Assembly (NCBI GenBank): GCA_002347655.1
Contig: DDWR01000009.1
Coordinates: 861 to 64,860, forward strand
Length of the DNA stretch: 64,000 bases
Reading direction: 5' to 3'
From: Verrucomicrobia bacterium UBA2281
GTDB taxonomy: Bacteria; Verrucomicrobiota; Kiritimatiellia; CAIQIC01; Lenti-01
This document shows, one piece after another, positions 1 to 64,000 of the stretch; within the stretch, counting starts at the first letter, position 1; every line of letters starts with the position of its first letter. Under the pieces are notes generated by a model. That model worked only from the letters and a program-made list of their open reading frames with translations. It searched no databases and was not told the DNA's origin. Made by a program: the position numbers and the translations under genes.

Positions 1-1393
1 CGAAACTGAAGTTGTGGGTCTGCCGGAATTCGTAGAGATGGTCGGGCAGCAGATCGACCGTGGTGGCGGAAGTATTGTCGCCCTTGGCCTCGTATTCGTC
101 CACCGGCGTGCCGCCGGGCACGATCTGGTCCATGTCGAGGTTGCCCCACGACGCCGCGAAGAAGTTGACGTACTGGTTCTGCGTGTCGCCCGTGTTCAGG
201 TGGATGTAGACCGTGCTGTTGACGACGTTGGACATTTCCTTGTAGCCGATGACCGGCACCTGGTGGGCGCCGCCGAAGTAGGTGCCCCACGAACCGATGC
301 TGATGGGCCGCCCCGCGTTGATTTCGGTTTTGATGCTGCCCAGGTAGTTCGATTTTCCGGTCGTGGTGTTCGTCGGTCCGTGGTAGGTCGCGTTGAACGC
401 CAGCCCGTTGGTATTGTTGGAGAATTCCTCCAGGATGACGTCCTCGTCGCCCCGGCTGAGTCCGTAGTACTGGTGCGCCAGGGCCGCCACCACGTTCGAC
501 ACGAACGCCTGGTCGTGGCCGGGCGCCGCCGGCTGCGTCGGCTGCAGCAGCGGCGCGGTGCCGTTGTCGATCAGATTCCAGTACTGGACGCCCGACGAAT
601 AGGCATTGCGGTCCCAGTAGGCGAAGATGTCGGTGTTGGCCGTCGCCCAGCAGATGCCGCCCGCGCCGGCCGGGTAGTACATCGTCGGATTGTTCAGATA
701 GGTCGGCACCGCCGAGGTCGCATTGGTGGCGCCGGGAATATAATTCTCGGCCTTGACGCCGTCCGGCGGCGGGGCCGTCCCAACGTAGTCGAGGATGAGC
801 TGCGCGGGCGAACCGCCATACAAGCCCGCGCTTTCCACCGTCAGGATGGTCTGGTAGCCGCCGGACGACGCCGTGTTGCGCATCTGGATGGCGATGGGGT
901 TCCCGCTGGCCCAGCCGGGGCGGTTCACGATCTCCTGCACGATGGTCTTGATGTCCGGACTGGTATAGACGCCGTCCTCCGCCCAGGCCGAAGCCACGGT
1001 CCACGCCACGGCGGCGGTCGTGACCGAGCGCGCGCCGAGGTACGCGCCGACGTGGAAGGAATCCGTGGCGTCGTAGGCCTCGCCGCGCAGCGAAAACGCC
1101 GACGCCCCCGTGCCCGCCGCGTAGGCCTGGACGCGCAGATACGCGTGGGTGATGACCGTCTTGTTCGTCAGCGGGATGCCGGCGAACCGGAACGCGCCGA
1201 TCAAATAGGGCGCGGCATAGCCGGTGTAGTAGCCACAGGCCACGAACTCGGCGGTCCAGTTGTCGCTGGAAATGGTCAGCCCGTAGGCGTCGTCGTTCGC
1301 GTCGGACACGACGTTGGTGATGATGGCGGCGGGCGCGGAAACGGCGAGCGCGAGAAGCGCGGCCGACACCGGAATCCAGAGGCGCGGCTTCAC
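1..1393 (-). CDS. Secreted papain-fold cysteine peptidase, streptopain (C10)-like; 3' end runs off the window
   Basis: My own reverse translation from GTG at 1393 (GGAGG upstream) stays open to position 1. It is absent from the ORF track because there is no stop in the window. It has signal peptide VKPRLWIPVSAALLALAVSAPAA, candidate nucleophile GGICWATANTDIFAYWD and His motif FGGAHQVPVIGY. GTGA overlap with the upstream gene's stop. Confidence 0.6.
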   Translation of the reverse strand, partial: MKPRLWIPVSAALLALAVSAPAAIITNVVSDANDDAYGLTISSDNWTAEFVACGYYTGYAAPYLIGAFRFAGIPLTNKTVITHAYLRVQAYAAGTGASAFSLRGEAYDATDSFHVGAYLGARSVTTAAVAWTVASAWAEDGVYTSPDIKTIVQEIVNRPGWASGNPIAIQMRNTASSGGYQTILTVESAGLYGGSPAQLILDYVGTAPPPDGVKAENYIPGATNATSAVPTYLNNPTMYYPAGAGGICWATANTDIFAYWDRNAYSSGVQYWNLIDNGTAPLLQPTQPAAPGHDQAFVSNVVAALAHQYYGLSRGDEDVILEEFSNNTNGLAFNATYHGPTNTTTGKSNYLGSIKTEINAGRPISIGSWGTYFGGAHQVPVIGYKEMSNVVNSTVYIHLNTGDTQNQYVNFFAASWGNLDMDQIVPGGTPVDEYEAKGDNTSATTVDLLPDHLYEFRQTHNFSF

Positions 1394-2133
1394 GGCGTGC
1401 CTCCTTTCGCGCCGGCCGGCACGGCCAGCGGAATCACCGCCGTCGCCTTCGCGGCCCGGTAGGGCTGCCACGCCTCCGCGCACAGCCGTTCGCGCTCAGG
1501 ATCCGGAGCGGCGGCCGCCTTGCGGAGCTGCGCGCGCGCCTGCGCCTCACGCTCCGGCACCGCCGCCTGCGTCCGCAAATCCACCACCAGCGCTTCGCCT
1601 GCCCCAGAAGCCGGCTCCAGCACGAAAGCTTCGTCGAAGAATCCCAGTAGCAGGGGCCGGCGCACGCGCCACGCGACGCCGCGCTGCGCCCGGTCCGCCA
1701 AGGCCAGCGCATTGGCTTCGCGCACGAGATGTCCCGGCAAGCCCAGATGGCAGCGCAGGACCGGAGGTTCCGTGTCGTCCGCCGCGACGACGATCGTGGC
1801 AAACCGGTCTTCCCCGCGCAGTTCGGGTTCATAGCCCGTCGCGCCTTCGCCGGCGGCGGCGATGTCCGCCCGCGCCTTCGCGACGAATGCCGCCGGCGTT
1901 TCCGCCGCGGCGCGGCGCTTGGCCCCGCGCTCGAAAATGAAGGCGTACGCCGCCACGGCGCCGTTCAGATCATACAGCGGCACGTCGTCCGCCGCCGCCC
2001 ATTCCCCCGGATAGAACCGCGGCAGTTCGGCTTCCGCCGCGCGAAACGCGTCGTCCCGCGCCACCGGCGCCGCCGGCGCCGCCAGCGCCCAGCCCAACGC
2101 CATTCCCGCGATCGCCCAACCCAACGCCTTCAT
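1390..2133 (-). CDS. Secreted protein resembling the streptopain propeptide/Spi (I69) inhibitor domain
   Basis: Internal start MKALGWAIAGMALGWALAAPAAP (signal peptide) with AGGAGG upstream. PLYDLNGAVAAYAFIF and RFATIVVAADDTEPPVLRCHLGLP match the I69 pattern (..FvIvSaDdr.p.iLgYs..G). Translationally coupled to the peptidase. Confidence 0.5.
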   Translation of the reverse strand: MKALGWAIAGMALGWALAAPAAPVARDDAFRAAEAELPRFYPGEWAAADDVPLYDLNGAVAAYAFIFERGAKRRAAAETPAAFVAKARADIAAAGEGATGYEPELRGEDRFATIVVAADDTEPPVLRCHLGLPGHLVREANALALADRAQRGVAWRVRRPLLLGFFDEAFVLEPASGAGEALVVDLRTQAAVPEREAQARAQLRKAAAAPDPERERLCAEAWQPYRAAKATAVIPLAVPAGAKGGTP

Positions 2134-2272
2134 GCCCCGCCTCCTGGTTTTGCCGCTTCGGGCCATGCCGCGCCCAAACCGCACCCACAGGGTGCGCCGC
2201 GGCCCAAACCGGGTCAAGGAGATAGCGCGGAAAAACGCGCTTGGACTTTCTCGGATCAAGCCCCGCGGCGGC

Positions 2273-3388
2273 TCAGCCCACCCGGCGATAGACGTCCCAG
2301 GTTTGGCGCGCGGTTTCTTCCCAGGTGAATTTCTTCGCCTGGTCGAAGCCGGCGGCGCGCAGGCGCGCGGCGCGGGCGGAATCGTTCAGCACGGCGCGGA
2401 CGGCCGCGGCCCAGGCTTCGACGTCGAAGCCGTCCACCCATTCGGCGGCGTCGCCGAGCACTTCGGGCAGGGAGCTGTGGCGCGCGGACACCACCGGCGT
2501 GCCGCGGCCCATCGCCTCGAGCGGCGGAAAACCGAAGCCTTCGTAACGCGTCGGAAAGACGAATGCCGCGGCCCCGGCGTAGAGCGCCGAAAGTTGCGCA
2601 TCGCTCAGGTGCTTCAAGAGCTTGATCCCGTCCCGGCGCGGCGAATCGGCAATGGCCTTCAGCGTGGGGCCGGTCTTCCAGCCGAGGCCGCCGGCCAGCA
2701 CCAGGTCGCCGTCGAAGTCCCGCAGTGCTTCGTAGATTTTCACGAGGAACGGGATGTTCTTGCGCGGCTCGATCGTGCCGACCATCAGCAGGTACGGCTT
2801 TTCCAGTCCCAGCGCCTGGCGCGCGGCCGCGACGGCTTCCGGCGCGGGCGGCGGCCCGAACTGCGGCAGGCCCAGCCACACGGGAAACACTTTCGATTCC
2901 GGCACCTTCAGCAGTTCGACGATTTCGCGTGCCGAGAAATGGCTGTCCGTCAGGATCGCGTCGGCGCGTTCGGCGGTGGCGTGGATCTCCGCGGAGAGCC
3001 AGGCGAGATTCTTGGCTTCCGTCGTCTCGGGCATGCGCAGGAACGACACGTCGTGGATGGTCACGACGGATTTCCGGCCGCGCCCGAGCGGCGGGCGGAT
3101 GAAGTTGGGAAAGTGGTAGAGATCGGCCTTCCCCGCGAACCATTCGTAGGGCGGAAACCCGAGGCGTTTCCACGCGGCCTGCGCGACGCGCCCGGGCATC
3201 CAGCGGCACGAGCGCATTTCCACGCCCGGCGGAACGGCGTCCAGTCCGATGCGCTTGAAGTCGAAGTAGAACGCCGCCAGCTTGTCCGCGCCCTTTTCCG
3301 CCCCCAGGTGGAAAAGCAGTTCGCGCACGTAGCGGCCGACGCCCGCACGCTGGCCCAGCGCCGCCTGGATGTCCATGCAGACCTTCAT
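2273..3388 (-). CDS. Glycosyltransferase family 4 (GT-B, Glycos_transf_1)
   Basis: 371 aa. Motifs GVGRYVRELL, LLMVGTIEPRKN and FVFPTRYEGFGFPPLEAMGRGTPVV are typical of GT4. Confidence 0.9.
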   Translation of the reverse strand: MKVCMDIQAALGQRAGVGRYVRELLFHLGAEKGADKLAAFYFDFKRIGLDAVPPGVEMRSCRWMPGRVAQAAWKRLGFPPYEWFAGKADLYHFPNFIRPPLGRGRKSVVTIHDVSFLRMPETTEAKNLAWLSAEIHATAERADAILTDSHFSAREIVELLKVPESKVFPVWLGLPQFGPPPAPEAVAAARQALGLEKPYLLMVGTIEPRKNIPFLVKIYEALRDFDGDLVLAGGLGWKTGPTLKAIADSPRRDGIKLLKHLSDAQLSALYAGAAAFVFPTRYEGFGFPPLEAMGRGTPVVSARHSSLPEVLGDAAEWVDGFDVEAWAAAVRAVLNDSARAARLRAAGFDQAKKFTWEETARQTWDVYRRVG

Positions 3389-3519
3389 CGCACCCCTTTA
3401 TACCGCAGCGGCGGCAAAAGATGAAGCGCCGCGTGCATTCCGATCTCAATCCGCGGATGCCCGTTCCCCCACGCTGTGGAACATCCACATGTCGCACTCC
3501 GGGGGCGCCGGCCAACAAT

Positions 3520-3547
3520 AACTATAGTATTTGCAACTACTATAGTT
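3520..3547. promoter_or_regulatory. Perfect 9-bp inverted repeat AACTATAGT-N10-ACTATAGTT in an AT-rich divergent intergenic region (candidate operator)
   Basis: Read directly from the sequence. A related direct repeat of TTGCAAC(T/C)AC lies at 3531-3540 and about 3585. Located between divergent genes 2273-3388(-) and 3702-4721(+). Confidence 0.35.
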
Positions 3548-3701
3548 TTCGGGCCCGAAACCAAACCAATAATAGTTGCAACCACCAGAGGTTTGGCCTT
3601 CCTTGCTGAAACGTGACTTCGGTGTTTACGGCACCGTCCGCCGCGATGGACTTGCACGTTCTTGGATTGTGTTTTTTCGCCTGCTTTTGCATCCTGCTCT
3701 C

Positions 3702-4721
3702 ATGGACGAAGCCCCGCAACAACCGCCACCGACCGGACGGAAAAAGATCCGCCTGACGAAATCCGAAGCCTACGCCATGCAGCTTTCGTCGCCCCGGAAA
3801 AAGCGCATCGCGTTCGGCGCAGTCGGACTGGCGATTGCCGCCGCGCTCGCCGCCGCGCTGTGGCATTTCCAGGATGGATGGCTGCCCTACTGGCTACCGG
3901 AAAAGGCCGAAACCGCACCGGCCGACGCGCCGGAAACCGCGCCGGTCCCGGCAGCCGCCCCAACGGCTCTCTCACTTCCGGCCGCAATTGATCCGGCCGC
4001 TCCGGCCGAAGCCCCGGCCACGCTGGACTTCTTGACGGCCACGGTCTGGGACCATCCCGAGTTTCTTCGCGGCGTGCGCCTGTTCAACCAGGCGCTCGAC
4101 CGCTACCGCGCCTACCAGCGCGACGGCCGACCGCGCGAACTGTTGCAACAGATCGACGACGGCGCGCTACAGGCCGCCGCCGCGTTCGGGAAACTCCGCG
4201 CAGAGGCGCCCGCCGGCGTGCCGCTGGCCGAATACGTTCGGCGCAGCCATACGTTGGCCCAGGCCGCGCGCGACCTGGCCCGGCCCGCCGTTGCGCCGGC
4301 GCCCGCGGCGACGGCCGCGGTCCCGCCGGCGCGCCCGCGGCCCACGGCGCCGCCGCCGAAAGCCGGCGAAGCCTGGCAAGACCCCGACTATCTGGAAGGC
4401 GCCCGCCTATTCAACCAGGCGCTGGCGCAGTACCAGCAGTTCCTCGCGGACAAATCGCGCCTGGCGTTGCTGGCCGCCATCGAAGAAACCGCGTTCCAGG
4501 CCGTGAAAAAGTTCGAAGCGCTGCAAGGGCTGGCCCCCACGAACGTGCCGTTGGGAGACAATATTTCCCAGTGCTACCGCCTGATCAGCGACTGCCGCCG
4601 CCAGAATCTGGAAGCCGGCGGCGCCGGCCCCGGCGGAACAGATCACGACGGCGGCGCGCGCGGCAAGGTCGTGGGCCCCAACCGCCGCCCCGCCCTGCCC
4701 GCCTACCAGCCGGCGCCATAG
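3702..4721 (+). CDS. Membrane-anchored hypothetical protein with two tandem copies of a W.DP(E/D)(F/Y)L.G.RLFNQAL helical domain
   Basis: The tail of ORF 3576-4721 is coding-like. One TM helix (IAFGAVGLAIAAALAAALW). The internal duplication is visible in the protein. Start is uncertain (3702 or 3777). Confidence 0.55.
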   Translation: MDEAPQQPPPTGRKKIRLTKSEAYAMQLSSPRKKRIAFGAVGLAIAAALAAALWHFQDGWLPYWLPEKAETAPADAPETAPVPAAAPTALSLPAAIDPAAPAEAPATLDFLTATVWDHPEFLRGVRLFNQALDRYRAYQRDGRPRELLQQIDDGALQAAAAFGKLRAEAPAGVPLAEYVRRSHTLAQAARDLARPAVAPAPAATAAVPPARPRPTAPPPKAGEAWQDPDYLEGARLFNQALAQYQQFLADKSRLALLAAIEETAFQAVKKFEALQGLAPTNVPLGDNISQCYRLISDCRRQNLEAGGAGPGGTDHDGGARGKVVGPNRRPALPAYQPAP

Positions 4722-4815
4722 AACTTTTCCGGCTTGTGGCGGCGGACCCCGTCGGGGACCGGCAGAAGCAGAACAAGAACCGGACCGGCCTCCGCGAGGC
4801 TGGCTGCAATCCCCA

Positions 4816-6045
4816 TCAAATGCGCGTGCCGGGCGGGATGACGGCATTTTTCGGAATGACGATCACGCCGTCCTGCACGGTATAGAGATCGGTGACGACG
4901 TCGGCCTTGCCGTCGGGCGTGACGTAGCAGCCGTCGCCGATGCGCGCGTTCTTGTCGACGATGGCGTTGCGGATGAAGCAGTCGCGGCCGACGCCCATCG
5001 GAATCTCTTCCGGAGACAGATCCTTGGGATCGTAGTAGTCCGCGCCCATCATGACGGTGTGCTCGATCACGCTGCCCTCGCCGACCTTGGCGCGGACGCC
5101 GATGATGGACCGCAGGATGCGATGGCCGCTGATGATGCAGCCTTCGCTCAGCAGCGCGCGGTTCAGGTCGCAGCCGTTGATCTTGGACGGCGGCAGATAG
5201 CGCATGTGGGTGTAGACCGGCGCGTTGGCGTCGTAGAGGTTGAACTGCGGCAGCGGCTCGGCCAGCTCCATGTTCGCCTCCCAGAACGCGCGGATCGTTC
5301 CGATGTCGCGCCAGTAGCCGTCGAACAGATAGCGGTAGACCGCGCGGTTCTGGATGGCCGCGGGAATGATGTTCTTGCCGAAATCCTTGGCGTCGTTGTC
5401 CAGCAGTTCCAGCAACACCTTCGTGTCGAACACGTAGATGCCCATGCTGGCCAGATAGCGCTCGGGGCCGGGACCGGGCTCGCGCAGCTCGTCGAGCTGC
5501 GGCGTGTCGCCGGGCTTTTCGACGAAGCGCACGATGCGGTCCTGGGCATCGGCCTGCATGATGCCCAACGCGCCGGCTTCGGCGCGCGGCACCGGCTTGG
5601 TGCAGATCGTCACTTCGGCTTTGTTGCGGACGTGCTCCTCCAGCACCGGGCGGAAATCCATCTGGTAGAGCTGGTCGCCCGAAAGAATGACGACCTGGTC
5701 GGGTTGCCGGTCGAGGATGTAGCGCAAGCCCTGCCGCACGGCGTCCGCCGTGCCCTGGAACCAGGTTTCGCTGCCCGGCGTCTGCTGCGCTGCGAGGATC
5801 CGCACGTACCCGCTGTGGAACTGGTCGAAGACGTAGGTGCCCTGCACGTGCTGGTGCAGCGAGACGCTGTTGAACTGCGTCAAGACGTAGATGCGCCGGA
5901 TGCCGCTGTTGATGCAGTTGCTGACGGGAATGTCCACTAGGCGGTACTTGCCCGCCAGCGGAACCGCCGGTTTGCACCGGTCGCGCGTCAACGGCTGCAA
6001 TCGCTTGCCTTCCCCTCCGCCCAACACCACGCCGACCACGTTCAT
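4816..6045 (-). CDS. glgC: Glucose-1-phosphate adenylyltransferase
   Basis: 409 aa. Motifs VLGGGEGKRLQPLTRDRCKPAVPLAGKYRLVDIPVSNCINSG and FVEKP, plus the C-terminal left-handed beta-helix region. Confidence 0.95.
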   Translation of the reverse strand: MNVVGVVLGGGEGKRLQPLTRDRCKPAVPLAGKYRLVDIPVSNCINSGIRRIYVLTQFNSVSLHQHVQGTYVFDQFHSGYVRILAAQQTPGSETWFQGTADAVRQGLRYILDRQPDQVVILSGDQLYQMDFRPVLEEHVRNKAEVTICTKPVPRAEAGALGIMQADAQDRIVRFVEKPGDTPQLDELREPGPGPERYLASMGIYVFDTKVLLELLDNDAKDFGKNIIPAAIQNRAVYRYLFDGYWRDIGTIRAFWEANMELAEPLPQFNLYDANAPVYTHMRYLPPSKINGCDLNRALLSEGCIISGHRILRSIIGVRAKVGEGSVIEHTVMMGADYYDPKDLSPEEIPMGVGRDCFIRNAIVDKNARIGDGCYVTPDGKADVVTDLYTVQDGVIVIPKNAVIPPGTRI

Positions 6046-6126
6046 CGTCCACCTCTTGCCAGCCGGCAGGTGGATTCCCGCCAGCCATCGTGAACAGTAT
6101 CCGCACCTCGCCCAGTCAAATCAACC

Positions 6127-6147
6127 GTAAAACGGCGGCCGTTTTAC
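6127..6147 (-). terminator. Hairpin GTAAAACGG-N3-CCGTTTTAC just downstream of the channel gene stop (candidate operon terminator)
   Basis: 8-bp stem read from the sequence, followed on the minus strand by GGTTGATTTG. The U-tract is weak. The arms share the heptamer GTTTTAC/GTAAAAC with the 31-bp repeat family. Confidence 0.35.
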
Positions 6148-6153
6148 CTCGTT

Positions 6154-7767
6154 TTACCGGACGCCGCCGCCCACCAGCCGCCAGAAGCGCCGCAAGATGC
6201 CGTCGCGCGACAAAGCCTGTTCCCCCGGCGCCGCGCCGGCCGCCAAGGCGTCTTCGAGCTGCCGGCGGTTCTGCTGGACCCGTTCGGCCACCAGCTGGCT
6301 GACCTGCTCGACCAGCCCCGCGTGCTTGCCCAGCAGCTCCGCGAATTCCGGCGCGGGGATCTGCAGCAATTCCGCCGATTCCGCCGCCGCGATCTCCGCC
6401 GTGCGCGGCAGGCCCGTCATCAGGCTCATTTCGCCGACCACCGCGCCCGCGCCGACTTCGAACGTCGTCGTTTGGCCCGACTCCCGGTGCGCGATGCGGC
6501 CGGCCAACCGGCCCGCCAAAACGACGTAGCAGCAGTCGCCCGCATCGCCCTGCCGGAACACCGTTTCGCCCTGGCCGTAGAGCTGGCTCGCCAGCCGGCC
6601 CGCCCAGGCCGCCAGATCCGCCGCAGGCACCAGCGGCTGGCCGTCCGCGCCGGCCAAGACCTTCTTGGCGAAATCGCTCTGCAGCAGCCCGGCCGCGCGG
6701 CGCCGGGCTTCGGGCTCTGCCGCCGGCGCCGCCGCCGGCGGCACGGCGCGCTTCATGAAGTCGTTGAGCACCTGGTCCGTCACCGGATACGGGATGTCGA
6801 TGCCGGCGCGGCGGAACTGGTACCAGACATGCCGCCGCACTTCGGCCAGCGTCGGATCGCGGAACGGATAGTCGTCCACCCAGATGCGCAGTTCATAGCC
6901 GATGCCGTAGCTCTTGAAATCCAGCAGGAGCGCGGCCGGTTCCGGCGTCCGGCGCACCGCGGGCACCGCCGCGGCGGCCGCTTGCAGCGCGGCGAGCACG
7001 CGATCGGGCGGCGCGTCGTAGCTGGCATCCACCAATACCGAGCAGCGGCGCGGCTCCGCCGGCCGGCTCAGGTGCCGGATGCGGGCCTCCGCGACCTTGG
7101 CGTTGGGCACGCGCACGGGAATCTGGTCGCGCGTCGTCAGCCAGGTTTCCCGCCAGTTCATCTCGGTAACGCGGCCTTCGAGTTCGTCGATGGCCACCCA
7201 GTCGCCGGGTGCCAGCGAGCCGGTCAGGTTCAGCGACATGCCGGCCAGCAGGTTGCCCAGCACGCCTTGCAGCGCGAAGCCGACCACCGCCGTAACCAGC
7301 GCGGTGGAGGCCAGCAGCGGCGCAACGTTCCAGCCCAGTTCGAAACGCAGGGCGCAGAACGCGGCCAGCGCCGCCATGCCCAGCCGCAGCACGCCGCGCA
7401 GCAACGCCGGCAACGCCTGGCCCTTCCAGGCGAGGATCTGCCGAAAGGTTGCCTCGCCGAGGGCGTAGGCCAGCAACAGCAGCCAGAACAGGATCCACGC
7501 CCCGGCATGGGCGGCCGGGAACCGCTCCGCCCACGTCGCGCCGGCCCACGCCGGCAAGCGCAGCGCCAGCGCGCCCAGCCCCAGCGCCAGCAACGGGAAC
7601 GGCAGGCTTTCCAGCGCCGCCCACAGCCACTTCCCCGCCAGCCCCCTTGCGGCCTGCGCGCGGCGCGCCAGCGCCCGACGCGGCGCGGCCGCCAGGCCCA
7701 GCGCCGCCAGCGCCGCCAAGATCAAGGCCGCCGCTTCCGCGAACCGGAACCAAATCGCGCTATTCAT
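6154..7767 (-). CDS. MscS-family mechanosensitive channel with C-terminal cyclic-nucleotide-binding domain (bCNG-type)
   Basis: MscS core: GNLLAGMSLNLTGSLAPGDWVAIDELEGRVTEMNWRETWL. cNMP domain with phosphate-binding cassette: VGEMSLMTGLPRTAEIAA. Confidence 0.9.
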   Translation of the reverse strand: MNSAIWFRFAEAAALILAALAALGLAAAPRRALARRAQAARGLAGKWLWAALESLPFPLLALGLGALALRLPAWAGATWAERFPAAHAGAWILFWLLLLAYALGEATFRQILAWKGQALPALLRGVLRLGMAALAAFCALRFELGWNVAPLLASTALVTAVVGFALQGVLGNLLAGMSLNLTGSLAPGDWVAIDELEGRVTEMNWRETWLTTRDQIPVRVPNAKVAEARIRHLSRPAEPRRCSVLVDASYDAPPDRVLAALQAAAAAVPAVRRTPEPAALLLDFKSYGIGYELRIWVDDYPFRDPTLAEVRRHVWYQFRRAGIDIPYPVTDQVLNDFMKRAVPPAAAPAAEPEARRRAAGLLQSDFAKKVLAGADGQPLVPAADLAAWAGRLASQLYGQGETVFRQGDAGDCCYVVLAGRLAGRIAHRESGQTTTFEVGAGAVVGEMSLMTGLPRTAEIAAAESAELLQIPAPEFAELLGKHAGLVEQVSQLVAERVQQNRRQLEDALAAGAAPGEQALSRDGILRRFWRLVGGGVR

Positions 7768-8542
7768 GCAACGTCTCCGTCATGCGTTCGCCCGCCGGCA
7801 CCGTCGCGCCTTTGAACGCCGCGGCCGCGTCGGCGGCCAGCGCGTCGATCTCGGCATCGGTCCGGCCGGGCGCGTGGTGGATCAACCAAAGCTTCGCCGC
7901 GCCGCAGCGGCGCGCGGCCTCGGCGGCATCGGCCCAAGTGCTGTGGCCCCAGCCGCGGTGCGCCGCGTATTCGTCGGGCCGGAACTGCGCATCGAACGCC
8001 AGCAGGTCCGCGCCGCGCGCGAACGCGGCGAAGGCATCCTGCGCGCGCGGGGTCATCGCCGCCCATTCGACGTCCGTGGCCACCACCGCGCACGCGCCGG
8101 TCGCCGGCTCGTCGATGCGGTAGGCCAGGCAGCCGTCGGGATGCGCGAGCGCGTGCCAGCCGATCCGGAGGCCGCCGACGTCCAGCGGAGCCGTCGGCAC
8201 GGGATACTCCGCGGCCGGCAGCTTGACCGGCCAAACCGGCGGTGAAAACACCCGTTCCAGCGCCGGTCGCAAATCGCCGTGCGGAAACACCAGTTGCTTC
8301 GGCCATGCGTCCGCCAGCGCCGGCAATCCGATGAGATGGTCCAGATGGACGTGGGTGAAAAACAGCGTGCCGCCGGGTCGCAAGCGGTCCGTCAGGTTGC
8401 GGACGCCGCTGCCGGCGTCGATCAGCGCCTGCGCGCCGTCCCGGCTTTCCGCCAGCAGCGCGAACGTGTCGCCGCCGTAGCGGATTTTATCCGCGCCCGA
8501 GACGGGGAAACTGCCGCGCGCGCCGCCCAGGATGATTTTCAT
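7760..8542 (-). CDS. MBL-fold metallo-hydrolase; candidate class II-like cyclic-nucleotide phosphodiesterase
   Basis: THVHLDHLIGL (HxHxDH), N-terminal KIILGGARGS and LIDAGSG. 8-nt overlap with the channel gene start. Confidence 0.85.
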   Translation of the reverse strand: MKIILGGARGSFPVSGADKIRYGGDTFALLAESRDGAQALIDAGSGVRNLTDRLRPGGTLFFTHVHLDHLIGLPALADAWPKQLVFPHGDLRPALERVFSPPVWPVKLPAAEYPVPTAPLDVGGLRIGWHALAHPDGCLAYRIDEPATGACAVVATDVEWAAMTPRAQDAFAAFARGADLLAFDAQFRPDEYAAHRGWGHSTWADAAEAARRCGAAKLWLIHHAPGRTDAEIDALAADAAAAFKGATVPAGERMTETLHE

Positions 8543-8552
8543 GCCGCGGCCC

Positions 8553-10700
8553 TCATTTTTCCGTCAGGTTCCAGATGCCGTCCCAGGCCGCGCCCGGCCC
8601 GGCCGCGGCCAGCGCGCGGCATTTCGCCGCATAGGTTGTCGCCGCCGCATCGGCGCCCAGCTTATCGAACCCTGCCGCCGCGTCGCTCCAGCGGCCGGCC
8701 CGCGCCAGTTCCAGCGCGGCGGCGAACGCCGCCGCTTCCGGAGCCGGCGCTTCGCCTTCCAGCCCGATCGCCTCGAACACCCGCACCGGCGTCTTCCGCC
8801 CCACCACCGTCAATTGCCCCAGCTCGCGGCCCGGGAACGCGCCGTTCGTCAGCGCCCAGGTCGACTCGGCCACCATCATGTAGGTGCCCAGCGCCTTGTT
8901 CGCGCCCTCGAGCCGCGAGGCCAGGTTCGCCGCGTCGCCCAACACCGTGTAGTCGAAGCGGTTGCTCGAGCCCATGTTGCCGACGACGACCGCGCCGGTG
9001 TTCAGGCCGATGCGCATCTTGAGCGTCGCGCCCGTGCGCTGCTCGAATTCCGCGCGGCGTTCGGCCAGCTTGCGCTGGCAGCGGACCGACGCCCGCACCG
9101 CGCGCACCGCGTGGTCGGACTGGCGCAACGGCGCGTTCCAGAACGCGATGATCGCGTCGCCCTCGTACTTGTCCAGCGTGCCGCCTTCCTCGAGGATGAT
9201 GTCGGTCATGTCGGACAGGTAGTCGTTCAGCAGCTTCGTCAGGTCTTCCGGCCCCAGCTTTTCGGAGATGGTCGAAAAGCCCTGCAGGTCGGAGAAGAAA
9301 ATCGTGAGTTCGCGTTTTTCGCCGCCGAGCTTGAGGCTGCCGGGATCGCGCAGGATCTGCTCGATCACGTCGGCGCTCAGGTAATGCTTGAAGGCGCCCT
9401 TGAGGAACAATTTCTGGCGGCCTTCCAGCACGAAGTTCGCGATGGCCCCGCCCAGCAGCGCGAGCATGGCGCCGACCATGCCGCCCGCCGCGGGAAGCAC
9501 GTAGCCGGCCGGCCAGGCCGCGAAGCCCGCCAGGGCCGGCAGCGGAATCAGGACGACGGCCGCCAACGCGCTCTGCCAGCCGCTGCGCGCGGACGCCGCG
9601 GCGACGCCCGCCGCCAGCGCCAGCAACAAGATCCACGCCGCCACGAGCGGCCCCGGCACGTCGCGCAGGAAATCGCCGGCGAGCAGGTCGTCGAGCATCG
9701 TCGCGTGGATTTCCACGCCGGGATAGCCCGCGCCCATCGGCGACGTCACCGTGTCCTTCAGGCCTGGCGCGCTGAAACCGAAGAACACGTGGGCATCCTT
9801 GAAAACGCTTCCGTCCCGGATCGGCGGTTCGGCGCCTTCCAGCAGGCGCACTTCCGACTGGACGACGGCGGCCGCGCCGAACGCCTGATGCGTCCGCGAC
9901 GGGCCGCGGAACTTCAGGATCATGCGGCCGCGGTCGTCCAGCGGAATCCGGCGCCCGCCCACGGCCAGTTCGCCGGATCGGATCGAGATGTCGCCGCGCT
10001 CCGCGCCGAGACCCGCGAGCCAGGCCGCGAAGCCCAGCGTGGGCAGGACCTGGCCGTCGAAGATGCGGAACGGCGCGGCGCGGCGGTAGATGCCGTCGGC
10101 ATCGGCCGCGGCGCTCACGTTGCCGAGCCAAGCCGCCGCGCCCGCCACTTCGGGCACGGGAAACGCCGCCCGCGGCGCAACGAGATCCGCCGCCGCTTCC
10201 GGATGCGCCGCCAGCCATGCTTCCAGCCCCTGGATTTCGATGGGACTGGGCTTGGCATGCTCGGGCCACGTCGCGGTTTGCTCCGTCTGCCGACCGAGAA
10301 AAACCGCGCCGACGAAATTGCCGAAGCGCGCGATGGCGGCGCCGAGCGCTTCGTCGTCGGGCACCCCGTAGGCCGACGGTTCCGTGTAGAGCACGTCGAA
10401 CGCCGCCGTTTGGGCCTCGTTGCGTTTCAGGTAATCCAGCAACGGGCCGTAGACTTCCCGCGGCCACGGCCAGGAGAGCCCTTGTTCCCGGCTACCCCAA
10501 TCCAGGCTTTCCTGATCCAGCAGGACCAGCTTGACCCGGTCCGTCGCTGCGGACGGCCGCGCCAGCGTGCGCGCGCGCCAATCGGCCAGCGGCGCCTCCC
10601 AGCGCGCGACGAGTCCGGTGCGCTCCAGCGCGGCCACGCCCAGCGCCGCCAGCGCGCCGGCCAACAGGCCGCAAGCCGCTTTCTTGGGAAACCGGGCCAT
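8553..10700 (-). CDS. CHASE2 sensor-domain class III adenylate cyclase
   Basis: 715 aa. N-terminal CHASE2-like periplasmic region, then TM helices. Cyclase core: IFFSDLQGFST, DKYEGDAIIAFWNAP, RIGLNTGAVVVGNMG, GDAANLASRLEG. The Lys/Thr specificity pair favours ATP. Confidence 0.9.
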   Translation of the reverse strand: MARFPKKAACGLLAGALAALGVAALERTGLVARWEAPLADWRARTLARPSAATDRVKLVLLDQESLDWGSREQGLSWPWPREVYGPLLDYLKRNEAQTAAFDVLYTEPSAYGVPDDEALGAAIARFGNFVGAVFLGRQTEQTATWPEHAKPSPIEIQGLEAWLAAHPEAAADLVAPRAAFPVPEVAGAAAWLGNVSAAADADGIYRRAAPFRIFDGQVLPTLGFAAWLAGLGAERGDISIRSGELAVGGRRIPLDDRGRMILKFRGPSRTHQAFGAAAVVQSEVRLLEGAEPPIRDGSVFKDAHVFFGFSAPGLKDTVTSPMGAGYPGVEIHATMLDDLLAGDFLRDVPGPLVAAWILLLALAAGVAAASARSGWQSALAAVVLIPLPALAGFAAWPAGYVLPAAGGMVGAMLALLGGAIANFVLEGRQKLFLKGAFKHYLSADVIEQILRDPGSLKLGGEKRELTIFFSDLQGFSTISEKLGPEDLTKLLNDYLSDMTDIILEEGGTLDKYEGDAIIAFWNAPLRQSDHAVRAVRASVRCQRKLAERRAEFEQRTGATLKMRIGLNTGAVVVGNMGSSNRFDYTVLGDAANLASRLEGANKALGTYMMVAESTWALTNGAFPGRELGQLTVVGRKTPVRVFEAIGLEGEAPAPEAAAFAAALELARAGRWSDAAAGFDKLGADAAATTYAAKCRALAAAGPGAAWDGIWNLTEK

Positions 10701-10703
10701 CGC

Positions 10704-11621
10704 CTAGAGCGATTTCGTCGCGGCCAGAAAACGCTTCTGCCGGGCGTTGGCCGACGCCTTCGACGACGCCACGCCGCTCTTCCGGAGTTCCTTGATGCGG
10801 TCCGCCGGCGCCGGATGGGTCGCCGCGAAATCCTTGCGCGACGCATCCCAGTTCTTGGCCATGTTCTCCAGCATCGCGACCAGCGCGCCGGAATTGTAGC
10901 CGGCCTGCTTGAGGATCGCGACCGCCGCGGCGTCCGCCTCGTATTCCAGTTTCCGCGAATAGCCGCTGTTCATCAGCGTCCCGGAGATGTCATTGATGGA
11001 TTCGTCGAAGGCCTTGGTCACTTCGGCGAGCTGTTCACCCGCGAGGTTCTTGCCGGCCTCGACCGCCAGGATCGTCAGGGCGGACCCGAGCCGGCCCGTC
11101 TTGATGGCCCGCAGCCCGTGCACCTTTTCGACGTGGCCGATTTCGTGCGCGAGCACGGCGGCCAGTTCGTCCTCGGTTTCGCAGCACTTCAGCAGGCCGC
11201 GCGTCACCAGGATCAGCCCGCCCGGCGCCGCGAAGGCGTTGATGTCGTCGGAATCCAGCGCCAGGAAATGGTAGCCGCCGAAGGTTTCCGGCTTGGTCGA
11301 GAACTGCGCCAGCGCCTGGCCCAGGCGGTTCAGATAGCCGTTGAGGTCGTCCGCCGGGTACGCCTTGTACTGCGCCAGCACCGTCGCCGCCACCGTGCGG
11401 CCGACGTAGTATTCCTGCTCCGGCGTGATGTCCTGGAAGGTCTTCGTCACCGCCGTGCCCACGCGCTTGGTGCTTTCGGCCTGGTCCGGCGTGATGACGC
11501 CGCCGGCGGCCGCCACGTCGGCCGCGAGCGCCGTCGCCTGGTTGACCATTTCGCAGCCCGTCGTCGCCCACGCCAGCGCCAGCGCCGCGAACCCCGTCGT
11601 CAAAATCGAAATTTTGTTCAT
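10704..11621 (-). CDS. M48-family zinc metallopeptidase lipoprotein (BepA/YfgC-like protease domain)
   Basis: HEIGH motif in AAVLAHEIGHVEKVHG, downstream EYEADAAAV, and lipobox LAWATTGC. Confidence 0.9.
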   Translation of the reverse strand: MNKISILTTGFAALALAWATTGCEMVNQATALAADVAAAGGVITPDQAESTKRVGTAVTKTFQDITPEQEYYVGRTVAATVLAQYKAYPADDLNGYLNRLGQALAQFSTKPETFGGYHFLALDSDDINAFAAPGGLILVTRGLLKCCETEDELAAVLAHEIGHVEKVHGLRAIKTGRLGSALTILAVEAGKNLAGEQLAEVTKAFDESINDISGTLMNSGYSRKLEYEADAAAVAILKQAGYNSGALVAMLENMAKNWDASRKDFAATHPAPADRIKELRKSGVASSKASANARQKRFLAATKSL

Positions 11622-11631
11622 GTCGCGCTCC

Positions 11632-12093
11632 TCAGCGAACCAAGTCGCCCTGTTTCAGGAATTCGACCAGCTGCTCGCTCGGCACGGTTTGCCGGCCCAT
11701 CCAATCCACCCAGGTGAAATCCAGCTGGGGATTCTGCTTCTTGTATTCGGATTCGACTTCCTTGCTGAAGCCCTTGCCGGCCAGCGCGACTTCCTCGCTG
11801 CCGACGGACTGGACGCGCGCGTCCGCGCCGCCCGACGCCAGCACGACTTTTTTCGGCGTGAGCGCCGACTCGTGGATCCAGCCGGTTTTTCCGGCGATGG
11901 ACACCTCGCACCAGCCCGCCTGGGTCTGGTTGACGGTCACGCGGTCGCCGTAGGCCACCGTGCCGACCACCGTGCCCAGGAACGACCCGCGGTTGCGCAA
12001 CTGTCCGTCGCGCACCTGCACGCTCATTTCTTTCGCCGCCCATGCGGCGGTCGCCGCGAGCGCCATGCAGCCTGCCAGAATCCACGTTTTCAT
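11632..12093 (-). CDS. Secreted bacterial SH3 (SH3b) domain protein
   Basis: Signal peptide MKTWILAGCMALAATAAWA. SH3-like GTVAYGDRVTVNQTQAGWCEVSIAGKTGWIHESAL. GGAG SD. Confidence 0.7.
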   Translation of the reverse strand: MKTWILAGCMALAATAAWAAKEMSVQVRDGQLRNRGSFLGTVVGTVAYGDRVTVNQTQAGWCEVSIAGKTGWIHESALTPKKVVLASGGADARVQSVGSEEVALAGKGFSKEVESEYKKQNPQLDFTWVDWMGRQTVPSEQLVEFLKQGDLVR

Positions 12094-12107
12094 GCTTTGT
12101 CTCCGCG

Positions 12108-13052
12108 TTACTTGTTTTCCAGTCGCTGTGCGGCCTGGAAAGTTACAAAAAGTTCGCCCAATTTCTTCGCAACCGATTCGTCGTCAAGGCGTTCCGCGAC
12201 GACCACGCCCTCTTCCAGCGTGCGCAGGGCTTCCGGCCGGAGGCCTTGCGCCCACAAGCTGCGCGCGGACCGGTAGAACCGGTCGGCGGCCCCGGCGAGA
12301 TCGTCCGCCGCCTGCGCCTGGCGGCCGCCAGCGGCCAAGGCGCGGGCCATGTCCGGCAGGCGCCCCGCCTTTTTCCACAGCGCGGCGGCTTCGTCCTGCC
12401 GCGCCAAGGCATCCTTCGGCTTATTTTCCGCCGCGGCGATCGCAGCGCGCATTTCGGCTTGTTCCGCCTGCAGCGATTCCGGCAGGGCGGCCCACGCCTT
12501 CGCCGGCATTCCCGCCAGTGCCCGCGTGGCCGCCGCGGAATTTTCCTGTGCCAACTCCGCGCCGCTTTGCGCGAGCAAAGCCTGCGCCTGCAGCGCGGGC
12601 GCGGGCTTCAGCTCCAGCGCCGCGGCGACGCGCACCTGCGCCGCGGCGGGTTGGCCGCGCGCCTGTTCCGCGCGCGCGGCCGCCACAAGCAGTTCCGCGC
12701 GGCGCGCGGATTCGATCCGCGCGTCCGCCAGCGCTTCGTCGAGCCCCGCCAAGGCGTCCGCGGCCTGGCCGGCCGCCACCAGGGCCGTCGCGCGGTTCAC
12801 GGCGGAGATCGCCAAGGCGTCCGCGTCGTCCAGCGCGCGCGCGCGCTGCTGGGCCCGGCCGTAGGCATCCGCCGCGCGACGGTAATCCCCGCGCTCATAG
12901 GCGCCCCGGCCCGTCGTGACGTGCGACACCCAGTCCGCGTCCGTGAACCGCGGCGCCGGCGGCGTCGCGCACCCCGCCGCCAAGGCGACCGCCAAGGCCG
13001 CAACCCAGCTTCCCCTGAACCCTGAACCCTGACTCCTGACTCCTGTCCTCAT
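12108..13052 (-). CDS. TPR-like all-helical lipoprotein
   Basis: Start MRTGVRSQG overlaps the MlaD stop (ATGA). Lipobox LAAGC. Ala/Leu-rich helical repeats. The long ORF 12108-13907 is a composite, and only this part is supported. Confidence 0.65.
   Translation of the reverse strand: MRTGVRSQGSGFRGSWVAALAVALAAGCATPPAPRFTDADWVSHVTTGRGAYERGDYRRAADAYGRAQQRARALDDADALAISAVNRATALVAAGQAADALAGLDEALADARIESARRAELLVAAARAEQARGQPAAAQVRVAAALELKPAPALQAQALLAQSGAELAQENSAAATRALAGMPAKAWAALPESLQAEQAEMRAAIAAAENKPKDALARQDEAAALWKKAGRLPDMARALAAGGRQAQAADDLAGAADRFYRSARSLWAQGLRPEALRTLEEGVVVAERLDDESVAKKLGELFVTFQAAQRLENK
13014..13048. repeat. Five tandem heptamers CCTGAAC CCTGAAC CCTGACT CCTGACT CCTGTCC
   Basis: Read directly. 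They occupy codons 2-13 of the TPR lipoprotein gene, immediately after the ATGA junction with mlaD. Confidence 0.8.
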
Positions 13053-14017
13053 GGCACCAACACCTCCTCGGCGCGGGCCGCGGCGTCCGAGCCCATGTAT
13101 TTTTTCAGCAGCCAATGTTTCTGCAGGCCGTCCAGCAGCGTCGTCGTTTCGCGCATCAGCGCCTGCGCGTCGCCGACCACGGCGGGCAGGTTGTCGATTT
13201 CGCCGCCGACGGTGTCGGCCATCGGAGCCAGCTTCGCCACCGTCGCCTGCAGTTCCGTCGCCACGGCATTGATTTTCGCCACCAGCTGCTGCACGTCGGC
13301 GACGATCGCCTGCACGTTTTGGGCCAGGGCCGGATCGTTCAGGATCTGCGCGGGCAGGCCGGGACCCGTGCGGACGTCTTCCAGCAAGCCGTTCGCGTTC
13401 GCCAGCAGCAGCTGCAGGCTGCCGTCGGGATCGTTCAGCGAGCCGCCCAGCGCCATGTATTCGGCGATGGCGCCGTTCACCAGCGCCAGGGTGTTGATCG
13501 CCTCCTTGCGGATCGCTTCCAGCGCTTCCTGGAGCATCTGGACGATTTCGACGTCCTTCTTGATGACGATTTCGCCGCCCGGCGCGACGGGGCCACCCCG
13601 CACGGGCAGATCCGCGCCGGTTTCGTCCTTGTCGGCGCCCAGTTCGATGTAGGCATCGCCCGTCACCACCATTTTCTTCTTCACCCAGGCGACCATGTCG
13701 GTCTTCACGTGCCGCAAGAACGACCCGCGCACCCGGATGGTGCCGGAAATGGCGCCCGTTTCGTCGTCCACGAGCAGATCCTGCACGCTGCCGACCGGCG
13801 TGCCCAGCAGGATGACTTCGGCGCCTTTTTTCAGGCCCATGAAGCCTTCCCCATGGCCCTCTTCCTGCGGCAATTTCAGCTGGAGCACGGCGGAGCCTTC
13901 GAACCAATGCTGCGCACGGCCCGCCACCAGGACGCCCGCCAGCAGAAGCAGGACCACCAGCAGCACGAAACCGCCCACGATTTCGTTCACGTATCGGAAC
14001 TTGAATTTTTTCGCCAT
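13049..14017 (-). CDS. MlaD/MCE-family substrate-binding protein
   Basis: N-terminal TM (VGGFVLLVVLLLLAGVLVAG), MCE domain (GLKKGAEVILLGTPVGSVQDL) and a long helical C-terminus. Confidence 0.85.
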   Translation of the reverse strand: MAKKFKFRYVNEIVGGFVLLVVLLLLAGVLVAGRAQHWFEGSAVLQLKLPQEEGHGEGFMGLKKGAEVILLGTPVGSVQDLLVDDETGAISGTIRVRGSFLRHVKTDMVAWVKKKMVVTGDAYIELGADKDETGADLPVRGGPVAPGGEIVIKKDVEIVQMLQEALEAIRKEAINTLALVNGAIAEYMALGGSLNDPDGSLQLLLANANGLLEDVRTGPGLPAQILNDPALAQNVQAIVADVQQLVAKINAVATELQATVAKLAPMADTVGGEIDNLPAVVGDAQALMRETTTLLDGLQKHWLLKKYMGSDAAARAEEVLVP

Positions 14018-14027
14018 GGTTTGCTCC

Positions 14028-14675
14028 TCAATCCCGCGCGGGCGCCGCGACCGTCAGCGGCGCCAGTGCCGCGCGCGTCTCCGCATCCATATCCTCGTCC
14101 AGCCAGACGACTGCGCAACCGGCCGCCCGGACGAGGGCAACCGCGGCGCGCAGCCGCGCGGCGTCTTCCGCCGGCGCACCGCGCAGCGGCCGCTCCAGCA
14201 CCAGCGCTTCCGGCCGGCCCGCAAACGCGCGCGTCCAGGCGAGCTTGCGCCGGTCGCGCTCGCGCACCGCCGGCGCGCGTTCCGCCGGCAACGGCCAGAC
14301 GCCGAAAAACCGCGCCCATTCCTCGATCGCTGCCGCCGCGTCGGCCCGCCGGTGGATGCGCGCCGGCAGCCAGACGTTTTCGTCCATGTCCAGATTCGCC
14401 AGCAGGCCGCCGTCCGCGAAGACGCACCCGATGCAGCCCCGTTCCGCCGCGGCCGCCGCGGGATCGCGGTCCCGCCACTCGACGCCTTTCCAGAACACCT
14501 GCCCGTGCGGCGGCGGCTCGATGCCCGTCAGCCAGTCCAGCCACGACCGGCCGGAATCCGTTCCGTCGGGAATCCAGAGCGCCGCGCCCGGTGCCAGCGC
14601 GAAGCTCCACGCCGGCCCCGGCGCCGCCCCGCGCACCGCCGCCACCCGGATCAATTCGCTGGATTCGCCGTCCAT
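14028..14675 (-). CDS. MlaF-like ABC ATPase homolog with all catalytic motifs degenerate (pseudo-ATPase)
   Basis: Motif spacing is ABC-like. Walker A is DGTDSGRS, Q-loop FADGG, signature VRERD, Walker B ALVLERP, H-loop WLDED. Confidence 0.65.
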   Translation of the reverse strand: MDGESSELIRVAAVRGAAPGPAWSFALAPGAALWIPDGTDSGRSWLDWLTGIEPPPHGQVFWKGVEWRDRDPAAAAAERGCIGCVFADGGLLANLDMDENVWLPARIHRRADAAAAIEEWARFFGVWPLPAERAPAVRERDRRKLAWTRAFAGRPEALVLERPLRGAPAEDAARLRAAVALVRAAGCAVVWLDEDMDAETRAALAPLTVAAPARD

Positions 14676-14685
14676 TCCGCTTTTC

Positions 14686-15486
14686 CTAGAGATACGCCAT
14701 CAGGGACACCAGCAGCGACGTCACGAACAGCGCCGCCACCGACCGCATCACGCCGCGGGTCGCCGCGATGGGCACTTCCGTGACCGCCGCGCCCACGGCG
14801 AACGCTTCGTCGCAGCAGATCGCGCCCGTCAGCATGCCCGGCAGGATCGACTTCGCCAGCAGGCTGAAGACGTCCGCCACCGTCACCGCGCCGATGATGT
14901 TGCCGAAAAACAGGCCCATGTCGAGGTCGCCCAGGCGGATCACCCACAGGCACGCGAAGCCGCCGATGAAGGTCACCGCCAGAAAAATGATCGTCAGGCA
15001 GAAGGTCGAGGCCGCCACGCCGATCACGCGCGGCACCACCAGGTAGACGAACGGATCGATGCCCATCGCGTCCAGCGCGCGCACTTCCCCGTGGACCTTC
15101 ATGTTGGCCAGTTCCGTCGAGATGGCCGTGCCGCTGCGCGCGATCACCACGAAATTCGTCAAGAGCGGCCCCAGTTCGCGCAGCACGACGGCGGTCAGGA
15201 TGGGGCCGATGAGCGCCGTCTGGCCCAGGCGCGTCAGCCAGTACTGCGCCTGCACGACGACCAACGTGCCCACGATCAGCGCGATGAGCGCGACGAAGTT
15301 CGTCGCTTCCAGCCCCGTGAAAAGGATCTGGCGCGCCAGCACGTTGCGCAGCGGCGGGGTCCAGAGCGCCGGCCGCAGCGCCTGCGTCCCCGCCGCCCAG
15401 ACCAGCGCGGCCGTCCGCGCCGCCCGGCCCAACCGGGCCAGCGTCGCCGCGCCAATGGCACCCAACACGTTCATCTTGCGCGGCAT
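14686..15486 (-). CDS. MlaE-family ABC transporter permease
   Basis: RELGPLLTNFVVIARSGTAISTELANMKVHGEVRALDAMGIDPFVYLVVPRV is the MlaE signature region. Start is MPRKMNVL (15486) or MNVL (15474). Confidence 0.85.
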   Translation of the reverse strand: MPRKMNVLGAIGAATLARLGRAARTAALVWAAGTQALRPALWTPPLRNVLARQILFTGLEATNFVALIALIVGTLVVVQAQYWLTRLGQTALIGPILTAVVLRELGPLLTNFVVIARSGTAISTELANMKVHGEVRALDAMGIDPFVYLVVPRVIGVAASTFCLTIIFLAVTFIGGFACLWVIRLGDLDMGLFFGNIIGAVTVADVFSLLAKSILPGMLTGAICCDEAFAVGAAVTEVPIAATRGVMRSVAALFVTSLLVSLMAYL

Positions 15487-15530
15487 TATAGAGACCCCCG
15501 CCCGCCCCGCACAACACAATCTGCGCCGAC

Positions 15531-15559
15531 TTGCCCTGCACCCCGAACGCGGCTATCTT
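15531..15559 (+). promoter_or_regulatory. Candidate sigma-70 promoter TTGCCC-N17-TATCTT ending 8 nt before the mutY ATG (leaderless geometry)
   Basis: Hexamers and spacing read from the sequence. No SD before ATG 15568. Confidence 0.35.
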
Positions 15560-15567
15560 GTTTTTTC

Positions 15568-16701
15568 ATGTCTTCGTCCAAAATCCAGCCTTTGCGCTCC
15601 GCGGTGCGGCGGAGGCTGCTGCCGTGGTTCGCGCGGAACGCGCGCGACCTGCCGTGGCGCGCGGAGCCGCGCCGGCCGTATGCCGTCTGGATTTCGGAAA
15701 TCATGCTCCAGCAGACCCGGGTGGACACCGTCGTGCCCTATTTCCAGCGGTTCCTGACCCGGTTCCCCGGTCCGGCCGCCCTCGCCGCCGCCCCCCTCCA
15801 GGACGTCCTGAAGCTCTGGGAGGGCCTCGGCTACTACTCCCGCGCCCGCCAGATCCACAAAACGGCGAAACTCCTCGCCCGCGACCATGGCGGCGAACTC
15901 CCGGCCGATCCCGCCGCCCTCGCCGCCCTGCCCGGCCTCGGCCCCTATACCGTCGCCGCCGTCGCCTCGTTCGCGTTCGGGCACCCCCTCGCCGTTCTCG
16001 ACGGCAACGTCATCCGCGTGTTTTCCCGCTTGCTGGCCTTGCCCGACGACGTCGGTTTGCCCGCCACGAAGAAAAAGCTCCAGCGCCTCGCCGACGAGTT
16101 GCTCCTGCGGGACAAACCCGCCGCGACCAACGAAGCCTGGATGGAACTCGGCGCGCTGGTCTGCACGCCGCGCCAGCCCTGTTGTCCCGATTGTCCGTTG
16201 CGCGGCGTCTGCCGCGCCGCCAAGCTCAAGACTCCCGAAGCGTACCCGAACAAGAAGAAGAAAATGAAAGTGCCCCACAAAATCGTCGGCGCCGCCGTCA
16301 TCCTCAACGCGAAAAACCAGATCCTGATCGCCCAGCGCAATCCCGAAAAAGGCATGCTCGCTGGCCTGTGGGAATTCCCCGGCGGCAAGATCGCCGAGGG
16401 CGAAACGATGCCGGCGTGCATCGCCCGCGAACTGAAGGAAGAAATGGGCATCGCGATCGACGTCGGCCCGCATCTCGTCACCGTGCACCACGCTTACAGC
16501 CATTTCACCATCGAGCTCCACGCTCATTTCGCGCGCATCCGCGCCGGCCGCCCGCGCCATCTGGAGTGCTCCGGCCACGCCTGGACCACGCGCGACAAGT
16601 TCGCCGACTTCCCCTTCTCCAAAGCCGACTTGGAAATCATCCGCGCCCTGCGCGCCTTGCCGGAGCCGCCCCGGCTGCGCGACGTTTTTCCGGAAATCTA
16701 A
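15568..16701 (+). CDS. mutY: A/G-specific adenine DNA glycosylase with a MutT-like C-terminal Nudix domain
   Basis: HhH-GPD (LPGLGPYTVAAVASFAF), Fe-S loop CTPRQPCCPDCPLRGVC, and a C-terminal domain with a complete Nudix box GKIAEGETMPACIARELKEEMGI. Confidence 0.9.
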   Translation: MSSSKIQPLRSAVRRRLLPWFARNARDLPWRAEPRRPYAVWISEIMLQQTRVDTVVPYFQRFLTRFPGPAALAAAPLQDVLKLWEGLGYYSRARQIHKTAKLLARDHGGELPADPAALAALPGLGPYTVAAVASFAFGHPLAVLDGNVIRVFSRLLALPDDVGLPATKKKLQRLADELLLRDKPAATNEAWMELGALVCTPRQPCCPDCPLRGVCRAAKLKTPEAYPNKKKKMKVPHKIVGAAVILNAKNQILIAQRNPEKGMLAGLWEFPGGKIAEGETMPACIARELKEEMGIAIDVGPHLVTVHHAYSHFTIELHAHFARIRAGRPRHLECSGHAWTTRDKFADFPFSKADLEIIRALRALPEPPRLRDVFPEI

Positions 16702-16713
16702 CCGCATCATAAT

Positions 16714-16741
16714 TTGATATTCAGTTAACGATTGCTATATA
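16714..16741 (+). promoter_or_regulatory. Candidate promoter TTGATA-N16-TATATA ending 8 nt before ATG 16750
   Basis: AT-rich island between mutY and the next gene. Hexamers read directly. Confidence 0.35.
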
Positions 16742-16749
16742 GATAGACC

Positions 16750-17166
16750 ATGCCCATCTCCTACCAGACCGTTCCCGGAAAGCGCCGCATCGTCGCGGAA
16801 GTCTCGGGCGCGATCGGCCAGCAGGATCTCTTCGCCTACCAGAAGGCCGTCGCCACGCGGCCGGAGTGGGCCGGCTACGACGAACTCTTCGACGTCAGCC
16901 GCGTCGACAGCCTGCTGGACATCCGCATCGACAACCTGAAAGCCCTGGCCGATCTCGCGGCCTCCATGGACAAACCCGGCTTGCCCTCCAAGTTCGCCAT
17001 CGTCGCGCCGCAGGACCTGTACTTCGGCCTCGGCCGCATGTACGAATCCCTGCGCGAATCCGCCCCGCATTCCTCCCGGCGGATCGCCGCCTTCCGCTCC
17101 CGCGCCGAAGCCGAACGCTGGCTCGACGCCCCGGTGGACGAACCCGCCGAAGCGGATTTTACGTAG
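16750..17166 (+). CDS. Hypothetical cytoplasmic protein (138 aa)
   Basis: Coding-like composition, no recognisable motif. The last codons and the TAG stop lie inside the first copy of the 31-bp repeat. Confidence 0.55.
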   Translation: MPISYQTVPGKRRIVAEVSGAIGQQDLFAYQKAVATRPEWAGYDELFDVSRVDSLLDIRIDNLKALADLAASMDKPGLPSKFAIVAPQDLYFGLGRMYESLRESAPHSSRRIAAFRSRAEAERWLDAPVDEPAEADFT

Positions 17167-17218
17167 AACGTAAAAACTTTCGCGCGGTTTTACGTAGCAC
17201 GTAAAAACTTTGCGCCGC
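17155..17218 (+). repeat. Tandem dimer of the 31-bp palindromic element TTTTACGTRGAACGTARAAACTTT(C)GCGC (locus A)
   Basis: Copies at 17157-17187 and 17188-17218. Arms TTTTACGT/ACGTAAAA. The same dimer occurs at 40133-40193 (inverted) and 48340-48401. Confidence 0.85.
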
Positions 17219-17245
17219 CCCCGGGAACGTGGGACAGTGGCCGCC

Positions 17246-18019
17246 ATGCGCGTGACCTTTCTGGGAACCGGAACGTCCTATGGCGTGCCCATGCCGGGAT
17301 GCGACTGCGCGGTCTGCCGTTCGGCCGACCCGCGCGACCGGCGCTTCCGCACGGCGATCTACGTCGAGACTCCGGACGCCGCGCTGCTGATCGACACGCC
17401 CCCAGACTTGCGCAGCCAATGCCTCGCCGCCGGCGTGCGGCGGATCGACGCCGTGCTGATGACCCACGACCACGCCGACCACGTCTTCGGGTTCGACGAC
17501 CTGCGGCCGTTCACCAACCGCATGCCGGAGCCCATGCCGGTGTGGGCCTCGCCCGGCACGGCGAAAACGCTGCGCAAGATCTTCGACTATCTCGACCGGC
17601 CGCCGATCCCGGGCACGTCGCTGGCGCGCATCGACCTGCGCACGGCGACGGGCGCCCCGTTCGAATTCCGCGGCGTGCGCCTGACGCCGCTGCCCGCCGA
17701 ACACGGCCGCGCCGACATGGTCGGCTGGAAGCTCGAGTGCGGCGGGCGTTCGTTCGCCGCGATTCCCGACTGCAAGCGCCTGCCGCCGGAAACCCTGGAC
17801 CTCTGCCGCGGCGTGGACCTGGCGGCGATCGACGCGCTGCGCATCCGGCCCCACCCCACGCACATGAACCTGGCAGAGGCGGCGGCGATCCTGGGCCAGA
17901 TCGGCGCACGGCGCTCGCTGGTTCTCCATCTGTGCCACGAGGTGTCGCACGCGCAGGCCGACGCGCTCCTGCCCGCCGGGATTTCCCCGGCCTACGACGG
18001 GCTGCAAATCGACCTGTGA
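17246..18019 (+). CDS. MBL-fold hydrolase, PhnP-like cyclic phosphodiesterase
   Basis: VTFLGTGTSYGVPMPGCDCAVCRS (the CxCxxC of PhnP-type enzymes) and LMTHDHADH. Confidence 0.8.
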   Translation: MRVTFLGTGTSYGVPMPGCDCAVCRSADPRDRRFRTAIYVETPDAALLIDTPPDLRSQCLAAGVRRIDAVLMTHDHADHVFGFDDLRPFTNRMPEPMPVWASPGTAKTLRKIFDYLDRPPIPGTSLARIDLRTATGAPFEFRGVRLTPLPAEHGRADMVGWKLECGGRSFAAIPDCKRLPPETLDLCRGVDLAAIDALRIRPHPTHMNLAEAAAILGQIGARRSLVLHLCHEVSHAQADALLPAGISPAYDGLQIDL

Positions 18020-18090
18020 AGGGCCGCGCGGCGCGCGGAACACCCCCTCGCCCCTTGAATCCCGCGGCGGCGTGCGCTAGGATGGACAAC

Positions 18091-18810
18091 ATGAAAGCCA
18101 TCTGTCCGTCCGTTTCCGCCCTGCTCGCGCTGGCCGCTCTGTCCGTTTCGGCCCAGGAAACTCCCGAGGCTGCGCTCAAGCCCCGCATCGTCTGCGACGC
18201 ACCGATCTTCGATTTCGGCGAGCGCAACAACACGGAATTCGTGGAGCACGACTTCCCGATCCGCAACGCGGGCACGCTCTCGCTGGAAATCCGCAACGTG
18301 CACGCGTCGTGCGGCTGCACCGCCGTCAAGCCTTCGCAGAACGTGATCCCCCCCGGCGGCGAGGCGTCCATCCGCGCGCGCCTCGACCTGCGCGGCCGCA
18401 ACGGCTACCAGCAGAAATCCATCACCGTGCAGAGCAACGATCCCGACACGCCCAACCTGGGGCTGCAACTGAAGGGCACGGCGATCCAGCCGCTGCGCGC
18501 CCAGCCGTCCGCCCTGTTCTTCGGCCGGATCGGTCCCACGGACGTGCGCAGCCGCGTCTGCGAGATCATCTCCGCGCGCGGCCCCATCCAGATCGCGAGC
18601 CTCCGCGCGGACCACCCCGGCCTGCTGCTCAAGACGCTCGATCTGGAACCCGGCGCGGACGGCTCCGTGCGGAAGTTCGAGCTGACGCTCGATCCGGAGC
18701 TGCCGGAAGGCAGCGTCAACGGCAGCGTGTTCGTCCAGACCGACCAGGCCGATCAGCCTGAGCTTTCGATTCCGGTGGCGGCCTACGTCGTGCCCGCGGC
18801 GGCCCCATGA
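18091..18810 (+). CDS. DUF1573 domain-containing secreted protein
   Basis: Signal peptide MKAICPSVSALLALAALSVSAQ. Hallmark FPIRNAGTLSLEIRNVHASCGCT. AGGA SD. Confidence 0.85.
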   Translation: MKAICPSVSALLALAALSVSAQETPEAALKPRIVCDAPIFDFGERNNTEFVEHDFPIRNAGTLSLEIRNVHASCGCTAVKPSQNVIPPGGEASIRARLDLRGRNGYQQKSITVQSNDPDTPNLGLQLKGTAIQPLRAQPSALFFGRIGPTDVRSRVCEIISARGPIQIASLRADHPGLLLKTLDLEPGADGSVRKFELTLDPELPEGSVNGSVFVQTDQADQPELSIPVAAYVVPAAAP

Positions 18811-19331
18811 CCGCCGGCGCGTCGGCACTCCGGCGCGGCGACGCGCTCCGGTTGGCCGGCGCCGGCGCCGCCCTGCTGGCCGTATCCGCGGCGCTGGGAC
18901 TTGCCGTCCATTTCCTGCGGCCCGCCGCCACCCGCCTGCCTTGGGTGGGCGACTGGGCGCACCACGTCGAGAACCTCGCTTTCCGCGCCGGCGTGCCGGT
19001 GACGTTCCTGGAAGGCGCGCGGATGCGGGTGGGCGCGGCGGACGCGGTCGTCTTCGACGCGCGGATTCCGGAGCAGTACGCGGCGGGACATCTGCCCGGC
19101 GCCTTCAACCTGCCGCTGGAAGACGTGGATCGGCAACTGGGCGCGCACGCGGCCCGGCTGCGCCCGGACACGCCCATCCTGGTCTATTGCGGCGGCGCGG
19201 ACTGCACCGACGCGCTCGAACTGGCGCTCAAGCTGCGCGAACTGGGCTTCAGCGACCTGACGGTCTATCCGGGCGGCTATGCGGAGTGGGTCCAGTACGG
19301 CGGCGCGACGCGCGCGGGGGCCGCGCCATGA
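18807..19331 (+). CDS. Membrane-anchored rhodanese-like sulfurtransferase domain protein
   Basis: VVFDARIPEQYAAGHLPGAFNLP and active-site loop VYCGGADCTDA. ATGA overlap with the DUF1573 gene. Confidence 0.85.
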   Translation: MTAGASALRRGDALRLAGAGAALLAVSAALGLAVHFLRPAATRLPWVGDWAHHVENLAFRAGVPVTFLEGARMRVGAADAVVFDARIPEQYAAGHLPGAFNLPLEDVDRQLGAHAARLRPDTPILVYCGGADCTDALELALKLRELGFSDLTVYPGGYAEWVQYGGATRAGAAP

Positions 19332-19786
19332 ACCGCGTCCGTCCCGCCTTCATCTGGCTGGCACGCCTGGCGGTCGCCGCGATTTTCCTCGGCGCGTGCG
19401 TCGCGAAGATCCAGGATCCGGCCGCGTTCGCGCTGGCCGTGAACCGCTACCGGATTTTGCCCGGCGAGTTCGTGAACCTCGTCGCGATCGTGCTGCCTTG
19501 GATCGAGCTGGCGACGGGGCTGGCGGTGCTGGCGGCGCCGGCGCGGCTGCGCGCCGCGGGCGCGGCGATCCTCGCAGCCATGCTGGCGGTCTTCACCATC
19601 GCGATCTCCCTGAACCTGGTGCGCGGCATCGAAGCTTCGTGCGGCTGCTTCTCCACGCGCGCGGACGCGGCGGTCTCCGACGGCTGGAACCTGGTGCGCA
19701 ACGGCGCGCTGATCTGGCTGGCGCTGGCGGTCTATCTCGACGCCGTTCGCCGCGCCTTTCCGCGGCGCGCCCCGGAGGCCCCGTGA
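19328..19786 (+). CDS. MauE/DoxX-family membrane protein
   Basis: 4-TM protein with FLGACVAKIQDPAAFALAVNRYRILP and an SCGCF motif. ATGA overlap upstream. Confidence 0.8.
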   Translation: MNRVRPAFIWLARLAVAAIFLGACVAKIQDPAAFALAVNRYRILPGEFVNLVAIVLPWIELATGLAVLAAPARLRAAGAAILAAMLAVFTIAISLNLVRGIEASCGCFSTRADAAVSDGWNLVRNGALIWLALAVYLDAVRRAFPRRAPEAP

Positions 19787-21039
19787 GCGCCAAGCTGCAA
19801 TCGATCTTCGAGGTCTTCGCCATTGGCGCCGGCCCCTCGAGCACCCACAGCGTGGGCCCGCAGCGCGCCGCGCGGCGTTTCTTGCAGGCGCTGCCCGCGC
19901 CGCCCGCGCGGATCCGCGCGACGCTCTTCGGCAGCCTCGCGGCGACCGGCCGCGGACACTGGACGGACCGGACGTTGGTGCGCACCCTGCAGCCCATCCC
20001 GGTCGAAGTGGTCTTCGCTCCGCAGGCGGGCGACCTGCCGCATCCCAACACCCTGAAGTTCGAGGCGTTCGACGCCGCCGGCAAGCCGCTGCGGGAATGG
20101 ACGGTCTGCAGCATCGGCGGCGGCAACCTGCGCGAAGCCGACGGCACGCCCATCCCGGGCGCGCCGCCGGCGGCCTATCCCGTCGCGAACGTCGCGGAAG
20201 CGATGGCCTATTGCCGGGCCAACGATCTGGCTTTCTGGCAGCTGGCGGAAAACGTCGAGTCCGACCTGTGGCCGCGCCTGGGCGACGTGTGGGACGCGAT
20301 GGCCGAGACCGTCCGCCGCGGCCTCGCCAGCAAGCAGATCATCCTGCCCGGCACGCTGGAACTGGCGCGGCGCGCGGGCACGACGTGGCACCGCGCCCGG
20401 CGGCTCAAGGGCTGGGCGCGCGACCTGGGTCTGGTGGCGGCGTACGCGCTGGCCGTGGCGGAGGAAAACGCCGCGGGCATGCAGGTGGTGACGGCGCCGT
20501 CGTGCGGCGCCGCCGGCGTGCTGCCGGCCGTGCTCTACCACCTGAAAACCGCCAAGCGCGTCCCCCGCCGCCGGATCCTCGAAGCGCTCGCCACGGCCGG
20601 CCTGTTCGGCGCGTCCATCCGCGCCAACGCCACCGTCTCGGGCGCGGAAGCGGGTTGCCAGGCCGAGATCGGCTCGGCCTGCTCGATGGCCGCCGCCGCC
20701 GCCGCCCAGCTCTCCGGCGCCACCCTCAACCAGATCGAGTACGCCGCCGAAATGGCCATGGAGCACAACCTCGGCCTGACCTGCGACCCCATCGAAGGCT
20801 ACGTGCAGATCCCCTGCATCGAGCGCAACATGAACGCCGCGCTGCGCGCCCTCGAGTGCGCCGCGTTCACGCAAATGACGGACGGCCGCCACCTCGTCAG
20901 CTTCGACGACGTGATCGAAGTCATGAACGCGACCGGCCGCGACCTGCAGGCGGCCTACCGCGAGACGGCCGCGGGCGGCCTGGCCCGGCTCTGGCGCCGC
21001 GACATCGAAAGCCGCCTCGGGAAAGCCGCCGCCCCATGA
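19783..21039 (+). CDS. sdaA: L-serine ammonia-lyase (iron-sulfur dependent, single chain)
   Basis: GTG start with GGAGG SD and GTGA overlap. SIFEVFAIGAGPSSTHSVGPQRAA, PSCGAAGVLPAV, CQAEIGSACSMAA. Confidence 0.9.
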   Translation: MSAKLQSIFEVFAIGAGPSSTHSVGPQRAARRFLQALPAPPARIRATLFGSLAATGRGHWTDRTLVRTLQPIPVEVVFAPQAGDLPHPNTLKFEAFDAAGKPLREWTVCSIGGGNLREADGTPIPGAPPAAYPVANVAEAMAYCRANDLAFWQLAENVESDLWPRLGDVWDAMAETVRRGLASKQIILPGTLELARRAGTTWHRARRLKGWARDLGLVAAYALAVAEENAAGMQVVTAPSCGAAGVLPAVLYHLKTAKRVPRRRILEALATAGLFGASIRANATVSGAEAGCQAEIGSACSMAAAAAAQLSGATLNQIEYAAEMAMEHNLGLTCDPIEGYVQIPCIERNMNAALRALECAAFTQMTDGRHLVSFDDVIEVMNATGRDLQAAYRETAAGGLARLWRRDIESRLGKAAAP

Positions 21040-21956
21040 GCGCCTTGGTCAACGAGTTTTCCTGGTCGCACGCGCGCCACGAGACGTTCCAGGCCTGCCT
21101 GAAGCGCTACTACTTCGCCTACTACGCGTCGTGGGGCGGCTGGGATCCGGCCGCACCCGCCCGCGCGCGCGAACTCTATCTCCTCAAGCGCCTGAGCACC
21201 CGCCAGCAATGGGCCGGCCACCACGCGCACCAGGCCATCGAATTCCTGCTGAAAAACGCGCGCCGCGCCGACGCGGGCGACGTCGCCGCCACCGCCGAAT
21301 CCCGGCAGCTCGAGATCATGCGGCGCGAATTCCGCGAGTCGCGCGCGGGCGCCCACCGCGCGGATCCCGTCCACGTGCCCGGCCTCTTCGAGCACGAATA
21401 CCGGCTGGAAATTCCGCCGGAGGAATGGAAAGCCGTCGTGGGCCGGACGGCCCAGGCCATCCGCCGCTTCCTCGCCTCCGACGTCTGGCGCGACCTCCAG
21501 GGCCTGCCCGAGGACGACCTGCTGGCGGTGGAACGCCGCGCCCATTTCACGCTCGACGGCCTGAAGGTCTACGCCGTGCCCGATCTCGTCGTCCGGCGCG
21601 GAGGCCAGGTGCTCGTCTACGACTGGAAGACCGGCACCGCGGATCCGGCCACCCACCGTCCGCAGCTGGGCGTCTACGCCCTGCTGGCGCTGGACCGCTG
21701 GACGGCCGCGCCCGCCGAGATCGAAGCCATCGCCTACAATCCGGTGCTCGACCGGCGCGCGGCGTTCGCCTACTCCGCCGACGACTTCGAAACCCTGCGC
21801 GACTTCATCCGCGATTCGGCGGACGAAATGCTGTTTCCCCTCGAGAATCCGGAAACCAACGACGCCGGCGACGGATCGAACTTCGATTGCGCCGCGGACG
21901 AAACCCCGTGCAAGACCTGCCCGTTCCTCCGCGCCTGTCCGCGGTGGGGGCCATAG
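21036..21956 (+). CDS. PD-(D/E)XK nuclease, Cas4/AddB-like with 4-Cys Fe-S cluster signature
   Basis: N-terminal Cys (FQACLKRYYF), catalytic AVPDLVVRRGGQVLVYDWKTG, QLGVYALLAL, and C-terminal CKTCPFLRAC. ATGA overlap with sdaA. Confidence 0.8.
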   Translation: MSALVNEFSWSHARHETFQACLKRYYFAYYASWGGWDPAAPARARELYLLKRLSTRQQWAGHHAHQAIEFLLKNARRADAGDVAATAESRQLEIMRREFRESRAGAHRADPVHVPGLFEHEYRLEIPPEEWKAVVGRTAQAIRRFLASDVWRDLQGLPEDDLLAVERRAHFTLDGLKVYAVPDLVVRRGGQVLVYDWKTGTADPATHRPQLGVYALLALDRWTAAPAEIEAIAYNPVLDRRAAFAYSADDFETLRDFIRDSADEMLFPLENPETNDAGDGSNFDCAADETPCKTCPFLRACPRWGP

Positions 21957-21960
21957 GCGT

Positions 21961-23892
21961 TCAGGGCGCGGCCGACGCGGCTGCCTCGCGGGCGAGCTTG
22001 CGTTCCAGCAGGCGGACGTTGAGGCGGCTGATTTCGCCCCCCACGCGGTCTTCCAGATTTTTCCGGAAGGTCTCCAAGGCTTCCTGGTCGCGCCCCATGC
22101 GGCGCAACTGAATGCCGACCTGCTCGCGATAGAACACATACCGGGGCCGGGCGGCGGCGGCGCGGCGGAATTCCGCCAGCGCGGCCTCGGGTTCCCCGCG
22201 GACGTTGTAGACCCGGGCCAGTCCGAGCGCCACCGCCATGTCGTAGGGATTCAGCTCCCGCGCGCGCAGCAAGCCGGCCTCCGCGTCGGCGGCCAACCGG
22301 GTCTTGCCCGCCCGCTCCGCATCCGGATCGGGATCGCGCAGCCACGTGGCCTGGGCCGACCGCACTTGCCCCAATCCCAGATGCGGCTGCCAGAATCCGC
22401 GATCCCAGCGGCTGGCCCGTTCGAAGCCGGCGACGGCTTCGTCCCAATCCAACCGTTCGCGCGCCAGTTCGCCCTTGAGGTTCCAGAAGTAGGCCATGCC
22501 GCCGGCCACGGCCAACCAAACCCCCGCGGCGCACGCGGCGGCCCCGCCAAGCGCACCGGCCCGGCCCAGCCACCGGCGCCATGCCGGCGCGGGTTTTCCC
22601 GGCGGTTCCCCCATGGCCCAGACGCCCCAGGCAACGCCGCCGATCCACGCCAGCACGTGCGGATTCGGAAAGACGTGGAAATTGAAATCGAAGAACGCCT
22701 GGGCCAGGCTCGCCGCCGCCGCGCCGACCGCGCCCGCCAGCAAAGCCGCGCCGGCGCGGTTCCGCGTCCGGCCAACGGCCACCGCCGCGCCGGCGGTGCC
22801 CCACAGCAAGCCGACCAGCAGCAGCCCGGTGCCGATGGCCCCGTATTCCACCTGCATCTGCAAATATTCGTTGTGCAGGAAATCGTAGGTCAGATGGTGT
22901 TTGGGCCGCCGCTGGTACGCCGGATAGGTCCACACGAACGAACCGCCGCCGAAGCCGGCGATGGGCCGGTCGCGGATCATCGCGGGCGCATCGCGCCACA
23001 TCGGCACGCGGATGCCGCCCGATTCTTCCTTCTTTTCGAGCACTTGCCGCACGCGGAACTGCACGCCCGGCAGCGCTTGCCAGGCGAGCCAGCCGCCCAC
23101 CGCGGCCAGCAGCGGCAAGCCAAGCAGCGCCGCCCCAAACCAGGCGCGCCCCCGCCGCCACGCCAGCAGCAGCGCGGTCGCGCCCAAGCCCGCCAGCGTA
23201 CCGATCCACGCGCTGCGGCTGAGCGACCAATAGAGCGGCGCGACGGCCGCGGCCAGGAAATACGCCGCCATCAGGCGCAAAGGGAATCCGGCTTCCGGCA
23301 GGAACAGCAGCACGGCCGCGACCGGCAGCAGCATCGCCAAGACGTTGGCGAAATGGTTGGGGCACAGATAGGTGCCGCTCGCGCGCATTCCGTATTGCTC
23401 GGGGCGCACCGCCCACAGCACCATCCGCGAGCCGTTCATCTGCTGCATCGTCGCGTAGAGGCACAGGAATGCGACCGAGAGCAACAGGACGAAGAGCAAC
23501 CCCTGCCAGCGGCGGGAACGGTAAGCCGTTTGCGTCCAGGACCAGGCCGCCGCCGTCAGGCAAATCCAGCGCAGCGCTTCCCAGCGCGCGGCGTAGGGCA
23601 CCGCGGCCGCGGGAACGCGCGCCGCCACGTAGACCGCCAGCGCCGCGAAGATCCAGAAACCGGCCGGCGCGAAGCCGCGCGGCACGACGCGGAAAACCAG
23701 CGGACGGGCCACCACCAGCAGCGAACCGAGAAAAGAAATCGCCAAGCCCGGCGCGAATCCCCAGGTGCGGGTGGACCCCAGCAACCACATGCCCGCGGTC
23801 GCGGGCCACATCAGCAATGCGAGCGCCAGTCCGTCGTAGATCCGCCGCGGCGCCGAGAGGCGTTCCGCGCCGCCTTCGTCCCAGCGCGACAT
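21961..23892 (-). CDS. O-antigen ligase/polymerase-like (Wzy_C) membrane protein with C-terminal TPR region
   Basis: Polytopic membrane protein with YDFLHNEYLQMQVEYGAIG. The C-terminal soluble region has TPR-like repeats. Confidence 0.85.
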   Translation of the reverse strand: MSRWDEGGAERLSAPRRIYDGLALALLMWPATAGMWLLGSTRTWGFAPGLAISFLGSLLVVARPLVFRVVPRGFAPAGFWIFAALAVYVAARVPAAAVPYAARWEALRWICLTAAAWSWTQTAYRSRRWQGLLFVLLLSVAFLCLYATMQQMNGSRMVLWAVRPEQYGMRASGTYLCPNHFANVLAMLLPVAAVLLFLPEAGFPLRLMAAYFLAAAVAPLYWSLSRSAWIGTLAGLGATALLLAWRRGRAWFGAALLGLPLLAAVGGWLAWQALPGVQFRVRQVLEKKEESGGIRVPMWRDAPAMIRDRPIAGFGGGSFVWTYPAYQRRPKHHLTYDFLHNEYLQMQVEYGAIGTGLLLVGLLWGTAGAAVAVGRTRNRAGAALLAGAVGAAAASLAQAFFDFNFHVFPNPHVLAWIGGVAWGVWAMGEPPGKPAPAWRRWLGRAGALGGAAACAAGVWLAVAGGMAYFWNLKGELARERLDWDEAVAGFERASRWDRGFWQPHLGLGQVRSAQATWLRDPDPDAERAGKTRLAADAEAGLLRARELNPYDMAVALGLARVYNVRGEPEAALAEFRRAAAARPRYVFYREQVGIQLRRMGRDQEALETFRKNLEDRVGGEISRLNVRLLERKLAREAAASAAP

Positions 23893-23910
23893 GCGGTCCC
23901 CGCCTCTCCG

Positions 23911-24858
23911 CTAGAACCAGCTCCGCAGCACTTCGACGACGTCGTCCGGCTCCAGCAGCAGGTCGTCTCCCGGCGTGCGCTCGAGCCGGCGCGCGTTCCG
24001 GATTTCCTTGACGATCTTGCCCTGGCGCTTGATCACCACCTTGCCGCTGGCAAATTCGGTGTAGCCGCCCGACGCCGCGATGGCCTGGGAGACCCGCGTG
24101 GCCGACATGATCTGGAACCGGCCCGGCGCGCGGACTTCGCCCTGGATGAAGTAAAAGCGCGTGGGCACCACCACGTTCACGGTGATGTTGCGGTAGATGT
24201 CCTGCTCCAGATAGGTCTGGCGGACGTTGCGCTCCAACTCGGACGCCGTCAGGCCGGCGGCCAGGATTTCGTTGATGAACGGCAAGGTGACCATGCCGGC
24301 CTCGTCGATGATGTCTTCGATGACCTCGCCGCCGGGAATGCCGCGCAGGAAAATCTGGATGCCGTCGCCGACTTTCAGCCGATAGCCGGCATCCGCCAAG
24401 ACCGCGGGTTCCCCGGTCGCCGCGGTCGGCACGGGAACCGGCACGGCGGCAGGGGCCGGCACGGCCGCCGGCGCGGGTTTGGCCGCTTTGTCCGCCGGCG
24501 CGGGGGAAATGACCTGAACCGGAGCCGGCGGGGGCGCCGCCGGCTTGGCGGTCGCGGCCGCAGCCGGAGTCGCGGGCGGGCGGGCCGCGGGCGGGGGCGC
24601 CGGCTTGGCGGCCGGAGCCGGCGGGGAGACCGGGGACCGAACCGGAGCGGGAGCCACCGCCGCCGCCGGCTTGTCCGCGGGGCGGGCCGCCGGAGCGGCG
24701 GCCGCGTCGGGTTGGTTCCGCTGGGCGACCAATTGCGCGTAGCGATCGTAGACCTTCTGGGAAGAAGACGACGAGGCGCAACCCGCGGCCAGGACCAGAC
24801 ACAGGCCCGCCAACCATCCGGCGGCGCGGCAACCAACGTTTCGACGGGCAAAATTCAT
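23911..24858 (-). CDS. Polysaccharide export lipoprotein (Wza-like, Poly_export + SLBB) with long Pro/Ala linker
   Basis: Start MNFARRN, lipobox LAAGC. YRLKVGDGIQIF, VTLPFINEILAAGLTASELE, and SLBB-like FYFIQGEVRAPGRFQ. Confidence 0.85.
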   Translation of the reverse strand: MNFARRNVGCRAAGWLAGLCLVLAAGCASSSSSQKVYDRYAQLVAQRNQPDAAAAPAARPADKPAAAVAPAPVRSPVSPPAPAAKPAPPPAARPPATPAAAATAKPAAPPPAPVQVISPAPADKAAKPAPAAVPAPAAVPVPVPTAATGEPAVLADAGYRLKVGDGIQIFLRGIPGGEVIEDIIDEAGMVTLPFINEILAAGLTASELERNVRQTYLEQDIYRNITVNVVVPTRFYFIQGEVRAPGRFQIMSATRVSQAIAASGGYTEFASGKVVIKRQGKIVKEIRNARRLERTPGDDLLLEPDDVVEVLRSWF

Positions 24859-24859
24859 G

Positions 24860-26974
24860 TCAGGCTTCCGGCGTCTCGTCCTCTTTTTCGTGCTTCGTGC
24901 TACCATAATACTTCTTGGTCGTATAGTGGTAGTAATAATAGTAGTCGTCGCGCATGATGTTGATGTTGTTGAGCACGGCGCCCATGAGGTGGCCGCCGGC
25001 GTTTTCGATCATGCGCTTGGCGCGCAGGGAAATGATCTTGGGGTATTTCCGGTACTGCACCACCAGCAGCACGCCGTCGGCCTCGCTGGCCAGGATCGCC
25101 GCGTCCGTCACGCCCAGGATCGGCGGGGAATCCAGCAGGACGAAGTCGTAGCGGTCTTTCAGGGCGTCCAGCATGGCGCGCAGGCGCGCGTTGTTCATGA
25201 TGCCCAACGAGCCCCGGCGCAGCCGGCCGCTGGGCATCAGCCACAGGTTCGGCACGCCGGTTTCCTGGACGACGTCTTCGATCTTCAGCTCGTCGGTCAA
25301 CACGTTGACCATGCCGGTCCGGTTGGCCAAACCCACCATCTTGTGCTGCACCGGGCGGCGCAGGTCGGAGTCGACGATCAGCACCTTGCTGCCTTGCTCC
25401 GCGCACACGTAGGCCAGGTTGAACAGCGTGGTGGACTTGCCTTCGCCCACGCCGCCGCTGATGACGGTGAAGATCTTCTGCTTGCCCTCGCGGGCCAGCA
25501 GCGCCAAGCTGGTCCGCAACGCGCGGTAGGCTTCGCCCTGGCCGCTCGACTGGCCGGCTTCCGTCAGCGGCCGCGACTGCTGCGGAATGACCGCCAGGAC
25601 CGGCAAGCCCAGGTACTTCTCGACCTCGTCCACCGTCTTGATGGACACGTCGAGGTATTCCACGAAGAACGCCAGGCCGGTGCCCGCCATCAGGCCCAGG
25701 ACCACGCTCAGGAAGATGTTCAGCACGACCAGCGGGCTCGACGGCCGCTCCGGCGGCTCGGCTTCCTCGATGACGTCCACGGTCGTGCGGGGCACTTCCA
25801 CTTCGATGCCCGTCTGGGTGATCCGCGCGCGCAGCGCCGTCAGGATGTCGCGCTGGATGCTGACGTTGCGCTCCGCCCGGTCGAACGGCAGGAAATTCTC
25901 GCCTTCGGACACGATGTCCGAGGTCTTGATCTTGGACAGTTCCTCGTCCAACGCCGCGTATTTCTGGCGGGCCACTTCGTAGTCGGCCTGGATGCCGGCC
26001 TTGAGGCCGTCCAAGGCCGAAGCCAGCTGGCGCCGCAGTTCGGCGACGGCGCCTTTCAGGCGCAGGACGTCGGGATGGTTTTCGCCCATCACGCCGTTCT
26101 GGATCATGAGCTGCAGGCTCACCTGGCTGTCGATCAGCTGCTGGCGGATGCCCATCAAGGTGGGGTCCTGCACGATGTAGGCGGCCGCATCCATCAAGCG
26201 GTCGCCTTCCAGGCCTTCGAGCTGGTCCAGGCGGGCCTTGCGCACCAGCATTTCGACGCGGGCGGCGCTGCGTTCGCCTTCCAGCATGTTCAGGCGCGTG
26301 GCTTCCACGCGGATGCCCATCTGGCCGCGGCCGATCAGGGCGATGCCGCGTTCCTGGCGGATGCGTTCCAGCTCGGCCTCGGCCTCTTCGACGCGTTCCT
26401 GCTGCTTGCGCACTTCGTTGCTCATCGCGTCGATGGCGTGCTGGATCTCGCGGCGCTTGGCCACGAGGCGGCGATCCCGGTAGACGTTGGCGATTTCGTT
26501 GGCGATTTCGGCGGACCGCTTGGGATCCTCGCTGGTGACGCTGATGTTCATCAGCGTCGTGTCGCGGTCCTGCTCCACGCGCAGGCTGCGCGAGAGGATC
26601 TGCAGCGCCAGTTCCGGCGCCACGGGCGATTTGTCCTCGTTGAGCTCCGCGCCCCAGACCCGCTGGAGGTTCAGGTTGCGGATGACGGCCGTCAGCACCG
26701 GCCGGGACCGCATGATCTTTTCCTGCGTCATCAGGAAGAAGGGGTTGTAGCCCATGCGGCCGACCTGGCGTTCGTAGAAGGGGTCCACGTCCATGGCGTC
26801 TTCGCGCACCTCGAGCTGGGTGGTCGCGGTGAACTTCTTCGGCATCATCAGCGTGTAGGCGGTGCCCGTCACGATGGTGAGCAGCGCGACGGCCAGGATG
26901 ACTTCCTTGCGGTCGCGGATGACGCGCCAATAGTCGAGGAAATGGAGGGCCGTGGTCTGGGATTCTTCTGCCAT
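24860..26974 (-). CDS. Polysaccharide co-polymerase/tyrosine autokinase (Wzc/GumC-type BY-kinase)
   Basis: Wzz domain, coiled coil, Walker A ISGGVGEGKSTT, Walker B VLLDSPP, and Tyr cluster tail RDDYYYYYHYTTKKYYG. Confidence 0.9.
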   Translation of the reverse strand: MAEESQTTALHFLDYWRVIRDRKEVILAVALLTIVTGTAYTLMMPKKFTATTQLEVREDAMDVDPFYERQVGRMGYNPFFLMTQEKIMRSRPVLTAVIRNLNLQRVWGAELNEDKSPVAPELALQILSRSLRVEQDRDTTLMNISVTSEDPKRSAEIANEIANVYRDRRLVAKRREIQHAIDAMSNEVRKQQERVEEAEAELERIRQERGIALIGRGQMGIRVEATRLNMLEGERSAARVEMLVRKARLDQLEGLEGDRLMDAAAYIVQDPTLMGIRQQLIDSQVSLQLMIQNGVMGENHPDVLRLKGAVAELRRQLASALDGLKAGIQADYEVARQKYAALDEELSKIKTSDIVSEGENFLPFDRAERNVSIQRDILTALRARITQTGIEVEVPRTTVDVIEEAEPPERPSSPLVVLNIFLSVVLGLMAGTGLAFFVEYLDVSIKTVDEVEKYLGLPVLAVIPQQSRPLTEAGQSSGQGEAYRALRTSLALLAREGKQKIFTVISGGVGEGKSTTLFNLAYVCAEQGSKVLIVDSDLRRPVQHKMVGLANRTGMVNVLTDELKIEDVVQETGVPNLWLMPSGRLRRGSLGIMNNARLRAMLDALKDRYDFVLLDSPPILGVTDAAILASEADGVLLVVQYRKYPKIISLRAKRMIENAGGHLMGAVLNNINIMRDDYYYYYHYTTKKYYGSTKHEKEDETPEA

Positions 26975-27082
26975 GGGGTTTCGTCCTGAAAGGCCGGGCG
27001 GGGCTGGACGGCCCCGCCTGGCTGATGGGTCCGGAACAGGGAGAAGGCGGCCGTCCCCGGTCGCCTCCCCCGTCCTGCCGGA

Positions 27083-28291
27083 CTAGAACAGCTGGATCTT
27101 CCAGCCGATGATGTCCACGCGGAGCCGGTCGTAGCTCTCGCGGTTCACCAGATCGCTGTCCAGTTCGACGTACTGCAGGCCGGTCTCGATCCAATTGATC
27201 CGGTTGATCCGGTAGGACAGCCGCGCGCTCAGCAGGATGGACGTTTCGTCGGCATCGACCGCGTCGGCGCTCAGCGAGTAGTCCGCCTCGTAATCGTTGA
27301 CGGTGTACGCGCCGCTGGCGTAGAAGCTCAGTTTCGCCGTGAAATCGTGCGCGAAGCTCAGGGAGAAGTAGGTCCGCTTCTGGCTGAGGTAGTAGGAGAC
27401 GTCCGACTCGTAGATCGAATAGGACGCCGCTCCCGTGATGCGGGTGGCGGGCGACGGCAGGAAGGTCAGCGACAGTTCGCCGTACGGCTGGGTGTCGTCG
27501 TCGTATTCGTCGTTGTCGTACGTGCGCTGCGCGATGCCCGCGCGCAGGCTGCCGATCATCTTGGGGTTGAACGTCTGTTCCGCGCCCAGGCCGGCGAAGA
27601 GCGAATCGGCGTCGCGGTTGTTGGCTTCTTCCGCCTCGTCGTAGACCAGGGACTGGTAGCGCAGGTCGCCCATGAGCGTCGTGCGGCTGGCCAGCTGCTG
27701 GCGCAGCGTCAGGCCGCCGACCACGCTGTAGTAGTTGTCGTTTTCGTGGTCGTCTTCGGTGTAGCGCAGCAGGATGTGGCGCCCCGAGACGTCGATGCGG
27801 GTTTCCGGACGGACGTTGTAGGACAGGGTCGCTTGCGCGGAATTGTAGTAGTTGTCGTCGTCCTGGCGCACGACGAAGTTTTCGTCCTGCAGCTCGGGCA
27901 GCTGGCTGTAGCGCAGCGTGTCGTTGAAGGAGAGCGCCAACGCCGGCGTGAACTTCTGGACGACGTTCAGGTCCAGGTCGTGCCAGAGATCCGTGTCGTC
28001 GTCTTCGCGGTCCGAGAACCACGCCAACGTCGGGCGGTAGCGCAGGCCCACGTAGGTCCGCGGCAGGTTCAGGTTCAGCAGCAGTTCGATTTCCTCGAGG
28101 ATGCGGAAGCTGTCGGTTTCGTCGTGTTTGACCGTCGAGCCGTCGGGCTGGGTGGCTTCGCCGGCCTGGTAGACGTTGTCGTCGTAGCCGATGCGCAAGC
28201 GGTTGTTCATGTGGACGGGCGATTCCGCGAGAGCCGAGACCGCCAGCGCGGTCAGGCACGCCGCAGCGGCGAAAATGCGAATTTGTTTCAT
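27083..28291 (-). CDS. Putative outer-membrane beta-barrel protein of the polysaccharide export locus
   Basis: Signal peptide MKQIRIFAAAACLTALAVSALA, alternating amphipathic strands, acidic Tyr/Asp loops, and aromatic C-terminus WKIQLF. Confidence 0.65.
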   Translation of the reverse strand: MKQIRIFAAAACLTALAVSALAESPVHMNNRLRIGYDDNVYQAGEATQPDGSTVKHDETDSFRILEEIELLLNLNLPRTYVGLRYRPTLAWFSDREDDDTDLWHDLDLNVVQKFTPALALSFNDTLRYSQLPELQDENFVVRQDDDNYYNSAQATLSYNVRPETRIDVSGRHILLRYTEDDHENDNYYSVVGGLTLRQQLASRTTLMGDLRYQSLVYDEAEEANNRDADSLFAGLGAEQTFNPKMIGSLRAGIAQRTYDNDEYDDDTQPYGELSLTFLPSPATRITGAASYSIYESDVSYYLSQKRTYFSLSFAHDFTAKLSFYASGAYTVNDYEADYSLSADAVDADETSILLSARLSYRINRINWIETGLQYVELDSDLVNRESYDRLRVDIIGWKIQLF

Positions 28292-28337
28292 TTCGGTGTT
28301 CCTCATGGGTGGACTATCCTCAGATCGGCTGCGGGGG

Positions 28338-28940
28338 TCAATAGGGGGTCGGGGTAATCGGGCGGAATTCGCCGCGGATCGCTTCCAGCTCGCTGAAAAT
28401 CCGCGTCACCAGGGCCAGATCGACGGAATATTGGACCGTGCCGCCCGGCGTGAAGTTCACGTTGTAGACCAGCGGGTCGGTGGATTGCAGGCGCATGTCC
28501 TGACCCATGCCGTCGGGCAGGGTTTCGACCGACTGGATGGCTTCGCTGAGGCGGTCCAGCGAAATGCCGGCGGCTTTCAGCGCATCGATCCACGACTGCG
28601 GATCGCTGGGATTCTCCACCTGATCCTGCATGTTGAGCGCCTGGACGAGGACGCGCGCCAGATCCGCCTTCGTGACCACCGCGTCCAGCAACCAGCCGGC
28701 TTGCGGGCTGATGCCGTTCTGCATCAACAGGTCGAACATCTGCTGGGTGGAGGGGGCGACCGGCAAATGGCGGACCAGCCCCAGCGCCTTGACGAGCAGT
28801 TCCGCCAGTTGGGCGTGGGTCACGGGGCCGGACGGCTGGGATTTGTTGGCACCGGCCTTCTCTTTCTTGGCCGGGGCGGCCGGGGCGGCCGTGGCGGCCA
28901 GCATCAACCCCACCATCAAAAACACGAAGATCTTCTTCAT
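28338..28940 (-). CDS. Secreted hypothetical protein
   Basis: Start MKKIFVFLMVGLMLAATAAPA with AAGGAG SD. Weak SLH-like stretch VTHAQLAELLVKALGL. Confidence 0.55.
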   Translation of the reverse strand: MKKIFVFLMVGLMLAATAAPAAPAKKEKAGANKSQPSGPVTHAQLAELLVKALGLVRHLPVAPSTQQMFDLLMQNGISPQAGWLLDAVVTKADLARVLVQALNMQDQVENPSDPQSWIDALKAAGISLDRLSEAIQSVETLPDGMGQDMRLQSTDPLVYNVNFTPGGTVQYSVDLALVTRIFSELEAIRGEFRPITPTPY

Positions 28941-29155
28941 CTTTTGTCTCCTTGCCCGCAGGCGGCAAATCCGTTTGACCACGCGGCCCGCCGTGGGCCT
29001 TTGTTAACCGTGCGTAAATAATGCTTTACCGCCCCCCCTGCCGTCAACTGAAAACCGGCGGTTTTCCGGAACATATTTGGAGTTGATTTTCGCCCCGTCC
29101 AAAGGCACGATGGACCCCTCATCAACGGTTCCAGTCCAGAGACGGAGACGATTCC

Positions 29156-29653
29156 ATGGCCAAACTCAGCGGCATGTCCGGCGATTTCAAGGGACGTGAA
29201 TATCCCATCGAACAGGGCGAGATCACGATCGGCCGCAAAGCCGACAACGTGATTTTGCTGGATCACCCAACGATTTCCAGCCACCATTGCCGCATCCTGC
29301 GCAACGGCGACGCCTGCGTCCTGCAAGATCTCGACTCCACCAACGGCACCCGCGTCAATTCCCGCGACGTCAAGGAATCCGCCTTGCGCCACAAGGACTT
29401 GATCCAGCTCGGGTCCATCGAATTCCTGTTCGACGCCCCCGAATTGGCCAGTTCCGGCGCCCGCTACACGGACGCCAACGCGGAAGTCGCCACGGGCGCC
29501 ATGTCCGCCCCGCAGGATTTCGCCAGCATTTCCCCCTTTGGCGCCCCGCCGAAGGAACGGCGCGGCGTCTGGTACTTTGCGCTGGCGGCGGTCGGCGTCG
29601 TTGCGCTGGTCGCGCTTGCGTTCTTCCTGCTCATGCTCGCGAAGGCCGGCTGA
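29156..29653 (+). CDS. FHA domain protein with C-terminal transmembrane anchor
   Basis: ITIGRKADNVILLDHPTISSHHCRI ... STNGTRVN, and C-terminal TM helix WYFALAAVGVVALVALAFFLLML. Confidence 0.85.
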   Translation: MAKLSGMSGDFKGREYPIEQGEITIGRKADNVILLDHPTISSHHCRILRNGDACVLQDLDSTNGTRVNSRDVKESALRHKDLIQLGSIEFLFDAPELASSGARYTDANAEVATGAMSAPQDFASISPFGAPPKERRGVWYFALAAVGVVALVALAFFLLMLAKAG

Positions 29654-29674
29654 TCCCCGCCAACGGCGGTTGCC

Positions 29675-30361
29675 ATGAGCCGACCCCCTCCGCGCTTCCG
29701 CCCCGCGGGCTTCACGTTCGTCGAACTGCTGCTGGCACTGGCGCTGGGCGCCTTGGTCGCCGCCATTCTGGGCACGTTGGTCCATGGCCTGTTGGCCGCC
29801 GGCGAAGGCCAATCCGACCGGCTTCGCGGTCCGTTCGCCGCCCGCGCCGCCTTGCGCGGCCTGGCCCGCGAACTGGCCTGCGCCTTCGCGCCGCCCGTCG
29901 AAAACCTCCCGCCCCTGCGGCTGGCCGCCTCCACGGAAGTCGGCCGGCCGGAAACCGCATTGTCCTTCTACGTTCCCGTTCCCGGTCCGCTCGGTTACGA
30001 CGTCGAGCAGGTCACCTACGAAATCGCGCCCACCCGCGGGCCGCGGCGCGAATGGCGGCGCATCTCGGTCCCCTGCTCCGGCCCGCACACCAACGCCCCC
30101 GTCACGAACGTCCTCTACGAAGGCCGGTTTGCCTTGACCGTCGAGGTCCTCGTCGACGGTGCCGCGCAGGCCGTTTGGCCGCCCCCCGAAAACGACCCCC
30201 CGGCCGGCCTGCCCGCATCCGTGCGCTTGACCCTCGCGGTGCCCGGGCAGGAACCCCGGCAAACCGAAGTGCTCATCCAAGCCGCCACCGGGATCCGCTG
30301 CCCCGTCGAACGGGACGAACCGGACGGGAATTCAGCGACCAACGCCCCCGCCGGCGAATAG
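29675..30361 (+). CDS. Orphan pseudopilin (prepilin-type N-terminal cleavage/methylation domain, GspJ-like)
   Basis: [20 protein letters not shown] class III signal. Confidence 0.7.
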
Positions 30362-30385
30362 AATCCCGGCGGCCGCCGAAAACGC

Positions 30386-30414
30386 TTGCGGACAGGAAAC
30401 CGAACACGTATCTT
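30386..30414 (+). promoter_or_regulatory. Candidate promoter TTGCGG-N17-TATCTT upstream of tRNA-Leu
   Basis: Hexamers and spacing read directly. Same -10 hexamer as the mutY candidate. Confidence 0.3.
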
Positions 30415-30451
30415 CTGCGCCCATTGACCACGAGGTCATCCCGCTCCCGGT

Positions 30452-30535
<84 letters not shown>

Positions 30536-30616
30536 TTTTTCCGCTTTTCCGCCGGCCGGAACGGCTTGCCCCGCTCCGCATCCCGCCGTAGGATGGCACC
30601 CGGATAAGGAACGCCC

Positions 30617-31117
30617 ATGAAAGCCATCGTGGTTTATGAATCGCTGTGGGGCAATACCGCCGCCGTCGCCCGCGCCATCGCCGAAGGCATCGGTCCGGAC
30701 GCCCGGGCCCTGTCCACCGCCGAAGCCGTTCCGGCCGTCGTGGCCGGTGCGGACCTGATCGTCGCCGGCGCGCCGCTGTTCGCCTTCCGGTTGCCGACCG
30801 ACGACATCCGCGAAACCATCCGCAAGAAAGCGGCGTCGTTCGCGGCGGCGCCGGATCTGTCGCATCCCGCCCTGCGGACTTGGTTGGACGCCTTGCCGGC
30901 GGGCCGCGGCCGCGGCGCGGCATTCGAAACGCGGATGTGGTTTTCGCCCGGCGGCGCCACGGGATCCATTTTGCGGGGTCTGAAAGCGGCGGGCTACGCG
31001 CCGCTCGCGCGCGGCAAGCGCTTCGGCGTGGCCGGCATGACCGGCCCGCTGAAGCGGGGCGAACTGGAACGCGCCCGGGCCTGGGGTGCGCGCCTCGCGC
31101 GCGCCGCGCGCGCCTGA
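30617..31117 (+). CDS. Flavodoxin-like protein
   Basis: [25 protein letters not shown] and DLIVAGAP match the flavodoxin-fold N-terminus. Confidence 0.7.
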
Positions 31118-31945
31118 TCAGTTTCCTGTCCGCATCTGGTCCAGCAGGTCGCGCAGGTGATCGGCCGCGGGACCGAACCGAGCGAGATCGCGCGCGGTTT
31201 CCGCCAGCAACGCTTCCGCGCGGGCGCCGGCCTGTTCGGGACCGAACAGCGAATAGGCGGTGAAACGGCCGGCCTCCCGATAGGCGCCGTCTTCTTCCGG
31301 ACCGTCGGCGACGTCGTCGAGCAGTTGATAGGCCATGCCCAGGCGCAGGCCGGCGGCGCGCAGCGCGGCGGCGGCGGTTTCGTCCGCGCCGCACAACAGG
31401 GCGCCGCCAGCCAGTGCCGCCGCGAACAGCGCCCCGCTTTTCCGCGCGTAGCAGGCCAGCAATTCCGCCGCGGACGCTTTTTTTCGCGCGAGCGCCAAAT
31501 CCGTTTCTTGGCCGGCGGCCAATTCGCCGCCCAATTCCCCCAGCAACCGCAGCGCGCGCACCCGGCAATCGGCCGGGGCCGCTTCCGCTTCCGCCACCGC
31601 CCGATAGGCCCGATTGACCAAAAACGCCGGCAGCAGATCCACCGCCCAGTCCGGAAACACGAGATGGACGCAGGCCTTGCCGCGGCGCGTCGCGGCGTTG
31701 TCCATCGAAGGCAAATCGTCGAGCACGAGCGAAGCCGCGTGCATCATTTCCACCGCGGCCGCCAACGGCAGGGCGCAGACGTCCGCGTCCGCGCGGAACA
31801 GCCCGCCGGCCAGCAAGGCCATCCGGCCCCGCCAACGGTGCCCCCCGCCGAGCGTCGCGTAGCGCGCCGCGCGGATCAGTTCTCCTTCCGGATGATCGGC
31901 AAACGCCGCCGCCAGCGCCTGTTCGATCCGGCCCAGATCGTCCAC
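31118..31945 (-). CDS. Polyprenyl (farnesyl/geranylgeranyl) diphosphate synthase
   Basis: First Asp-rich motif LVLDDLPSMDN, second QLLDDVAD. Start inferred as GTG 31945, just after the upstream stop. Confidence 0.8.
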   Translation of the reverse strand: MDDLGRIEQALAAAFADHPEGELIRAARYATLGGGHRWRGRMALLAGGLFRADADVCALPLAAAVEMMHAASLVLDDLPSMDNAATRRGKACVHLVFPDWAVDLLPAFLVNRAYRAVAEAEAAPADCRVRALRLLGELGGELAAGQETDLALARKKASAAELLACYARKSGALFAAALAGGALLCGADETAAAALRAAGLRLGMAYQLLDDVADGPEEDGAYREAGRFTAYSLFGPEQAGARAEALLAETARDLARFGPAADHLRDLLDQMRTGN

Positions 31946-31958
31946 GCCGCGCGGCCCC

Positions 31959-32309
31959 CTAGAAGCGGACTCGCCAGCCGACGGTCGCGCCGGCCACTTC
32001 GGTTGCGGGGCCGGCCGCCGGCTCCCCGAGGGGCGCGGCCACCGCCTGCAGGACGAGCGGCGATTCCTCGGCCGCCTGCGCCGCCCGGGCAATGGCCCTC
32101 TCCACGTCGGCCTGCGTGTAGCGTTCCACGTCGGATCGCAGCACCACCAACCCGTACACCACGAGGACCGTGGCCATGAGCCCCACGGTGATCGCGGCGC
32201 CCATGGAATCGTCGCCCGATTCCGCGCGCGCCGGCGCCGCCGGCAGCGTCGCGATGACCAAGGCGGCGATCAGCAGCGCCGCCGTTCCGTTCCGTCCGCG
32301 TGTCTTCAT
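31959..32309 (-). CDS. Small exported/membrane protein (116 aa), unknown function
   Basis: Start MKTRGRNG with GGAGG SD. Signal peptide plus one TM. Ends GWRVRF. Confidence 0.5.
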   Translation of the reverse strand: MKTRGRNGTAALLIAALVIATLPAAPARAESGDDSMGAAITVGLMATVLVVYGLVVLRSDVERYTQADVERAIARAAQAAEESPLVLQAVAAPLGEPAAGPATEVAGATVGWRVRF

Positions 32310-32332
32310 CTCGTGCCTCCGCTTCCGCGCCG

Positions 32333-33316
32333 TCAAAACGCCCCGAAGAAAATGCTGGTGAAGGTGGTGACCGGCGAGGTTTCCCGCATGTCGTCCACCG
32401 TCGCGCGGCCTTCGCGCAGCAGCGCCTGGAACTCGCGATAGACCCCTTCGTCGGCCAGCAGCTTGCCCAGCGTGCCTTCGCCGCGGCCGACGGATTCCGC
32501 AAGCGTCCGCACTTGCGCGACGGTGGCGGCCAGATCCCGGTAGACCTGGTCGTCCTCGCTCAGCAACCGGCCCATCGTGCCTTCGCCCTTGGCCAGGCGG
32601 CCGCTGATATCGCCCAAATTCGCGGCGACCTGCTGCAACTGCCCGTAGACCTCGTCGTCCATCACGAGCTTGCCGATGGTGCCCTCGCCCTTCGCGATCG
32701 CGTCGCTGATCGTGCGGACGTTCGCGGCGATCTGCTGGACGTCGCCGTAGAGCTGGTCGTCGTTCAGGAGGCGGCTGAGGGTGCCGTTGCCTTCGCCGAG
32801 GCTTTCGGTGATCTTGCGGATCTGCGCCATGGCGGCCTTCAGGTCCGCCAGCACGCCGTCGTTGAGCGCGGCCTGGATGTCCTGGACGGTCTTCGTGGCC
32901 GTGTCCATCAGTTCCGCCGAAGCGCTGCCCCGCAGGGGCGCGTCCAGGGAGAGCCGCGGGGCGGCGGGATCGCCGAGGTCCACGCTCAGGTAGCGGCCGC
33001 CGAGCACGGAACCCGTCGCCACTTCGATCCGGTAGCCTTCGCGCAGTTCCACGGGCACGTCCAGGCGCGCCTGCACGTGGACGCCGTCCGGCTCCAGCCA
33101 AAGGCCCTTCACCTTGCCGATGACCACCCCGCGCGCGTTCACCTCGTCGCCCACGCGCAACCCGCTCACCGATTCGAACACGACGTCGAGATACGTGTAC
33201 TTCCGGAACAGCATTTCCTCGCTGAGATACGTCGTCAGCGCGAAGAGCACCGCGATGATCGCAAAAGCGAAAATCCCGACCGTCGCTTCGATGGCCACTT
33301 GCTTCTTGAACTTCAT
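32333..33316 (-). CDS. mlaD: MlaD/MCE-family protein with four ~35-aa helical repeats
   Basis: MKFKKQVAIEATVGIFAFAIIAV, MCE domain GLRVGDEVNARGVVIGKV, and repeats ending GEG(T/N)xG(K/R)L. ATGA overlap with mlaF. Confidence 0.85.
   Translation of the reverse strand: MKFKKQVAIEATVGIFAFAIIAVLFALTTYLSEEMLFRKYTYLDVVFESVSGLRVGDEVNARGVVIGKVKGLWLEPDGVHVQARLDVPVELREGYRIEVATGSVLGGRYLSVDLGDPAAPRLSLDAPLRGSASAELMDTATKTVQDIQAALNDGVLADLKAAMAQIRKITESLGEGNGTLSRLLNDDQLYGDVQQIAANVRTISDAIAKGEGTIGKLVMDDEVYGQLQQVAANLGDISGRLAKGEGTMGRLLSEDDQVYRDLAATVAQVRTLAESVGRGEGTLGKLLADEGVYREFQALLREGRATVDDMRETSPVTTFTSIFFGAF
32417..32869 (-). repeat. Intragenic tandem repeats (4 x about 105 bp) encoding LLxDDxxYxxxxxxAxxxxxxxxxxxxGEGTxGK
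   Basis: GEG motifs at residues 174, 210, 244 and 279 of the MlaD protein. The repetition is also visible at DNA level. Confidence 0.6.
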
Positions 33317-34077
33317 TTTTCGAACGCCTTTCGGACGTCTTCCAGGCCGGCGATGCCCTGGGCCCGCAAGAAGTCTCTCACGACCGGATGTTCCGATGCA
33401 ACGAATTCCGCCGGCGGCGCGCAGACCACGAACCGGCCTTCGTGGAGCATCGCCACGCGCGAGCCGATGCCCAGCGCGCTGTAGAGATCGTGCGTCACCA
33501 CCACGCTGGTCACGCCCAGGCGCCGCCGCAGGTCGTCGATCAGCAGGTCGATCTGGCGCGAAATCAGCGGATCCAACCCGGAGGTCGGTTCGTCGTAGAG
33601 GATGATTTCCGGCTGGGTGGCGATGGCCCGCGCCAGCCCCACGCGCTTGCGCATGCCGCCGGAGATGTCGGCGGGCAACTTGTCGCCGGCCCCCTCCAGC
33701 CCGACCAGCGCGAGCTTCTCGGCCGCGATCCGGCGGATTTCCGCATCGGGCCGGTTCGTCGTCTGCCGCAGCGGCAGGCAGACGTTGTCCTCCACGTTCA
33801 GCCACTGGAGCAGCGCCGAGCCCTGGAAGAGCACCCCGAAGCGCCGCAGGATTTTTTCCAGCCGGGCGCCGTCCGCCTCGCTGACGCAGTCGTCGCCCAC
33901 CCACACCCGGCCGGCTTCCGGCGTCAGCAGCCGGATCATGTGCCGGAGGCTCACGCTCTTGCCCGCGCCCGAGAGCCCCACGATCACGAAGGTTTCGCCC
34001 TGTTCGATCTCGTAGCTGGCGTCGTCCAGCACCGTCTTGCGCCCGAAGCGCTTGGTCACGTGTTCGAAGCGGATCAT
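33313..34077 (-). CDS. mlaF: ABC transporter ATP-binding protein (MlaF-like, motifs intact)
   Basis: Walker A GLSGAGKS, Q-loop LFQGSAL, signature ISGGMRKRVGLARA, Walker B IILYDEP, H-loop VVTHD. Confidence 0.9.
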   Translation of the reverse strand: MIRFEHVTKRFGRKTVLDDASYEIEQGETFVIVGLSGAGKSVSLRHMIRLLTPEAGRVWVGDDCVSEADGARLEKILRRFGVLFQGSALLQWLNVEDNVCLPLRQTTNRPDAEIRRIAAEKLALVGLEGAGDKLPADISGGMRKRVGLARAIATQPEIILYDEPTSGLDPLISRQIDLLIDDLRRRLGVTSVVVTHDLYSALGIGSRVAMLHEGRFVVCAPPAEFVASEHPVVRDFLRAQGIAGLEDVRKAFEK

Positions 34078-34886
34078 TTGTAGAACAGCCTCGTCACGAA
34101 GTAGCCCAGCGTCAGGATCAGCAGGAACGACACGATCACCGTGCGGCGCGTCGCGCGACCCACGCCGACCGCGCCTTCGCGCGTCGTGAAGCCCTGGTAG
34201 CACGCCACGCAGGTCACGATCAGCCCGAAAATGAACGCCTTGAGCAGCCCCACCCACAGGTCCTTGTTGTGCGTGTAGCGGAAGGCGATGTCGTAGTAGG
34301 CCTCATAGGACACCCCCAGCATCGTCGCGCCCACCACCGACCCGCCGAACAGCCCGATCAGATCCATATAGGCCGTCAGCATCGGCGTCATCACCGCCAA
34401 CGCCACCAGGCGCGGCATCATCAGGTAGCGCCGCGGATCGATCCCCATCACGTCCAGCGCGGCGATTTCCTCGGACACCGTCATCGTGCCCAGCTGCGCG
34501 GCGATGGCCGAGCCCACGCTGGCCGCGATCACCAGCCCCGTCATGAACGGCCCCATTTCGCGCAGCATGGCGTTGCACACCAGCGTGCCGATCTGGCCTT
34601 CCTGGCTGAAGATCCGCAGCGCCAGCCCGAGCTGCAGCGCCAGGATCATCCCCGTGAACAGCCCCACCACCGACACCACGCCCAGGCTCTTGATCCCCAC
34701 GACGTAGCACTGCTGCATCACGTCGGTCCGGTTTTTCCGGGAGAACGCGTACGGCACCTGCAGGATCGCCCCGCCCAGCAGCAGCAGCGCGCGGCCGCTG
34801 CCCTGGCACGCCAGGATCACGCGCCGCCCGAGCGCGACGAGCGCGTTCGGCGGCGGTTCGAAATACTGTTGTTCGCGCGTGATCAT
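34074..34886 (-). CDS. mlaE: MlaE-family ABC permease
   Basis: LREMGPFMTGLVIAASVGSAIAAQLGTMTVSEEIAALDVMGIDPRRYLMMPRL. ATGA overlaps on both sides. Confidence 0.9.
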   Translation of the reverse strand: MITREQQYFEPPPNALVALGRRVILACQGSGRALLLLGGAILQVPYAFSRKNRTDVMQQCYVVGIKSLGVVSVVGLFTGMILALQLGLALRIFSQEGQIGTLVCNAMLREMGPFMTGLVIAASVGSAIAAQLGTMTVSEEIAALDVMGIDPRRYLMMPRLVALAVMTPMLTAYMDLIGLFGGSVVGATMLGVSYEAYYDIAFRYTHNKDLWVGLLKAFIFGLIVTCVACYQGFTTREGAVGVGRATRRTVIVSFLLILTLGYFVTRLFYK

Positions 34887-36499
34887 TCGTTGTCGGCGCC
34901 CGGTTCGGCCGGCGGCGCCAGCCGCACCCGGCCCAGCCACAGGAAGCGCACCTGACGATTTGTAGCCGTTCGGTCGTAGGCGATCAATCCTTTCAGCACC
35001 GACCAGCGGCGGGCCGCGCCGCTCCCCGCCCGCTCGTGCCGCCACAGCGGGAAGAGCGTCGTGGCCTGAGCGCCGTCCGCGCGCCGCGCGCCGCGGTAGA
35101 TGCCCCACAACGCGTCGACGTCGCGGTCATCGCCGTTGGCGCGCACGTCCAGCAGCGTCCAGAGCGGCGCCCAGCTCCGTTCCACCGCCGGCGGGCGTCC
35201 CCCCGGCCACAGGTCCAGCAGCCGCGTGCGCGAGGTATCCGTCTCCGCGTCCCACTGGCGGGAGTACAGCGGCCACAGCTTCGTCCGGCGCGCCACCACC
35301 GGCAAATCGTTCGTGGTCGCCGCGGCCGCCGCGGACGCCGGCGTTTTCGCCGCAAACGGGAACCCTTTGCGGTCGGCCACAGGCGGCAGGGCCGTTTCCG
35401 TCGCGCAGGTCCACAGCGGCGTCAGCATCCAGCGCGTCCGTTTCCGGTGCGCGAATTCGTTGACCTCGCGGCTGGCGAGCGGCCACAGCCAGAACCGCCG
35501 CTCCAGCGGGCCGTCCTGGCGGAACCCGTACAGCGGCCAGACGTAGAGCTTCTCCCGCACGCCCGTCTCGCGCTGGAAAAACGGCCACGGACAATACGTC
35601 CGGTTCAACTGCTCGCCGCGGACGAACTGGAAGAACGGCGGCAGGACCATCCAGCCTTTCTGGCTGGCCAGATCGATCCGCCCGGCCAGCGGGAAGAGCA
35701 CCCACGCCGTGCCGCTGGCTTTCGGATGCACGTAGCGCGCGTGGTTCCACAGCGGCCACAGGACAGCCGTTTTCTCGAACTGGCGGACGCTCTTCGTCCG
35801 GGTATACAGCGGAAAAACCCGGAACCGTTCCAGGTGGCCATCGGGCGTCGTGGACCGCGAATAGATCGGCCAGAGCACGTTGACGGTGCGCACGTCGTTG
35901 ACTTGCGTCTCGGCCCACAGCGGCCACAGCGCGAACCGGATGCGGTCCTTGAAGAGGAAATTCCGGATCTCGCCGCCCAGCGGAAACAGCGCCGCATAGC
36001 CCGCCCCGTCCGCCGCGCGCCCGTGGAACCACAGCGGCAACAGCCAAAAACGATAGCGCGAGGCCGGATCTTCCCGGTCGTCGTCGAGGAACCACGCCAG
36101 CGCCACCCGCCAGGATTGCTCTTTCCCGAACGTCTTGCCCGACGCGATCGGCCAGCAGAAATCCCACGAATCGCGGTCCGCTTCCGGATCGACCGCCCGC
36201 GCCCACAGCGGCCGCGGAAACGCCATCAGTTGCTTCCCGTCGGGACTGGCCGCGTCTTCCCAGAACGGCCCCGCCGCGCGGAAGCGGCCGTTGCCGTCCG
36301 CATCGACCATCCACGACGCCAGCGGCCCCCAGTCGGCTTCCGCGATCCACGGCGCCGGCTCATCGGCCCAGGCCGGCGCGCAAACCATGGCACACAGAAA
36401 AATCAGACTTTTCCACGCCGTGGAAAAGCCTTTCTTCCGCCCAACTTGGAAATTGGACGTTGAATATTGAATATTGGAAATCCCTCCCCCCCCCCTCAT
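34883..36499 (-). CDS. Exported protein built from about 18 short (W/F)P(L/I)(W/Y/F) repeats; unknown family
   Basis: Start ATG 36499 overlaps the hydantoinase stop (ATGA). Signal peptide KSLIFLCAMVCAPAWA. Repeats include LWPLWA, LWPIYS, VFPLYT, LWPLWN, VWPLYG, LWPLAS, LWPLYS and LFPLWR. Confidence 0.65.
   Translation of the reverse strand: MRGGGGISNIQYSTSNFQVGRKKGFSTAWKSLIFLCAMVCAPAWADEPAPWIAEADWGPLASWMVDADGNGRFRAAGPFWEDAASPDGKQLMAFPRPLWARAVDPEADRDSWDFCWPIASGKTFGKEQSWRVALAWFLDDDREDPASRYRFWLLPLWFHGRAADGAGYAALFPLGGEIRNFLFKDRIRFALWPLWAETQVNDVRTVNVLWPIYSRSTTPDGHLERFRVFPLYTRTKSVRQFEKTAVLWPLWNHARYVHPKASGTAWVLFPLAGRIDLASQKGWMVLPPFFQFVRGEQLNRTYCPWPFFQRETGVREKLYVWPLYGFRQDGPLERRFWLWPLASREVNEFAHRKRTRWMLTPLWTCATETALPPVADRKGFPFAAKTPASAAAAATTNDLPVVARRTKLWPLYSRQWDAETDTSRTRLLDLWPGGRPPAVERSWAPLWTLLDVRANGDDRDVDALWGIYRGARRADGAQATTLFPLWRHERAGSGAARRWSVLKGLIAYDRTATNRQVRFLWLGRVRLAPPAEPGADNE
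36486..36495. repeat. Homopolymeric C10 (G10 in the mRNA) tract at codons 2-5 of the repeat-protein gene
   Basis: Counted directly. It is the longest homopolymer I noticed in the window. It is followed in mRNA sense by an AT-rich stretch with CAATATT repeated twice (36441-36485). Confidence 0.85.
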
Positions 36500-37860
36500 G
36501 TCAGGAGCTTCCCCTTCCCCGGCGTCCCCACGAATTCCCCGTTCCGCACCATGATCTCGCCGCGGACGGTCACGACTTCCGGCGCGCCGACCACCTCGAA
36601 GCCCTCGTACGGATTGTAGTCGATATCCAGGCTCTGGGTCTTTTGCGAAATCGTGCGCCGCGCCTTGGGGTCCCACACCACGAGGTCCGCGTCGAAACCG
36701 GGCGCGACCGTGCCCTTGCGGCCCCACAGGCCGAAGATCTTCGCGGGGTTTTCCGCCGCCACTTCCACGAAGCGTTCGAGCGAAATCTTCCCGCCGACCA
36801 CGCCGGCGGTGTAGGCCAGCGCCACGCGCTCCTCCACGCCCGCGAGGCCGTTGGGGATCTTCGTGAAATCGCCCCGCCCCAGCGTTTTCTGGCCGTTGAA
36901 ATCGAACGGGCAGTGATCCGTGCCCAGCGTGTCGATGCGACCGTCCGCCAGCCCCGCCCACAGCGCGGCCTGGTCGGATTTCTCCCGCAGCGGCGGCGAA
37001 AGGATCCACTTCGCGCCTTCGAAATCCGGTCGCTCGGCGTACGACTTGTCGAGCGTCAGGTACTGGATCATCGTTTCGACGTAAAGCCGCGGCAGCTTGC
37101 CGCGGAACCGGTCGGCCATCGTCAGCGCTTCCGCGCAGCTCAGGTGCACGACGTAGGCCTTGGCGCCCGCCGCCGCCGCGAAGGTCAGGAACTTGCAAAC
37201 GCCTTCCGCCTCCACCATCGGCGGACGGCTCGGCTCGTGCCACTCGGGCCCCGTCTTGCCTTCGGCCAACAGCTTCTGCTGCAGGGCCGGAATCAGCTCC
37301 GCGTTCTCGCAGTGCGCCATCACGACCAGATCGTGCGCCGCCGCGAACCGCAGCACGCGGAACAGATCCTCGTCGCCGATCGCCAGCGCCGGCTTGTAGG
37401 CCAGGTAGACCTTCAGCGATTTCAGTCCTTTGGCCACCAGCCGCTCCAGCTGCTTTTGCAGTTCGGCATCGAATTTCCGCACCATCAGGTGCAACCCCAC
37501 GTCGCACGAGGCCTTGCCCGCAATCTGCGCTTCCCACGCCGCCCAGGCCTCGTCGAAATCCTTTTCCCGCCCGGCCCCCGCGAAATCCATGAGGCACGTC
37601 GTCCCGCCCAGCAGCGCCGCGCGCGTGCAGTTGGCGTAGTCCGACTTCGCCGTCACGTGCACCAGCGGCAGGTAGGCGTGCACGTGCGGATCGATGAACC
37701 CCGGAAACACCAGCTTGCCGGCCGCCTCGACCACCGTCGCCCCCGGCGGCGGCGAGAGCCCCTTCTCGACCTTGGAGATCTTCTCCCCCTCGCACCATAC
37801 GTCCGCGGCGCAGCGGCCGCGTCCCGCCACCACCTCGCCGCCGCGGATCAACAGGCCCAT
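36496..37860 (-). CDS. Dihydropyrimidinase / D-hydantoinase
   Basis: GFIDPHVHAYLP, LKVYLAYK (carboxylated Lys context), VMAHCEN, YVVHLS, GTDHCPF. Confidence 0.9.
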   Translation of the reverse strand: MGLLIRGGEVVAGRGRCAADVWCEGEKISKVEKGLSPPPGATVVEAAGKLVFPGFIDPHVHAYLPLVHVTAKSDYANCTRAALLGGTTCLMDFAGAGREKDFDEAWAAWEAQIAGKASCDVGLHLMVRKFDAELQKQLERLVAKGLKSLKVYLAYKPALAIGDEDLFRVLRFAAAHDLVVMAHCENAELIPALQQKLLAEGKTGPEWHEPSRPPMVEAEGVCKFLTFAAAAGAKAYVVHLSCAEALTMADRFRGKLPRLYVETMIQYLTLDKSYAERPDFEGAKWILSPPLREKSDQAALWAGLADGRIDTLGTDHCPFDFNGQKTLGRGDFTKIPNGLAGVEERVALAYTAGVVGGKISLERFVEVAAENPAKIFGLWGRKGTVAPGFDADLVVWDPKARRTISQKTQSLDIDYNPYEGFEVVGAPEVVTVRGEIMVRNGEFVGTPGKGKLLT

Positions 37861-37874
37861 GGGCTTCTTCCCCG

Positions 37875-38237
37875 CTATTTCTTCAGGACCTTGACGATCC
37901 GGTTCTTCGCGTCGACCTTCACGACGGTCGCCTGGAATTTCTTCGCCTCCGCGTCGTCCATCTCCGCGTAGGCGATGACGATGATCGTATCGCCCTTGTA
38001 GGCCAGCCGGGCCGCCGGCCCGTTGAGCATCATCTGGCCCGTGCCGCGCTTGCCGCGGATGACGTAGGTGACGAACCGCTCGCCGTTCTGCAGATTCAGG
38101 ACCTGGACCTGCTCGCCCGCCAGCAGATCCGCCGCTTCCATCAGGATCGGATCGATGGCGATGCTCCCCTCGTAGTCGAGTTCGAGCCCCGTCACCGTCG
38201 CGCGGTGGATTTTCGATTTCAGCATGGTCCGTTGCAT
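37875..38237 (-). CDS. panD: Aspartate 1-decarboxylase
   Basis: [29 protein letters not shown] (self-cleavage G-S site). Confidence 0.92.
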
Positions 38238-38318
38238 CGTCCAGTCCTTTCTAAAGAAACCATACCTTATCCCGAATCCCCCCGCCACTTCAAGGGCCGA
38301 GAATCCCCGCCTTCGGGA

Positions 38319-38347
38319 TTGAATCCCGCCGCGTCCTCCCGCTTAAT
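38319..38347 (+). promoter_or_regulatory. Candidate promoter TTGAAT-N17-CTTAAT ending 7 nt before ATG 38355
   Basis: Read directly. No SD between the -10 and the ATG. Confidence 0.3.
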
Positions 38348-38354
38348 TCCCCCC

Positions 38355-40121
38355 ATGGCCAGCGATCTTGCAGCTTCCGCCGAACCCCTCGTCGTTCTTC
38401 GCGACGAGGCCGCCGGGCGTTGGCTGCGCTTCCGCCAGCCCGTCGCGACCGTGGCCGCCGGGCGGGTCGAGGACGTCCGGCCCCGCCTGCGCGAAGTCGC
38501 GGAAGCCGTCGAGCGGCGCCGTCTCCACGCCGCCGGCTGGGTGGCCTACGAAGCCGCGCCGGCGTTCGACGCCGCCCTCGCCGTCCGCCCGGCCGGCCCG
38601 CTGCCCCTGTTGTGGTTCGGCCTCTTCGACGCCCCCGAACCGATCGAGCTGCCGCCGGCAAGCGCTCCTGCGCCCGCCGGCTGGCAACCCGACGTCGCGC
38701 CGGCCGCCTACGCCCGCGCCTTCGCCGAAATCAAACGCCGCATCCGCGCCGGCGACACCTACCAGGTCAATTATTCCTACCGCCTGCGGCGCGACGCCGG
38801 CACGGCCGATCCCTGGGAAACCTTCCTCGCGCTGGTCCACGCCCAGCGCGCGCCCTTCGGCGCCTACGTCGCCGCCGGCCCGTGGCGCCTGTGCAGCGCC
38901 TCGCCGGAGCTGTTCTTCCGGCTCGACGGAACGCGCCTTGAAACGCGCCCCATGAAGGGCACCGCGGCGCGCGGGCTTTCCTCCGCCGCAGACCGCGCAC
39001 AGCTCGCCGCCCTGCTCGCCTCCGAAAAAGAGCGCGCCGAAAACCTCATGATCCTCGACATGGCGCGCAACGACCTCGGCCGCGTCGCCCGACCCGGCAC
39101 CGTCCAGGCCCTCCGCCTATGCGAACCGGAAAAATATCCCACCGTCTGGCAGCTCACGTCCGCCGTCGCCGCCGAGACCGACGCGTCCGTCGCCGAAATA
39201 TTCACCGCGCTGTTCCCGCCCGCGTCCATCGTCGGCGCGCCCAAGGCGCGCACGATGGAAATCATCGCCGGCCTCGAAACCTCCCCGCGCCAGGCCTACA
39301 CCGGCGCCATCGGCTTCCTCGCCCCCGGCCGCCGCGCGCAGTTCAACGTCGCCATCCGCACGCTCTTGGCCGACGTCCGTTCCGGCCGCGCCGAGTACGG
39401 CGTCGGCGGCGGCGTCGTCTGGGATTCCGACCTGGACGCCGAACAGGCCGAATGCCGCGCCAAGGCGCGCATCCTCTCCGCGCCGGCGCGCCCGCCGTTC
39501 GACCTGCTCGAGACCCTGCTGTGGACGCCTGCCGACGGCATCCGCCTGCTCGACCTGCATCTGGCGCGCTTGCGGGAATCGGCGGACTACTTCGATTTTC
39601 CGTGCGACCTCGCCCGCGTGCGCGCGGCGCTCGCCGACCTGGTCCGCACGTTCCCCGCCGCGCCGCAGCGCCTGCGCCTGCGGCTCGCCGCGGACGGCAC
39701 GCCGACGCTCCAGGCCGCGCCCCTCGCCCCTCTCGCCTCCGACCCCTTCTTCCGCGTCGCGCTCGCCCGCCGCCCCGTGGATCGCAACGACGTTTTCCTC
39801 TACCACAAGACCACGCACCGCCGCGTCTACGAAGCGGCCAAGGCGGATTTCCCCGGCCACGACGACGTGATTCTCTGGAACGAAGCCGGCGAGGTCACCG
39901 AGTCCACGATCGCCAACCTCGCGGCGGAAATCGACGGCGCGCTGTGCACGCCGCCCGTGGCCTGCGGCCTGCTGCCGGGCGTCGCCCGCGCCGAACTCCT
40001 GGCCCGCGGCGTCCTGCGCGAACGGCGCCTTTCCCTGGACGACCTCCGCGGCGCGCCCCGGCTCTTCCTGCTCAACTCCGTGCGCGGCCTGGTCCCTGCC
40101 GTCCTCGATCCGCCCGAATGA
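38355..40121 (+). CDS. pabB: Fused aminodeoxychorismate synthase component I / aminodeoxychorismate lyase
   Basis: Chorismate-binding core (RPMKGTAARG, ENLMILDMARND, PPASIVGAPKARTMEII, YTGAIGF). C-terminal class IV aminotransferase-like PabC region (FLYHKTTHR, ESTIANL). Confidence 0.85.
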   Translation: MASDLAASAEPLVVLRDEAAGRWLRFRQPVATVAAGRVEDVRPRLREVAEAVERRRLHAAGWVAYEAAPAFDAALAVRPAGPLPLLWFGLFDAPEPIELPPASAPAPAGWQPDVAPAAYARAFAEIKRRIRAGDTYQVNYSYRLRRDAGTADPWETFLALVHAQRAPFGAYVAAGPWRLCSASPELFFRLDGTRLETRPMKGTAARGLSSAADRAQLAALLASEKERAENLMILDMARNDLGRVARPGTVQALRLCEPEKYPTVWQLTSAVAAETDASVAEIFTALFPPASIVGAPKARTMEIIAGLETSPRQAYTGAIGFLAPGRRAQFNVAIRTLLADVRSGRAEYGVGGGVVWDSDLDAEQAECRAKARILSAPARPPFDLLETLLWTPADGIRLLDLHLARLRESADYFDFPCDLARVRAALADLVRTFPAAPQRLRLRLAADGTPTLQAAPLAPLASDPFFRVALARRPVDRNDVFLYHKTTHRRVYEAAKADFPGHDDVILWNEAGEVTESTIANLAAEIDGALCTPPVACGLLPGVARAELLARGVLRERRLSLDDLRGAPRLFLLNSVRGLVPAVLDPPE

Positions 40122-40132
40122 GGCCCCGCGCC

Positions 40133-40193
40133 GCGCGAAAGTTTTTACGTTCCACGTAAAAAGCGGAAAAACTTTTTACGTTCCACGTAAAAA
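40133..40193 (-). repeat. Tandem dimer of the 31-bp palindromic element (locus B, inverted orientation)
   Basis: GCGCGAAAGTTTTTACGTTCCACGTAAAA followed by GCGGAAAAACTTTTTACGTTCCACGTAAAAA. Lies between convergent pabB and tsaB. Confidence 0.85.
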
Positions 40194-40814
40194 TCAGGCG
40201 GGCGGCAGCGGCCGGCCGTCCGCGCCGAAGCGCGGCGCGGCGACGACGGCGGGATGCAGGTAGATCGGCTGGCGTTCTTCGCTGGCGCCGCCCGCGCAGA
40301 AGAGGCGGCCCACCCACTCGGCCCGGGGCGCGCGGTCCGGCGCCACCCAATGCGCGTCCGGCCAGGCCTGCCCGCGCGCGTCCTCCGGCAGCAGTCGCCA
40401 ATCGCCGATCCGGCCTTCGCGCCGCCCGAACAAGCCCGCCCAGATCGTCCCGCGCCGCGCGGCGCCGGAAACGACCAGCCGCGCGGCGTCCGGCTGCTCC
40501 GCGAAGATTTCCGCGGCGAGCGCCGCGGCGCTGGACGTCGTCCAGACGGGTTTGTTCTCCGGCAGCGCCCAGCCGTGGGCGGCCGTCAGGCTCACGCGCA
40601 GGCCCGTGTACGAACCCGGGCCGCGGCCCACCGCGAACGCCCCGACGTCCGCGAACGTCCAGCCGGCGCCGGCGAGCAGGTCCGCCGCCGCGGCGAACAG
40701 TTCCTGGCTGCGGCGGCCGCCGGCCGCCACCGCCGCGGCGGCGACGACGCGCGCGTCCTCCAGCAAGGCCAGGCCGCCCGCATCCGTCGAAAATTCCAGC
40801 GCCAACGTTTTCAT
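40194..40814 (-). CDS. tsaB: tRNA t6A37 threonylcarbamoyltransferase complex dimerization subunit
   Basis: MKTLALEFSTD ... FAVGRGPGSYTGLRVSLTAAHGWAL. Confidence 0.8.
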   Translation of the reverse strand: MKTLALEFSTDAGGLALLEDARVVAAAAVAAGGRRSQELFAAAADLLAGAGWTFADVGAFAVGRGPGSYTGLRVSLTAAHGWALPENKPVWTTSSAAALAAEIFAEQPDAARLVVSGAARRGTIWAGLFGRREGRIGDWRLLPEDARGQAWPDAHWVAPDRAPRAEWVGRLFCAGGASEERQPIYLHPAVVAAPRFGADGRPLPPA

Positions 40815-40873
40815 GCGCGGCACCCTAGCGGTTTTGCGCGGCGCGCGAAAGATTTTCGCGCGGCGCGCGGGCA

Positions 40874-40904
40874 CGAAAAAAACCGCGGCCTCGCGGCCGC
40901 GGTT
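40874..40904 (-). terminator. Rho-independent terminator after the HU gene
   Basis: Minus strand: AACCGCGGCC-GCGA-GGCCGCGGTT followed by TTTTTCGTG. Confidence 0.75.
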
Positions 40905-40925
40905 CGCGTTCATCGCGGGGATGAA

Positions 40926-41213
40926 CTACTTGGCGCCGAGGATCGCGTCCTTCGCGGCCTTGGCCACGCGGAACTTGACGACCTTCTTGGCCTTGATCTG
41001 GATCGTCTCGCCGGTCGCGGGATTGCGGCCCATGCGCGCCTTGCGGCTGACCAGGACGAGCTTGCCCAACCCGGGAACGGTGAAGCCGTTCTTGGCGTTC
41101 TTGTACGCGAGCGCCGAAAGGGCTTCCAACGCAACGCCGGCCTGCTTCTTCGTGATCTCGGCCTTTTCCGCCACCGCGGCCACAATCTGACTCTTCGTCA
41201 TCGCCTTCGCCAT
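40926..41213 (-). CDS. hup: HU-family nucleoid DNA-binding protein
   Basis: MTKSQIVAAVAEKAEITKKQAGVALEAL ... RMGRNPATGETIQIKAKKVVKFR. AAGGAG SD. Confidence 0.9.
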   Translation of the reverse strand: MAKAMTKSQIVAAVAEKAEITKKQAGVALEALSALAYKNAKNGFTVPGLGKLVLVSRKARMGRNPATGETIQIKAKKVVKFRVAKAAKDAILGAK

Positions 41214-41284
41214 AACCAGTACTCCTTGTTCTTCTGTTTCTTTTCGAGATGGGTTTTCCGTTTGCGATCCCAATCTGGAGCGCG

Positions 41285-41313
41285 TTTATGCCGCAGACCG
41301 CGCGGAAATGCAA
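41285..41313 (-). promoter_or_regulatory. Candidate promoter TTGCAT-N17-CATAAA for the HU gene
   Basis: Read on the minus strand. Leaves a 5' UTR of about 70 nt with a strong SD. Confidence 0.35.
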
Positions 41314-41357
41314 TACTATTCAACGTTTTTTTGCGGGATTCTTCTCCGGCGCGCGCG

Positions 41358-42041
41358 CTATTTCATGAGCGCCAGCACGGGCGCCAGATCGGCCGCCGAA
41401 CGGATGCGCACGGAGAGCGCCGCGGTAGGCACCAGCCGCGGAACGAGTTTCGCGGCCAGCATGGCTTCGAGATCGTCCTCGAAGTTCTTGCGGTTCTTGG
41501 CGGCGGCGGGATAGGCCTTGGCCAGCGCCGCGCGCGGCCACGTCTGCGGCGAGATCGCCGCCCACAGGCGGCCGGCGCCGTCCAGGCGCTTTTCGAGCGC
41601 GCCTTTCTTGGCGGAGACGACCGCGTCGGGAATTTCGACCGCGGCGACGCCGGAACCGTGGCGGCGGGCGCATTTGGCCGTTTCGGAAATCAGGTCGGGC
41701 TTCACCATGGGCCGCGACGCGTCGTGCACGCAGACCCATTCGACGTCTTCGTCCACGTAGGCCAATCCCGCCGCCATCGACGCCGCGCGCTTGGCGCCGC
41801 CGACGACGATCTTCCGCACCTTCGCGAAGCCGAACATCTGGACCATGCCCAGCACGCTCTCCGCGCGCTCGCGGCTGACCACCACCACGATGCCGTCGAC
41901 GTCCGGACACTGGTTGAAGGCCTCCAGGGAATAGGCCAGCACGGGGCGGTCGTTCAGATAGAGAAACGCCGTTTCGATCTCGGACGAGAGTTGCTCGGCC
42001 TTCCCCGTGGCCATCACCAATCCCCAGACGGTCTGCTTCAT
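41358..42041 (-). CDS. ispD: 2-C-methyl-D-erythritol 4-phosphate cytidylyltransferase
   Basis: GLVMATGKAEQL, VVGGAKRAASMAAGL, VCVHDASRPMV. Confidence 0.85.
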   Translation of the reverse strand: MKQTVWGLVMATGKAEQLSSEIETAFLYLNDRPVLAYSLEAFNQCPDVDGIVVVVSRERAESVLGMVQMFGFAKVRKIVVGGAKRAASMAAGLAYVDEDVEWVCVHDASRPMVKPDLISETAKCARRHGSGVAAVEIPDAVVSAKKGALEKRLDGAGRLWAAISPQTWPRAALAKAYPAAAKNRKNFEDDLEAMLAAKLVPRLVPTAALSVRIRSAADLAPVLALMK

Positions 42042-42195
42042 GTGTCGTTCCTTCGCGGGAATCCGTCCGCGCACAGATGCGCGTCCCGGGCTCCACGTTC
42101 GGAAGTTTGGCCGCAAAAACGGGCACCGTCAAGCCCGGGAGCGCCGAAAACCGGCGTTTTCGAGCATTTTTCAGCTGGAACGGGCCGGAAGAGGC

Positions 42196-43254
42196 TCAAT
42201 GCCAGCCCGGTTTGTACCCGCCGCCGGACGGGGTGGTCCGCGAGGCCTCGGCCGCCGGAACGACCGGCGCGGGAAGGGGTTCGATGCGCGGCGGCGCGGC
42301 GAGCCCCGTTCCGGCGGCGTTCCAGCCGCCCTTCCAGGACGAGCCCGATGCCGCCGGAGTCCCGCTGAACGCAGACCGGCCGGAGCCGCTTGCCGGCGCC
42401 GGACCGAACCGCCCGGTCGCCAGGCTGTTGTCGCCGACGGAAGCGGAGGGACTGGCCTGCACCAACGAGGCGCGCAGCGCCGCGAAATCGGGCCGGGCGT
42501 TGCCGGAATATTCGGCGATGAGCTGCCGCGTCTGGCTCAGGCCGCCGTCGGCCGCGGCGCCGGCGGCGCTCGCCGGCCAGGCCGCAGCGGCCCGCCCGGA
42601 CTCCGAACCGGGCAACGGGTTCCGCCCCGGCGTAGACCGCCGGGCGGCGGACTCCCCCCACGGCGCCGCGCGGGACGCCACCGGGTTCGCCTCCTCCGTC
42701 GTTTCCGGTCTGGCGACCGGCTCGCGACCGAAAGGCTCGTTGCCTTCGAGCTCTTGCATCCATTGATCCTGGGGCGTTTCCGGACCGGTGGCGGCTTTCG
42801 CCACTTCGTCCACGAGCCAGCCGCGGCCGGAAGAATCGGACGGATCGCGCGCGATGGCCGCCGCCGCCGCGTTGCTCGTCGTCTGGCCCAACGTCGGCAG
42901 CGCCAGGCTGCTGGCCAGCCAATTGCGCTCGCTGTCCGGCTTGGCGCCGCGGCGGCGGTCGTCGGCCGCGGGCGGCGTCAGTTTGCCCGGCACCGGGGCG
43001 GAAGCCCCCCCGGCGGCCACGAAGCCCTGGCCCAGATCCAAGATCGTTTCCCGGCCCAACAGGACTTCCCGGGACGGGCCGTCGCGCAACTCGCGGCGCG
43101 CGACGCGGTCCGGCGCGGCGGCGGCGTCCGCCGCGAACGCCGAGCCGGCTTCATCGGCAAAGGAAATCGGCACGGTGTATTCGCGGTAGACGGGCACGTC
43201 GCGCGCCGCCGCCGCCGCGGCGCCGGCCAGCCAGCCGGCCAGCGCGATTCGCAT
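42196..43254 (-). CDS. Secreted Ala/Gly/Ser/Pro-rich hypothetical protein
   Basis: Start MRIALAGWLAGAAAAAA (signal-like). Low-complexity body, no motif. Confidence 0.5.
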   Translation of the reverse strand: MRIALAGWLAGAAAAAARDVPVYREYTVPISFADEAGSAFAADAAAAPDRVARRELRDGPSREVLLGRETILDLGQGFVAAGGASAPVPGKLTPPAADDRRRGAKPDSERNWLASSLALPTLGQTTSNAAAAAIARDPSDSSGRGWLVDEVAKAATGPETPQDQWMQELEGNEPFGREPVARPETTEEANPVASRAAPWGESAARRSTPGRNPLPGSESGRAAAAWPASAAGAAADGGLSQTRQLIAEYSGNARPDFAALRASLVQASPSASVGDNSLATGRFGPAPASGSGRSAFSGTPAASGSSWKGGWNAAGTGLAAPPRIEPLPAPVVPAAEASRTTPSGGGYKPGWH

Positions 43255-43346
43255 GACGGGGCGTCTCCTCATGGCCCGGGACCCTACGGCATTGCGGAAC
43301 GCATTTCAATCCGCATCCTTGCATCCGTTCGGCCGCTTGTCCTATC

Positions 43347-44297
43347 ATGCCGCCCATGAATCGATTCGCGTTCCTCTTGGTCGTCCTGATCTGCGCGGGC
43401 GCCGCCGGCGCCCGCGGCCGGACGGATGCCGGCGTGCTGCTCGACAGCTACGCCGCGCTCGTCAACGGCAAGGTCATCACCGTCGGCGACGTCCTCGCGG
43501 CCATGCCGGCCGCCCACGAGCGCCTCGCCGCCCAGTATGCCGGCCGCGAACTGGAGGACAAGCTCCTCGAGAAGTTCGCCGCCGTCCGCGACGCCCTCGT
43601 CGAGGCCGAACTCGTGCTGGTCGATTTCGAAACGCAGGGCGGGCTGCTGCCCGACCGCGCCGTCGAGGACCACGTCAATTCCGTCATCCACGACCAGTTC
43701 GCCAACGACCGCACCGCGTTCCTGGAAGCCCTCGCCGAACAGCGCCTGACCTACGCCGAATGGCACAAGCAGATGAAGGACCAGCTCGTGGTGCAGGTCA
43801 TGCGCCAGAAAGAAGTCGCCGCCAGGATCCTCGTCACGCCCCTCGACCTCCAGCGCGCCTACGAGGAACGGAAATCCGCCTACGCCCTGCCCGAGCGCGT
43901 GCGGCTGCGCACCTACGTCCTGCCGGCCGGCGCGGACGCCGGCGCCGCCTGGATCGAGCGCCTGCGGGCCGGCGACGACACCGCCGTCCCCGCCGACGTC
44001 GCGCGGCAGGACGACGGCGAATCCATCGAATCCGCCAGCCTGAACGAAACGATCCGCGCCGCCGTGGCCGCGCTGGAACCCGGCGGCGTGTCCCCGCCCG
44101 TGGAGGTCGGCGGGGCGCGCTACCTCGTGCAACTCGTCGCGCGCGAACCGGCCCGCGTCCGGCCGCTCGAGGAAGTGGCCCCCGAACTCGAGAAGCAACT
44201 CCGGTCCGCCGCGTTCGCGCGGCTCAACCAGGCCTGGATCGACGGTCTCCGCGCCAAGTACCACGTCCAGACCTTCGATCACGCGCTGTTCGATTGA
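43347..44297 (+). CDS. SurA-like periplasmic chaperone / parvulin-type PPIase
   Basis: Signal peptide NRFAFLLVVLICAGAAGA, SurA_N-like region, and conserved surA-pdxA gene order. The alternative start 43356 fits the leaderless geometry. Confidence 0.75.
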   Translation: MPPMNRFAFLLVVLICAGAAGARGRTDAGVLLDSYAALVNGKVITVGDVLAAMPAAHERLAAQYAGRELEDKLLEKFAAVRDALVEAELVLVDFETQGGLLPDRAVEDHVNSVIHDQFANDRTAFLEALAEQRLTYAEWHKQMKDQLVVQVMRQKEVAARILVTPLDLQRAYEERKSAYALPERVRLRTYVLPAGADAGAAWIERLRAGDDTAVPADVARQDDGESIESASLNETIRAAVAALEPGGVSPPVEVGGARYLVQLVAREPARVRPLEEVAPELEKQLRSAAFARLNQAWIDGLRAKYHVQTFDHALFD

Positions 44298-44304
44298 GGA
44301 CCTC

Positions 44305-45294
44305 GTGAAACCCCTCGCCATCGGCCTCACCGCCGGCGATCCCAACGGCATCGGTCCGGAAGTGGCGTTGCGCGCCGCGCTGCGGCCGCAGCCCGCGAAC
44401 CGCCGGCTCGTGCTGATCGGCCACCGCGCAGTCTGGGCACGCGCCGCCGCGCAGATCGGCCGGACGTTGCCGCCCGAAGTGCCGGACCTCGAACCGCCGC
44501 TGCCGCGCCGGTGCACGTGGGATCCCGACATGGCGCCGCCGCCGGCCGCCCGCCCCGGCCAGGTCCGCGCCGACGCCGCGCGCGCCGCCTACGCCTATAT
44601 CCTCTCCGGCGCGGCCGCGGCGCTGAACGGCCGCCTCGCCGCCCTCGTCACCGCTCCGATCAGCAAGGAAGCGTTCCGGCTCGCCGGCATCCGCGATCCC
44701 GGCCACACCGAACTGCTCGCGCGCCTCGCCGGCGTCCGCCGCTACGCCATGATGCTTTTCGGCGAGAAGATCCGCGTCGTCCTCGCCACGCGCCACCTGC
44801 CGCTGCGGAACGTCGCGGACGCCCTGACGGCCGACGCCGTCGTCGCAGCCGTCGAACTGCTCGCCCGCGCGCTGCCGTGGATGGGCTTCCGGCGCGCGCG
44901 CATCGGCGTGTGCGGCCTCAATCCCCACGCCGGCGACGGCGGCGCGCTGGGCGGGGAGGAGAAAACGATCCTCGCCCCCGCGCTCGCCCGGTGCCGCCGG
45001 CGCGGACTCCACGTCGCCGGCCCGATCCCCGCCGACGCCGTTTTCCACCAGCACCTCGCCGGAAAATACGACGCCGTCGTCGCCATGTACCACGACCAAG
45101 GCCTCGCCCCCCTGAAGATGCTGTCGTTCGAATCCGGCGTGAATCTCACCCTCGGCCTGCCCTTCGTCCGCACCAGCCCCGACCACGGCACCGCCTTCGA
45201 CCTCGCCGGAAAAAACAAAGCCAACCCCGCCAGCATGACCGCCGCCCTCGACTGGGCCGCCCGGCTCGCCGCCCGGAAAAACCCCTGGGCCTAG
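44305..45294 (+). CDS. pdxA: 4-hydroxythreonine-4-phosphate dehydrogenase
   Basis: GTG start. TAGDPNGIGPEV, GHTELLA, CGLNPHAGDGG, AMYHDQGL, RTSPDHGTAFD. Confidence 0.92.
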   Translation: MKPLAIGLTAGDPNGIGPEVALRAALRPQPANRRLVLIGHRAVWARAAAQIGRTLPPEVPDLEPPLPRRCTWDPDMAPPPAARPGQVRADAARAAYAYILSGAAAALNGRLAALVTAPISKEAFRLAGIRDPGHTELLARLAGVRRYAMMLFGEKIRVVLATRHLPLRNVADALTADAVVAAVELLARALPWMGFRRARIGVCGLNPHAGDGGALGGEEKTILAPALARCRRRGLHVAGPIPADAVFHQHLAGKYDAVVAMYHDQGLAPLKMLSFESGVNLTLGLPFVRTSPDHGTAFDLAGKNKANPASMTAALDWAARLAARKNPWA

Positions 45295-45734
45295 CCGGCC
45301 GGGCGCTCGATCGTCACCGTGCGCGCCTGCTCCCCGGCGCCGCGGGCTTCCAGCCGCACGTGCCAGCACGTTTCCGGCAGCGATTCCGCCACGCGCTCGG
45401 CCCATTCGATCGCCACGATCCCGCCGAACCGGAACAGATAGTCCTCCAGGCCCAGGCCGAACGCGTCGCCCGCGCCCCGCACGCGGTAGAGATCGACGTG
45501 CGCCAGCGCCCGTTGGCCTTTGTATTCGTTGATCAGCGTGAACGTCGGGCTGCCCACGGGCCGCCGCACGCCCAGCGCCTTCGCCAGGCCCTGCACGAAA
45601 CAGGTCTTGCCCGCTCCCAGCTCGCCGTGCAGGCACAGCACCGCGCCGTCCGGCAGTTCCGCCGCCAGCCGCGCGGCCAGGGCTTGCGTTTCCGCCGCCG
45701 AGTTCGTTTCCAGCCGTTCCGTCGTCCGTTCCAT
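45291..45734 (-). CDS. tsaE: tRNA t6A37 biosynthesis ATPase
   Basis: LCLHGELGAGKTCFVQGLAKALG, SPTFTLINEY, HVDLYR. Its stop shares the CTAG tetranucleotide with the pdxA stop. Confidence 0.85.
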   Translation of the reverse strand: MERTTERLETNSAAETQALAARLAAELPDGAVLCLHGELGAGKTCFVQGLAKALGVRRPVGSPTFTLINEYKGQRALAHVDLYRVRGAGDAFGLGLEDYLFRFGGIVAIEWAERVAESLPETCWHVRLEARGAGEQARTVTIERPAG

Positions 45735-45804
45735 GGCCGGGCAGACTGGCCGAAACCCGCCCGGCTTGGCAAGCGCCCAATTTCGCGGCGCGGCGAGGCG
45801 GACG

Positions 45805-45833
45805 TTGACGAACGTCCGCCACCCGCCTATTCT
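45805..45833 (+). promoter_or_regulatory. Candidate sigma-70 promoter TTGACG-N17-TATTCT for the two-component operon
   Basis: Read directly. Followed by an AGGAGG SD before ATG 45863. Confidence 0.45.
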
Positions 45834-45862
45834 GTTCATGAAACCTGAATAGGAGGCCGTCC

Positions 45863-46558
45863 ATGCCGCGAGAAACCATTCTGCTGGTCGAAGACGAACA
45901 CGACATCCGGGAACTCCTCAAGTTCCACCTCGAGCGCGAAAACCTCGCCGTCGAGGCGTTCGAGAACGGCGAAGACGCCCTGGCCGCCCTGAAAACGCGC
46001 GGCGTCTCGCTCGTGCTGCTGGATCTGATGCTGCCGGGCATCGACGGCCTCGAAGTGTGCCGCCGCCTCAAAGCCCAGCCCGAAACGCGCGACGTCCCGA
46101 TCGTCATGCTCACCGCCAAGGACAGCGAGGCCGACATCGTCGCCGGGCTGGAGATGGGCGCGGCCGACTACGTCTGCAAGCCCTTCAGCCCGCGCGTGCT
46201 CATGGCGCGCATCCGCGCGGTGCTGCGCCGGCCGGCGACGGACGTCCTCAACGACGTCGCGGGGCCGCCCATCGTCATCGGCGCGCTGACGATCGATCCC
46301 GGCCGCCACAAGGTCGAGATCAAGGGCAAGGAAGTCCCGCTGACCTTCACGGAATTCCGCATCCTGCGGCTGCTGGCGGAAACCCCGGGCCGCGCCTTTT
46401 CCCGCGCGCAGATCGTCGACCACGTCCGGGGCGAATCCTATTCCGTCACCGAGCGCATCGTCGACGTGCAGATGGTGAGCCTGCGCAAGAAACTGGGCAA
46501 CCTCGGCGACTGGATCGAAACCGTCCGCGGAGTGGGCTACCGGTTCCGGGAAACCTGA
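45863..46558 (+). CDS. OmpR/PhoB-family response regulator
   Basis: Receiver domain (LLVEDEHDI, LVLLDLMLPGIDG, MLTAK) plus a winged-helix C-terminus (TFTEFRILRLL, RGVGYRF). Confidence 0.92.
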   Translation: MPRETILLVEDEHDIRELLKFHLERENLAVEAFENGEDALAALKTRGVSLVLLDLMLPGIDGLEVCRRLKAQPETRDVPIVMLTAKDSEADIVAGLEMGAADYVCKPFSPRVLMARIRAVLRRPATDVLNDVAGPPIVIGALTIDPGRHKVEIKGKEVPLTFTEFRILRLLAETPGRAFSRAQIVDHVRGESYSVTERIVDVQMVSLRKKLGNLGDWIETVRGVGYRFRET

Positions 46559-46562
46559 GTCC

Positions 46563-48293
46563 GTGCCCCGGGCGTTTTCCACGCGGCGCTTCACCTTCGC
46601 CTACGCCGCGATCATGGCCGCGCTGATCGCGCTGGCCGCTTCCGCCCTCCAGCATCTGTCCCTGCAACGGCAGGCGCGCCAGCTCGAGCGCCGCCGGGAA
46701 TCCCTCCAGCATCTGCTCGTCTCGTCCTATCGGGAACTGGGCCCGGAACGCTTCCTCCCGTGGCTGGCGCGCGTGGATTTCCAGGCCTGGGCCGCGCCCG
46801 GCTGGAACCTGATCTGGCTGGCGGCCGACGGATCCGTCCGCTGGGCCGTCCAGCCGGCGGATCCCGCCCGCGTCCCCGCCGCCGGCCGCGCCGCGCTGAT
46901 CGCGCTGGCCGCCGGGGAACGCGTCGAAACCCACGACCTGGCCTTCCAGGCGGACGGACGGCGCGGCCGCGCCGACGTCCACCTCCTCGATCCCGCCGAT
47001 CCGGCGGCCGGCGGAATGCTGTTGCTCGTGCCGGTGCCGCGTTTTTTTTCCGACGCCGTCGATTTCTGGATCGCCGCCGCCGCCTTATTCCTCCTGTTGC
47101 TCGGCATCTTCGCCGTCTACCAGCGCCTGCTGCTCGGGCGCATCCGGCGGATCGTCCAGGCCCACGTCGCGGCCGGCACGGTTCCGCCCGGACCCGACCA
47201 GTTCCTCGAGACCTGGGCCGTGCAGCACGCCGCGCTCGCGTCCCGCCGGAAGTCGGAGGAACGCGACCCGTTCGACGCCCTCTTCGATCTTCTCCAGGAC
47301 GGCACCCTGGTGCTCGACGCCGCCAACCGCATCCTGCGCGCCAATGCGACCGCCAACCAGCTGCTGGCCCCCGGCGCCGCGCCGCTGGTCGGACGGGCGC
47401 TGGCCGAGTTGCCGGATTCCGACGCCTTGGCCGGGCTCGCGGACGACATCCGGACCGCGGCCGCTTTCCGCTCCGCCGAAATCCAGCTGCGCGGCGACGG
47501 CCCGCAGTGCCAGGCCGCGGGCATTCCCCTCCACGAAGAAGACGGCCCGGCCGGCGGCCACGTCCTGCTGGTCCTGCGCGACGTCTCCCGCATGCGCCAG
47601 CTCGAACGCGCCGGCGAAGAATACGCGACCAACGTCTCCCACGAACTCAAGACCCCGCTGACCCTCATCCTCGGCTACACCGAAACCCTCCTGTCCCACG
47701 CCGACACCGAGCCGGAGTTCCGCGACCGGTCGCTGCGCACCATCGAGCACCACGCGCGGCGCATCCTGCGCATCGTCGACGACCTGCTGCGCCTGGCGTG
47801 GCTCAAGAACGAGGCCGAGTCCGTCGGCCAGGTCCCGCGCGCGCCCGTGGCGGTCGCCGCGGTCGCCGCCGAAGCCGTCGCCAGCTGCCGCGAGTGGGCC
47901 CGCAACGCCGGCGTCGCCGTCGACGTCCACGTGCCCGACGGGCTGACGTGGAGCCTGCACGCGGGCCTGATGGAAGAAGCCCTCGCCAACCTCCTCAAGA
48001 ACGCCATTCTCTACGCCCTCGTCGGCCCCGTCGAAATCCGCGCGCGCGTCCTCGCCAACGGCCATCTCGAATGGGCGGTCGTCGACCGCGGCCCCGGCCT
48101 CAAGCCCGACGACGCCCAGCGCATCTTCGACCGCTTCTACCGCGCGGACAAGGGCCGCGCGCGCGCCACGGGCGGCAGCGGGCTCGGCCTGCCCATCGTC
48201 CAGCAGATCGTCCAGGCCCATCGCGGCACCGCCCGCGTCGAAACCGCCCCCGGCGAAGGCTGCACCTTCCTCCTCGAAATCCCGCCCGCCTGA
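46563..48293 (+). CDS. Sensor histidine kinase (PhoR-like architecture)
   Basis: Two TM helices, PAS-like region, H-box NVSHELKTPLT, N/G boxes LLKNAILYA, DRGPGL, GGSGLGLPIV. Confidence 0.9.
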   Translation: MPRAFSTRRFTFAYAAIMAALIALAASALQHLSLQRQARQLERRRESLQHLLVSSYRELGPERFLPWLARVDFQAWAAPGWNLIWLAADGSVRWAVQPADPARVPAAGRAALIALAAGERVETHDLAFQADGRRGRADVHLLDPADPAAGGMLLLVPVPRFFSDAVDFWIAAAALFLLLLGIFAVYQRLLLGRIRRIVQAHVAAGTVPPGPDQFLETWAVQHAALASRRKSEERDPFDALFDLLQDGTLVLDAANRILRANATANQLLAPGAAPLVGRALAELPDSDALAGLADDIRTAAAFRSAEIQLRGDGPQCQAAGIPLHEEDGPAGGHVLLVLRDVSRMRQLERAGEEYATNVSHELKTPLTLILGYTETLLSHADTEPEFRDRSLRTIEHHARRILRIVDDLLRLAWLKNEAESVGQVPRAPVAVAAVAAEAVASCREWARNAGVAVDVHVPDGLTWSLHAGLMEEALANLLKNAILYALVGPVEIRARVLANGHLEWAVVDRGPGLKPDDAQRIFDRFYRADKGRARATGGSGLGLPIVQQIVQAHRGTARVETAPGEGCTFLLEIPPA

Positions 48294-48339
48294 TCGCCCC
48301 GCGCCGGATTTCCCGGCGCCCGCGGAAACGTTGCGCGGG

Positions 48340-48401
48340 TTTTACGTGGAACGTAGAAACTTTCGCGCGGTTTTACGTAGAACGTAGAAACTTTGCGCGC
48401 G
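48340..48401 (+). repeat. Tandem dimer of the 31-bp palindromic element (locus C)
   Basis: TTTTACGTGGAACGTAGAAACTTTCGCGCGG followed by TTTTACGTAGAACGTAGAAACTTTGCGCGCG. Lies between the kinase gene and the EamA gene. Confidence 0.85.
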
Positions 48402-48457
48402 GGCCGCGGCGCAATTTGCTTTTCTTCGGGGCGGCGGAGCGTAGACTCCGCCGTCCG

Positions 48458-49378
48458 ATGACCCCCGCCGTTTCCAACCGTCCCTTCGCCGCCGCGGTCG
48501 GCGCGATGCTGCTGGCCCTGTTTTTCTGGGCGGTGGTGCCGCTGATGCTGGTGCATTTCACGCGGTGGATGGATCCGTGGACGGCGAACGGCGCGCGCTA
48601 CTTCTTCGCGGCGTCGTTCTGGCTGCCGTTCGTGGTGCGCACGCTGCGGGGCATGGCGCCGCCGGAGCGGCGCGCGGTCTGGCGGGCGGCGCTGGTGCCG
48701 GCGGCGGCCCATTGCGCGGCGCAGGTGTTCTTCGGCCTCGCGCCGTACCACAACAACGCGACGATGCTGAACTTCGGCTGCCGGCTGTCCATCCCCTTCG
48801 CCACCCTCTTCGGCTTCTGGCTGCTGCCGGGCGAACGGCCGCTGATGCGCGCGCCGCTGTTCTGGGCCGGACTGGCCTGCGCGCTCGGCGGCTTCGTGCT
48901 GATGTTCGAGAACGGCTTCGGCACGGACAGCACCTCGGCGACGGGCATGCTGCTGCTGACGGGCTTCGCGGCGACGTGGGGCCTCTACGCGGTGTTCGTG
49001 CGGCGCAACCTGTCGGTCTATCCGGCGCATCTGGCCTACGGCGTCGTCAGCCTGTTGACCGGCGCGCCGCTGGTGGCGCTGATGTTCCGCTTCGGCGATT
49101 GGCGCGCGCTGGCGGGGCTGTCCGCCGGCCAATGGTTCTGGCTGATCCTGTCCGCGCTGCTGGGCCTGACGCTGGGCCACCTGTTCTACTACCGCGCCAT
49201 CCGCGTCCTCGGCCCCATCGCATCCGAAGGCAGCCTGCTGCTGATTCCCTTCCAGACGGCCGCGCTGGCCCATTTCTGGATGGGCGATCGGCTCTCCCCT
49301 TCGCAATGGGCGGCCGGCGTCGGCCTGATCCTGGGCTGCACCCTGCTGCTGCGCGCGCGCTTCCGCATGCGCAGCTGA
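48458..49378 (+). CDS. EamA/DMT-family transporter
   Basis: 10-TM protein with duplicated EamA halves. Real part of ORF 46760-49378. Confidence 0.8.
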   Translation: MTPAVSNRPFAAAVGAMLLALFFWAVVPLMLVHFTRWMDPWTANGARYFFAASFWLPFVVRTLRGMAPPERRAVWRAALVPAAAHCAAQVFFGLAPYHNNATMLNFGCRLSIPFATLFGFWLLPGERPLMRAPLFWAGLACALGGFVLMFENGFGTDSTSATGMLLLTGFAATWGLYAVFVRRNLSVYPAHLAYGVVSLLTGAPLVALMFRFGDWRALAGLSAGQWFWLILSALLGLTLGHLFYYRAIRVLGPIASEGSLLLIPFQTAALAHFWMGDRLSPSQWAAGVGLILGCTLLLRARFRMRS

Positions 49379-49387
49379 ATGCTCCCC

Positions 49388-49657
49388 CTACTCGGCCGGC
49401 GTTTCCGCGCCCCCGCCCAGCCGCGGCAAACGCAGCTTCGACGTGGAGGGCGGACGGTCGGACATCGTGTAGGCAAGCAGCGCCAACACCGTCAGGATGA
49501 TCGCCACAAGACCCAGCGACGAAAACCAATCGATCGGTCGATGCAGCCGCGATCCGCACCAGGCGCATTGCCCGGACTGCGGATGGTTCCGGTTCCCGCA
49601 GGTCCGGCAGATCTTGTATTTCGGCGGCGGCGCCGCCGCTTTCCGCTTGAACAACAT
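49388..49657 (-). CDS. Small zinc-ribbon membrane protein
   Basis: CRTCGNRNHPQSGQCAWCG followed by one TM helix. Confidence 0.5.
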   Translation of the reverse strand: MLFKRKAAAPPPKYKICRTCGNRNHPQSGQCAWCGSRLHRPIDWFSSLGLVAIILTVLALLAYTMSDRPPSTSKLRLPRLGGGAETPAE

Positions 49658-49764
49658 GGCGTCTATCCCTTGACCACAAGTCCGACCGAGCTTCTATGGC
49701 CTCGTCCGAATGGAAGAGACTAGCGAAAAACCGCGGGCGCTACAATCCCCAACCGCTCCCGTAA

Positions 49765-49799
49765 CGGAAAATTAACCCGAGGCGACGGGAAATTTTCCG
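49765..49799. repeat. Perfect 9-bp inverted repeat CGGAAAATT-N17-AATTTTCCG abutting the antiporter stop codon
   Basis: Read directly. The inner spacer carries a small CCCG/CGGG hairpin. No U-tract. Confidence 0.4.
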
Positions 49800-49800
49800 A

Positions 49801-51498
49801 TCAGGGCTCCGGGACCGGAGGGACTTGCCGCGCGGAATCGCCGGCGCGAAGGCGGACCCACTCCAAAGCCAGTTCCTGCCGCCGCTGCCGGGCGACGTCC
49901 AGCCCCAGCACGCCGACCAGCAGGCGGGTCTCGGCCACCACGACCGGAATCTCCCGCAGCCCGGCTTGCTCCATTCGTCCGATGGCTTCGTCCAAGCGGA
50001 CGCCCGTCGTCAGGACGCCGGGCGCCGGTTCGAGGACGTCGGCGGCGATCACGGCCGGCCAAGCATGCTCGCTGGCCAACAGCGGCCGGAGCGACGCCAT
50101 GCGGACGAGCCCCGCCAAACGGCCCTGCGGATCGACGACCGGACAATCCGTGAAATTGCCCGCCGCGAACGCTTCCATGATCGTGCGGAGGTGGTCCGTT
50201 TCCCGGACGGCAACCGGATCGCGGTCCATGACTTGTTCGACCGGGGTCTGGGCCGCGAAGGCCGCCCCGTCCACCTCGGCGCCGGCCGCAGGGTCGCCCC
50301 CCTCCTGCCGCAAGATGCGGTTCCCGGAATACGCGATGGCCCACGCCCCGAGCGGCGCGGTCAGCAGCACGCTCAGCACCGCCACGGCCAAAATGATTTG
50401 CCCCGGTCCGGTCGCCATGCCGGCGGCCTGCATGGCGACCAGCGGCGCGCCGCCGATGGCGGCCTGCACCGTCGCCTTGGGCAGATAGGCGATCACCACG
50501 AACAGCCGCTCCGCCGGCGTCAGTTCGCTGCCCAGCAGGCACAGCCACGTGCCGGCGCTCCGGGCGAGGAGCCCCAGCCCCACCAGCGCGCTGCCGGCCA
50601 GACCGGCCTGCCACGCGACGCCCACGTCCACCTGCGCCCCCACCAGCGTGAACAGCATGATCTGCGCGAACACCCAGATCTTCGCGAGCTTGGCGGACAG
50701 CTCGTGGGCCATGTGCTCGCTTTTTTCCAGGATGATCGCCCCGATGGCCATCACCGCCAGCAGCGCCGCGAACGGCACGAATTCCTCGACGTGCCGTTCC
50801 GCCCCGACCAGCACGATGGAAACGCCCAGGATGGCCAACAGCCGCTTCGTGGCGCGCGGATTGAAACGCCGGAACGTGCGGTAGAGCACCCAGCCGAACG
50901 CCGAGCCCGCGGCGATGCCCGACAGAATGGAGATCGGAATGCCGGCCAGCTTCCACGGCAGGTTCACCTGCCCGCCCGTGTAGAGTCCCAGCAGCGCGCT
51001 GAACACCACGATGACGAACACGTCGTCGATCGACGACGCGGCGATGACCAGCGTGGGGATGGCCTTGTCCGTCCCCTTCCGGCGCGCCGCGAAATCGAGC
51101 ATCAGCGGCACCACGACCGCCGGCGAGACCGCCCCCAGCACCGTCCCCAGGATCGCCGACTCCACATAGGACAACCCGAGCAGGCGCGGGCCCAGCGCCG
51201 TCACCGCCAGCGCCTCCAGCGTGGCCGGCACGAACGACAGCAGCAGCGCCTGCACGCCCACGCGCCGCAACGTGTCCTTGTGCAGCTCGAACCCCGCGCG
51301 CAGCAGGATCACGATCAGCGCGATCATCCGCATGTCGGCCGAAAACGCCAGCAAGCCGGGATCCAGCGCCCCCAGCATGCAGGGGCCGAGCACGACGCCC
51401 ACCAGCATCATGCCGACCAGTCCCGGCACCCGCAGCTTCCGGAAAAGAAAATCCACCAGCAGCCCGAGGATCACCAACGTCGCCAGGCCCAACGCCAT
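49801..51498 (-). CDS. Cation:proton antiporter (CPA1/NhaP-like) with C-terminal CBS-domain pair
   Basis: 565 aa. N-terminus MALGLATLVILGLLVDFLFRKLRVPGLVGMMLVGVVLGP, about 12 TM helices, and two CBS-like repeats in the C-terminal 150 aa. Confidence 0.9.
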   Translation of the reverse strand: MALGLATLVILGLLVDFLFRKLRVPGLVGMMLVGVVLGPCMLGALDPGLLAFSADMRMIALIVILLRAGFELHKDTLRRVGVQALLLSFVPATLEALAVTALGPRLLGLSYVESAILGTVLGAVSPAVVVPLMLDFAARRKGTDKAIPTLVIAASSIDDVFVIVVFSALLGLYTGGQVNLPWKLAGIPISILSGIAAGSAFGWVLYRTFRRFNPRATKRLLAILGVSIVLVGAERHVEEFVPFAALLAVMAIGAIILEKSEHMAHELSAKLAKIWVFAQIMLFTLVGAQVDVGVAWQAGLAGSALVGLGLLARSAGTWLCLLGSELTPAERLFVVIAYLPKATVQAAIGGAPLVAMQAAGMATGPGQIILAVAVLSVLLTAPLGAWAIAYSGNRILRQEGGDPAAGAEVDGAAFAAQTPVEQVMDRDPVAVRETDHLRTIMEAFAAGNFTDCPVVDPQGRLAGLVRMASLRPLLASEHAWPAVIAADVLEPAPGVLTTGVRLDEAIGRMEQAGLREIPVVVAETRLLVGVLGLDVARQRRQELALEWVRLRAGDSARQVPPVPEP

Positions 51499-51502
51499 CG
51501 GA

Positions 51503-51610
51503 TCAGCCCTCCGCGCCGCCGTTGTCCAGCGCCAGCCGGCCCCGCACCGGAGGATTTCCCCGCGAATCCAAGATTTCCATGGCCGCGATCGATTGGATCT
51601 TCGCCTTCAT
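51503..51610 (-). pseudogene. Enolase N-terminal remnant (35 codons) retained as an upstream ORF
   Basis: AGGAG SD then MKAKIQSIAAMEILDSRGNPPVRGRLALDNGGAEG*. EILDSRGNP.V is the invariant enolase N-terminal motif. The stop lies 5 nt before the antiporter ATG, and its last codons supply the antiporter SD (GGAGGG). Confidence 0.65.
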
Positions 51611-51673
51611 GCAATCTGCTCCTGCCGGGCATCCCGGCTTGTTCGTTGAGACCGCCGGCGCGCCGGCGCGGCC

Positions 51674-51702
51674 AACGAAAAGCCCCGCCGACGGCGGGGC
51701 TT
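51674..51702 (-). terminator. Rho-independent terminator forming the riboswitch expression platform
   Basis: Minus strand: AGCCCCGCC-GTC-GGCGGGGCT followed by TTTCGTT. Confidence 0.7.
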
Positions 51703-51732
51703 TCCCAAAGCTCCCGCCACCGAAACCTTCGG

Positions 51733-51792
51733 CGACAGGAGTCATCAGTCCGGGCAACCCGAACGGTTCGGCGGGGGACTCCATCCCCTTGC
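51733..51792 (-). promoter_or_regulatory. Candidate fluoride riboswitch aptamer (crcB motif)
   Basis: Minus strand: GGGGAUGGAGUCCCCC GCCGAACCG UUCGGGUUGCCCGGA CUGAUGACUCCUGU. P1 is GGGG/CCCC, the pseudoknot is GGAGUC/GACUCC, and the hallmark is CUGAUGAnnCCU. Confidence 0.6.
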
Positions 51793-51802
51793 AACGAGAG
51801 CA

Positions 51803-51831
51803 GATATCCCCCAAACGACCCCGACATGCAA
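51803..51831 (-). promoter_or_regulatory. Candidate promoter TTGCAT-N17-GATATC driving the riboswitch leader
   Basis: Read on the minus strand. The -10 ends about 14 nt before the aptamer. Confidence 0.35.
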
Positions 51832-51858
51832 GGATAAACGCGGCGGCCGCCGCGGCAA

Positions 51859-51998
51859 GGGCGCATCTGCGATTCGGTGCAAGGATCCAGCCTGAAGGCT
51901 GGACTACGAACGGGTCTGGTATGTAGTCCACGCTTTAGCGTGTGGCTGTCCTTTTCGGCCTGAAACGCGAGTGGATGCACCGAATCGCAGATGTGCCC
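51859..51998. repeat. 140-bp element bounded by a 23-bp inverted repeat (18 bp perfect) enclosing three hairpins
   Basis: CATCTGCGATTCGGTGCA (51864-51881) pairs with TGCACCGAATCGCAGATG (51976-51993). Internal hairpins: CCAGCC-TGAA-GGCTGG, GGACTAC-N15-GTAGTCC, CACGC-TTTA-GCGTG. Confidence 0.5.
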
Positions 51999-52018
51999 CA
52001 GTTGCGCCGCCCCGGCGC

Positions 52019-52048
52019 TTGACTTGGCGGCGCGGCCTTTGGCATAGT
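52019..52048 (+). promoter_or_regulatory. Candidate promoter TTGACT-N18-CATAGT for tRNA-Thr
   Basis: Read directly. About 15 nt upstream of the mature tRNA 5' end. Confidence 0.3.
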
Positions 52049-52063
52049 CCGCGTTTCATTGGC

Positions 52064-52139
52064 GCCAAAGTAGCTCAGCTGGCAGAGCACCGCATTCGTA
52101 ATGCGACGGTCGTCGGTTCGAATCCGACCTTTGGCTCCA
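52064..52139 (+). tRNA. tRNA-Thr (anticodon CGU)
   Basis: Hand-folded. Acceptor GCCAAAG/CTTTGGC, D arm GCTC..GAGC, anticodon loop TTCGTAA, T arm GTCGG-TTCGAAT-CCGAC, encoded CCA, then a T-run. Confidence 0.93.
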
Positions 52140-52180
52140 CTTTTTTTGCGCCCCGCTCTCGCCGGAACGGCGGGCCGGCG

Positions 52181-52645
52181 CTACGGCGCGGTGGTGACGC
52201 CCCCTTCGCCTTCCGGTGGGTAGCCCAGTTGGGTTACGGAGGCGATCCCTTCGCGACCGGCCTGATCCCGGACGATGACGACGTTCACGCCTTCTCCGCC
52301 GACGCTGCGATACACGGCGGAGTAGCCGCCGCTGGCCAAAATTTGGCCCAAGCCGGGATTGCTGACGCTCCATTCCAACGGCAAGAACAGCCGGTCGGCG
52401 AGATTGGTGGAGGACGCCATGCAGTCTCCGCAGCAAGCGCCCCGGCAGGCCGTCAGGAATAGAGAACCATAGCCATAACCATAGATGGGGTCCTTGGTCT
52501 CCGCGCAATCCTGGCAGTCGTCAGCCGTGCGCCGGATGGAGAGCCCGGTGTCCGTTTCGGCATCCTCGCCGCAACCCGGCCCGAATGCCGCAAGGGCCAC
52601 GGCCAACAGCCCCGCCGCCACCGTCTTCGTTCCGTTTGTTTTCAT
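52181..52645 (-). CDS. Cys-rich lipoprotein with C-terminal Big_2-like Ig domain (last gene of the pilus minor-subunit operon)
   Basis: MKTNGTKTVAAGLLAVALAAFGPGC lipobox. 8 Cys (CQDC..., CRGACCGDC). LEWSVSNPGLGQILASGGYSAVYRSVGGEGVNVVI resembles Big_2. Confidence 0.6.
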   Translation of the reverse strand: MKTNGTKTVAAGLLAVALAAFGPGCGEDAETDTGLSIRRTADDCQDCAETKDPIYGYGYGSLFLTACRGACCGDCMASSTNLADRLFLPLEWSVSNPGLGQILASGGYSAVYRSVGGEGVNVVIVRDQAGREGIASVTQLGYPPEGEGGVTTAP

Positions 52646-52655
52646 GTTGCGCTCC

Positions 52656-54032
52656 CTAGTATTGGATTTGCGAGCCGCCGTACGGCGTGCCGGACCCTTG
52701 AATCTTGACGGCGAAATCGTCGAAAAACTTCTTGTTGGCGCCGCCCGAATCGTAGAACACGTGGATGCCGATTTCGGGGGGGCCGGCATAAACCTCCTCC
52801 ACGACGCCCTCGGCGTTCGTGACCGACGCAAAGCTGCAGTAATTGGTTTCGGAGGAAAAGGCCGAATGGACGACATCCGACGCCCCGTTGTCCCACGCCA
52901 GCGGCGTTTGGAACGGCGCATTGGTCGGCCATAGCGCATTGGTGCCGCTGTTGTTCGGCCACGAAGGATACACGACCGGGCTTTGCACGAAAGCGGCGAT
53001 GCGGTTCTGGAGATTGGTGCCGACGCGTTCCTCCTTGAGCTGCAGCAACAGCGTGGAATAGTTGGTGATGCCAAAGGCGGCATTCGCCGTGCCCTCGTTG
53101 AAAAGCTTCAAAATGGCGTCGTTCGTCGTCAGCAGGCGGGAAGCGATCAACTGGAACGTGTCGTTGGAGGAAGCACGCTGCCAGAGCACGACGTAGGAAT
53201 TCGTGCCGCGCAATGCCGACCAATCGGCTGAAAGCTGGTCGATCCAAGGAAGCGCCGGCGTCGGATTGGCCGTGGCGGCGCGGAAGAAGGACAAGCCATA
53301 GCCCGCCCCGTTCTCCCGCAGGCGAAACGAAATGCCCAGCATGTGGTATTTGCCAAAGCCCACGCCGGGATTCTCGTACGGCTGGATTTTCATCTGCACG
53401 TCGTAGCCCAGCGAATTGGCCTGCTTTTCCCACGCACGGCACAAGGCTCTGGATTCCTTGTCGAGCGTGTTGGTGTTTTCGTGCCAGGTGAGATAGAGAT
53501 AGCCGGCCGTGCCTTGGATGTCCAAGGCGCCCTCTCCTCCGGACGGACCCGTATTCATTGGCGTCGGGGTAAGACTGCCCCCGCCGATGCCCCAGGCATC
53601 CGAGTTGAACGAACCGTCTTCGTTGTAGAAATCGATGTCCCGGGGCTGATCGGGCGTGACGCCGCGATCCGCGAACTCGAAATGAACCTGCTGGCGGGAT
53701 TCCAGCGCGGTGCCGGGATTGGCGATCCCGATGGACCGCACAACCACCCACCCCTGCGCATTGGTCGCGACGGAGATGATGAATTGATCGCCGCTGGCGT
53801 TGGTATAGGTGCCGGAAAGCGTCGTCCGGATTTCGGGATCGCACGAGCGGACGAATTCCGCCCCCGACTCGGCCATGAAATAGGCCCGGCTCGAAGAGTT
53901 GAGGCCGACCCGCTCGTACCGCGAGCTGGTTGAGACCGACAAGATCGCCAGACCGGCCGCCGCCGCCGCCACCATCGAAATGGCCACGATGACCAGCACC
54001 GCCCCGGTCCTACCCTTGGTGTCCGTTTTCAT
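52656..54032 (-). CDS. Large PilX-like pilus-associated protein (458 aa)
   Basis: N-terminus GAVLVIVAISMVAAAAAGLAILSVSTSS...AYFMAESGAE is PilX_N-like. The large C-terminal domain is unassigned. ATGA overlap with the upstream pseudopilin. Confidence 0.7.
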   Translation of the reverse strand: MKTDTKGRTGAVLVIVAISMVAAAAAGLAILSVSTSSRYERVGLNSSSRAYFMAESGAEFVRSCDPEIRTTLSGTYTNASGDQFIISVATNAQGWVVVRSIGIANPGTALESRQQVHFEFADRGVTPDQPRDIDFYNEDGSFNSDAWGIGGGSLTPTPMNTGPSGGEGALDIQGTAGYLYLTWHENTNTLDKESRALCRAWEKQANSLGYDVQMKIQPYENPGVGFGKYHMLGISFRLRENGAGYGLSFFRAATANPTPALPWIDQLSADWSALRGTNSYVVLWQRASSNDTFQLIASRLLTTNDAILKLFNEGTANAAFGITNYSTLLLQLKEERVGTNLQNRIAAFVQSPVVYPSWPNNSGTNALWPTNAPFQTPLAWDNGASDVVHSAFSSETNYCSFASVTNAEGVVEEVYAGPPEIGIHVFYDSGGANKKFFDDFAVKIQGSGTPYGGSQIQY

Positions 54033-54535
54033 TCTGACCTCTCGCTGAACAGGACGTTGCGTGGCACCAAGCGAGCGGCGAGGAGATCGCCGGTTACGCG
54101 GCTTTGCAGCATCACTTCGATGATGCGGGAGTTGGCAGACCAGGTCGTGGCGAAAACCGCATCGTCGGGCCGGTCGTAGTAGCGGAGCCGGAAATCCGCG
54201 ACGTCGTCCGTCAACGCAACCCCGTCGAGCGTCAGCGGATCGCCGGGAGTTCCGCTCCAAGACAGGGTTCGCGCGTGGAGCGTTTTGGCCGAATCATAAA
54301 ATACGTATTGAAGCGAATGCATGCTGCCCACGGGAACGGCGTTGGTCGTTATGGTGGTCAACTCCCGGCTCAGGCGGGCGAAAGCCAAGCGGCACTTTCG
54401 CATGGCCGTCGCGTTCTGGCGCACCTGCAGCAGGCCTTCCGCCACCGGCACCAGAGACACCGTAGCCGCCGTCGCCAGCACTCCGACCAGCAGAAGGACG
54501 GCGACCAGTTCGATCAAGGAAAAGCCCTTTGTCAT
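54029..54535 (-). CDS. Minor pilin/pseudopilin (prepilin-type N-terminal methylation domain)
   Basis: MTKG/FSLIELVAVLLLVGVLA. Confidence 0.8.
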   Translation of the reverse strand: MTKGFSLIELVAVLLLVGVLATAATVSLVPVAEGLLQVRQNATAMRKCRLAFARLSRELTTITTNAVPVGSMHSLQYVFYDSAKTLHARTLSWSGTPGDPLTLDGVALTDDVADFRLRYYDRPDDAVFATTWSANSRIIEVMLQSRVTGDLLAARLVPRNVLFSERSE

Positions 54536-54951
54536 GGCGTCTCCCCGAGCGGCTTCGCAAACAACCGGCTGGTGGATTCGCCCAGGCTGTTGGCCAACGT
54601 GACGCTCAGCAGGCTGCGATTTGTGGTCGCCGTCTCGGCTTGGCCGGCATAAGCGACGTAGTTCGTGCGCAACGCGACGATCCCGTCCGGCAAGTTGGTG
54701 CGGACATACTCCCGAAGCGCTTCAAGTTTGTCGGGATCGGCCGGGTTTGTATTGGATTCATGATGCCACACCACGAGATTTTCCATGGCGGATTGCAAGG
54801 CGAGGCCTTCGTCCATTTGCGTCCGCGGCTCGTAGCTCTTCATGAACACGTTGCCCAGAAACGGCAGGATGGCTGCCATGGCGATCGTCGAAAGCACGAT
54901 GGCGACGATGACTTCGATCAGGGTGAATCCGGTTGGGCGGCGGATCTTCAT
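54532..54951 (-). CDS. Minor pilin/pseudopilin
   Basis: MKIRRPTG/FTLIEVIVAIVLSTIA. ATGA overlaps at both ends. Confidence 0.8.
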   Translation of the reverse strand: MKIRRPTGFTLIEVIVAIVLSTIAMAAILPFLGNVFMKSYEPRTQMDEGLALQSAMENLVVWHHESNTNPADPDKLEALREYVRTNLPDGIVALRTNYVAYAGQAETATTNRSLLSVTLANSLGESTSRLFAKPLGETP

Positions 54952-55412
54952 CGGACGAGCCCCGTGAAATGGGTGATCACGATTTGTTCGCTCACCGTTC
55001 CATCCGAAAGCGTGATGGGATAATCGGCGGCAGGAGCGCCCCACCCATCGAGGACAACCGCAGGGGCGATCACGGCAACGCCCACGCCGCCCGGCAGGCG
55101 ATGGACGTGGGGCGGGACGTTCGTTTCGCCGGGCCAAGGAATGGGCGACGGGTTGCCGTCGCGCAGGAGAGCATACGAATTGCCGCTGAACGCCACGCTC
55201 CAGGCGGCGGTGTTGTTGGCCATGGCCAGGGATTGGGCAAATCCCAAGTGGGCGCGGAGGATGTCGGCGGAAGCAACCACGGCAGCACCCGTCGATTCCA
55301 TGCCCGCGGCCATGAATCCAGCAGCCAGCAATGCGATGACCACCAAAGCCAAGACGACCTCGATGATGGTGAACCCATTTGTTGCCGGACCTATGTTGGA
55401 GCGGACCTGCAT
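54948..55412 (-). CDS. Minor pilin/pseudopilin (GspH/FimT-like)
   Basis: MQVRSNIGPATNG/FTIIEVVLALVVIALLA. Confidence 0.75.
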   Translation of the reverse strand: MQVRSNIGPATNGFTIIEVVLALVVIALLAAGFMAAGMESTGAAVVASADILRAHLGFAQSLAMANNTAAWSVAFSGNSYALLRDGNPSPIPWPGETNVPPHVHRLPGGVGVAVIAPAVVLDGWGAPAADYPITLSDGTVSEQIVITHFTGLVR

Positions 55413-55460
55413 CGGGCCTTCTCCCTTCGCCTCAGTCAACCATCAGGCAAGATGGCCGCA

Positions 55461-55485
55461 GGAGGAGGTGGCATTTTCCTCCTCC
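55461..55485 (-). terminator. Hairpin GGAGGAGG-N9-CCTCCTCC after the major pilin gene (attenuator/terminator candidate)
   Basis: 8-bp GC-rich stem read directly. No clear U-tract. Confidence 0.35.
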
Positions 55486-55506
55486 CGCGGATCGCGGATG
55501 ACTCCG

Positions 55507-55890
55507 CTATGGCCGGGCCCAGAGGCGGGTGTCGGTCACCGTGGCATCGTTGTTGTCGGTGGCGGTCACGTCCACGCCTCCGGCCGCATTCGCGGCGAAC
55601 CCCATGGTGTAGTCGGTGCTCGCCATCGGCGTGGTCGTGCCGCATTCCGTCACCAGTTCGGCATCGGTCGGCTCGACCCCGTTTTGCAGCGCCAGCCGGC
55701 CATAGGCCATCGACACGTGCGAGAGGCCGGCGGCCAAGGCGCCGTCCAGCGCCCGCGTGCGCGCGTCATCCATCAGGCTGACGTAGCGCGGGATGGCGAC
55801 GGCGGCCAGCACCGCCAAGATCACCAGCACCGCGATGATTTCAATCAGCGTGAAGCCCGATTGACCCGACTTTTTGTCTACTGCTTTCAT
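55507..55890 (-). CDS. Major type IV pilin / pseudopilin
   Basis: MKAVDKKSGQSG/FTLIEIIAVLVILAVLAAVAIPRYVS. AGGAGA SD. Confidence 0.85.
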   Translation of the reverse strand: MKAVDKKSGQSGFTLIEIIAVLVILAVLAAVAIPRYVSLMDDARTRALDGALAAGLSHVSMAYGRLALQNGVEPTDAELVTECGTTTPMASTDYTMGFAANAAGGVDVTATDNNDATVTDTRLWARP

Positions 55891-55957
55891 GGCATTTCTC
55901 CTGTTTGGTTTACTTTCATCTTTATCAAAGTGTTATGAACATCCGTGCTTTTCCATA

Positions 55958-55973
55958 TGCAGGGACCGTGCCA
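55958..55973 (-). promoter_or_regulatory. Sigma-54 promoter TGGCACG-N4-CTGCA upstream of the major pilin gene
   Basis: Minus strand TTGGCACGGTCCCTGCAT: 15 of 16 consensus positions (TGGCACG-N4-TTGCW) with exact GG/GC spacing, about 69 nt before ATG 55890. Confidence 0.7.
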
Positions 55974-56063
55974 AAGCTCCAAACGGGCCCAAACGATCGG
56001 GTTTCGCCTCGCGACGCGGCTTTTCGGCCCTTTTCATCTCCCGAGGACTCCGTTTTTTGATGC

Positions 56064-57437
56064 TCATGGCTTCGCTTCTTGGGGCTCGGGTCCCGCCCCG
56101 TTGCCGTTCTTTTCGTTCCGCAACGAGGACACGTCGATCTGATGCTTGGCAATGCGATGCCAGAGGCTGCGCTCTTTGATGCCCAACAGCTCGGCGGCGC
56201 GGACCTGGATGCCTCCCGCCTTGGTCAACGCGTCCAGGATCAGGCCTTTTTCCAGCGCGGCGAGGCGGGCGTCGAGCCCGGGTCCGCCTGGTCCCGACAT
56301 TCTCAAATCCGACGGGCTCAAATCGAACGGCAAGCCGATGCCGGTATTCAGATGCTCCGGTTCGATGACGCCGGAGGACAGGGCGGACGCGGCTTCGATG
56401 GCGTTTTTCAGCTCGCGCACGTTGCCCGGCCATTGGTGGGCGGTCAAGGCGGCCAGCGTTTGCGGCGACAGCGTCGCGCCCGGCTTGATCTGCCGGAGCA
56501 GATGCTTGGCCAGCAGCGGAATGTCTTCGTTGCGCTCGCGCAGCGGCGGCAGCCGGAAGGAAAACACGTTGATCCGGAAAAACAGATCTTCGCGGAATCT
56601 CCCCTCCTGCACCATCTTGGCCAGATCCTTGTTGGTGGCGGCGATGATGCGGATGTCCACCGGGATAGGCTGGGTTCCACCCACGCGCTCGATTTCCCGC
56701 TCCTGCAGGGCGCGCAGGATCTTGGCCTGGGTCATCAGCGGCATGTCGGCGATTTCGTCGAGGAACACCGTGCCGCCGCTGGCGGCCTCCAGCTTGCCGA
56801 TCTTGCGCACGTAGGCGCCGGTGAACGCACCTTTTTCATGCCCGAACAGTTCGCTTTCCAGCAGCCCCTCGGGAATGCCCGCGCAGTTGATGGCGACGTA
56901 CGGCTGGGTCGCGCGGCGGCTGTGGGAATGGACGTTGCGGGCGATCAATTCCTTGCCGGTCCCGCTTTCGCCGAGGATCAGCACCGTCGAGTCGGTCGGC
57001 GAGATCTTCAACACCAGCCCCAAAATCGCCCGCATCGCCGCCGACGGCGCGACGATGTCCGGAAACAACGCCTGAGCCTCCAGGTTGCCGAGCGCTTCCG
57101 TCACCCGGCTCAAGGAACTGACGAGGGGGGCGACCGCGCTGAAGTCCGACAGGCGCCGGCCGTAGAGCGGCGGCGGAGCCTCGGGCACCATCGGCCGGGT
57201 CTTGCGCAGGAAATCCTCCACGGGCCGGAAAATCAACCGCAGGATCAGCAGGCCGAACAGGAAGGCCGTGGCGACGAGGATGGCGCCGGTGGCGACCAAC
57301 GGCCCCGTCCGCCCGTCGGCGACGAACGCGGCGGACCGCATCAGGTGGAACGTCAGCAGCGCCGCCAGCGCCGTGAGCCCCGCGAAGATCAGCGGCACGA
57401 GGACGTAAAGCTGGAGGCGCATGGAGTTCGTTTTCAT
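56064..57437 (-). CDS. Membrane-anchored sigma-54-dependent transcriptional activator (bEBP) without receiver domain
   Basis: Two N-terminal TM helices, then the AAA+ core GESGTGKE, GAFTGA, VFLDEI, and C-terminal HTH AAELLGIKERSLWHRI. ATGA overlap with the pilC-like gene. Confidence 0.9.
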   Translation of the reverse strand: MKTNSMRLQLYVLVPLIFAGLTALAALLTFHLMRSAAFVADGRTGPLVATGAILVATAFLFGLLILRLIFRPVEDFLRKTRPMVPEAPPPLYGRRLSDFSAVAPLVSSLSRVTEALGNLEAQALFPDIVAPSAAMRAILGLVLKISPTDSTVLILGESGTGKELIARNVHSHSRRATQPYVAINCAGIPEGLLESELFGHEKGAFTGAYVRKIGKLEAASGGTVFLDEIADMPLMTQAKILRALQEREIERVGGTQPIPVDIRIIAATNKDLAKMVQEGRFREDLFFRINVFSFRLPPLRERNEDIPLLAKHLLRQIKPGATLSPQTLAALTAHQWPGNVRELKNAIEAASALSSGVIEPEHLNTGIGLPFDLSPSDLRMSGPGGPGLDARLAALEKGLILDALTKAGGIQVRAAELLGIKERSLWHRIAKHQIDVSSLRNEKNGNGAGPEPQEAKP

Positions 57438-58660
57438 TTGCCCGTCGAGGCGAGTTTCGCCAGGTCCCACATCGGCATGTACACGGCCAGCGCGAAGAAA
57501 CCGACCAGCGCGGACATCAGGGCGATCAGCACGGGCCCCATCGCCGTGGTCAAACGCCGGGTGGCGTATTCCACTTCGGAATCGTAGTGGATGGAGATCT
57601 CCTTGAGCATTTCGTCGAGGTTGCCCGCCTCCTCGCCCACCGCCACCATGTTGATCACCATGGGCGTGAAATACTTGGCCGACATCAGCGGCCGGGCGAT
57701 GCCGTGGCCCTGTTCCAGCCGCGACTGCACGCCTTCCAGCTCCCGGCCGATGGCCTCGTTCCCGATGGTGCCGGACAGGATCTTGATCGCGTCGAGAATG
57801 CCGACGCCGGACGCCTGCAGGATCGAAAAGATGCTCGCGAACCGCGACAGGGCGGCCTTGACGAGCAAGGGCCCGACGAGGGGCATGCCCAGTTTCAGGC
57901 GGTCCCACCAGAACCGTCCCGGGCGGGTGCGGAGCGCGAGGAAGAGGGCGACCGCGATCCCGACCAGACCGGCGAGGATCCATGGCCAATATCCGTTCAG
58001 GAACCGGCTGAGCGCCAGGCACGTCCGGGTCGGGAACGGCAGTTGGATCTTCGCCTTGGCGTAGACGCCGGAAAACTTGGGAATGACGAACATGATCAGC
58101 GAGACGAACGCCGCGATCAAGGCGCCGAGGACGATGAGGGGATACTGGAGCACGGAGCGGACTTCCGACCGGACCTTGTACTCGTGGGTGATGATGTAGA
58201 TGAGCCGCTGGAGGATCTGCGGCAGCGCGCCGCTGGTTTCTCCCGCCAGGACCATGCTGGAATACAGCGTCGAAAACACGCGGGGATGCTTGGCCAGGGC
58301 GCGATGCAGATTGGAACCGGAACGGATGTCGCCGGCAATCTGCTTGCAAATGGCCTTCAGTTGCGGATTTTCGGCCTGGCTCTCCAGGATGTCCATGACC
58401 CGCAGCACGGGGATGCCGGCCCGCATCATGGTGCTGAGCTGCTTGGTGAACAGGATCAAATCCTCGGGCGTGACTTTTTTCCGGAACATCCGCGCCAACC
58501 GGTTTTCCCCCGCGGCGGCGCCCGATTCGTCGCGCAGCTCCAGCGGCGCCAGGCCGCGGCCGGCGAGCACTTCGTTCGCGTGGTCCAGGGACTGGGCCTC
58601 GATCACGCCGGCGACCGTCTTGCCCAGCTCGTTCACCGCTTCGTACCGATAGCTGCCCAT
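57434..58660 (-). CDS. pilC: Type IV pilus / T2SS platform protein (GspF/PilC family)
   Basis: Duplicated T2SSF domains (FTKQLSTMMRAGIPV, SRFASIFSILQASGVGI). Confidence 0.9.
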   Translation of the reverse strand: MGSYRYEAVNELGKTVAGVIEAQSLDHANEVLAGRGLAPLELRDESGAAAGENRLARMFRKKVTPEDLILFTKQLSTMMRAGIPVLRVMDILESQAENPQLKAICKQIAGDIRSGSNLHRALAKHPRVFSTLYSSMVLAGETSGALPQILQRLIYIITHEYKVRSEVRSVLQYPLIVLGALIAAFVSLIMFVIPKFSGVYAKAKIQLPFPTRTCLALSRFLNGYWPWILAGLVGIAVALFLALRTRPGRFWWDRLKLGMPLVGPLLVKAALSRFASIFSILQASGVGILDAIKILSGTIGNEAIGRELEGVQSRLEQGHGIARPLMSAKYFTPMVINMVAVGEEAGNLDEMLKEISIHYDSEVEYATRRLTTAMGPVLIALMSALVGFFALAVYMPMWDLAKLASTGK

Positions 58661-58676
58661 GGCGGCTTCTTCCGTT

Positions 58677-60377
58677 CTAGGCGCTCACGACGCCCATGGC
58701 CTCTTCCATCGTGGTGATGCCCGCGCGCAGCTTGGCGAGGGCGTCTTCCTTCAACATGCGCAGGAGGTCCGCCTCCCGCGCCGCGCGCGCGATTTCCAGC
58801 GCGGTGGCCCGGCGGTCCACCATTTCCCGGATCCGGTCGTCCATCGTCAGCACTTCGAACAGGCCGATGCGCCCCTGGTAGCCGGTGTGCTGGCAGCGGG
58901 CGCACCCCTTGGCCTTCATGACGAGGAACTCCTCGCCGTCCGGAACGCCCCAGAACCGGCGGGATTCCGGCGTCGGTGCGACGCGTTCGGCGCAATGCGG
59001 ACACACCTTGCGGACGAGGCGCTGGGCGAACGCCACCACCAGCACCGAGGACACCAGGAACGGCTCGACGCCCATGTCGATCAGCCGGGTGATGGCCCCG
59101 GCCGCGTCGTTGGTGTGGACCGTGCTCAGCACCAGATGCCCCGTCAGCGCGGCCTGGACCGCGATCCGGGCCGTCTCCGCGTCGCGAATCTCCCCGACCA
59201 TGATGATGTCCGGATCCTGCCGCAAAATCGAACGCAGTCCCGAGGCGAACGTCATGCCGGCCTTGACGTTCAGCTGCACCTGGCGGATCCGGGGCATCCG
59301 GTATTCCACCGGATCCTCGACGGTGATGATGTTGACGTCCGGCTGGTTGAGTTCCTTGAGCATGGCGTAGAGGGTGGTCGACTTGCCGCTGCCCGTCGGC
59401 CCCGTGCTGAGGATGATGCCGTAGGGCGCGTCGATGGCCCGCATGAGCAAGGCCCGGTCCCGGTCGGACATGCCGAGATCGCCCAGCGAGTAGTTGAAGG
59501 CGCTCATGTCCAGCAGCCGCAGCACCACGTTTTCGCCGTTCGTGGTCGGAATGGTCGAAACGCGGACGTTGATTTCCCGGTTGTCCAGATGGACGGTGAA
59601 CCGGCCGTCCTGGGGCACGCGCGACACGGCGATGTCCAGCTGCGCGAGGATTTTGATGCGGGACACGATGGAGAGGTGGAGCTTCTTGGGCGGTGGCGGC
59701 ATCTCGCGCAGCTTGCCGTCGATGCGGAAACGCAACTGCACGTGGGCCGCTTCGGGGCTGACGTGGATGTCGCTGGCTCCCTCGCGGACCGCCTGGGACA
59801 GGATCCAGTTCACCATGCGGATGACCGGCGCGCCCTCGGCCATGTCCTTCAAGGACCCCACTTCGAGGTCTTCGGCCATGTTGGGCGCGCCCGCGCCGCC
59901 CTTGTCGCCGCCGGCGTCCTCTTCCATGCCGCCCAACCCCGCGAAACTCCCGTACAGGCCGTTGGTCAGCTGGTTGATTTCGCGCCCCGTGCAGATGACG
60001 GGCCGCACTTCGCAATGGGTCAGCTGTTCGACGGCGTCGAGGGCGTCGATGTCGCTCGGGTCGCCCATGCCCAGCACCAGCGTGCCGTCCCGGCGCTCCA
60101 GCGGCACCACCTGCAGCCGCTGGGCCAGTTCCACCGGGATCAGGGCGGCCAGGGTCCCGTTGAGCGGATAGGTTTCCGGGTCGTAACGGGGCACGCCGAT
60201 CTGGCGGCCCAGCAGCTCCACCAACTGGTCCTCGCGGACGAGCCCCTTGCTGCACAGATATTCCCCCAGCCGCATGCCGGCCGCCACGCAGGCTTCGATG
60301 CTTTGCTTGGCCTGCTCGGGCGTCAGCAGACCCGCCGCCACCAGCATCTGGCCGATCTTCTGCTTCTGCTTGGCCAT
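58677..60377 (-). CDS. pilB: Type IV pilus / T2SS assembly ATPase (GspE/PilB family) with MshEN-type N-terminal domain
   Basis: Walker A GPTGSGKSTT, Asp box, Walker B IIMVGEIRD, tetracysteine CPHC...CARC. N-terminal RLGEYLCSKGLVREDQLVELLGRQ. Confidence 0.92.
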   Translation of the reverse strand: MAKQKQKIGQMLVAAGLLTPEQAKQSIEACVAAGMRLGEYLCSKGLVREDQLVELLGRQIGVPRYDPETYPLNGTLAALIPVELAQRLQVVPLERRDGTLVLGMGDPSDIDALDAVEQLTHCEVRPVICTGREINQLTNGLYGSFAGLGGMEEDAGGDKGGAGAPNMAEDLEVGSLKDMAEGAPVIRMVNWILSQAVREGASDIHVSPEAAHVQLRFRIDGKLREMPPPPKKLHLSIVSRIKILAQLDIAVSRVPQDGRFTVHLDNREINVRVSTIPTTNGENVVLRLLDMSAFNYSLGDLGMSDRDRALLMRAIDAPYGIILSTGPTGSGKSTTLYAMLKELNQPDVNIITVEDPVEYRMPRIRQVQLNVKAGMTFASGLRSILRQDPDIIMVGEIRDAETARIAVQAALTGHLVLSTVHTNDAAGAITRLIDMGVEPFLVSSVLVVAFAQRLVRKVCPHCAERVAPTPESRRFWGVPDGEEFLVMKAKGCARCQHTGYQGRIGLFEVLTMDDRIREMVDRRATALEIARAAREADLLRMLKEDALAKLRAGITTMEEAMGVVSA

Positions 60378-60392
60378 GACCCGTTCTCCCGG

Positions 60393-61922
60393 CTATTGCC
60401 GCCCGGCGATGATCCGCGGGGTGATGAAAATCAGCGTTTCGTCGAAGCTTTTCGACTGCCCTTTGTTTTTGAACAGGGCGCCGACGAACGGAATATCCAT
60501 CAAATACGGAATGCCGGAGCTCGAACTGCTGTCCATTTCCTTGGACAACCCGCCGATGACGACGGTTTCGCCGTTGCGCAGCAGCACCGTGGTGCTGGCA
60601 TGCTTGGTGTTGACCGGGAATTCCCCGTTGCTTTCCGGCTTGGTCTCGTCGAACGTGTCCTTGTTCGCGGAAATCTCCACCCGCAGGTATTCTTCGTCCA
60701 CCACGTGGGGAATGACCTCCAGCTTCAGCACGGCCTTTTTCCATTCGATGTCGGCGCCCACGCCCGTCGTGCTCGATTTCTGGTAGGCGCGCTCCTCGCC
60801 GCTCTCGACGATGGCCGCCTCGTTGTCCAGCGTGATGATCGAGGGGCTGGACAGGATCTGGATGCGCCCTTTCCGCGCCAAGGCCGTCAACTGCATGCTC
60901 AGCATTTCGCTGGCGCCGATCTGTTCGGTCATCATCCCGAAGGTCAAGCCCACCGGATCGAGGTTCTGGGCGAACTGGGCGGGAAAGGCGGCGCCGTAGC
61001 CGCCGGCGCCCTGGCCGCCGGCCGCGACCAGGCGGCCATCGTCGATCCGCGCCACGTTGCCGCCCCACTGGACGCCCAATTGCCGGGCGGCGTCCCGCGT
61101 GGCTTCCACGATCCGCGCTTCGATGTGCACCTGGTGCTTCGCGCGGTCGAGCCGTTCCACCAAGGCGATCGCCTTGGCGATGTCTTCGCGGATCGCATGC
61201 ACGATGATGGCGTTGTTCTCTTCGTCGACGGACACGCTGGCCCGGGAACTGTATTCCCCGGCCGCAGCCTTGTCGGCCGCATCGGCCAACAGGGTCTTGA
61301 CCGTGGCGCCGATGTTCCGGGCCTTGGCGTATTTGATCGGAATCACCTGGATCGCCATCGGTTCGACCCGCCGCTTTTCGGCCTTCACCCCTTCGCGCTG
61401 CTTCAGCACCATTTCCATTTCGAGATCGCGCTTCATGTCGTCGATGGTCAACACCCGCAGCACGTCGCCATCCCACAGATAGGTCAATCCGGCGGTGGAC
61501 ACCACGCTGCGGAACGCCTGATCCCACGGCACGTTCTTGAAGGTGAACGCGACGGTCCCGGAGACCTGCGGACTGACCAGCATGTTCAGGCCGGCCGCTT
61601 TCGCCAGCGTCCGCAGGATCGCGGCCACGTCGGCCTCGTCCGTCAGCTCGAGATCGCTGAGGACCATGGTCGGCAACTCCCGGATTCCCAGCTCTTTCGG
61701 CAGCTCTTCGCGCTTCCGCGGCACGTTTTCCACCGCCGCCGGCAGGACCCGCGCGCGGACGGCCTCGTCGAGCGCGGCCGGCTTCGCCCGGCTGCCAGCC
61801 GAGTCGTTCAGCGCGGGCATCTTGTCCACGACGGCCGGCGCGGCGCAGCCGATCCAGATCGCCACCGCTCCCCCCATCAGCCCCATCGGCATACGGACCC
61901 ATCGGCCACGGTGCGTTTTCAT
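60393..61922 (-). CDS. pilQ: Secretin (PilQ/GspD family) lipoprotein
   Basis: Start MKTHRGRW (ATGA overlap), lipobox IWIGC, N0/N1 domains, and secretin core VVIGGL...GIPYLMDIPFVGALFK...ETLIFITPRII. Confidence 0.9.
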   Translation of the reverse strand: MKTHRGRWVRMPMGLMGGAVAIWIGCAAPAVVDKMPALNDSAGSRAKPAALDEAVRARVLPAAVENVPRKREELPKELGIRELPTMVLSDLELTDEADVAAILRTLAKAAGLNMLVSPQVSGTVAFTFKNVPWDQAFRSVVSTAGLTYLWDGDVLRVLTIDDMKRDLEMEMVLKQREGVKAEKRRVEPMAIQVIPIKYAKARNIGATVKTLLADAADKAAAGEYSSRASVSVDEENNAIIVHAIREDIAKAIALVERLDRAKHQVHIEARIVEATRDAARQLGVQWGGNVARIDDGRLVAAGGQGAGGYGAAFPAQFAQNLDPVGLTFGMMTEQIGASEMLSMQLTALARKGRIQILSSPSIITLDNEAAIVESGEERAYQKSSTTGVGADIEWKKAVLKLEVIPHVVDEEYLRVEISANKDTFDETKPESNGEFPVNTKHASTTVLLRNGETVVIGGLSKEMDSSSSSGIPYLMDIPFVGALFKNKGQSKSFDETLIFITPRIIAGRQ

Positions 61923-62413
61923 TTCGGCTCCTTTCGGGCTTTGGGCGCGTGCAAGGCAAGGGTCATGCGGCGCCCGCCGGTTCGGGAAATCAGCGTCACC
62001 TGGTCCGGCTGGATGGATTCCACCCGGAAATCGCCCGATCCCACCGGATCGTTTTCCTGGTATTCGCGCCCGTTCACGATGGCGAACCGCTGCGCGCCGA
62101 CCTGGATGAACCCCGTGTAGAGGAATCGCCCGCCGCCGATTTCCCGCGACTGGGGATCCGCGGCCCGATCGATGAAGGGCGTATCCGCCCAGGGACCGGA
62201 GGCTTGATCCAGCGCGAACGTTTCCAGCGGCTTGAGTTTCAGCGGAGCCATTTTGGCCCGCTGGGCCTCGACAAACGTCCGGATTTCGTCCTGCTGCCGG
62301 CGGGCTTGGGCGGTGCCCGCCGCGTCCCGGACGGAATCCAGCCCCAGGGAAGCGACCACCCAGGCGATCGCACCGCCCATGCCCCAGACCAGAATGCGTT
62401 CCCGCTTCGTCAT
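61919..62413 (-). CDS. PilP/GspC-like pilus assembly protein
   Basis: One TM helix and a C-terminal beta domain (FLYTGFIQVGAQRFAIVNGREY..GDFRVESIQPDQVTL). Confidence 0.6.
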   Translation of the reverse strand: MTKRERILVWGMGGAIAWVVASLGLDSVRDAAGTAQARRQQDEIRTFVEAQRAKMAPLKLKPLETFALDQASGPWADTPFIDRAADPQSREIGGGRFLYTGFIQVGAQRFAIVNGREYQENDPVGSGDFRVESIQPDQVTLISRTGGRRMTLALHAPKARKEPK

Positions 62414-62422
62414 GGCCTCTCC

Positions 62423-62959
62423 CTATTCCAGCGCCAGCCGCACCGCGACGTTGAACTGCTCCTGCAACGCCTCCCGCCGGACTTCCAGCCGCTCGATCCG
62501 CTCGAGCGCCGGCATCTGCGCCAAGCCCAGCAGGAACGCCCGGAGTTGCAGGTAGGGTCCGGTGGCGCGCAGTTCGACCGCCAAATATCGGCGACCTTGG
62601 TCGTCTAGCTGGACCCGCGGACTTGCCGCGCCCAGTTCGATCAGGCTGTTCGTCGCGATTTGCATGAACCGGTCCGTCACGGAAGCGATGTCGCGTTCGG
62701 ACAGTTTTTCCGGTTTCGGCAGGACCAGCTCCGGCCATTTCGCCGGAACGTCCAGCCGGGCCAGTTCCAGATAGATCGGATAGCAGGCTTCCAATTCAAC
62801 CCGCTCCGCGCGGGCCTTGGCCAGCCGCTCCTTCAACTGCCGGCTTGCGCGCAGCGGCAAGTACAAATGCGCGCCGGACCCCACCAGCAACACCACGAGC
62901 AGGATCTGGATGAAACTGTTCGTCAGCACGCGGCCCAAGATCGGAACGAGCGTTTTCAT
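62423..62959 (-). CDS. PilO-like pilus assembly protein
   Basis: N-terminal TM, coiled coil, and a ferredoxin-like C-terminus. The call rests mainly on position between pilN- and pilP-like genes. Confidence 0.6.
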   Translation of the reverse strand: MKTLVPILGRVLTNSFIQILLVVLLVGSGAHLYLPLRASRQLKERLAKARAERVELEACYPIYLELARLDVPAKWPELVLPKPEKLSERDIASVTDRFMQIATNSLIELGAASPRVQLDDQGRRYLAVELRATGPYLQLRAFLLGLAQMPALERIERLEVRREALQEQFNVAVRLALE

Positions 62960-64000
62960 GGACCCCCTCCGGCTGCCGGCGCCGGCGGCGCGGACGGCGA
63001 CGGACCGGCCAGGTCGTCCATTTGCATTTCCAGCGCGAACAGCAGGACCGGTTCGCCGCTTTCCGTGCCGGCTTCGGACCGCAACAGGGAAACGCCCCCA
63101 AACAGCTCGGCGTCTTCCAGCCGCATCTGGTAGGAAGCCAGTTTCGATTCCTGCACCCCGATTTCACCCAGGACGAGTCCTTCAAGGTGGAAACGGATCG
63201 GAGAATCCGTTTCGCCCGCGGTTTTCTTTTTCGCCCGTTTCCCGGCGTTGGCGGCCTCGCCGGGTTCCCACGTCGCGGAAATCAACCGGATGTCCTCGGG
63301 CGTCAGCCGCGCAAGCTGGTTCAAGGCCGCCGCCGGCAAATGGCGCCGGGCCATGGCTTTCAGCTGCGCGCTGTTCTGCGCCGCCCGGTCCGAGATCGCT
63401 TGCACCGCCGCCCGATCCGTGCGCGGCACGATGCGGCGGACGTTCTGCAGGCAGGCTTCCAACTCGGCATGCATCCGGCCGTTCGCCTGCGAGGCCAATC
63501 GGCTGCCCCCGAGCATCAACGCCGCCGCGATGGCCCCCAGACCGACCAGCAACTGCTTCGCCCGAATGCCGCGGGCTTCTTTATGACGCTTCACGTAGGT
63601 GTAGATCAAATTGGGCGACTGCGACTTGTCGGACAAGGCCGCCCCCAGGGCGAGCGCCATCTGGCCGGCCTCCTCCGGGCTCCACGCGCCCGCCTCCCGG
63701 CCCGCGAACCGATGCGCCCGGAACAGATCCAGCGGGCCGCTTTTCACGCCCAGTCGACTCCCCAATTCTTCGACCAGCGGCGCCAAGCCGGCCATGGCTC
63801 CGGCCACGTGGATTTCCTTGACCCCTTCGTCCCGCCCCACCAGATAGGCCGACAGCGAACGCTCCACCTGCTGGACCAGCCGGCCAAACGCCAACCGCAC
63901 GGTTTCCTTCAGCGAATCGATCTCCTCGGTCGCCGGCCCTGCGGTCCCATCCGCCGCCGGCGGACCGCCGGCGAACGCCGCGCGAATCGCATGATACGCC
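62956..64000 (-). CDS. Fused PilM (actin-like ATPase, C-terminal part visible) - PilN protein; 5' end outside the window
   Basis: The frame is open to position 64000 (checked by hand). PilM-like VKEIHVAGAMAGLAPLVEELG is followed by PilN-like SPNLIYTYVKRHK plus TM LLVGLGAIAAALMLGG in the same frame. Confidence 0.7.
   Translation of the reverse strand, partial: AYHAIRAAFAGGPPAADGTAGPATEEIDSLKETVRLAFGRLVQQVERSLSAYLVGRDEGVKEIHVAGAMAGLAPLVEELGSRLGVKSGPLDLFRAHRFAGREAGAWSPEEAGQMALALGAALSDKSQSPNLIYTYVKRHKEARGIRAKQLLVGLGAIAAALMLGGSRLASQANGRMHAELEACLQNVRRIVPRTDRAAVQAISDRAAQNSAQLKAMARRHLPAAALNQLARLTPEDIRLISATWEPGEAANAGKRAKKKTAGETDSPIRFHLEGLVLGEIGVQESKLASYQMRLEDAELFGGVSLLRSEAGTESGEPVLLFALEMQMDDLAGPSPSAPPAPAAGGGP

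Follow-up and report, generated by a model that had tools for sequence, protein, structure and literature searches.

A crcB-motif fluoride riboswitch in the leader of a cation/proton antiporter operon and its probable kinetic ON switch

The minus strand of the DNA analyzed here, a 64-kb stretch from an uncultured, GC-rich, and probably PVC-group bacterium (the window), carries what sequence and covariation identify as a fluoride riboswitch of the crcB motif, and this riboswitch, which heads a cation/proton antiporter operon as part of its 5' leader, probably acts as a kinetic transcriptional ON switch. We infer binding of the ligand. The window adds one instance to a class described in 2012, reportedly by Baker et al. 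in their account of the crcB RNA motif, and knowledge of the class itself is unchanged. The details of note, modestly interesting within this otherwise known class, are an expression platform in which an intermediate hairpin would relay the signal to the terminator, a graded series of platforms among relatives, and a chimeric relic ORF ahead of the antiporter gene. Coordinates are given in Table 1.

Table 1. Features of the riboswitch leader and the operon behind it
Feature	Positions	Strand	Sequence or pairing	Remarks
tRNA-Thr gene	52064-52139			Divergent, upstream of the leader
Putative promoter	51803..51831	minus	TTGCAT (51831-51826), 17-nt spacer, GATATC (51808-51803)	-35-like and -10-like hexamers
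Fluoride riboswitch aptamer (crcB motif)	51729..51797	minus		RF01734 match (51797-51729), covariation, model R1
P1	51788-51785 with 51776-51773	minus	GGGG with CCCC	Located by script
Pseudoknot, 6 bp	51782-51777 with 51743-51738	minus	GGAGUC (P1 loop) with GACUCC	Located by script
P3	51764-51758 with 51754-51748	minus	GUUCGGG with CCCGGAC	Located by script
Conserved aptamer 3' segment	51748-51737	minus	CUGAUGACUCCU	Located by script
Hairpin H1, 14 bp	51711..51741	minus	CUCCUGUCGCCGAA-GGU-UUCGGUGGCGGGAG	Proposed anti-antiterminator
H1 core pairing	51741-51731 with 51721-51711	minus	CUCCUGUCGCC with GGUGGCGGGAG	5' arm opens with CUCC (51741-51738), the pseudoknot 3' strand
Proposed antiterminator, 11 bp and one bulged A	51693..51718	minus	GGCGGG(A)GCUUU-GGG-AAAGCCCCGCC	Strands 51718-51707 (H1 3' arm and spacer) and 51703-51693 (terminator 5' arm)
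Hairpin H2, intrinsic terminator, 13 bp	51674..51705	minus	GGAAAGCCCCGCCG-UCG-GCGGGGCUUUUC plus GUU	Folds over 51705-51677, tail UUUUCGUU
H2 core	51703-51693 with 51689-51679	minus	AAAGCCCCGCC, loop GUC, GGCGGGGCUUU	U-rich tail ends at 51674
Small GC hairpin	51624..51638	minus	GCCGGG-AUG-CCCGGC	Directly 5' of the relic ORF Shine-Dalgarno
Relic ORF Shine-Dalgarno	51623-51619	minus	AGGAG	Within AGGAGCAG (51623-51616)
Relic ORF, 35 codons	51503..51610	minus	MKAKIQSIAAMEILDSRGNPPVRGRLALDNGGAEG, stop	Enolase codons 1-31 fused in frame to DUF190 gene end and stop
Cation/proton antiporter, 565 aa	49801..51498	minus		Proposed regulated gene; Na_H_Exchanger (residues 10-381) and C-terminal CBS domain region

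Aptamer identity and gene context

The whole 64-kb window was scanned with all 4227 Rfam families, and three matches rose above their gathering thresholds: two tRNAs and RF01734 (Fluoride), the sole riboswitch match. RF01734 aligned over its full model (positions 1 to 64) with 40.7 bits against a gathering threshold of 34 (E = 7.9e-08), a score lowered by a P3 (7 bp closed by a UUG loop) that exceeds the consensus length. A purpose-built covariance model, R1, gave the same aptamer 58.2 bits. With the Rfam class the element shares P1, P3, a pseudoknot between the P1 loop and the 3' tail, the conserved GAUGG...CUGAUGAnnCCU, and its position in a 5' leader. The near-invariant core nucleotides (GAUGG in the P1 loop and CUGAUGA..CCU), which form invariant columns in the 17-sequence seed, are all present. 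A fluoride (crcB-motif) aptamer had been proposed here in a first-pass annotation, which suggested a search with the Rfam Fluoride model; that search was positive, and every motif quoted in the annotation was found on the minus strand at the coordinates it gave.

Homologous leaders support the identity of the aptamer. Loci were fetched from genomes (80), from metagenomes (80), and from around the closest antiporter proteins (12), and all were searched with a covariance model built from 17 aptamers found by regular expression, the pseudoknot being left out of the model. Upstream sequence of 250 nt or more was available for 159 loci. In 86 of these, an aptamer lay no more than 400 nt upstream of the antiporter gene on the same strand, and in five further loci the aptamer lay farther upstream with another gene between it and the antiporter; the share of antiporter homologs with this aptamer is at least 54%. 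Re-testing of 16 key relatives with the curated Rfam model confirmed the aptamer in all 16.

In an alignment of 84 homologous aptamers, 96.4% of the cells of P1, P3, and the pseudoknot were paired. Cells changed on both sides numbered 190, against 54.6 in column shuffles; none of 500 shuffles reached the observed score, and the signal collapsed once the partner columns were slid by one to three. P1 was 96.7% paired, with three of its four pairs compensatory, and P3 was 91.2% paired, with four of four. The pseudoknot, though absent from the search model, was 99.4% paired with three compensatory pairs, and a GC to AU exchange occurred there in 28 of the 84 sequences. The first-pass annotation had proposed this P1 and this pseudoknot and had staked its reading on their covariation; both were located, and the 84 leaders support both.

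The antiporter matched PF00999 (Na_H_Exchanger; E = 6.3e-37, 127.7 bits, cutoff 26.2) and PF00571 (CBS; E = 1.6e-10, 41.6 bits, cutoff 24), in agreement with the downstream cation/H+ antiporter of the first-pass annotation. Among NCBIfam models, CPA-type matches stayed below their cutoffs and no equivalog was reached. The homologs of this protein number in the thousands; the nearest, 92-93% and about 74% identical, come from metagenomes, and the nearest named ones are MAGs labelled Opitutae and Lentisphaerae. The labels of the nearest MAG relatives (Opitutae, Lentisphaerae, and Verrucomicrobiota) are the sole basis for the probable place of the source bacterium in the PVC group. Operons under homologous leaders consist of crcB, DUF190, and the antiporter (L171), an M20 peptidase, an intact enolase, and the antiporter (L168), a ClC-like gene and the antiporter (L137), or a dynamin-like GTPase and the antiporter (L040 and L054). 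The first-pass annotation had counted antiporters and enolase among fluoride-riboswitch cargo, and both are indeed listed in a 2024 review, where Na+/H+ antiporters are the commonest such genes after exporters and enolase is often found in the operons (PMC11139923, which refers back to the first description of 2012). Because homologous leaders drive related operons and the literature lists this cargo class, the window belongs, as an ordinary case, to a regulon type already known: as in RF01734 systems, the cargo is a Na+/H+ antiporter, with enolase, crcB, DUF190, and ClC in relatives, and ON logic is expected. Searches of the 64-kb window for crcB, DUF190, and ClC-F gave no matches, and no intact enolase lies beside the riboswitch in the window; among the relatives, enolase sequence occurred only in L101 (far upstream), L168 (intact), and L100 (truncated). 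The riboswitch assigns the downstream CBS-domain antiporter to the fluoride stress response of an uncultured PVC-type bacterium, and this antiporter subfamily, set apart by its tight link to the aptamer, is a good candidate for learning the reason that Na+/H+ antiporters occur alongside fluoride exporters.

Leader hairpins and the proposed relay

Upstream of the aptamer, the TTGCAT-17 nt-GATATC element is a likely promoter, judged from its sequence, and we infer a start site near 51797. Its hexamers match the Escherichia coli consensus at six of 12 positions, and the -10 element is without T at position 6. TTGC(A/G/T)T followed by an A/T-rich hexamer recurs at an equal distance upstream of P1 in eight related leaders. 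Relative to L081, a relative from the 92-93% group, the spacer has diverged (seven substitutions in the 29 nt of the promoter region) and both hexamers are kept, with GATATC against GATATT. The promoter named in the first-pass annotation is thus present as sequence and has counterparts in related leaders; by the E. coli consensus it is weak, and a simple consensus scanner called neither it nor the terminator H2. The silence of the scanner was not taken as proof that either element is absent, since its rules are rigid, and folding and conservation were used instead. H2 was missed because its stem absorbs part of the U-run.

Downstream of the aptamer, the leader forms two hairpins, and its unconstrained minimum free energy (MFE) fold consists of P1, P3, H1, and H2. 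H2 folds at -23.7 kcal/mol and has the makeup of an intrinsic terminator, a GC-rich hairpin followed directly by a U-run. H1 folds at -22.3 kcal/mol and contains the pairing of 51731-51741 with 51711-51721 that the first-pass annotation had described. A locked aptamer trims H1 from 14 bp to 10 bp, and with the pseudoknot bases unavailable its energy is about -12.6 kcal/mol (-12.5 to -12.7). H1 in the window is not itself a good terminator, because only CUUUGGG, with three U, comes after it. The proposed antiterminator (-16.6 to -18.1 kcal/mol) corresponds to the alternative pairing named in the same annotation, lengthened by a 5-bp inner stem. The order of stability in the window is therefore H1 (-22.3), antiterminator (-18.1), and truncated H1 (-12.7 kcal/mol). 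For transcripts with a locked aptamer and a 3' end between 51695 and 51686, the MFE structure is the antiterminator; the free state is without it.

These structures suggest the following mechanism. Transcription would start a few nucleotides ahead of the aptamer. When fluoride is absent, GACUCC, the pseudoknot 3' strand, would be free and its CUCC would nucleate H1, which would sequester GGCGGGAG; H2 and its U-run could then form, and transcription would end before the genes. Fluoride, bound via Mg2+, would lock the pseudoknot and cost H1 4 bp. The H2 5' arm could then invade the weakened H1 (about -12.6 kcal/mol) to give the antiterminator GGCGGG(A)GCUUU/AAAGCCCCGCC (about -17 to -18 kcal/mol), and RNA polymerase would read on into the 35-codon relic ORF and the antiporter gene. 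The truncated 10-bp H1 can still form, and the relay needs its displacement. At full length, even with the aptamer locked, the terminator state (-38.0 kcal/mol) is about 10 kcal/mol more stable than its competitor (-28.3 kcal/mol); therefore the switch could only be kinetic, the common case among transcriptional riboswitches.

In this arrangement the window differs from RF01734 systems, as its terminator is without direct overlap with the aptamer and an intermediate hairpin would relay the signal. Such relay logic is already known, by analogy, from the ON-type FMN-variant (subtype 2) riboswitch, whose platform comprises a terminator, an antiterminator, and an anti-antiterminator (PMC6298564). 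Like the relay proposed here, it has three mutually exclusive helices, and the bound aptamer blocks the anti-antiterminator, which leads to antiterminator formation and readthrough. The FMN variant differs in aptamer class and ligand, and its anti-antiterminator uses the P2 strand, compared with the pseudoknot 3' strand in the window.

Only 5 nt separate the end of H1 from the start of H2, a spacing that brings to mind control by steric competition. The ligand-stabilized aptamer and upstream structure would then compete for the exit channel of the polymerase and suppress H2 with no antiterminator helix. According to a 2026 preprint, structures upstream of and near a terminator generally suppress termination, and synthetic fluoride versions of such "tug-of-war" riboswitches work (bioRxiv 10.64898/2026.06.17.733018). 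The tug-of-war systems, however, have a spacer under about 5 nt and no intermediate helix, and the mechanism requires aptamer and terminator to lie no more than about 5 nt apart, whereas the aptamer in the window ends (51738) about 30 nt upstream of the H2 base and the intervening sequence holds H1 and a short spacer. Moreover, H1 lies against H2 whether or not ligand is bound, and its stability is greater in the free state; this predicts either no switching or the wrong polarity. A tug-of-war mechanism was rejected on spacing and polarity, and steric control of this general kind is very unlikely.

Expression platforms among relatives

The Bacillus cereus crcB riboswitch is an example of the classical direct-terminator type. 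Among the relatives of the window, L085-L087 are of this type: a hairpin that starts at the pseudoknot CUCC and is homologous to H1 is the only hairpin, it is followed by the U-run UCUUUUGUUU, and ligand locking competes with it. In the classical type this hairpin, bearing the U-run, is the terminator, whereas H1 in the window has lost the U-run and a second hairpin terminates. The two-hairpin arrangement of the window is found in L081-L083 (the 92-93% relatives) and in the Opitutae-labelled MAG L171. H2 is conserved in L081 and L171; L172, L168, and L170 share the topology with analogous hairpins of different sequence, and in L084 the homologous H1 runs into U7 and is joined by another terminator-like hairpin, again of different sequence. 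In L081, H1 is followed by UUUUU, and in L171, L172, and L168 it is without a U-run, as in the window. Across 56 distinct leaders, 15 had two-hairpin platforms, 13 were direct, four had a distal terminator without H1, and 24 had no recognizable terminator.

The close relatives can be arranged in three stages: H1 with a U-run only (L085), H1 with a U-run and H2 (L084 and L081), and H1 without a U-run followed by H2 as the terminator (the window, L171, L172, and L168). Such a graded series in close relatives is a natural data set on the rewiring of transcriptional riboswitch platforms. The U5 to U7 that follow H1 in the nearest relatives L081 and L084 raise the further possibility that H1 may be, or may have been, a regulated terminator.

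Two sets of comparisons bear on the coupling of H1 to H2. In seven of seven two-hairpin relatives from the clade of the window, base-pairing between the H2 5' arm and the H1 3' arm appears in the locked-state fold, and the order of stability (full H1, antiterminator, truncated H1) is kept in nine of 13 two-hairpin leaders. In low-GC two-hairpin leaders from unrelated lineages (L022, L043, L097, and L098), the antiterminator complementarity was matched by only two to five of 1000 shuffles, and it co-varies, with GGGUAGAAGU/ACUUUUACCC in L043 and GGGGUAGG/CCUACCCC in L022. Since the low-GC complementarity is non-random and co-varying, the sequence comparisons argue that the relay architecture is real in the fluoride riboswitch family. 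The terminator/antiterminator ON switch of the first-pass annotation is accordingly backed by the energy ladder, by the locked-state MFE, and by other lineages; within the GC-rich clade itself the antiterminator pairing did not stand out statistically from composition-matched C-rich shuffles, which reached that of the window in 22 of 200 and 135 of 1000 cases. We lean toward the relay operating in the window, where topology and energetics fit it and the helix is unproven for the GC-rich clade.

The same comparisons allow for a direct-terminator model, in which H1 would be regulated as in classical fluoride riboswitches and H2 would be a second, independent or leaky terminator or attenuator that does not pair with the H1 3' arm. 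It draws on L085-L087, where only one hairpin precedes the U-run, on the U7 and UUUUU after H1 in L084 and L081, and on the lack of significance of the antiterminator complementarity in the clade of the window. However, H1 in the window is followed by only three U and its counterparts in L171, L172, and L168 by no U-run; a strong unregulated H2 (-23.7 kcal/mol with a U-run) downstream would make the switch pointless; and the energy ladder and locked-state folds favor coupling of H1 and H2. We consider the direct-terminator model unlikely. Taken jointly with the relic ORF, the series admits a tentative reading that we find possible and would not yet call probable: the relay as a distinct, recurrent architecture that came from the classical direct terminator via a double-terminator intermediate, with the relic ORF kept for antiporter expression.

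The relic ORF and selection on the leader

The 35-codon ORF between H2 and the antiporter gene had been described in the first-pass annotation as enolase-derived; as an enolase gene it does not hold up, being a fragment fused to a DUF190 tail. Residues 5-31 match positions 1-27 of Pfam Enolase_N (E = 1e-4), a short match that lies below the cutoff, and NCBIfam eno also matches below its cutoff. The enolase reading was rejected for a product of 35 aa with only Enolase_N residues 1-27/31, compared with an enzyme of about 425 aa with Enolase_N and Enolase_C. Against codons 1-31 of the intact enolase in L168, the first 31 codons are identical at 17 of 31 positions, including EILDSRGNP. In L171 the gene ahead of the antiporter is a DUF190 gene, and its 3' end is homologous to the last ~22 nt of the relic ORF, with the stop codon and the 4-nt spacer. 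That spacer parts the relic stop from the antiporter ATG, and the antiporter ribosome-binding site, GGAGGG, is inside the relic ORF. Because its 5' part aligns with enolase and its 3' end with DUF190, the ORF is, on this alignment, a chimeric deletion relic of an ancestral operon with enolase and DUF190; that operon probably also held crcB. Of the enolase gene, the corresponding relic in L081 retains about 10 codons, and of the DUF190 gene about 14.

Long overlapping ORFs cover the leader on both strands in the GC-rich DNA of the window. A coding interpretation of the leader (a 142-aa ORF at 51931-51503, and gene calls of 83-118 aa in L081-L083) was rejected: there was no Pfam hit, and conservation tracks RNA helices rather than codons. 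Delimiting the riboswitch therefore matters for annotation, as ORF callers put spurious "hypothetical proteins" here; the 83-118-aa calls of the relatives lie across the leader and the relic ORF.

An alignment of the window and L081 spanned the sequence between the -35 element and the antiporter start. The aptamer differed by two substitutions in 51 nt, with a U.G pair of P3 changed to C-G by one of them, the rest of H1 by two in 27 nt (51734 C>U and 51719 U>C, both pair-preserving), and H2 by two in 32 nt. The 5' leader had three in 14 nt, the linker from H2 to the relic ORF nine substitutions and 13 indel columns in 63 nt, and the relic ORF 13 substitutions and 33 indel columns in 108 nt. 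With indel columns counted, the rate of change was 4-7% for the aptamer, H1, and H2 and 21-43% for the promoter spacer, the untranslated linker, and the relic ORF. This pattern of substitution indicates purifying selection on the RNA elements and not on the relic peptide.

These rates also bear on the idea of a riboswitch that has lost its activity and is decaying, as the neighboring enolase/DUF190 fragment is, since the operon was rearranged. The operon has suffered large deletions, and the searches of the 64-kb window found no gene for a fluoride exporter, as that idea would have it. Every conserved aptamer position is nevertheless intact; evolution is slower by a factor of 3-10 in the aptamer, H1, and H2 than in the flanking leader and relic ORF, with changes that preserve pairing; and a leader of the same type drives crcB-DUF190-antiporter in L171. 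Decay of the riboswitch is highly improbable in the face of this conservation.

In the lineages of the window and L081, the frame is unbroken from the enolase start, with its Shine-Dalgarno, to the DUF190 stop, which in these two lineages only hints at selection for translation across the gap, by coupling or avoidance of Rho polarity. As part of the tentative joint reading, translation of the relic ORF could conceivably serve the antiporter by such coupling or by protection from Rho, a suggestion for which our confidence falls somewhat below even. In L081 and L171, too, a hairpin occupies the position equivalent to that of the small GC hairpin ahead of the relic ORF.

Relic ORF and overlapping gene calls

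The 35-codon relic ORF that separates the riboswitch from the antiporter gene is a chimera in which codons 1-31 of enolase are joined to the final codons of a DUF190 gene. Its counterpart in L081, a locus from a 92-93% relative, is a different mix of approximately 10 enolase codons and approximately 14 DUF190 codons. Both ORFs are in frame and stop 4 nt ahead of the antiporter ATG. Gene calls of 83-118 aa span the riboswitch and relic ORF in the relatives (L081, 3640-3996; L082, 3745-3996), and a 142-aa open frame occupies the equivalent position in the window. A Pfam search with the 83-118-aa proteins called over the relatives' leaders returned zero matches. These calls and the 142-aa frame are probably spurious products of GC-rich DNA.

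Features in and around the leader and regions used for relic ORF comparison
Feature	Locus	Coordinates	Strand	Remarks
GC hairpin GCCGGG-AUG-CCCGGC	window	51624-51638	-	directly 5' of relic ORF Shine-Dalgarno sequence
Terminator-like hairpin CGCGGCGGCCGCCGCG, then TTTATCC	window	51839-51854	-	adjoins -35 element on upstream side
tRNA-Thr (CGT) gene	window	52064-52139	+	divergent, upstream of riboswitch leader
142-aa open frame	window	51503-51931	-	equivalent of relatives' gene calls
Relic ORF comparison region	window	51503-51610	-	
Relic ORF comparison region	L081	3941-4018		
Relic ORF comparison region	L171	816-1175		

Small hairpins and flanking genes

The GC hairpin preceding the relic ORF has a hairpin as its positional counterpart in L081 and in L171 (an Opitutae-labelled MAG with crcB, DUF190, and antiporter genes), and it could serve as a stabilizing or processing element. 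The terminator-like hairpin beside the -35 element might insulate the riboswitch promoter against transcription from upstream. A divergent tRNA gene also lies upstream of the leader in three relatives (L081, 3551-3623; L171, 38-110; and L084, 3218-3290), and synteny between the window and L081 includes the downstream EamA, histidine kinase, and response regulator genes.

Aptamer-linked antiporter loci elsewhere

No intrinsic terminator was recognized by the classification script in 24 of the 56 distinct aptamer-bearing antiporter leaders; presumably, these are translational platforms or contain terminators that are invisible to the script. In two MAGs labelled Desulfobacterales/Syntrophobacteria, the fluoride aptamer is separated from the antiporter by an ORF for a dynamin-like GTPase (motif GQFKRGKST; L040, 2093-3940; L054, 3301-3975). 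To our knowledge, this is not a known class of fluoride-riboswitch cargo. The unrelated low-GC metagenome contig L100 has, at 2280-5226, the order aptamer, antiporter, and enolase N-terminal pseudogene, the last of which (~3994-4170) is frameshifted and broken off beside a 335-aa transposase-like ORF (4219-5226). A second fluoride aptamer occurs on the same contig at 111-170. Paired fluoride aptamers were also found at some other antiporter-homolog loci, for example flanking the antiporter with one on each side in L107 (1598-1664 and 2976-3042) and arranged back to back and divergently in L041 (3456-3524, minus strand; 3715-3784, plus strand).
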